Assembly (NCBI RefSeq): GCF_011745625.1
Contig: NW_027191467.1
Span: 558,001 to 588,500 of the forward strand
Source: Cladosporium halotolerans
Lineage: Eukaryota
Reading direction: 5' to 3'
Length of the DNA: 30,500 bases
Position 1 is the first letter of the stretch. The number at the start of each line of letters is the position of its first letter. Of this stretch, positions 1 through 30,500 are shown piece after piece. The translations under genes were made by a program, and so were the position numbers. Under the pieces are notes generated by a model. The model saw only the letters and a program-made list of their open reading frames with translations, had not been told where the DNA came from and did no database searches.

Positions 1-2767
1 GCGCGAAGATGTCGGCAGGCTTGTCAAAGCGACCAGAGAGCACCTCAGGACCGATGTACTCGCGGTCACCTTCGCCGTCAAGACCAGGCGGCGCAGGCCA
101 GGTGCTTGCCATGCCAAAATCACCAATCTTGAGCACGCCCTCCCAATCGATGAAGACGTTGGCGGGCTTGAGATCCAAGTGGATGATGCTAGCGTCGTGA
201 ATGGACTTGACGCCTTGTGCCAGTTCGAGCATGATCTTCCAGATGCGGAAGTCGTCAAGTCTGCCCTTGAAACCAGCCTGGGCGAGGAAGTCCTTGAGGT
301 TGCCGTTCTCGCAGTATTCAGTCTGGATGTACAGATGGTTCTTCGACTCCCAGTCGTCCACAAGCTCGATGATGTGCTCGTGACCGCGCAGTTGCTTGAG
401 GATCTGTACTTCACGCATCTTACGCGCACGATCTTTGTTGCCCGTGTATGGACGGCGAGACTTCTTCACAGCCCACACTCTATGTGTCTGCCCAGTCTCG
501 CTCTGCCCGGTGGAAGCCTTGCCGGGAATAGGCTTTTCGACTTTGTAGACCTGAGAAAACTCGCCCACGCCAAAGCTTGCTGACTGGCCGAAACGTGTGG
601 TTAGAGAAGTGTCGACGTCGTTCGCAAAGTACCCCGAAGAAGCGTTGCTCTGAACAAAGCTCTGGTGGAAGGAATCTCGCGGTCCAGTTGGTGTCGCTGG
701 TGGGAACGTGTTGCTTGGAACAAGCATCGATGTCCGCTCAGCAGAGATGGTAAGCCTGCTGGGATCCGGAGGAGAGCTCCAATCATGCGGCGTTTGTGGT
801 GATCTTCCGAGAATGGGCGTCGACAATCTCGGACCATGGTTATCAGCACTGCCTGACGCAAATTGCTCCAAGTTGAGGGCAGAGCGTTGGCTCTTCCTGC
901 TGGTAGTAGAACAGTCAAGCGCATCACCCTGCTCGCCGTCTGCATCCTGATCGGCGGAAGACTCCGGGGGAAGGAATGTATCACTTCCAAGAGAAGTTCG
1001 CCTACCGAAAAGACTGCTGCGCAGACTGTTGCTCTTGCCGCCCTTGGATTGCGGACGCGGCAGGGTGGCGGCAGTCTTTGTTGGTGTGGGCGGGAGCTCG
1101 TCTGCACTCATATGGCCTTCGCCAAGTTGCAGAGGCGAGTTGACCACGTCGTCACCTGTGATGCTGGCGAAGCTGCCACGACGGGAAAGCTTCAGCGCCT
1201 GCGTGCCAAAGATGTTGGCACCCTTGCCGAATGATTCAGGTGACATCTTTGAAGCGCGGCCGTTGAAAGGTGTTGTTGGGCTTCCAAACTCGTGGCAAGG
1301 CTGTGCGACCTTTCCAAGCCCTGAAGCCGGTGCAGGAGTGCCAGTGAAGATGGCGTGGGTCTTCTTGGAAGGGGTATCGGGCATGGGTCCTGCACCGCCA
1401 GGCGAATCCAGATTCCTATTTCGTTTTGAGAGGAGGCCTGTTGACATGAAAGCCTGCGGCAAAGGCTTTGCCATCTTATAGGCGTCAGGAGTTGCGAATG
1501 TCTCTTGTCCGTTTCCCGGGAAGCCAGGGTTCTTCGTAAGTGTCGGCCGCATGGCACCAATAGGAAGTGATTTAGCGAAGTTAGGTTTAGGCATGTCAGG
1601 CTTGTTCGCGGTAGGAACATCACGGAACTGTGAAATTTCGTGGGAGTCGTCGGCGATGCTCGAGGTAGATGAGGATGGTGATAGTGCGTTAGACAAGGGG
1701 TGTGGCTTGGGTGCTGATTGGTAGGTCTTCTGCGCGGGCGGCTGGAAAAGGACCGGTGGGTCGTTCGCACTGCTGCGATAGAAAGGTGAACCGAAATCGG
1801 GGCTTCGGAGAGGAAGCGCACCATCGAGAGAGATGCGCGATCTTGCTCTCGTCAAAGAAGGACTTGAGCCTGCCTCGCCTTCGGTGGTAAACAGCCTCGT
1901 GCGACCGGGAGCGCGCTGCTGAAGGGTGGATTTTCTCAGTCCATGAGGTCGCCGTTGCGGAGATTGCATGGAAGGACTGGGCCAAGTTGAGAAGCCAGAG
2001 GTGCTGTCTTTCTCCTTCTCCTTCTCGGCGTCAGGCATGGCGGTCTCGGAGGAAGTGCCGTCCATTCCCTGATCGAATACGTTGAAGTCGTTGCCGAAAC
2101 CGGCTGGGCCGTGCAGGCTCCTACGCTTCACGCGAGGGCTGCTCATACCAGCCGCGTCCAAGTTCATCACTCCGTCGCTTCTCTTCAGTGGGCTGGATTT
2201 CGGTGGATTCGGCTCCTTGAAAAGTGGTTGGAGAAGAGTGTCAGCTCGGGGTTTAGACTGGTGCTCTGGCTTGAAGTCGGGCTTGTTGAAGTCAAGCTTG
2301 ATGGGCTGATCAAAACGGGTGTCGGTTTCCTTCGGTGTGTCGCTGCTGCAATCCATGTTTTCCTGGTCGGCTTCAGCAGAGGAGCGGCGGATCAGGGCAG
2401 GACGCGCATTGGGCTGGTTGGCTTTGTCGCTGAGGGCACGGCGGAGTGGGCTGTTAGGCGATGTCCGTCGCATCGACGTGCGAGTGCCGCTGCGCTTGAC
2501 GGAAAACCTGGGCTTAGGTACCGGCTCCGTCGCGCACTCGATGTTGCAGGAGCGAGAAAGACCAGACGGAGAGGCTGGCGTGTGGTGCTGAGAGGTGGGC
2601 GAAGTGCGGGTGTACAACTGGAAGCGTGCCGGCTTCGATGGAGAGCGCGATAGTGTGCGGCGCAGTTGCCTGATGGATTCTATCGTGGTGTTGTGGTGTT
2701 GGGTGGGCGAGAGCATGTGCGCAGCACTGCCGGCAGAGTGGTGGCGGGGAGAGTAGTCGAACTCCAT
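1..2767 (-). CDS. wee1: Wee1/Swe1 family mitosis-inhibitor protein kinase (3' end runs off the left edge; about 922 codons in window)
   Basis: Manual minus-strand translation from ATG at 2767 (acaATGg) gives [10 protein letters not shown]...[14 protein letters not shown]...LRKSTLQQR...[12 protein letters not shown], then the kinase domain: [52 protein letters not shown]. Gx[12 protein letters not shown] and EGDREY are Wee1-type signatures. The start and the kinase motifs share a frame. The ORF track has no ORF starting at 2767, as expected if the frame stays open to the window edge. Confidence 0.93.
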
Positions 2768-2770
2768 TGT

Positions 2771-2782
2771 TTACGTCGTCAT
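2771..2782 (-). promoter_or_regulatory. Minimal upstream ORF (Met-Thr-Thr-stop) ending 3 nt before the wee1 start codon
   Basis: Minus strand reads tca ATG ACG ACG TAA aca ATG GAG TTC. The uORF AUG has weak context (T at -3); the main AUG has strong context (A at -3, G at +4). Confidence 0.5.
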
Positions 2783-5700
2783 TGATGGGGCGGCGCAGTG
2801 TTGGTGTGACTGTGCGTGCGGTGGTGCGGTGGTGGGTGGTGCTCTGGCGGCTCGTGTCGCGACGGCGGTGCCTGCGGGCGACGTGTTGCGACGGGCGGGC
2901 TCGCGATGATGTCGTCGGGCAGCGGAAGGGTGCAGTATCGGCGGGAGCGTGGTATGTGCGCGCAGACAATGCGATAAGGATGGGCGAGGGTGTGTGTACG
3001 GACGGCGGAGCGGTGCCGTGGAATGCCAGACACACGCGTCGTGCGACGGGCGGCGCGAGGCGAGCGGTGCCGGTGGAGGCGCGGGCGGGGTGCGGTGTCG
3101 AGGGCGGCGGCGGCGGTCGACGGGGAGGAGGAGGGTGATATGCTCGCGGAGCAGTGCGAGCGCGGTGGGCGTCGAGGGCGATGGCCGGCGGTGGTGGAAG
3201 TGGTGGGTGTGGTGACGGTGAGGGAAGCGAGGCGCGATCGGATCCGCGCTCCAAAACAAAGCAGGGACGAGCAGCCAGCGGGCAGGCAGCCAGGCAGGCC
3301 GCGGCCCGTGCGCGCTCAGAGTTTCGCTCCGGCGCCCGTGCAGAACGGCCACGCCCACCCGGCCGCGCCTGCCTGCGAGGCCCGCCAGACTCGCCCACGC
3401 CGTGTGGGCGCCGTGTCGCTGCCCCGGCCAGAGCAGGCGATCACACATGGCCGCCGGGCTGCACGAACGCTGGACTGCACCCTCTCGCGCCGCTCTCTGC
3501 TATATCGCACCGCCGTCTATACGCCTGCCGCCCGCCCGCCCTCTGCCCTCCAGATCAGGATCAGCCTGGTTGCGATAGACCCCTCGAAAACGACCACAAC
3601 GCCTGAAACGCCTTTCCTTTGTTTACCACCTGCCGATGCTGTCTCTTCGCGCCCCGTGGCCTGTCGCCACTCGCCACGCTGACCACTCATCTCCCCTGGG
3701 CCCGCCTAGTGTGCGCCGCCCCTCCTGCTACAACCCTCATCTCAATAGTTACCACTACTAGCATCCCTCCGCACTGCTCCCGTCGCGCGTGCGGTGGCCA
3801 CGCTTGCGCAATGCATCGCTACATCCTGCCGGGCTGCCCATGCGCCGCGGCACATCTGACAAGCCCCTCTCCAATCCCTCCAATCTATCAGGCTGCGGAC
3901 CGTGCTCGCACGTTGCAGCACGCTCGCCAGCCCAGTCCTTCCCTCGCTCGCCGAGGCGCCAGCGACACTCGCAGTGCTGAGAGCCTGAGACCCATGAGCA
4001 CATCGACGCGCAGACCTGTCTCAAGCACCGCTCACAGCCCACCACGTTGGAGCGCCGCCATGGAACTGTCGCCTTCCCGCGGCCTCGGCCAGCTCATCAC
4101 TGGTCCATCACACACACACACCTGCCAGCGTAACAGCACATATGCTTCCCCGTAATCCCGTCCACTCGTGACCAGGCCGCCTAGCAGAGACCCGCACGAG
4201 CTGTAGCTGTTCGTGTTCGTGACCAGCAGTGATGCCCAAAACAAGCTGCGTGGCTGCGCTGGTGTCCAGCAGCTCGATTGGGCCGGCTGCAGCTCTGCGG
4301 AGGAGAGCTCCAAAAAAATCGCCGGGTGAGCCGGCACCAAAGTGTCGCGCAGTCACATGACCCCGCCTGCCGGCTTCTCCCACCTCCAACCAGCGGTTCG
4401 CGGGCGTCTACCAGGTAGCCGGCAGCCCAACGCGTGCGCTTGACGTCTGCTGCCGCACCGTATCTACAACTGTATCTCAACGGCACGGGGACTAGCAAGT
4501 GCGCACAAGCAGCAATTGCGCAAGCCCGTTACCGTGGGAATGGCAGTCGAGTCAGGCAGAGCATGGAGAATGCCTGCCCGCGGGCGTGCGTGCGATTGAT
4601 TCAGGAGTCGCGAAAAAGCGTGCCGGCTGCGGAACGATGGAAAGGCAGGCAGGCCGCTAGCTCTCCTCAGGCTGCCATTTAATCTCAGAGCGCGGGCCTA
4701 CCTAGCGACTCGAACGCATCATTCCTGACGTAGCACATCCCCCCCATCTTCCCCTTTCATCTCACCCTGTTCTCCTCCCCTCACGGCCAACCTACAACCC
4801 TGCTCCCCACGCGCAATCTCGCCATCCCAGCCCTACGCGAGCGCTGATCCCTCGCGTGAAGCTCTAAAACTCCCAGGCAACAACAAACGTCTAATCCCCG
4901 AAACAGCACAGCAACACAACCCCCATCACGATGCCAGCTTGCCAACCCAAGACATTAGTGAAAATCCCCTTCTATCGCATCACCAGAAACTAGCTCCTCT
5001 GCATGTCTTCCCGCCAGAGCCGAGCAAATCTAAGACTTCGCTGCTCCGAGCGCCAGGTCCGCTGCACAGGCGCAGCACAGCCTCCTGGTCATTTTGTTTC
5101 AGCCCTGGCCGCCGGCGCGCTACGTGCCTCGTGGCGAGAGGACTTGCCGCATTAGGAGGGATCGCCGCGTAAGTGTCTGTGAGTGAGTGACAGGGCGAGT
5201 TGGAGTGGTCGATGATCGGGTTGTGGTGTTTGGTAGGTCGAGGTGTTCATGCTGGTTGATTTTGCCAGCGAGCTGGTACAGTATGGGCAAATGCTCGGAT
5301 CTCGATGCTTGTCCATGTGAGAGGGACGGACGGGCAGTGTGCCAATGCCGCGTGCCCGGTCTACCTGGTGAATACAGAGTCTTAGACACGGAGGAGCCTG
5401 CGACGCGAGGGAAGGGTTCGTGTGCGTCTCCCACTCGTGTCGTCTGACGTACTGCAGAACGGTGGGATTTTCTGGATGACTCCATTGACGAAGCTGCTTG
5501 AGGGGTTTCCAGACACGTCCTGCATGTCTCGAAGACTATCGATGCTGTTCAACGGGATTCGGGGCCGGCTCCCTCGCCTTTGGAATAATAGTGTGCTCGT
5601 TGGCGTCGGCATGTTCCAATGGTTCTAGACATTGTCTCCTGCTTCCCTTGCACTGGTTTGTTCCGTCCCCAGGCATGGAAAGGTAACAGACGGATTGCTC

Positions 5701-5884
5701 ACGGTGACAAGGCTCCGGCATTCAAGCCTTGGAGCGTAGAGCTATTCCGCCAGACGGAGTCGTTCGATCCCTTCTAATCTGACCACGTACAACGAGAAAC
5801 CCACGAACAAATCCTGACAATCCAACCCCCATGTCCAAGCCCTCTCCCAATCCTCCCAGCCCCCATGCCCTCCACCCAGAACCC

Positions 5885-8049
5885 CTACAGCCTCGCCCCC
5901 TCCCTCCCCTCCAAAACAGCAACCAACACCCCCTCCCCCACCTCCTCCCCCTCCTCCGCATCCGTCACAAACCCCACGACCCCTCCCCTCCGCGCCCGAA
6001 CCTCAACCTCCATCTTCATCTGCCGCACCACGCAAACCGTCTCGCCCTCGCGTACCTCATCACCCACGTCAACCAGAACTTCCACCAGCGTGCCCGCGAA
6101 CGGAACCACGACGTGCCGCGGATCGTCGCGCGAGCCGAGGCGGTGGCGGCTCGCGTGCGCGCTGGCGGTCGTGGATTGCAGGTGCAGGGTGTAGGATTGG
6201 GGTTGGGCGGAGGAGGAGGAGGAGGAGGAGGGAGGCGTGTGGGTTAGTTCGGCGGAGAGGGAGGTGGGAAAGTCGGCGCGGAGGAGGCGGGTTAGGGTTA
6301 GGTGGTGGGGTTGTTGTTGCTGTTGCTGCTGCGATTGGGAGGGCTGGTTGGTGGGCGTGAGGGTGAAGGTCCAGGCGTCGTTTGGGCGGAAGAGGGGCGC
6401 TGAGGTGGAGGTTGTGCTCGGGAGGGAGGAGGTTGGTTGGGAGGGGAAGAGGGAGGGCGGGCGGTTTTTGCGGATCGCGGCGCTGGCGGTGAGGAGCTCT
6501 GCGTGGTGCGACTCGAGCCATTGCGTGTCGCAGGCGCCGGCGAGGAAGTCTGCGTGCGAGACGATGGCGGCGAGGATGTCGAGGTTGGTTTTGACGCCGG
6601 TTATTGTTGTTTCTTGCAGGGCGCGGCGGGCTTTGTGGACGGCGCCGTCCCAGGTTGGTGCTGTGATGATGATCTTTGCGATTACGGAGTCGAAGTCGGC
6701 GCTCACGACTGCGGGTGCGCCGTGGACTAATGCGGTGTCTACGCGGACGCCGTTGCCGGAAGGGAAATGGAAGGATTGGATTTTGCCGATGCTGAGGGAG
6801 TAGTTCTTCTCTGGGTCCTCTGCTGTGACTCGCAGTTGGATCGATCGCTGAGGTGGCGGCCGCATTGGATCTTGATCGATGTTGGCTAGGTCTGTTTGAT
6901 CGAAGTTGAGCCCCTGCGCCAGCTGCAATTGGACTTTGACAATATCAATCGAGCAAATTGATTCCGTGATCGTATGCTCGACCTGAAGACGAGGGTTGAT
7001 CTCCAAGAAATAGAACTCGCCAGTGTCCGGATGCAGCAAGAACTCGAACGTCCCGAGCGACCTATACTTAATCTGCACAACATTCGTTAGCATCATCATC
7101 ATCCCCTCACCTCCCAACCCACCACCAAACTCACCTTCTTCGCCATCTGCACCGCCGCCTCCACAACCCTCCTCACAACCTCCCTCCCCAAGGTCGCCGG
7201 CGCAACCTCCACAACCTTCTGAAACCTCCTCTGCAAACTACACTCCCTCTCCCACAAATGCCTCACCTCCCCCCTCCCATCCCCCAAAACCTGCACCTCC
7301 ACATGCCTCCACCCCCCAACCGCAGCCCTCTCGACAAAAACCCTCCCCTCCGCACTCTCCCTCCTCGCAGCCCCCACCGCGCCCTCCAACTCCCCCGTAG
7401 TCCTAACAAGTCGAATCCCCCTCCCCCCACCCCCATCAACAGCCTTCACAAAAACCGGCAACCCAACCCCCTCCACGAACCCCCTCACCCCCTCCACCCC
7501 GCCCTCCCAAGCCTCCAAAACCGGCACCCCACAGCTCCCCGCCAACTCCCGCGCAGCAAGCTTGTCGCCCGTCCTCTCCAGCCCCTCTTTCCCGGGCCCG
7601 ATCACGGCAACTCCAATCTCAGCCATGGCCGCCGCGAACGCCGCGCTCTCGGACAGGAAGCCGTAGCCCGGGTGCACGGCGTCGATGCCGTGCTGTTTTG
7701 CCAGGGCGACGAGCAGCGCGATGTCGGTGTAGGAGGCTGCGGAGGGGAGGGCGAGGGCGTGCGTTGCGAGGCGGGCGTGCGAGGTGTCGGTCGGGGTGTA
7801 GGTGGCGTAGGTTGTGAGGGAGAGCTCGTGGGCGGTGGCGAGGATGCGGGCGGCGATTTCGCCTCTGGGGGGAGAGGGTGTTAGGGTTGTGTGTGTGGAG
7901 GGGTTTTGAGGGTTGGGGATGGAAGGTTGGAGGTTGGTTTCTTTTTTGAATCTTTTCTTCTTCTGGTCTTGAGAATGGATTGATGAGGCGTACCTGTTCG
8001 CGACTAATAATCGCTTGATCGGTCTTGGTGGTGGTGTTGAAGAAGCCAT
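5885..8049 (-). CDS. Biotin-dependent carboxylase alpha-like subunit (biotin carboxylase ATP-grasp plus C-terminal biotin-carrier domain), about 657 aa, C-terminal ARL
   Basis: Exons 8049-7994, 7864-7135, 7072-5885. Introns 7993-7865 (GTACGC..CTAAC..CAG) and 7134-7073 (GTGAGT..GCTAAC..CAG). Spliced protein has LLVANRGEIA, VHPGYGFLSES, KAVDGGGGRGIR, RHVEVQV, ERECSLQRRFQKVVEVAPA, TFEFL, FLEINPRLQVEHTITE, FDSVIAKII, GVKTN and the biotinyl-lysine motif RQMKME. It has no carboxyltransferase domain. Confidence 0.9.
6209..6333 (-). repeat. Coding trinucleotide repeats (poly-Ser and poly-Gln) in the BC-BCCP linker
   Basis: (GGA)n at about 6209-6231 encodes SSSSSSS; (TGT/TGC)n at about 6311-6333 encodes QQQQQQQ on the minus strand. 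Confidence 0.7.
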
Positions 8050-8871
8050 TGCCGAAACGATGCTTTATTGCTGCAGAAATTGAGGAACAAGTCTGCTGGA
8101 ATGAACAAAGTCTAGTCCAATTATTGAAAGCACCGAAGACAGATCGATATTATTCTTCGTCCTCGAATGTGAATACGGATCCTCGAACTGATCAACATCA
8201 ACCGTGTCGTCGGCAACCTCCAAAGCCCACAAGCCTCGGTTCGTCGATCACCCCATGCGGAGACAGCAGCAGAGCCCGACGACGGCGGGCGGGAAGATCA
8301 CTGCCACAAGTAGCCGAACATTCAAGATTCCGCAAACGACAGTCCAACATATTCGCGATCAGAAGGCACGATGTAGACAAGTGTGCAATAAACAGCGGGC
8401 CTTGGTTGTGGAGCTACTATACACCTCATTTGCCACACGATGCCCCTGCTTTCCTTTCGAACACGACTTCCCCGTTTCGCGCTTCCCTCTCGACGAATGC
8501 CGCGCTTGCTCGCTCGCTCGAGTGAAGAAAAAGAAACACGTGTTTTTTCCGCCTTGCCCTCTTTCTCGTGGTTTGTTGTACCGTCCAACGCCTCGCTTAT
8601 CCTGTTCCCTCGCGGTGGAAAGGGTTGGCCCTTCCCAGTATGCAAATCTCATCGAACCTTCCGCTGAAAAGAAAAAGAAAACAAAGTGAATCGGGGTTGA
8701 AGTTCTCCTTCTCCTTCTATTCCGTTCCCTTCCTTGATGGTGATTCAGAAAAGCAACGCCTGCGCCGTCAATGCATGGTTGTGTTTGGGTGATGCGGCCG
8801 CGAGGGCCGTGGTTTGGAATTGTGTCTTGACTTCGCTCAGATCTCGCTCAGCCGGGGCTTAGGATGCGGAT

Positions 8872-10153
8872 TCAAGGCTCGTCCTCGTCCTCGATCGGCT
8901 TCAGCTCCATGAGGAAGTCACGGGTCATTTCGAAGCTGAGCCAGGAACTGGCCATGGACGGAGCAACCTTGAGCAGATTCGGGCTGATACCCTTGTATAG
9001 GCCGCGGACTCCCTCTTGCGCAACGATCACGCGGATGGCGTCGAAGATGCCCTTGTACTGGTAGCCCATGCCGGACATGGTGTTGATTTGGAAGCGGCGG
9101 CGGAGCACATCACTGAAGAATTGTCAGTATCAATAGCATGGCCGGACATACTATTCAGGGATACTCACAGTGGGTAGGTGCAGGTCTGTGCCACACCGCC
9201 AGAGATGGCACCAGCTCCGAGCTTGCCAAAATTGCTAGGAGCAGTCTCTCCCTCAGGAGTGAAGTAGGTCCTGACACTTTCGTAAATCATGAAGTTGAGT
9301 CCAACGTAGGGCGCAACGCCAGCGACGGTCGGTAGAATGCCTCTGTACAACGCTGGGATTCCACCTTCGCTCATGTACATTTGCTTCATTGTGCCCCACA
9401 TGCCGGGAAGCTTTTTCTTTGCGGCTTCGGCTGCGGCAACAGACTTGTCTTTAGCCAATGCGGCGAACGAGGCGGACTGGATCGAAAGGCGGGTGCGGAC
9501 GATATCGAGAGGGTAGGTGACGGTGACTGAGGTGATACCTGCGAGTGCACCGCAGCATAGACGGGAGAGTGGGGATAGCGATGCGCCGGGAGTGGATTCG
9601 AAGCCCTGTGGTAAAGCCGATCAGCCAAACAATAGGAAACAAGAGGACAGTACCTTGTGCGCGCAAAGGCAAAGTCGGCAATTCGGCGGTAATCGTAACT
9701 CATTGAGCTTCGGAACGGTGGATGCTTATGTCGCTGTGGCTGCGACTGATCCTGATACCTCTCCCTGCCTGCCGCTTGCCTGCCTGGGCCTCACATAAAT
9801 GTATGGAAATGTCTCACCTTCTTGTAGATGTTGTAGCTGCCGAACTGCACCGCGCTGTAAGGCACGATGCGAATGCAATTGGTGCCGTTACCGGCCATCA
9901 TGCCGCGCCAACCCTCCTCGCGCCACATTTTCGACAATGCTTTGCTGATGCTCATCTTATATTCATCGCGCCCAACATTCTGAACTTGTAGCAGGATCTT
10001 TAAACGCTCGAGCGGGGAGACGACCGTGCGGGAGACCGCGCCGGCGGTGCCACCTGCAATAAAGGAAGCGACGACGGCTTGCGAGATCCAGGAACGGATG
10101 CCATAGTAGGGTGTGGCCTCGACGGGCGAGGGCGGGGATTGAGTGGAAGACAT
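8872..10153 (-). CDS. Mitochondrial carrier (SLC25), YPR011c/Leu5/SLC25A42-like adenine-nucleotide/CoA-type subfamily, about 337 aa (alternative in-frame ATG at 10234 adds 27 aa)
   Basis: Exons 10153-9818, 9605-9169, 9112-8872. Introns 9817-9606 (GTGAGA..CAG, 212 nt) and 9168-9113 (GTGAGT..CTGAC..CAG). Three carrier repeats carry Px[DE]xx[KR]x[KR]-type signatures (SPLERLKIL, YPLDIVRTRL, YPLDVLRRRF), plus GNGTNCIRIVPYSAVQF and GISPNLLKVAPSMA. Confidence 0.9.
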
Positions 10154-11028
10154 GTTTGCGGGAATGGTCTTGAGCGGGTTCGGATGCGGTAGAGAGGTCG
10201 GGGCGAGGGGTGAAGGATTGGGGTTGTGGCTCATTGCTTGAGGTATTCAGTCGGCGTGCGCGGCGTCATTGGGCGTGAAGGTCGAGCGAGCGAGCGAATG
10301 TGGTGATGCTAGCGGAAAGTGATATTGCGCCGGCGCAGAAGGTCGCGTGTCGGTATCATAGGAGCGCAGTCAGGCGCGGTGGTGGGAGAGTGGAGAGGGT
10401 GCTGGCACAAGGCCGGCGAGGCGTGCGGGAGGTGAGAGGTGAGTGAGGCGTGGTAATGTGATCGGGCGAGCTTGTGAAAGGAAGTCTGTTCTTCGCGCTT
10501 AGCCCTCGCTGCACGCCTGCTCCGGCTGGCTGGCTGGCGGGCCTTGCCCTTGGCGGCTCTGGATCGCTCCTTCCCTCTTCCCCGCGGGCGAAGTCGGATC
10601 GCGACGCGACTTTGGCGGTCTTGACGACGTCGTTGTCTCCACTACACCTCCAACTGCGGGCTGCGGATTGCGGGGTCGAGCACCTTAAGACGCGAGATAT
10701 CGGGATGAAGTGACGGCGAGATATGAGCTCGAGGGTTGGGAACACCTGACGAGACGGGCGGGCGCGGAGGAGAGTCACGCATGGTCAGCTGTCGTCGGCG
10801 TGTCTCAGCCTCCTGCCCCTGAGCCTCACTTCATCATGCGCGCCCAACTTCCAACAATAGCCACGCGAGCATCGAACGGACTTCGGCCTCGGAAGCTCTG
10901 GCTATGACGATTGATCGATTCAAGGATCGTGTATGCACTGTCTCTGAAGAAGGATTACATTACGGAATACGATGGAAAGCCAATCATCACCACATAATCT
11001 CCGACTACTGCAGTATTACTCCACCGCC

Positions 11029-11957
11029 TCAGAAGCTGTTGTTCTTCTTCTTGCTCGATCCCCTGTTCTCCTTCTCTGGGCTCAAGCTCTGTATTCATTG
11101 TCAGTTGGCTATCCTCGAACTCGGACGGCTGTAGACAGATTCACCTTTGACTTTCGGCCATTCCGATCAGGACTCTTCTTCCCTGGGCTCTGCGACTGTT
11201 CGTTTCCATTAGTACGCGGCGACAATGACATACCTCGTGCCAAAGACCAGCATATGTTGAAGTGCAACGACGACTATCGACTAAACTCACCTTCGCCTTC
11301 TGATTGCCCGGCCAGCGTCCAGACAAAATTTCCGTCCCGGCAACGACCGGATTGCCCACCGCCTCCCCAAAACGCAAGGGGCGCGCGCACTCCACCTTCC
11401 TCGGCGGTGATGTCTTCTTCGGCGAAGGCTTCTTCGGGCTAGGCTTCTTGGCCACCTTCTTCGTAGCCTTATCCGCCTTCACCTTCGCCTTCGAAGGAGA
11501 AGAAGCAGGCTTCTTGACAGTTTTCTTCGGGCTCTTGTCAGCAGCCTTCTTCGGAGCAGCAGCGGCCTTCGTCGGCGCCGGCTTAGGCTTGGGCTTTGCG
11601 GCGGCAGCAGGTTTGGCGGCTGCTTTCTTGACGGGAGGCTTCTTTGCCGCAGCCGCCTGCTTTTTGACCGGAGCCTTCTTCGCCGCGGGCTTCTTCTTCG
11701 TAACGCCGGCGGACTTGGTTCGCGGGCCGGCACCTTTCTTGTTAGGCGATGGAGCGGCTGGCTTGGGAGCCGCTGCTTTGGCTTTCTCCTGAGGAGGCAG
11801 ACGAGGTCAGTCTTTGTTGTCGCGCGAGCTGCGCCAACAGCACTCCCAGCGGAAAGGCGAAGAGGAGACGACAAGCAGGTAGGTCACTTACGATAGCCTT
11901 GATACGCGCACTCGGGGCGCGGGTCGGCGCAGCCTTAGTCGTGCGCGCTTTCGCCAT
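11029..11957 (-). CDS. Lys/Ala/Pro-rich, SPKK-repeat basic protein resembling a histone H1 C-terminal tail (about 224 aa, or about 192 aa if 11300-11395 is also spliced)
   Basis: Exons 11957-11892, 11788-11291, 11195-11145, 11088-11029. All three introns are phase 0: 11891-11789 (GTAAGT..CTGAC..CAG), 11290-11196 (GTGAGT..CTAAT..CAG), 11144-11089 (GTGAAT..CTGAC..CAG). Protein reads MAKARTTKAAPTRAPSARIKAI-EKAKAAAPKPAAPSPNKK...KKPAAKKAPVKK...KSPKK...KKPSPKKPSPKKTSPPRK...SQSPGKKSPDRNGRKSK-SLSPEKENRGSSKKKNNSF*. Confidence 0.78.
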
Positions 11958-12610
11958 GGTGATTGGTGTCGCGTGCTGTGTAATCGCGGTCAGTCAGCCA
12001 TGCCTCGCCATACCAACAACAGCATCGCGCGACATACGCAAGAAACTCTGATCGATCGACAAAGCCGTGACTTTACGGTGTCGTGGTGAGCGCGTGTCGG
12101 GAAGGTAAGCTACCAATTTGCCAAATTCAACGAAACACCACAACACGAGGCAAGGCAAGGTAAAGATACCCAACGAGCGGAGAAAAGGCTGCCAATCACA
12201 CAGCCCTTAAGACCACGAGTCTTCACGCGCTCCAAATAGTCTAGACGAGAGTCTTTCTCGACAATCTGCATTGTTTACGTTTACGAGAGAGAGATGATCC
12301 GTCATTCCAGGGCGGAGCGGCGCAAAATTGCAAACCGCACCTCCAACCACCACAGCCTCCACTCCCCTAGCATTCCTGTCCTCCGAATCCAAACAAAAAA
12401 AGCAAATCATTAACGTCAAGCTCTAGTAGCGAGGCCAAAGACAGAGGAGACACCAGGCAAATGCAATCAAAGTAAACTTTTTTGTTTTCCTCCTCCACCA
12501 TATTCCGTCTTCCATCGTTCTTCCACATTGTGCACATTTCAAGTCGTATCCGTGTCCATATCCGTGTATTCCAAACTCGCGTTCCTCTCCCCGCTTCTTC
12601 TCTTTCTCAC

Positions 12611-15600
12611 CTAGTTAAGCAGCGCCTGCGCGCTCTTGGCCATGCGCTTGTTCATGAAAGCGAAGAAGCTGACGGGGCTGGCGCTGATGCCCATGCTGTA
12701 GATGAAGCGGGAGGCGAGGAAGGAGCCAAAGATGGCGCGGAGGTAGGCTTCGGGGACCTGTTGTGAAACGTATCGTTAGCAAAAAAAGGTCTTCTTCGTG
12801 TTTTCTTCGACAGGGAGAAGACGATACGTACCCTCTCGAGAATATTGTCCAGCCCGATCTGCTGCAACAGCAACTGCGGCAGCGCGTCGCCCAGCACGCT
12901 CCTGCGCAGCTGCAGGTTGTCCCACAGCTCCGTGGCCTGCAGCTCCTCGTCCATGCGCGTGATGGCCACACTGAGCCTGTCGGACAAAATGCTGCGCGAC
13001 TCGCCCGTGGCCTCGCCCTCGCGCCACAGCGTCTCGAACTCCAGGCGCGCGTTCTCGCGGATCGTCGCCTGCACCTGGCGGACGTAGGCCTGGTAGAAGT
13101 CCGGCACGGAGCCGTCGGGCTTGACGCACATGTGCTCGATGAAGCCCGCCTCGTCGAAAGAGAGGGACGCGAGGACCTCGAGGGAGGAGGAGGTGACGCC
13201 GCCCTTGTTGGCGGAGGCGTCTTTGAAGACGATGGCGCCGGCCTTCTCGAGGCGGAGCTTGGCCTCCTGGGTGATGAAGAGGTTGGCGCCCTCGACGATG
13301 TAGGGGATGCTGGGCTTGCCGTCGGCGATGAGGCGCGTGGCGGAGGAGAAGTCGATGCTCTCGGGGCGGCCGCCGCAGGGGACGAACATGTCGAATTGTT
13401 CTTGGTTGCGGAGGTGGAAGGTGTTGCGGAAGGTGGTGCCGTTGTTGACGACCTCGCCGGAGGGGAGCTTGACGTTGTTCTCCTCGACGAGCACGCGGTA
13501 GCCCGCGGAGGAGAGCTTGGTGATGTCGAAGTTGTTGATCATCTTGCGCTCCGAGGCCAGGCGGAGGAGCTCGGCGCGGTCGATGCCGTTAGGATCGACC
13601 AGCACGCCGGCACCGTCGACGATGGCGACATACTTCTCCTTGCCGAGCAGGATCTCGTTGGAGCCGAGGTCGCCGTCGGGGCCGCCGGTCTGCAGCTTGC
13701 GGACCTGGCTCTCGTCCAGGTTGAGCTTGCGGTAGATGCCTGTCACGTACTCGCGGACACTGAGAGTGGTCATGCCGTACTTGTCGTGAGGAATGCCGCC
13801 GAGCTTGGGGCTCTTGCCAGTGAAGAAAGACTTCCACCAAGGCGCACCACGGCTGCGGGCGTGCTCGGTGGCCCAGTTGACGAGGTCGGCGGTGTTCTCG
13901 TCCGGACCCATGAAGAGGATCTCCTGCTTGCCGTGGAGATCGACAATGGGATCCTTGATACCAGGACTGGTAGGAGGGAGGAGCAAGTCCATGATCGAAT
14001 CGATGTACTTCTCGAATGCGACCGTCATCTTGTCCTGGTGCTGGAAGTCGAGCAGCACGACACCCTTGCTGCCGCCTTCAGGGATATCCTTGTTCTTCTT
14101 TTGCTGGGTGTTGGCGAGGTTGTAGTTCTCGTCGAACAGCGAGCGGGCGTTTATCGCGTATGCCTCGCGACTCCTAGATTTCACGATACGGATACCGCCG
14201 CGCGCGACATCCCTGAAGCGCAGATGGAAGCCTCTGAATTCGGAGCTGATGACCAAGAACATGCCGTACAGGGGCTGTGCGTACTCCTCTGAGGGCAGGA
14301 AGCTGGGGTTCAGACGGAAAGAAAGAGCGACCTTGGTGGGGGTGTAGAAGTTGGTCTTGAGGACGGCGTTGTTGAAGATGCGGAAGGCCGACATGACCAT
14401 CATGTGGTGCTCGTTGACGGTGTTCTTGGAGATCAGGTCTTTCAGCTCGTTGTCCGGTAGCGCCCTGTCGATGGACATGCGCTGGTAAGACAGTGTGGGG
14501 AGGAAGTTATCCGCATCGCCTCGAGTCTGGACGTAATGCAGGTTGGCGAATGCGAGGTAGAGAGCGCGGATGAGATCAGGGTACTGATCAATGATCTCGA
14601 GAATGTAGTCGGCGGTGAAGGTCTCGTTACGCAGACGCTTCTTCAACTTAGCGAGAATCTCAGCGTGGACGGTGTTACTTGAGTCCAAGACTGAGGCGAG
14701 GGTGTTGTACTCGTTGCCGAGTCTGTTGAGGAAGTGCTGGGTGAAGATCCACACGCAGTGCGCGTAGATCGCCTCTTGCAGCGACAGACGTCCAGAAATG
14801 AAGTGGGCCTGGAAGCGGTTCTGAGGAATGCAGTAGAGGAGGGAGATCTCCTTCATGATCTGGTGGATGCTGGCCTCAATCGGAGGGTGCTTGCTGGAAG
14901 CATTGGGCGCAGGCGCAAGGTACATGGAAATGATGGTGATGCCGTTGGAGAACTGCTCAACGTACTTCCTGGAAGAAGTCAAGCCGTAGTAGTGGTAAAG
15001 ACTGCTGAGGGCAGAGAAGAGGCCGAGAGCAGAGCCCTGCTTGAAACCAACAATGAGGCGCTTCTCGCGCATGCCCTCGATGTCGTACATGTCAATGACA
15101 GGGCCGGTGCGGGTGACGACCTGGTCAAGGATGCCCTGGTAGATCATCTTGGTGTTGTTGGTGGCCTTGAGCAGGAAGCGCTCATCTCCAAGCTCTTCAA
15201 TTCTGGTCTCGCCCGGAGCCGGGTTCTTGTTTTTGAAACTCGACTGATAGACGAAGTAGCAGCGAATCGACTGCTGAGCATCTGAAGGCGCGCGGAAGGT
15301 CTCAACGCGGTAGCTGTTGCCGCCTCTGCTGCCATCCAGGTATTTGGATTCAAGCCTCGACTCGTAGCCAGGTCCCGAGGCGTTGGTCACGCCGGGAGCG
15401 CTGGTGTCAATGTAGACCGCGTGGTCGGTATCCTCCTTGTCCAGTTGAATCACCATCTTGTTGTCGCCCCGGGCGTACGCAGCCACCTTGGCCGCCCACA
15501 GCGAGTGGATGTGGCTGGCGATGGCCTGCACGCTCTCAGTGCTGAAGTACATGTCGTCGATGCCGAGGGCATTGTAGAACCACTCGACTTCGGTCTTGAC

Positions 15601-15870
15601 GAAGTCCTCGGGGATAAACTCTGCGCGGTCGAGCTCGGCCACGACGTCCTCCATCTGCTGCTCTTTGCCCTCGAATTTGGGCGCGACATAGCCGCTGCCG
15701 GTTTCTTGGAGGATGTGCGGGGTCTGAACGGGCGAGGCGGTGCCGGGCACGCCCAGATGTGTAGGCTGAGGCGAAGGCTGGCGGCCAGGCTCGCGGATGA
15801 CGGTGTCGAGGTGCTTGTTCACGGGTTTGGCAACGCCGTTGGCGATGCCATTGGGTGTGGGTGAAGCCAT
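12611..15870 (-). CDS. GDH2: NAD-specific glutamate dehydrogenase (large fungal GDH2/GdhB type), about 1061 aa
   Basis: Exons 15870-12832 and 12757-12611; intron 12831-12758 (GTACGT..GCTAAC..CAG). Motifs: GFHLRFRDVARGGIRIVKS, TQQKKNKDIPEGGSKG, LFMGPDENTA, FFTGKS, GGIPHDKYGMTT, LQTGGPDGDLGSNEI, PCGGRP, IVEGANLFITQ, KDASANKGGVTSSS. Spliced C-terminus is VPEAYLRAIFGSFLASRFIY...AQALLN*. Confidence 0.97.
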
Positions 15871-16007
15871 GTTGGCGGGGTGTATGTGTATGCGTGTATG
15901 TGTAGCGTTCGTCTCGTTCGTGGGACGATGGCGGGGTTCTTTTCACCAGAGCGCTCGGCTGCGTCGGTGTAGGAGTGTATGAGGGCGGATCTAGAGGTCC
16001 GGAGGGT

Positions 16008-16117
16008 CTAGAGGTCTTTGTAGCGAGAAGTCAGAGGCCGCTCGGTCTATGTGAGGGCAAATTCCGGGCAGAATCAGATGACTGTTCCTGAGGCGGTGGA
16101 CTTGAAACCTTGCTTAC
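16008..16117 (-). other. Probable 5'-UTR intron of GDH2 (acceptor uncertain: 16047, 16016 or 16008)
   Basis: Strong donor CAG|GTAAGC at 16117, branch candidates CTGAT/CTCAC and CTGAC (16034-16030), and downstream AG acceptors. It lies between the TATA box and the GDH2 ATG. Confidence 0.5.
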
Positions 16118-16327
16118 CTGGAGCGTCGCCAATGGCGTCGGCTGGAGCTTTCTTATCGGCTCAAGGTGACACGAGATGCACCAAAAATAAAGGATCGCCT
16201 GGAACGAGAGGCAAACTCGCGATAAGGCGGACAGCGAGAGGCGTGTGAGTGAGTGCGGTGAGGGTGCGGTACGCGTGGCAGTGATCGTAATTCTCGCATC
16301 CAAGACAGCCTCGTGGCCCTCGCGGCA

Positions 16328-16335
16328 TTTATATA
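16328..16335 (-). promoter_or_regulatory. TATA box (TATATAAA) of the GDH2 promoter
   Basis: Plus-strand TTTATATA equals minus-strand TATATAAA. It is an isolated AT-rich motif in GC-rich DNA about 460 bp upstream of the GDH2 ATG. Confidence 0.6.
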
Positions 16336-16970
16336 CCTACACGCATCGTCTCTGCTCTCACGTCAACGCCCGTCCAACACACGCAAGGCCGGCTGCCCTC
16401 GGCCTATGCAGCTTGCCAGCTCCACCACGAACGCACCTCACGCACCCACTGCCGCCGACCACACCGGCCGCTAAGCGTGCCGTACCTGAAGATCGCGCCG
16501 GCCCAGAGCCAATGCCTTCTCCAGATTTTCTCTTCCCCAGCACGTGAGGCCGCCGCTCGGAGTCTGGCGCGCCAAAAGCCTCGCAGCATAGCGTAATACC
16601 ACCGCGCCTTTGACACATCGCCGGCCCAGCCCAGGCGGCTGCACCCGATCGCCCCAGACGCCTTCACCTCGCCGCCGGGCCTGTCCACGGGGCCTCCGCG
16701 TGGAGCAGCCTCTTGGGGTATCCTCTCTATTTCCATTACCCCTTCATTACCCCCAGTATTGAGCAGACCCGCTTGGCCTGCGAGCACGCGGCTCCGCGCC
16801 CGCGGACGATGCGGTAACCTGAGGGTAATGTGTACTTACCCTGCTGCCGTCTGACCACATTGGTGCGCGATTTCTTCCCCGGCTGCCCCAGAAAGAGGCG
16901 CTCGCGGGTTCCCTCATAACCAGCACACCCGCCCACTTGGCGGAGGCTGCAAACTATTTCGGAACCACTC

Positions 16971-16990
16971 CAGCCAGCCAGCCAGCCAGC
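16971..16990. repeat. (CAGC)5 tetranucleotide microsatellite
   Basis: cagccagccagccagccagc. Confidence 0.75.
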
Positions 16991-17253
16991 CTTGTGGGGA
17001 AGGCGAGGCTTGCTTTGGGGCTGAGGCCGCCTGAGGGCTGACTGATCGCTCCAGACTTCACCTCTGTCGTTCAGCTATTGAACATGTCTGGAGGAAGTTG
17101 TCACGAGCACTGATCGGAAAAAGCAGTGACTTCCCGCTGACCATACTGAACATCGCTTCATTAAGGTAGGAGGGATCAGGCTCCCAATCCGTGCAGAAAG
17201 AAAAGCCGCCGAACGCTCGCACACTCACCAACCAGCCATCCGCACCTACAAGG

Positions 17254-19050
17254 CTACAACGCGCACTGCGTGCCATTCATCGTGCAGAACGGCATCTGCA
17301 CCGGCTCCGCCATAACACCCCTCGCAACCAACCGCTCCCTCATATCGCTCAAGCGCGGGCTCGCCTCAATCTGACTCCGATTCCTGCCCTCAGCATCCTT
17401 CGCCCCGCTCCAAAGCACCTCCGCCGCCGCGCACGCCCTCGGCCACACCATACGATCCAGATTCACCGCGTCCGTCTGCTCGGACCAGATGTGCGTCTCA
17501 CCTCCAAGCACGAGGTGTGTCGCGTTCGCAGGAACGCCGGCCAGCGGGTCGTAGCTGTACATGACGCGCCAGTTGTGGCGCGGCGAGCAGTAATCTGCGT
17601 ACGGCCAGAACTGCTCCGATGACGCGCCGGGGCGGAAGTCGAGCCACTGCCCGCTGCCGCAGTCGAGGTACCAGTAGTTGTAGTTGCCCCCGAGCACGCG
17701 GTGGCCCTGCGCGGCCACGGCCGCGACGTTGGCGTCGCTCTGCCAGCTCTGCACGATCGTGTTGGCCGGGAGGGTGAGGTTCCAGTCCAGCAGCATCTCT
17801 TCCCAGACGAGCGGCACGAAGCCCGCGCCCGTCACTTGCGCCATGTTGCGGTCCATGAAGGCTTGCATCAGCGGCTGCAGGACCGCGGACTCGTTGCTGC
17901 GCACCGTGTCGTCCAGGTTGTACGAGTTCTTGTTGACCTCGTCGCCGCCGAGGTGGAAGTAGGCCGCCAGCGGCTTTAGGCGCGGCAGCAGGTCGTCGAA
18001 CAGCGCTTCGAGGAAGTCGTCCACGGCGCTCGAGTTCAGCTTCAGCGTGCCCGACGGCGGCTCGGCCGCGTACGTGTCCCAGTTGGGCAGCTGCTCGAAG
18101 GCCGCGATCAGCTCCGGCCGGCTGTGCCAGATGGACGCCGTGTGGCCCGGCTGGTCGATCTCGAGCACCACCTGCACGCCCAGCAGCGCGCCGTACTCCT
18201 GCACCGCGCGCACGTCCTCGGGCGAGTAGATCTGGAAGGCCGCGTAGGCGCCCTTGCCGGCCAGGTCCGGCATGGAGGGGATCTCGAGCGGCCAGGCCTG
18301 CGAGTCCGTGATGTGCCAGTGCAGGCGGTTGAATTTGCTGTAGGCCAGCGCGTCGATGGTGCGGTACATGTCGGCCAGCGGCTTGAAGGTGCGCGAGGTG
18401 TCGACGTTGAGGCCGCGCCAGGGGAAGAGAGGCGCGTCGGTTATGGTCACGGGGGCGAGGTTTGTGTATGCGCCGCCGGCGGTGTGTTTGTAGAATAGCT
18501 GCGTGAAGGTCGTCAGGCCGTGCGCGAGGCCGATGGAGGATGCGGCTATGATGGTCGCTTCGCCGTCTTCGGACAGGGTCAAGGTGTAGGATTCGTCGAC
18601 GTCGCCGGTCATGGCCTTGAGGATGTCTTCCGAGTCGGAGCCGTTCTGCTTCAGCGCGATGGTGTGGACCAGAGCCTTGTCTCCGCTGCTGTCAGGCTCA
18701 AAACTCGAGAAGCGAGGGTTGAACTTCCACGGCACGAAGCCCTTCTCGAAAATTGTGTCGCGAGTCCGCTGGATAGCGTTCGTCACGATACGCTGAGAGG
18801 CCGAGCCGGTGTGGTTCCCATCGTTGCCGCCGTGTCCGTAAGACTTCAACTGACTCTGATACTGGTAAGTGGTTTCCTCCCCGGGCGGCAGCACATTGCA
18901 TGAAGGTACCTGTTCGGCGCCATTGTAGGTCACCTTGACGCTCTGCTCGATCCAGAGTACTTGGTCACCGTGCTCGTAAGAGGAAGGCAACGGCCAGATC
19001 GCCGATGCTGTGGCGGCGAAGAGCGTGAGGTAGGTGGAGATTAGCTTCAT
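17254..19050 (-). CDS. nagA: Secreted beta-N-acetylhexosaminidase, glycoside hydrolase family 20 (598 aa unspliced; about 580 aa if the 54-nt in-frame intron 18856-18909 is removed)
   Basis: Signal peptide MKLISTYLTLFAATASA followed by IWPLP. GH20 motifs: DESYTL, ITDAPLFPWRGLNVDTSR, KFNRLHWHITDSQAWP, EIDQPGH, catalytic FHLGGDEVN, VWEEM, WYLDCGSG, LGGETHIWSEQTD, VWPRACAAAEVLWSG. Confidence 0.95.
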   Translation of the reverse strand: MKLISTYLTLFAATASAIWPLPSSYEHGDQVLWIEQSVKVTYNGAEQVPSCNVLPPGEETTYQYQSQLKSYGHGGNDGNHTGSASQRIVTNAIQRTRDTIFEKGFVPWKFNPRFSSFEPDSSGDKALVHTIALKQNGSDSEDILKAMTGDVDESYTLTLSEDGEATIIAASSIGLAHGLTTFTQLFYKHTAGGAYTNLAPVTITDAPLFPWRGLNVDTSRTFKPLADMYRTIDALAYSKFNRLHWHITDSQAWPLEIPSMPDLAGKGAYAAFQIYSPEDVRAVQEYGALLGVQVVLEIDQPGHTASIWHSRPELIAAFEQLPNWDTYAAEPPSGTLKLNSSAVDDFLEALFDDLLPRLKPLAAYFHLGGDEVNKNSYNLDDTVRSNESAVLQPLMQAFMDRNMAQVTGAGFVPLVWEEMLLDWNLTLPANTIVQSWQSDANVAAVAAQGHRVLGGNYNYWYLDCGSGQWLDFRPGASSEQFWPYADYCSPRHNWRVMYSYDPLAGVPANATHLVLGGETHIWSEQTDAVNLDRMVWPRACAAAEVLWSGAKDAEGRNRSQIEASPRLSDMRERLVARGVMAEPVQMPFCTMNGTQCAL

Positions 19051-19636
19051 GATTATGTATGCTCGCAGCTTGCCGCGCGAGCTGTAATGTCGTGTTCAGA
19101 GGGTACGACTCGAGCAGAGTCGAACACAGCTCTGAGGAGGCGAAGGTGTTTGTTTTGAGACATTAACCAACGCTAGTATCCCACTCCTCTCGCCCCGGAT
19201 CTGCAGACCGTGCGTGCGGAAGGCCGCGGGGTTGGGTTGGGATGCTACGGTTTCACCATGTGCCAAGCGATATGCAAGGGTCGAACGTTATTTAAGAGGT
19301 GTCGAATCTCCGCAGGTGTGCATATATTGACCCTGTGATCTGGGAAAAGCAGTTGTGTGACACGAAAGTGGAAGGCGTTCGGTGACAGCAGCCATCGACA
19401 GCCTTCTCGTTGCGACCCCGCAGAGCAGAACAGGGAACCACGAGGTCACGGCTTGCAGGCCGACGTTACACGACATGTCTGCAGGTACCGATGCCACAAT
19501 ACCATTGTATGCTGAACACTTCCCGTATTGTACAATGCTGCTCACGGTGTGCCCACTTGAACTGGTAGCGGTAATTGGTCAAGTGTAACATCAACTTTTA
19601 TTATCATCCATATCATTCAGGCATATATCGACCGAC

Positions 19637-21074
19637 CTACAACGGCAGCTTCTTGTGCTTGTACTGCTTTCCACCAGATCCATACATGGCAGCGGTCTGC
19701 CCATTGCCCACCAGGCGATACTCGTGAATCATCAGACCCTCCAAGCCTACAGGTCCTCTCGCGTGCACCTTGTTGGTGCTGATACCAACCTCGGTACCGA
19801 AGCCGAACCTCATACCATCGCAGAAACGCGTGCTCGCATTCCAGAACTTGCATGCAGAGTCAACGCCATTGCAGAAGCGGTCAGCGACTTCCTTGCTGGA
19901 AGTCAGCACGGCGTCGGTGTGATGCGAGCCGTGGGTGTTGATGTGATCGATGGCTGCATCAACCGCGGCGATCGGGTCTGAAGGAGTGGCGGAGACGGTC
20001 TTGATGGCGAGGACAAGGTCGAGGAACTCGGTGTTGAAGTCTGCGTCGGTGGCATCCTCGAGCTTGGTGGCCTCGTCTTTTGAGAGTTCGGTTGAAAGAG
20101 ACGCTTTAGACTGCTGGTCACACTTGAGGGTGACGCCCTTTGCGATCAGCCCAGAGGCGACCGCTGGGAGAATCGTCTTTAGTGCGTCCTCGTGGACGAG
20201 CAGAGTCTCTACGGCGTTGCAGGCAGCCGGGTAGTCGGTCTTGGAGTCAACTGCGACCTTGACGGACATGTCTTTGTCGGCATCAGGATGAATGTAGAGA
20301 TGGCAGAGTCCGTCGGCGTGGCCAAGTACGGGCATGTGAGCTTTTCTCTGACAGTGGCTGACGAGGTCGTTCGATCCACGGGGAATGACCAGGTCGACGT
20401 ACTGGCTCAGACCGAGCAATGCGTCGACCACATCTCTGGTAGCGATCATCTGGACGGAGTCGTTGGGAACATCGGTCTTGTCGAGTGCCTTCGAAATAAC
20501 AGTAGAAATGGCTTTGAAAGATTCCGTCGATTCCTTTCCACCCTTCAGGATGGCAGCATTTGCAGACTTGATCGCCAACGATGCAATGTTCGCGATGACT
20601 TCAGGACGCGCCTCGAAAATGATCAGGAGTACACCGATGGGACACGTCTGACGCTGCAGCGTCAAGCCGTCGTCAAGCCCTGTGCGTAAGTCCACCCTGC
20701 CGACTGCATCGCCGGTCAGCAGGAGGATTGAGAGAATAGAGAAGAAAAAGTGACATCGTGTTGAAGCACCTACCTGGATCTTCGAGATTCCTGACATCTT
20801 TGATACCCTGCAGCATGTCCTCGAACTTGCCTGGACGGGAAAGATCGAGACGCTTGACAATACTGGGGTTGAGTTGGCCATCCTTGGCGGACTTCTGAGC
20901 GAGTTCCAGATCTTTGGCATTAGCAGTCAAGATGTCGTCGCGCGCAGCGGCGAGAGCATCATGAACAGCATCCAAGGCATCATTTCTGGCGGACGTGGGC
21001 AGGGTCGCGAGCTTTCTTGAAGACAGCTTGGCTGCGCGTGCCGCGTCCTCGGCAGAAGCGTTAGTGAGAGACAT
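19637..21074 (-). CDS. PRO2: Gamma-glutamyl phosphate reductase (glutamate-5-semialdehyde dehydrogenase), about 455 aa
   Basis: Exons 21074-20774 and 20703-19637; intron 20773-20704 (GTAGGT..GCTGAC..CAG) joins LEDP-V-GRV in frame. Motifs: CPIGVLLIIFEARPEV, AILKGGKES, DLVIPRGS, PVLGHADGLCH, KTDYPAACNAVETLL, HINTHGSHHTD, NASTRFCDG, GFGTEVGISTNKVHARGPVGLEGL. Confidence 0.96.
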
Positions 21075-21597
21075 GGCCTTGGTATATATATAATATATCC
21101 AGGTGGTTGACGGCACAGTCAAGGTACACCGCAGCGGTGGCGTCTGGTTGGTGTGATTTGCACCGATTTGACCGCAGTCGGAACGAGTCATCCAGAATTC
21201 AGGCACACATTGCCACTCGTCAGGCTGCAACGGCCCGAAGCTCGGTCCACATCCCCAGAGCTACCCAGCCATCTCCAGCCTCCGCCAAAACGCCAGCGAC
21301 TAATCACCACCCACCGCTCGTGTGTGTGCCGGTACAGCGCATAGGCCCAATGCCATGCTATAGCACAGCCCTTGACGTACGCGCGTTTCAAAACTAGCTC
21401 TGTAGGTGGCTGGCTGCATCTTAGTTCTCTCACTAATAGCGCCTTCCTCGCACCAAAGCAGTCAGCCTATCCGTTCCCCATCTTGTGCTCACCTTCGACC
21501 CAGCTCTGCATCCCACCCTTCTCTAACTACCGCATCCTTCGGTACCATAGTGCAGCGGACCGACGGCTCAATGCTATCCCTCAACGATATCTTAGCC

Positions 21598-23179
21598 ATG
21601 CGGTCGCCGCTGCGGCTCGCAACTCTCGCTACCATCACAGCAATCCTCTTCGCCCACCCTTCACATCAGCAGACATACACACAATGCGATCCCACGACAC
21701 AATCATGTCCTCCCGACACCGCCCTTGGACGAGCCACCAGCGCTGACTTCACCGCCGGTCAATCTTCGGAATTCTCCCCTCAAGGCAATCCAGTCTACCA
21801 GTCTGACGGCGTACACTTGACCGTCGCGCAATCCGGCGATGCACCACAGCTTAACTCGAATTGGTATATCATGTTTGGACACGTCGAGGTGGTCATGAAG
21901 GCAGCACCTGGAGCGGGTATCGTCAGCTCTGTCGTGTTGCAATCGGATACTCTTGACGAGATTGACTGGGAATGGTTGGGAGCTGCCAACGACGAAGTGC
22001 AGAGCAACTACTTTGGCAAGGGTCAGACAACGACCTACGACAGAGCTGCAGTCCACGCAGTCACCGACTCGCAGAACCAGTTTCACACTTACACTATCGA
22101 CTGGACAAATGAACGCATCGTCTGGCAGATCGATGGCCAGACAGTACGAGTCCTTGAGGAAAGTGACGCTCATGGCCAATTCCCTCAAACTCCCTGTCAG
22201 TTCAAGCTCGGCATTTGGAGTGGTGGTGATCCTGGCAACCCACAGGGTACCATTGGCTGGTCTCGCGGTCCAACCGACTACACCCAAGGACCTTTCACTA
22301 TGGTCGTACAATCTGTCTCTGTCATTGACTATTCTACCGGTGACAAGTACAGCTACGGCGATCAGAGTGGCACCTGGGGAAGCATTGTCGCTGAAAACGG
22401 CCAAGTCAATGCGAATGTCGGTGCAGCAAGCGGTACTGACACCACTGCTCCCCAAGTGTCATCGGCAGCTGCTAGCGGTAACCCCGAACCTTTCGAGGGC
22501 ACCCACCGTAGTCAAGAGGGCACCTACACAACCCCAAGCGTTTACCCTTGGGTTCCTCAGTCGACAACTTTCAGCTCTGCTCCGGCTGTCACCAACACCA
22601 ACTACCCTGGCCTTCCATCTGGGTGGACCGTCGCTTCCAACGGAAAAGTCGTTCCACCCAGTGCGGCCCCAGTGAGTAAGAACCTCCCAGAGCGCTCACC
22701 CCTGACTGATCTTATGTACTAACAAATCATTCCAGTCGACATCCCCTCCCGTCTCGTCGCCCTTGTTGCCGGCGGCCTCAGTTGCGGGCTACTGTTCCGC
22801 TTCTGGGTATAAAGTCGTGACGTCCTACGACGTCCAGGGCTTCCTCACCACAGCCACTGTTGGCGAAGGTATCTCCACCGGTTTCGACGAGCGCGGTTTC
22901 CCCACGACTCTATACCCTGCGAACTGCCCGACCTCCAACTTTCCAATGAAAGCCGGCGAGATCCTGCAGGCGAGCACGATCGTCCGCGGCGAGCAAGAGT
23001 CTTCAGCAGAGTCCGAAGTCTCGTCTTCGTCTGGGCCAGTCGTGCTCCCGACGGACTCAGGGCCCGGCATCGCAACAGGAGTCGCACCTCCACAATCCGG
23101 AGGCATCAGACAGGTTTCCCAGCAACCTGTCTCTTTCACAGCATGTGTCTTGGCGTTAGTATTTTTGATCTTTGCATAG
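21598..23179 (+). CDS. CRH1: GH16 Crh-family chitin/glucan transglycosylase, GPI-anchored cell-wall protein (long isoform about 505 aa ending 23179; alternative short isoform about 384 aa ending 22812)
   Basis: Signal peptide MRSPLRLATLATITAILFAHPSHQ, then QTYTQCDPTTQSCPPDTALG, YIMFGHVEVVMKAAPGAGIVSS, catalytic LDEIDWEWLG, VQSNYFGKG, FHTYTIDW, FPQTP, GIWSGGD, and a Ser/Thr-rich stalk. The intron runs from donor 22672 (or 22676) through TACTAAC to CAG at 22735. Both resulting frames end in a hydrophobic C-terminus. Symbol is family-level only. Confidence 0.92.
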
Positions 23180-23578
23180 CGGGACCGGCGCTTCATCTGA
23201 TGGTTTTGACGATTCCCTTTTGAATGAGTTTTGGATTATCGAAGCAAGCCAAGCGCTGGTGCTGCGAGGATGGTTTCCTCTTGTCTTGGGAATATAAAAA
23301 GAAAAAGGATGGTGCGGGGGCTTCTTGTAGATATGTGTCATAAATTGATGGTCAAGTTCTCAGCGATTTGCCATTGTTTTCTGGTTCCGACTCTTAATTT
23401 TAGTACTTTTCCCGTCCAGCCTCGTCTGGATTTCAATGGCTTTTTGTGTCTCAGCCGCACGCTTTCTGGCATCGCATCTCACAGTCACATCTTAGTCATC
23501 CCCATATTATCGGAAAATTCCACTCGACGTTACATCGCCAGTCGTATCGCAACAACACCGTCCAAAACACATCGTCTA

Positions 23579-23587
23579 ATGAGTCAT
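23579..23587. promoter_or_regulatory. Perfect Gcn4/CpcA (AP-1-type) site ATGAGTCAT upstream of the GNAT gene
   Basis: Exact 9-bp consensus ATGA(C/G)TCAT about 205 bp before the GNAT ATG at 23792. Confidence 0.45.
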
Positions 23588-23791
23588 CCACAATTCCATT
23601 CAAGTCCACCATAAGCTACGGACACCCGGTCCCATTGATCCCATCCTCACCCCTTCGATCGCCCTCACATCACCTCGTCCATCCTAACCCCAACCCGAAC
23701 CCTAACAACCCCAACACACCCAACGACAACAACGACATCCAATCCTCGAAAACTCCAAAATCAAAATCAAACCCCTCCCGCCCCGACAAAA

Positions 23792-24667
23792 ATGACAGAC
23801 CCCTCAACCCTCCCAACCCCACCCCTAACAACCCTCCAAACCCCCCGCCTCACCCTCCGCACCGCGCTTCCTTCCGACCTCCCATCCCTCCTCCCCATCA
23901 TCACCGACCCGGCCACGATGGAATTCACCTCGGGCGTCGTCCCGAAGGGCGATTTGGCCCGGGCGGAGAAGTGGGTTAGCGCGAGGGTGTTGGGGGAGGG
24001 GGTGTTTAATTTCGTGGTGTTGAAGAGGAAGGAGGATGGAGGGGAAGGGGAGCTGGTGGGGATCATGGGCAGCTATGCGTGGCCGGAGGTCGGGTATTTG
24101 GTGCATCCTGGTAAGTTACTTGTTTTTTTCATTTTGGTCTTGGTTTCGGTTTTGTTCATTTCCCTCAAGAGGGGAGATCCTCGTTCTGTTCCTGGGTTTC
24201 CCTTCTTTTCCTCTCCTCCCTTCATTCCCTTCCAGCTTCAGTGAGCAAACCCCCAAGAAAGAGCACCTGCACCGAACACCCCCCCGCCCCCGTCCTCGGC
24301 CCATCACCCCATCCATCCCCACCAGGCTAACAACCCCTCCCCCCTCCCAGCCCACACAGGCAAAGGCTACGCAACCGAAGCCCTGCAAGCTTTCATCCCG
24401 GCTTTCTTCGCCCGCATGCCCCCCTCCTGCTCTCCCTCCACGCCAGGCTTCGACTACATCGAAGCCTACGTCGTCGCCCCCAACGCCGCTTCCGCGCGCG
24501 TCCTGGAGAAGTGCGGGTTCCGCGCTGTGCGGACGCTCGAGGACGAGTTTGAGTGCGAGAGGCTGGGGAGGGTGGATACGGTTGTTTGGAGGGTGGGGAG
24601 GCCGGGGTCGGGGGAGTTGATGGGGAGGGAGGGCGAGGGGGAGGGTTTTGTGCCGCCGGTTCAGTAG
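23792..24667 (+). CDS. GNAT family N-acetyltransferase (RimJ/RimL, Acetyltransf_3-like), about 211 aa
   Basis: Exons 23792-24110 and 24351-24667; intron 24111-24350 (GTAAGT..GCTAAC..CAG). Spliced protein has LQTPRLTLR, PEVGYLVHP-A-HTGKGYATEAL (acetyl-CoA motif A) and NAASARVLEKCGF. Confidence 0.9.
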
Positions 24668-24977
24668 GAGTGGTAGTAGGGAGGGGATGAATTGGAGGGG
24701 AGGAGGTGGGTTTGGTGCTGTGACGGTGTTCTTGTGGGGATGGTCGAGAGGGAGGGTCAGTGGATTGAGGAAGAGCAAGGCGTGCGTGCGGTGCGACGGT
24801 GATGTTCACGTTGGAACAAAATCTGGCCACAGCGTTGTCGTCGACGAGTAGTGGAGTGAGCGCCGAGTGAGTAAAGTATCATTCCCCCTCCTGCCGGCGA
24901 GACTCCAGCCGACGAAGAGCAAACGAGCCAAAGACCACCTACTCAAACGTCTATTCACACCGGGAAATAAGGGAGGA

Positions 24978-24999
24978 AAGCAAGCAAGCAAGCAAGCAA
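24978..24999. repeat. (AAGC)n tetranucleotide microsatellite; a second copy lies at about 25944-25959 just after the amt stop
   Basis: aagcaagcaagcaagcaagcaa. Confidence 0.75.
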
Positions 25000-25961
25000 C
25001 CGCCTACTAGTTATGTATATATACCCACTACGATACAAGCCATCCTACCGCACCTCTCCCTGACCACCTCAAAGCAGCCAAGAAGCAAAGAAAGAAACCC
25101 CCTTCTCCTCACCATCCGTGTTCGCTTTCCCCCTTCTGAACTCCCACCCAAGCGACGCCGAATCCAGAAAGAAGCCTATCTCCGGCTCCGGCTCCTTCGG
25201 CCGCAGACGGTACTTAGCACCTCGCCTAAATCACACCCTGCACCCACCCTGCATCCAGCCAGCGCCAGAGCCAGGCGAGGCCCGCAAGCGAAGTTTGACT
25301 TGAACGCGAGCGGGACATGGGTGGTAGTAGGACTTCGGGGGCGGATGACAGGGTTGTTTTTGGGATGGGCTGGCTGATATGCAGGGCGGTTCGCTCGGCT
25401 GCGCTGCGCTGCGTGTCTCGCGTTTGTATTTATGATTTCCTGCGAAGCAGGGATTGGTTGGTCCGGGGAATGGTGTTTGAGAGCAGGGGAGGCGAGGCGT
25501 GGACGCGGCGGGCGAGGATGGAGTCGCTAGATGTTCACGTCGGCGCGGGGAGAGCGGAGAAGGAAGTAGAGGGGGAGAGGGGGAGTGAGAGGTGGAATGG
25601 TTCAGACGTTTGATTGATCGATCTAATCGTACAGGTCTTTTTGGTCAAAAGTATGATATGATAGGTAAAAATAGGAAGGGAGTCTGCAGTGCCATTTCGT
25701 TGTGATATCTGTGTCCATCATGACATGACACGAAGACTGCTGTGCTGCGTGCTAGAGCCGACAGCTTTGGTGTAGCGCTAATGGTATCTCGAAACATAAA
25801 AAGTAAACAGGAACAAGAGAAAAAAAAAAGACTCATTCGCCATACATCAAGACCGAGGCCCGGACGAGGCCGAATGTCTATTAAATTTTTTTTCCTTCAG
25901 GTAGTAGTGCACAGCACCATTCCAACGGCAAATTAAAACGATCAAGCAAGCAAGCAAGCGA

Positions 25962-27671
25962 TCACGACTCAGCGTGGCCGCCAGCCGCCTTCTCGCGCTC
26001 CGCCTTCTCGTAGGCCTGCGCGTGCCTGTCGCCCGCGGCGACGGGGTGCTGGTGGTCGACGCTGCTCTCGCTGGGCTCCTTGCCCTCGAGCATCTGGGAG
26101 TGGCCCGCGATGCCGTGGCGCTCGCCCTGAGGGATGTTGTGGCCCTCGCCGTTCTGCTCGCCGGTCGCGGGGGTCCAGGCGAGGTAGTCGCGGCGGACCT
26201 CGACGTAGTCGTAGGCGAACTCGCCGAGCTGGTCGTCGTCCATGCCGAGGAGTTCGGCCTCCTCCGACGCGCGCAGGTGCAGGCCGGGGATGAAGTTGAT
26301 GGCGTAGGCGATCAGGGCGGACACGACGAAGGTGTAGGCGGTGCAGGCGACGATGTAGGCGATCTGCTTGTAGATGCTGGCGAAGTTGCCGGTGAGGAAG
26401 CCGCCGACGGAGGAGTCGGCTTCGGCGACGCCCTGCAGGCCGACGATGTAGTCGGCGCCGAGGAAGGCGTTGAAGAGGAGTCCGACCATGCCGGCGACGC
26501 CGTGCTCGGCGAAGACGTCCATGGAGTCGTCGATCTTGATCCAGTACTTGATCTTGGTGGAGAAGTTGGCGACGACGCCGGTGACGATGCCGAGGATGAC
26601 GGAGCCCCAGGGGGTGAGGTAGCCGGAGGCAGGGGTGGCGGCGACGAGGCCGGAAATGAGGCCGGAGCACCAGCCGACCATGGACCACTTGCGGGCGAGG
26701 CGCCAGTCGAGGAGAACCCAGGTCATGGCACCGAAGCAGCCGGTGAGGTTGGAGTTCCAGCAGGCCATGACGGCGCGGAGGTTGGCGCCGAAGGAGGAGC
26801 CACCGTTGAAGCCGAGCCAGCCGAACCAGAGGAAGACGGTGCCGAGGGTGATGAGGGAGACGTTGTGAGGGCGGAAGTTGAGCATCATCTTTTCTTGACG
26901 ACGGCCGAGAACCCAGGAGTAGGCGAGAGCGGCCATACCGGAGACGATCTCGACAGGTCCACCGCCGGCGTAGTCGAGGACACCCCAGCTGAAGGCCCAA
27001 CCGTTGGCACCCCAAGCCCAGCAGGCGACGGGGCAGTAGACGATGGTGGCCCAGAAGAAGATGAAGACGAAGAAGGGGATGAGACGACCGCGCTCAGCGA
27101 CGGCACCTGCGGTAATGGCGGCGGTGACGGCGCAGAACTGCATCTGGTAGAAGGCGAAGAGGAGGTCGGGGATGAGGGTCGAGCCGGGACTGGGGGCGCC
27201 GAGGGTGTTCATGAGACCGAATTTGCGAAGGTTACCGATGAAGCCGTTGGTTGCGGTGTCGCTAAAGGCCAGAGAGTATCCCCAGAAATACCATTGAAAG
27301 CAGACGATAGTGTATGAACCGAGACAGGCGTAGATCATGCTCAGCGCCGACTTTCTTCTTGCGAGACCGGAGTAGAGGAAACCGAGACCGGGAACCATGA
27401 GAATGACCATGGCGGCGGAGACGAGAATGTAGGCCTGGTCACCGGCCTGGTACCATTGGTTCAGGTTTTCGACGGCTGGAAGTGTGTTAGTACTTGTTTT
27501 CCATTGTGTCTTCTCAACGATTGTGTTTCTCCCATTGGCAGTGTTGTGTGGTCACACGACAATGGAATGGCGGGAAGTGTGTGGGGTATGGAGGGACATA
27601 CTGGAATCACCACCGGTGCTCTCGTTGGTGCCATTGAAGACCGCAGGGTCTCCCATCCAGGAGTACGACAT
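25962..27671 (-). CDS. meaA: Ammonium transporter (Amt/Mep family), MeaA/Mep1-3 type, about 527 aa
   Basis: Exons 27671-27602 and 27475-25962; intron 27601-27476 (GTATGT..TACTAAC..CAG) gives MSYSWMGDPAVFNGTNESTGGDS-T-VENLNQWYQAGDQAY. Motifs: LMVPGLGFLYSGLARRKSALS, FQWYFWGYSLAFS, GAVAERGR, DYAGGGPVEIVSG, RPHNV, LWFGWLGFNGGS, GLVAATPASG, IDDSMDVFAEHGVAG, EEAELLGMDDDQLGEFAYDY. Confidence 0.96.
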
Positions 27672-27811
27672 GATGGCGGATGTTCAGACGGACGACGAGA
27701 CCTCGTGAGGGCGGTAAGTGAAGTACAGTCGTACAATGGTCCGGGAGGCGTGGTGGCGTGGGGAGAGACGCCGTGCTGCAGCGTGGAAGCGTGCAGTGGG
27801 TGGAGGCGGAC

Positions 27812-27827
27812 AGAGAGAGAGAGAGAG
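27812..27827. repeat. (AG)8 microsatellite, i.e. a CT-rich tract in the amt leader/core promoter
   Basis: agagagagagagagag about 140 bp upstream of the amt ATG. Pyrimidine tracts are common near fungal transcription starts. Confidence 0.7.
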
Positions 27828-27902
27828 GGAGAGAGTGGGTGGATGAATAGAAGATGCGATGCTAAAACAAGGGTGGAGGCAGGCAGACGGGCAGGATGGC
27901 AG

Positions 27903-28961
27903 TGATAAATGGAGGGCGTTCTTGGAAGCGCAGAGGCGATCTACCCACCCGACCGGGCCCTTTCGCTCAGCAGTGCTCACCTTATCGTGCTAGGCTGTGA
28001 GGCTAGAAGGTAATTAAACGGCGCCGCGCCGAGATGCAGCTGGCAGTGCTTCCCTCGCGGCAAGTGGGTGAGGGCGCAAGGCTTGGCCCGCAGACAGCAG
28101 TGGCCCCATGGAGATGGCGAAGGGTCGGCGCTTTGCTTTTGGCCGGGCAGGATGACACGAAAGGATGGATCATAGTCTGATGAGCCGTCCTGGCCCATCC
28201 CTCCCCACGCCCGCGCGACCACTGTTGCTTCTTGCCAGGCGAGGGCCGCTCCGACTGGCACCACTACTTTACTACTCGCTGTCCTAAAGGCGATAGCGCC
28301 CGTTCATCCATTCCACAGCGCCGCTCGCGGTACACCAACAGCGCGCCAACCCAGGCAGTCAGTCAGCTTTGCGCCAACAACGCTGCCACACCGCACCACC
28401 ATCCATCGCCTCTCGTCAACGGTTTCAGTGGTGGCACGCGGCGAGTCTCATGGAGCGCATGGCAGTCTGGCGCCAGTGCACTCTCCCAGTCGTCGCGGAC
28501 GGGCGAGGGCGAGGGCTGGCCTTATCGAGGCAGATCGGTTCGTTGGAGTGAGGACTACCTAAAATTACGTCGGTGCTACAACGACCTGCAGCGTGATTGG
28601 GCGATAGCGACATCTGCGTGGCGGGCGCTAAGCCTTGCTTGCCGTGCCCACAAGAACCCTGATAGCGATAAGGCCGCCGCTGATTGGCGCTCGCGCTGCT
28701 TATCTGGCCCCGACCAAAGCAGTAAGGCGCCTGAGGCCCCGGCAGTCGCCCTGCGTCACGCCCTTTTGCCTTTTCGCAGCAAGCAGCGATAGATAAACAC
28801 GCTGGGCGACTTGGGACCTCATCGCTTCGGGCGGAATCGGTGCGATCTCGCTGGCCTCGCTTCACCTTGCGGCGTCGACCATTCAACTGTTTGTTCCTGT
28901 CTATTTGAAATATCGCTTGGGCTGCTTGGCGGGTGGGATGTTGTTTCTCGACTCGCGATAA
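27903..28961. promoter_or_regulatory. Cluster of GATA (HGATAR) elements, AreA/NIT2-type nitrogen-regulated promoter of the ammonium transporter
   Basis: HGATAR or its complement at 27903, 27981, 28291, 28521, 28602, 28660, 28666, 28699, 28787, 28791 and 28956, including tandem pairs TGATAGCGATAA and CGATAGATAA. Confidence 0.7.
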
Positions 28962-30500
28962 GCGACTGGCAAGCACAGAGACATACATGAATGATGAGGT
29001 GTACCGTACATACATCCAGCAAACAATCGCCGGCAGTATGTACCACGCTCCATCGCGCGCTCTGTAGGATCGCCACCCACCGTCCGTCCGTGTGTCCGGG
29101 TCCGCGCCGGCCGTAGAAGCAGGCCAGTCTAGAGAACATGGAACGTCACGCCCTTCCAGACCCGCTCTCCATCCGTCCTGAACTTTTTTCCAGACCCTTT
29201 CCTCCGCGGCACTGGCTGGCACTACTACTACTTTGACATGTGCCAGCGACATCGACCGCTCTCCGACATGCGCCGAGTGGTCGCAAGTACTGTAGTCTCG
29301 CCAGCGGGTCTCTCAACCCCAGTCTTCAACTCAACTACCGCTCTCTGATGAATTGCGGGTGAATGCATAGCACAGTACAGTAGTACAATCTGAACAGCCT
29401 ACAGCCCGGCGAAACAAAGAGCCCACGCCACGCTCGCGTGCCCGATCCCGCAGCGCAGCCCAGTCTCGCGTGCCTCTGCTCACGCTCCAGACACCCACAA
29501 TCCCGCGCCTCCAATTGGCCCTTGATAACGCTCTCACAAGCGCACCCTCCGGCCCGCGACCCATCTCATGCGCCACGCGCTCTGCCTAGAATCCGAAGCC
29601 CTGCGCTAAACGGACTGCTGTTCTGCGCTTACGCCAGCTGCCGCGCGCCCCCGCGCGCCGCGCCACCGGGTCCGTTGCCTATCTATCTATCTGCGAGGTC
29701 TGCTCTATCTTGTTGGTTGTTGGTGCTATCTGCGCGCTTTCGCTAGCGTGGCTGGCTTTCGTGGAGTTTGGCTTGGCTTCGAACACCACCACTGTCTCTC
29801 AGAGGCTGCTCGCGAACGCTCCTCCTATCACCGCGCGGGGAGTTTTGGGGGGGATCGGGGTTGCCAATATCTTGGTTGGCGGTTCGTCACTGGTCGACTG
29901 GTGATTTTATTTTTACCAAGAATTGTGGATGTGGGTGTGGATGCGTGCGATCGCCCTGATCGTGCCCCGGGATGTGCATATGCGGCGTTGATCATCCTCG
30001 TCTTGGTCTTGTTCTTGTCTGTCGGTGCTGAGATCCAATAGTCTGGTGTTTTATGGTGTGGTATGACAACAGACTGAGTGACTGACCGACCGACACGAGG
30101 ACAGTCGACGATTCGCGCGCGATAAGCCCGTCGCGAGTCGTTGGTGAGTAGGCGTGCGCCCAACACCATCGCAGCCATCTTCTCATCCACCGTTTCCCGC
30201 ACCCAACACTCCCAAACCCAGCTCCACGCGACACACGCAACCAACCCACCCCTACCTCATGTACCCCAATATCACACCAAACCCTATCACCACCGCTGTT
30301 CCCAAGCAGATCAAAGCGATCAGCGCCGCGCTGCACGCCCGCCCGCCCGCCCCCACGGCGCCGGATCTCATGCACGATTCACGCCCGTCAGAGTCCGCGG
30401 GCGCATGGCCCGCCCTTGCGTGTTTCGCTGACTCGACTCGCTACCGTCAGGTCCTGAACTCTCTTTTCTTGCTTTGGGGGAGAGAGAGAGAGGACTGGGG

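Follow-up and report, generated by a model that had tools for sequence, protein, structure and literature searches.

Tandem splice donors and a last exon read in two conserved frames in a fungal Crh gene: probable short and long surface-anchored forms

A single Crh gene of a dothideomycete fungus very probably gives two conserved, surface-anchored enzymes with putative anchors, one short and one long, by means of the tandem donors GTGA|GTAAG in its last intron. Splice joints at both donors are found in RNA, and both reading frames and both donors are conserved among orthologues. The ratio of the two forms may be regulated, and the forms may differ in their reach or in their placement in the cell wall.

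The gene and its product

The gene lies on the forward strand of the window, the whole stretch of 30,500 nucleotides that was analysed. Exon 1 codes from 21598 to 22671 and its translation contains a GH16 domain, a DEIDWE catalytic motif and a Ser/Thr-rich linker. The product from ATG 21598 begins with a signal-peptide-like sequence, MRSPLRLATLATITAILFA..., and ends with the conserved ...GKVVPPSAAP, in which SAA is a candidate omega site for the short form. A second in-frame ATG is located upstream at 21571, although the N-termini of homologues line up with ATG 21598 in the alignment consensus. Residues 71-231 match PF00722 (GH16) in Pfam (E 1.5e-47, 161.8 bits against a cutoff of 22). The catalytic E-x-D-x-x-E motif is read as TLDEIDWEWLG, and E130, D132 and E134 are invariant in the homologue alignment (A1). 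The best matches in the PDB are the 6ibu/6ibw structures of Aspergillus fumigatus Crf1, 'Probable glycosidase crf1' (E 1.6e-75), followed by bacterial lichenases (1e-14), and names of database homologues include 'Crh-like protein' and 'transglycosylase'. The sugar-binding consensus of A. niger Crh proteins is GTIEWAGG (PMC7389268, Table 3); the equivalent place here reads GTIGWSRG, agreeing at GTI.W..G only. By family, the product is a Crh-type GH16 chitin-glucan transglycosylase with that activity as its predicted function.

One intron with two donors

The single intron of the gene begins GTGAGTAAG and has two GT donors, at 22672 and 22676, and one acceptor. By direct reading, the last bases of exon 1, ...GCC CCA, reach 22671, and GTGAGTAAGA comes next, which places one GT at 22672-22673 and another at 22676-22677. 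Donor 1 (GTGAGT, 22672-22677) removes an intron of 64 nt to make the joint 22671^22736 and leads to the long form. Donor 2 (GTAAGA, 22676-22681), 4 nt downstream, removes 60 nt to make the joint 22675^22736 and opens the short-tail frame. The sequence TACTAAC at 22717-22723, also read directly, which we take to be the branch-site consensus, lies 13 nt upstream of the G of the common acceptor CAG (22733-22735), and both joints resume at 22736, the start of exon 2. This arrangement of two donors 4 nt apart with one acceptor had been reported in a preliminary description of this DNA and is confirmed by direct reading, as are the lengths and stops given there for the two forms (about 505 aa, 23179; about 384 aa, 22812).

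With donor 1, the frame ends at TAG 23177-23179, giving 505 aa from ATG 21598 or 514 aa from ATG 21571. With donor 2, the four extra bases change the reading to ...PV-IDIPSRLVALVAGGLSCGLLFRFWV, ending at TAA 22810-22812, for a product of 384 aa from ATG 21598. The two frames overlap at 22736-22812, a segment taken as dual-coding from the translation of both frames, its codon-position pattern and peptide conservation above that of the third frame. It encodes IDIPSR, a 19-residue hydrophobic stretch and the TAA in the donor-2 frame, and a Ser/Pro-rich linker, STSPPVSSPLLPAASVAGYCSASGY, in the donor-1 frame. The remainder of exon 2 (22813-23179) codes for the long form only, is 3' UTR in the short-form mRNA and shows a normal coding substitution pattern. 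It contains two YDxxGF-type motifs (about 22814-22858 and 22877-22909), a Ser/Thr-rich stretch and a hydrophobic end, FTACVLALVFLIFA (23135-23176), before the stop.

Use of the downstream donor would thus keep GTGA in the mRNA and bring exon 2 into a frame that stops after 25 codons. The polar spacer IDIPSR and about 19 hydrophobic residues before this stop would, together with the upstream S-A-A, form the layout of a GPI-attachment signal. Use of the upstream donor would turn the same bases into a Ser/Pro-rich linker and read on for 147 codons, through one or two YDxxGF hairpin-like motifs and a Ser/Thr-rich stalk to a second hydrophobic C-terminal signal. With two donors and two frames, one gene would therefore make two surface-anchored enzymes, a short one of about 384 aa and a long one of about 505 aa.

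The long tail matches no Pfam family above threshold, and its 147 residues give no match at E <= 0.001 in a set of 5.8 billion proteins limited to longer ones, which is weak evidence. The RHS/YD repeat PF05593 is matched by 6 of 25 long tails, all below the cutoff (best E 0.0041); the tail in the window scores 13 bits, below the cutoff of 22. AlphaFold2 modelling of P0012, a long-form orthologue, with 40 sequences gives a confident GH16 core. In the tail, four short strands (residues 382-415) have a pLDDT of 55-62 and the remainder is below 50, values too low to base a fold search on.

Both joints in spliced contigs

The RNA evidence consists throughout of assembled contigs, from which minor forms are dropped and no ratios are obtainable. 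They come from four runs belonging to four studies, and those bearing a joint are 95-99% like the window, as in near-identical strains. The donor-2 joint 22675^22736, with 60 nt skipped from GT to AG, is found in contigs of X1 (depth 13.6) and X3 (depth 200.5), and the donor-1 joint 22671^22736, with 64 nt skipped likewise, in one contig of X10 (depth 18.7). In X7, exon 2 is preceded by a loose end of 10 bases, GCCCCAGTGA, before 22736, which fits the donor-2 joint. X7 is the sole run recorded as RNA; the RNA status of X1, X3 and X10 is a guess, for which the exact GT..AG excision argues. Both donors are thus in use, as the preliminary description had proposed. None of the four runs holds the two joints together, so that the difference between runs could be one of strain rather than condition.

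In other lineages, contig L012, which has no intron, aligns with the genomic locus L009 in two pieces, at 100% and 99.9% identity, apart from a gap of 62 nt at donor 1, and L073 stands in the same relation to L020, with a gap of 64 nt at donor 1. In L008 the joint is at donor 2, and the long-frame sequence follows as 3' UTR.

A third, anchorless form by intron retention had also been suggested. A retained intron would read VSKNLPERSPLTDLMY and then stop, but no contig in the four runs keeps the intron, and the peptides that orthologues would yield by reading through it (VSKNLPERSP..., VSKDLPVCHV..., VSKHHP...) share only VSK, the part encoded by the donor. Retention is thus rejected as the source of a conserved product; the intron-retained transcript may still occur as a minor RNA. 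Database proteins of 383 aa are intron-blind ORF calls.

Conservation of the donors and of both frames

Orthologous loci were examined by a strict dual test demanding donors 4 nt apart, a donor-2 frame with a hydrophobic tail of 22-29 aa and a stop, and a donor-1 frame with an extension of 92-155 aa containing YDxxGF motifs. It is passed by 35 of 51 distinct loci. Both frames are also present, on inspection, in six further loci: L046 and L058 were judged dual by eye, and L019, L039, L045 and L071 have both frames in a different splice layout. The loci are homologous and not independent, and the counts therefore overstate the number of independent events. Most long extensions of the passing loci have a hydrophobic C-terminal end, which is missing in 3 of 31 complete long frames (L013, L014 and L037). 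Of 33 modelled loci, none has a third frame that passes the short-tail test. In all five short-only loci donor 1 is absent; three of these are intronless, and the other two have one phase-1 donor each.

The tandem-donor layout is found in 39 loci. Their donor-1 hexamers are GTGAGT (22), GTCAGT (7), GTAAGT (4), GTTAGT (3), GTACGT (2) and GTTCGT (1), and the G at +5 is invariant for both donors. Donor 2 has G at +5 in 39 of 39 loci, a position that is no part of the selection criteria, and A or G at +3 in 39 of 39, while the intron positions just past it have mixed bases. The preliminary description had judged it unlikely that two overlapping frames would both give proper anchor signals by chance. 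The 9-base donor motif by itself is within chance expectation: GTNAGTRNG is found 9 times in the window, where 5.4 occurrences are expected, and at least 9 times in 12 of 100 shuffles. The conservation of both frames and of donor 2 in orthologues, together with both joints in RNA contigs, does exceed chance.

Substitutions were compared by codon position in six close loci, with L and S denoting positions of the long and short frames. Diversity in the overlap is 0.04 at L1/S2, 0.179 at L2/S3 and 0.267 at L3/S1. In the long-only part it is 0.189 at L1, 0.129 at L2 and 0.522 at L3, with L3 far above the other two. Silent-site change is therefore halved in the overlap (L3 0.267 versus 0.522), as in a two-constraint pattern, and the reduction over the overlap that the preliminary description had foreseen is found (also at L1, 0.04 versus 0.189). 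The short frame reaches a BLOSUM-positive fraction of 0.63, compared with 0.51 in the long frame and 0.43 in the third frame. This pattern, a comparison of positions and not a formal dN/dS, points to a dual-coding overlap with both frames under selection.

The tails were also scored for GPI layout (small omega and omega+2 residues, polar spacer, terminal hydrophobic stretch). The scoring followed a rule of thumb of our own and no validated predictor. It was passed by 33 of 36 short tails, by 25 of 32 long tails and by none of the 35 third-frame products, and most short tails scored have a small-residue triplet (S-A/S-A) 7-8 residues upstream. Both tails are accordingly candidate GPI signals by a home-made layout rule.

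The core of the preliminary description, a dual-coding last exon produced by tandem donors with anchor-type tails, is thus upheld by the RNA joints and the conserved frames. The contrary outcomes named there beforehand were use of one donor only and a second tail that is not conserved; both donors are used, and the second tail is kept in the 35 strict and six further loci, against 0 of 33 for the third frame. The further proposal there, that the switch would set the depth of crosslinking in the wall, is conjecture.

Alternative explanations

Only one form might be functional, and the other joint might be splicing noise, since any GTRAGT donor holds a second GT at +5. The motif GTNAGTRNG is indeed common in the window, in mammals the donor consensus often gives rise to delta-4 tandem donors as a by-product (PMC2423196), and contigs yield no ratios. 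Against this, each joint is the assembled, hence majority, path in at least one run. In 35 loci the length, stop and hydrophobicity of the short tail are preserved, and an uninterrupted long frame runs on for 92-155 codons and includes conserved motifs, while the third frame never passes. With the +5 G of donor 2 invariant and donor 1 lost exactly where the long tail is lost, noise appears very improbable. Nearly as improbable is the idea that the joints reflect DNA differences between strains, for example a mutated donor or an indel of 4 nt, each strain making one form with no switch within the cell. No run has both joints, the runs resemble the window to 95-99% and do not represent identical strains, and the intron DNA of their strains is unseen, so that X10 may come from a strain without GTGA. 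However, GTNNGT is present in 39 genomic loci of very distant species, and both frames are retained within single loci, which would be purposeless if each genome used one. Moreover, among genomes with the same 9-mer, GTCAGTAAG, cDNA-like contigs of related species use donor 1 (L012, L073) or donor 2 (L008).

It is less improbable, though still unlikely, that both forms are made but that the short tail serves as an ordinary C-terminal membrane anchor or as a retention signal instead of a GPI signal; the switch would then toggle, with the same small likelihood, between a membrane-bound enzyme and a GPI- or wall-bound one. Both its spacer, (I/V)(D/N)(I/V)P(S/T)R, and its hydrophobic stretch show stronger conservation than is usual for GPI signals, and two of seven A. 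niger Crh proteins have a predicted transmembrane helix instead of GPI (PMC7389268). On the other hand, the overlapping frame can supply part of this conservation, the tail stops with its hydrophobic stretch so that no cytosolic residues remain, the S-A/S-A triplet lies 7-8 residues upstream in most short tails, and the layout rule separates short tails (33/36) from third-frame products (0/35).

On the preferred explanation, that of two anchored forms, selection on both frames and both donors keeps the switch. The switch is old, being found in Dothideomycetes and Leotiomycetes, with long forms annotated in lichen-forming and other classes. Tentatively, and with more doubt than confidence, it may be imagined as an ancient regulated switch of Dothideomycetes, Leotiomycetes and probably lichen-forming classes, in which a membrane-proximal form or a form on a second stalk with YD-like glycan-binding hairpins is chosen according to condition or cell type, setting where wall chitin is tied to glucan. 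One clade, that of L039, L045 and L071, would have rebuilt the switch with two acceptors 31 nt apart after loss of donor 1; if this is true, selection keeps the two-form output and not the mechanism.

Annotation and significance

Public annotations of Crh orthologues choose either form almost at random. Proteins of named species from Dothideomycetes and others comprise 11 short and 22 long among 45, and those mostly from Leotiomycetes 16 short and 19 long among 40; overall, 27 are short, 41 long and 17 unplaced of 85. Both forms are annotated inside the genus Diplocarpon. Comparisons of fungal Crh length, GPI status and 'family size' are therefore partly artefacts of which donor was chosen. 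Prokaryote-style gene calls run through the intron.

Conserved protein-changing alternative splicing has rarely been documented in filamentous fungi, and the signature here, in which two frames and two donors go with RNA evidence for both joints, is unusually clear. Crh enzymes tie chitin to glucan and have been studied as wall-integrity factors, antigens and elicitors of plant immunity. Two anchored forms with stalks about 120 residues apart in length would offer a testable handle on the positioning of wall enzymes.

Comparison with known systems

The Crh/Crf family (Saccharomyces cerevisiae Crh1/Utr2, A. fumigatus Crh1-5 and A. niger CrhA-G) shares with this gene the GH16 domain with the DEIDWE motif, the N-terminal signal, the Ser/Thr-rich linker and the C-terminal anchor signal. 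A. fumigatus Crh5/Crf1 is the protein of the solved structures 6IBU/6IBW. One tail per gene is assumed in papers on the family, whereas the gene in the window has two tails in overlapping frames. By a term search of each text, neither splicing nor isoforms are mentioned in PMC6458159, PMC7389268 and PMC8042016, nor introns in the first two. We found no printed description of a tandem-donor, two-tail Crh arrangement. The 'splice variants' of A. fumigatus crf1 (Crf1, Crf2, Asp f 9 and Asp f 16) likewise concern a Crh gene with several reported C-termini. As described in PMC2721682, Crf2 joins Crf1 residues 1-327 to 390-395 where recognisable splice sites are absent, and the authors doubt that Asp f 16, a frameshifted sequence, exists. 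In that account, neither Crf2 nor Asp f 16 has a tandem donor or a conserved second frame, and they were set aside as precedents.

The overlapping 5' splice sites 4 nt apart resemble the delta-4 tandem donors (GTNNGT; A5E-delta-4) of human and mouse. Such donors are generally regarded as frame-breaking. In the present gene, by contrast, the frame shift leads to a conserved targeting signal that looks functional and is kept over a very wide fungal span. In the mammalian study, delta-4 sites compete for one U1 register, and the proximal and distal sites are two overlapping, recognisable consensus sequences (PMC2423196). Cryptic targeting to peroxisomes in fungi arises when a transcript is alternatively spliced or its stop codon is read through (Freitag et al., 2012, cited in PMC4207609). 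In that account, a small coding change at the 3' end likewise creates a new C-terminal sorting signal conserved across fungi, but there it is a three-residue PTS1 on cytosolic enzymes, and here two long surface-anchoring signals in overlapping frames. In animal acetylcholinesterase and NCAM, the choice of splicing decides the membrane-anchor signal, GPI or another C-terminus. These animal genes use separate alternative exons to switch between GPI and non-GPI ends, whereas the gene in the window uses one exon, two frames and two anchor-type tails.

Gene and tandem donors

The open frame at 21406–22722 (+ strand) contains in-frame ATGs at 21571 and 21598, the second of which is where the N-termini of homologues align in the alignment consensus. 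The product of 21571–22671 matches the GH16 family (Pfam PF00722, E 1.5e-47) and contains the DEIDWE catalytic motif. Among solved structures, A. fumigatus Crf1/Crh5 is the closest (6ibu, E 1.6e-75) and bacterial lichenases are much more distant; the closest named proteins are from Dothideomycetes and labelled 'Crh-like protein' or 'transglycosylase' (72% identity for Rachicladosporium; about 65% for Friedmanniomyces, Meristemomyces and Recurvomyces).

Exon 1 ends with ...CCA at 22671 (+ strand), followed by GTGAGTAAGA, which places GT at both 22672 (donor 1) and 22676 (donor 2); TACTAAC is read at 22717–22723, the common acceptor CAG is at 22733–22735, and exon 2 begins at 22736. Donor 1 leads to the long form, with 147 further codons up to TAG at 23177–23179 (505 aa counted from the ATG at 21598), and donor 2 to the short form, V-IDIPSRLVALVAGGLSCGLLFRFWV followed by TAA at 22810–22812 (384 aa). 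The two donors, branch site, acceptor and two stops of the preliminary description thus all proved accurate on reading the sequence. The motif GTNAGTRNG is by itself not special: the window has 9 copies where 5.4 are expected, and 9 copies were also reached in 12 of 100 shuffles. A second GT is inherent in any GTRAGT donor. It is RNA evidence and conservation that carry the case.

Two open frames flank the gene. Downstream, 23639–24241 (+ strand) has a GNAT acetyltransferase domain match (PF13302, E 2.5e-06) and is preceded by a Pro/Asn/Thr-rich low-complexity stretch. Upstream, 20676–21260 (− strand), starting MSLTNASAEDAARAAKLSSRK..., gave no Pfam match at E ≤ 0.01 and probably belongs, as first exon, to a gene transcribed divergently.

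RNA joints

Contigs from 4 of 23 listed sequencing runs, belonging to four studies, were aligned on 21400–23400, and contigs 95–99% like the window were present in all four. Contigs of run X1 (1373 nt, depth 13.6) and run X3 (2103 nt, depth 200.5) connect base 22675 to 22736, leaving out 60 nt that have GT..AG ends. In the run X10 contig (1672 nt, depth 18.7) the connection is from 22671 to 22736, and the 64 nt left out likewise have GT..AG ends. The run X7 contig begins at 22736 and is preceded by a loose end, GCCCCAGTGA, which corresponds to the donor-2 joint. X7 is the only one of the four recorded as RNA; X1, X3 and X10, known from their spliced contigs alone, are guessed to be RNA, to which the exact intron excision points. 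Each donor is the assembled path in at least one run, each run showing one joint and none of the four both together; because the data are assembled contigs, no ratio of the two joints can be obtained. Both joints being seen, both donors are used in nature in this lineage: the two overlapping donors compete, and both products exist as RNA. Contigs retaining the intron were absent from the four runs over 21400–23400. Another AG lies within the overlap at 22780–22782 (...GGCCTCAG, followed by TTGC), 46 nt downstream of the main acceptor; splicing of donor 2 to it would likewise restore the long frame, and this joint was seen in no contig of the four runs.

Conservation of both frames

Metagenome contigs were scanned with an alignment of exon-1 proteins, and 80 loci with 46–86% identity were kept; the end of exon 1 (its last 40 residues) could be located in 62 of them and in the window, giving 51 distinct sequences including the window. 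The strict model, applied automatically, called for two GT dinucleotides spaced by 4 nt where the exon ends, a single AG acceptor 40–200 nt downstream, a stop-terminated donor-2 product of 15–45 aa that includes a hydrophobic stretch, and a donor-1 product of at least 60 aa containing [YFW][DNE]..G[FCLS]. It was passed by 35 of the 51 loci, window included. Their short tails are 22–29 aa long. One large group has (V)(I/T/N)(D/N)(I/V/L)P(S/T)R and then some 17 hydrophobic residues; a second, with ...PLLFSGP.AFAILA...RWP, is assigned to Leotiomycetes because a Hyaloscypha protein shares 94% identity with locus L029. The long-frame stop lies inside the contig in 31 of the 35 (the other four run off it), the complete frames having 92–155 codons and, in 28 of the 31, a hydrophobic end, which is absent from L013, L014 and L037.

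The 16 non-passing loci comprise three that are cDNA-like, two too short downstream, two dual by eye, four of other layout and five with the short tail only. Among the intron-less cDNA-like sequences, L012 is 100% and 99.9% identical to genomic L009 over two aligned pieces, the sole break being a 62-nt gap precisely at donor 1; L073 is 99.5% and 100% identical to L020 with a 64-nt gap at donor 1; and L008 has the donor-2 joint, followed by the long-frame sequence as 3' UTR. The truncated L043 and L047 still show GTACGTAAG and GTGAGTACG, respectively. An additional intron interrupts the long frame of L046, and the long tail of L058 is without the YD motif; both are dual by eye.

L019, L039, L045 and L071 hold both frames in a different splice layout. 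The last three have no upstream GT (CTCA, ATCA and ACTA, respectively, directly precede the donor GT); their single donor and proximal acceptor give the short tail, and a second AG, exactly 31 nt downstream in all three (tcatcctcag or tcatctctag), leads to the long frame (approximately L039:3619–3720, L045:3652–3750 and L071:1750–1840, in locus coordinates). If both acceptors are used, these loci could have rebuilt the switch around alternative acceptors.

In the short-only loci (L017, L021, L033, L035 and L041), a long open frame beyond the short stop was found in none of the five. L017, L021 and L033 have no intron at the donor position and encode the short tail directly in frame (approximately L017:2945–3060, L021:3574–3690 and L033:3205–3300, in locus coordinates), which suggests that the intron was lost together with the long form; L035 and L041 have one phase-1 donor without a GT 4 nt upstream. 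Thus, donor 1 is absent exactly where the long tail is absent. The L017 tail matches a protein annotated for Extremus antarcticus (P0060).

Signs of selection on the overlap

The remaining reading frame of exon 2 served as a control: no locus passed in this frame, either by the short-tail test (0 of 33 modelled loci) or by our own GPI-layout rule (0 of 35). The BLOSUM-positive fraction was 0.63 for the short, 0.51 for the long and 0.43 for this third frame (15 loci with 25-aa tails). Mean pairwise nucleotide difference was determined by codon position of the long (L1–L3) and short (S1–S3) frames in six close loci. In the 75-nt overlap it was 0.04 at L1/S2, 0.179 at L2/S3 and 0.267 at L3/S1, and in the long-only rest of exon 2 it followed an ordinary coding pattern (L1 0.189, L2 0.129, L3 0.522). 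The overlap is therefore more conserved, the silent position of the long frame varying half as much there, as anticipated for a dual-coding exon. Within the overlap, variation is lowest at L1/S2, the position that decides whether the short frame is hydrophobic; such a pattern would be expected from two superimposed constraints.

At intron positions outside the locus selection criteria, +9 from donor 1 (+5 of donor 2) is G in 39 of 39 GTNNGT loci; +7 has A in 35 of them and G in the other 4, and the next three positions are mixed. These loci are homologous, so they do not count as independent events. Donor 1 is weaker in some: its +3 base is a pyrimidine in 11 of the 39. As far as sequence comparison goes, both frames and both donors are shown to be kept by selection across a very wide span of fungi.

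The two tails and their possible roles

In the short form, small residues from the conserved exon-1 end (...GKVVPPS-A-A-P) are followed by a spacer of 7–8 residues and about 19 hydrophobic residues up to the last residue, which we take to be the layout of a GPI-attachment signal. The long form has ...PPQSGG, a spacer and then FTACVLALVFLIFA. Our simple GPI-layout rule, which is not a validated predictor, was passed by 33 of 36 short and 25 of 32 long tails, and both are putative GPI signals. An alignment of long tails from 25 loci shows, in order, an S/P-rich beginning, the motif xVT.[YW][DN].[QR]GF.TT.T in one or two copies (22814–22909 in the window), an S/T/A-rich stretch and the hydrophobic end, with F36 invariant. 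Pfam RHS/YD-repeat matches were below threshold only (6 of 25, best E 0.0041). An AlphaFold2 model of a long-form orthologue has four short strands at the motif region (pLDDT 55–62), which pair up at low confidence, and the remaining tail is disordered.

The core of the preliminary description, that tandem donors give a Crh enzyme two C-terminal tails, is supported by the RNA joints and the two-frame conservation, and so is a conserved frameshift switch between two C-terminal, presumably anchoring, signals. Because no intron lies beyond the stop of the short-form mRNA, this transcript would not be an obvious decay target. Both products would be surface-anchored enzymes, the long one having about 120 more residues of stalk, including hairpin motifs. 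Their ratio may be regulated, the sole hint being that different runs assemble different forms, and each form might work at its own position in the wall; the earlier suggestion that the splice switch sets depth in the wall is a reasonable hypothesis.

Public annotations

The switch bears directly on fungal gene annotation. Species-named proteins were classified by our own pattern in two lists: the Dothideomycetes-centred one (n=45) had 22 long, 11 short, 9 unplaced by the pattern and 3 partial, and the Leotiomycetes-centred one (n=40) had 19 long, 16 short, 2 unplaced and 3 partial. Diplocarpon is split, the D. rosae model being short and that of D. coronariae long; the annotated form is short in Sclerotinia sclerotiorum and long in Botrytis fragariae and Monilinia. 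Loxospora, Pleopsidium, Xylona and Sarea likewise have long-form annotations, and the Sordariomycetes listed (Sporothrix, Colletotrichum, Coniochaeta) have short forms only. Database proteins P0001–P0011, P0013–P0015 and many others of about 350–410 aa were rejected as short forms: they are intron-blind ORF calls from assemblies of sequencing runs, many un-named and of about 383 aa, reading …APVSK… through the intron, so that their length mimics the short form and their tails are not real.

Comparison with known systems

Animals select GPI or other anchors through alternative exons. A full-text search of open-access papers and bioRxiv found no paper describing a two-tail tandem-donor arrangement in Crh, and words in 'splic-' or 'isoform' are absent from the Crh family papers PMC6458159, PMC7389268 and PMC8042016. 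Human and mouse provide well-documented cases of delta-4 tandem donors (PMC2423196), and fungi are known to add a peroxisomal signal by alternative splicing (Freitag, 2012, as cited in PMC4207609). The reported 'splice variants' of A. fumigatus crf1 are a different phenomenon from that of the present gene: Crf2 has an internal deletion that lacks splice sites, and Asp f 16 is a frameshifted sequence of doubted existence (PMC2721682).
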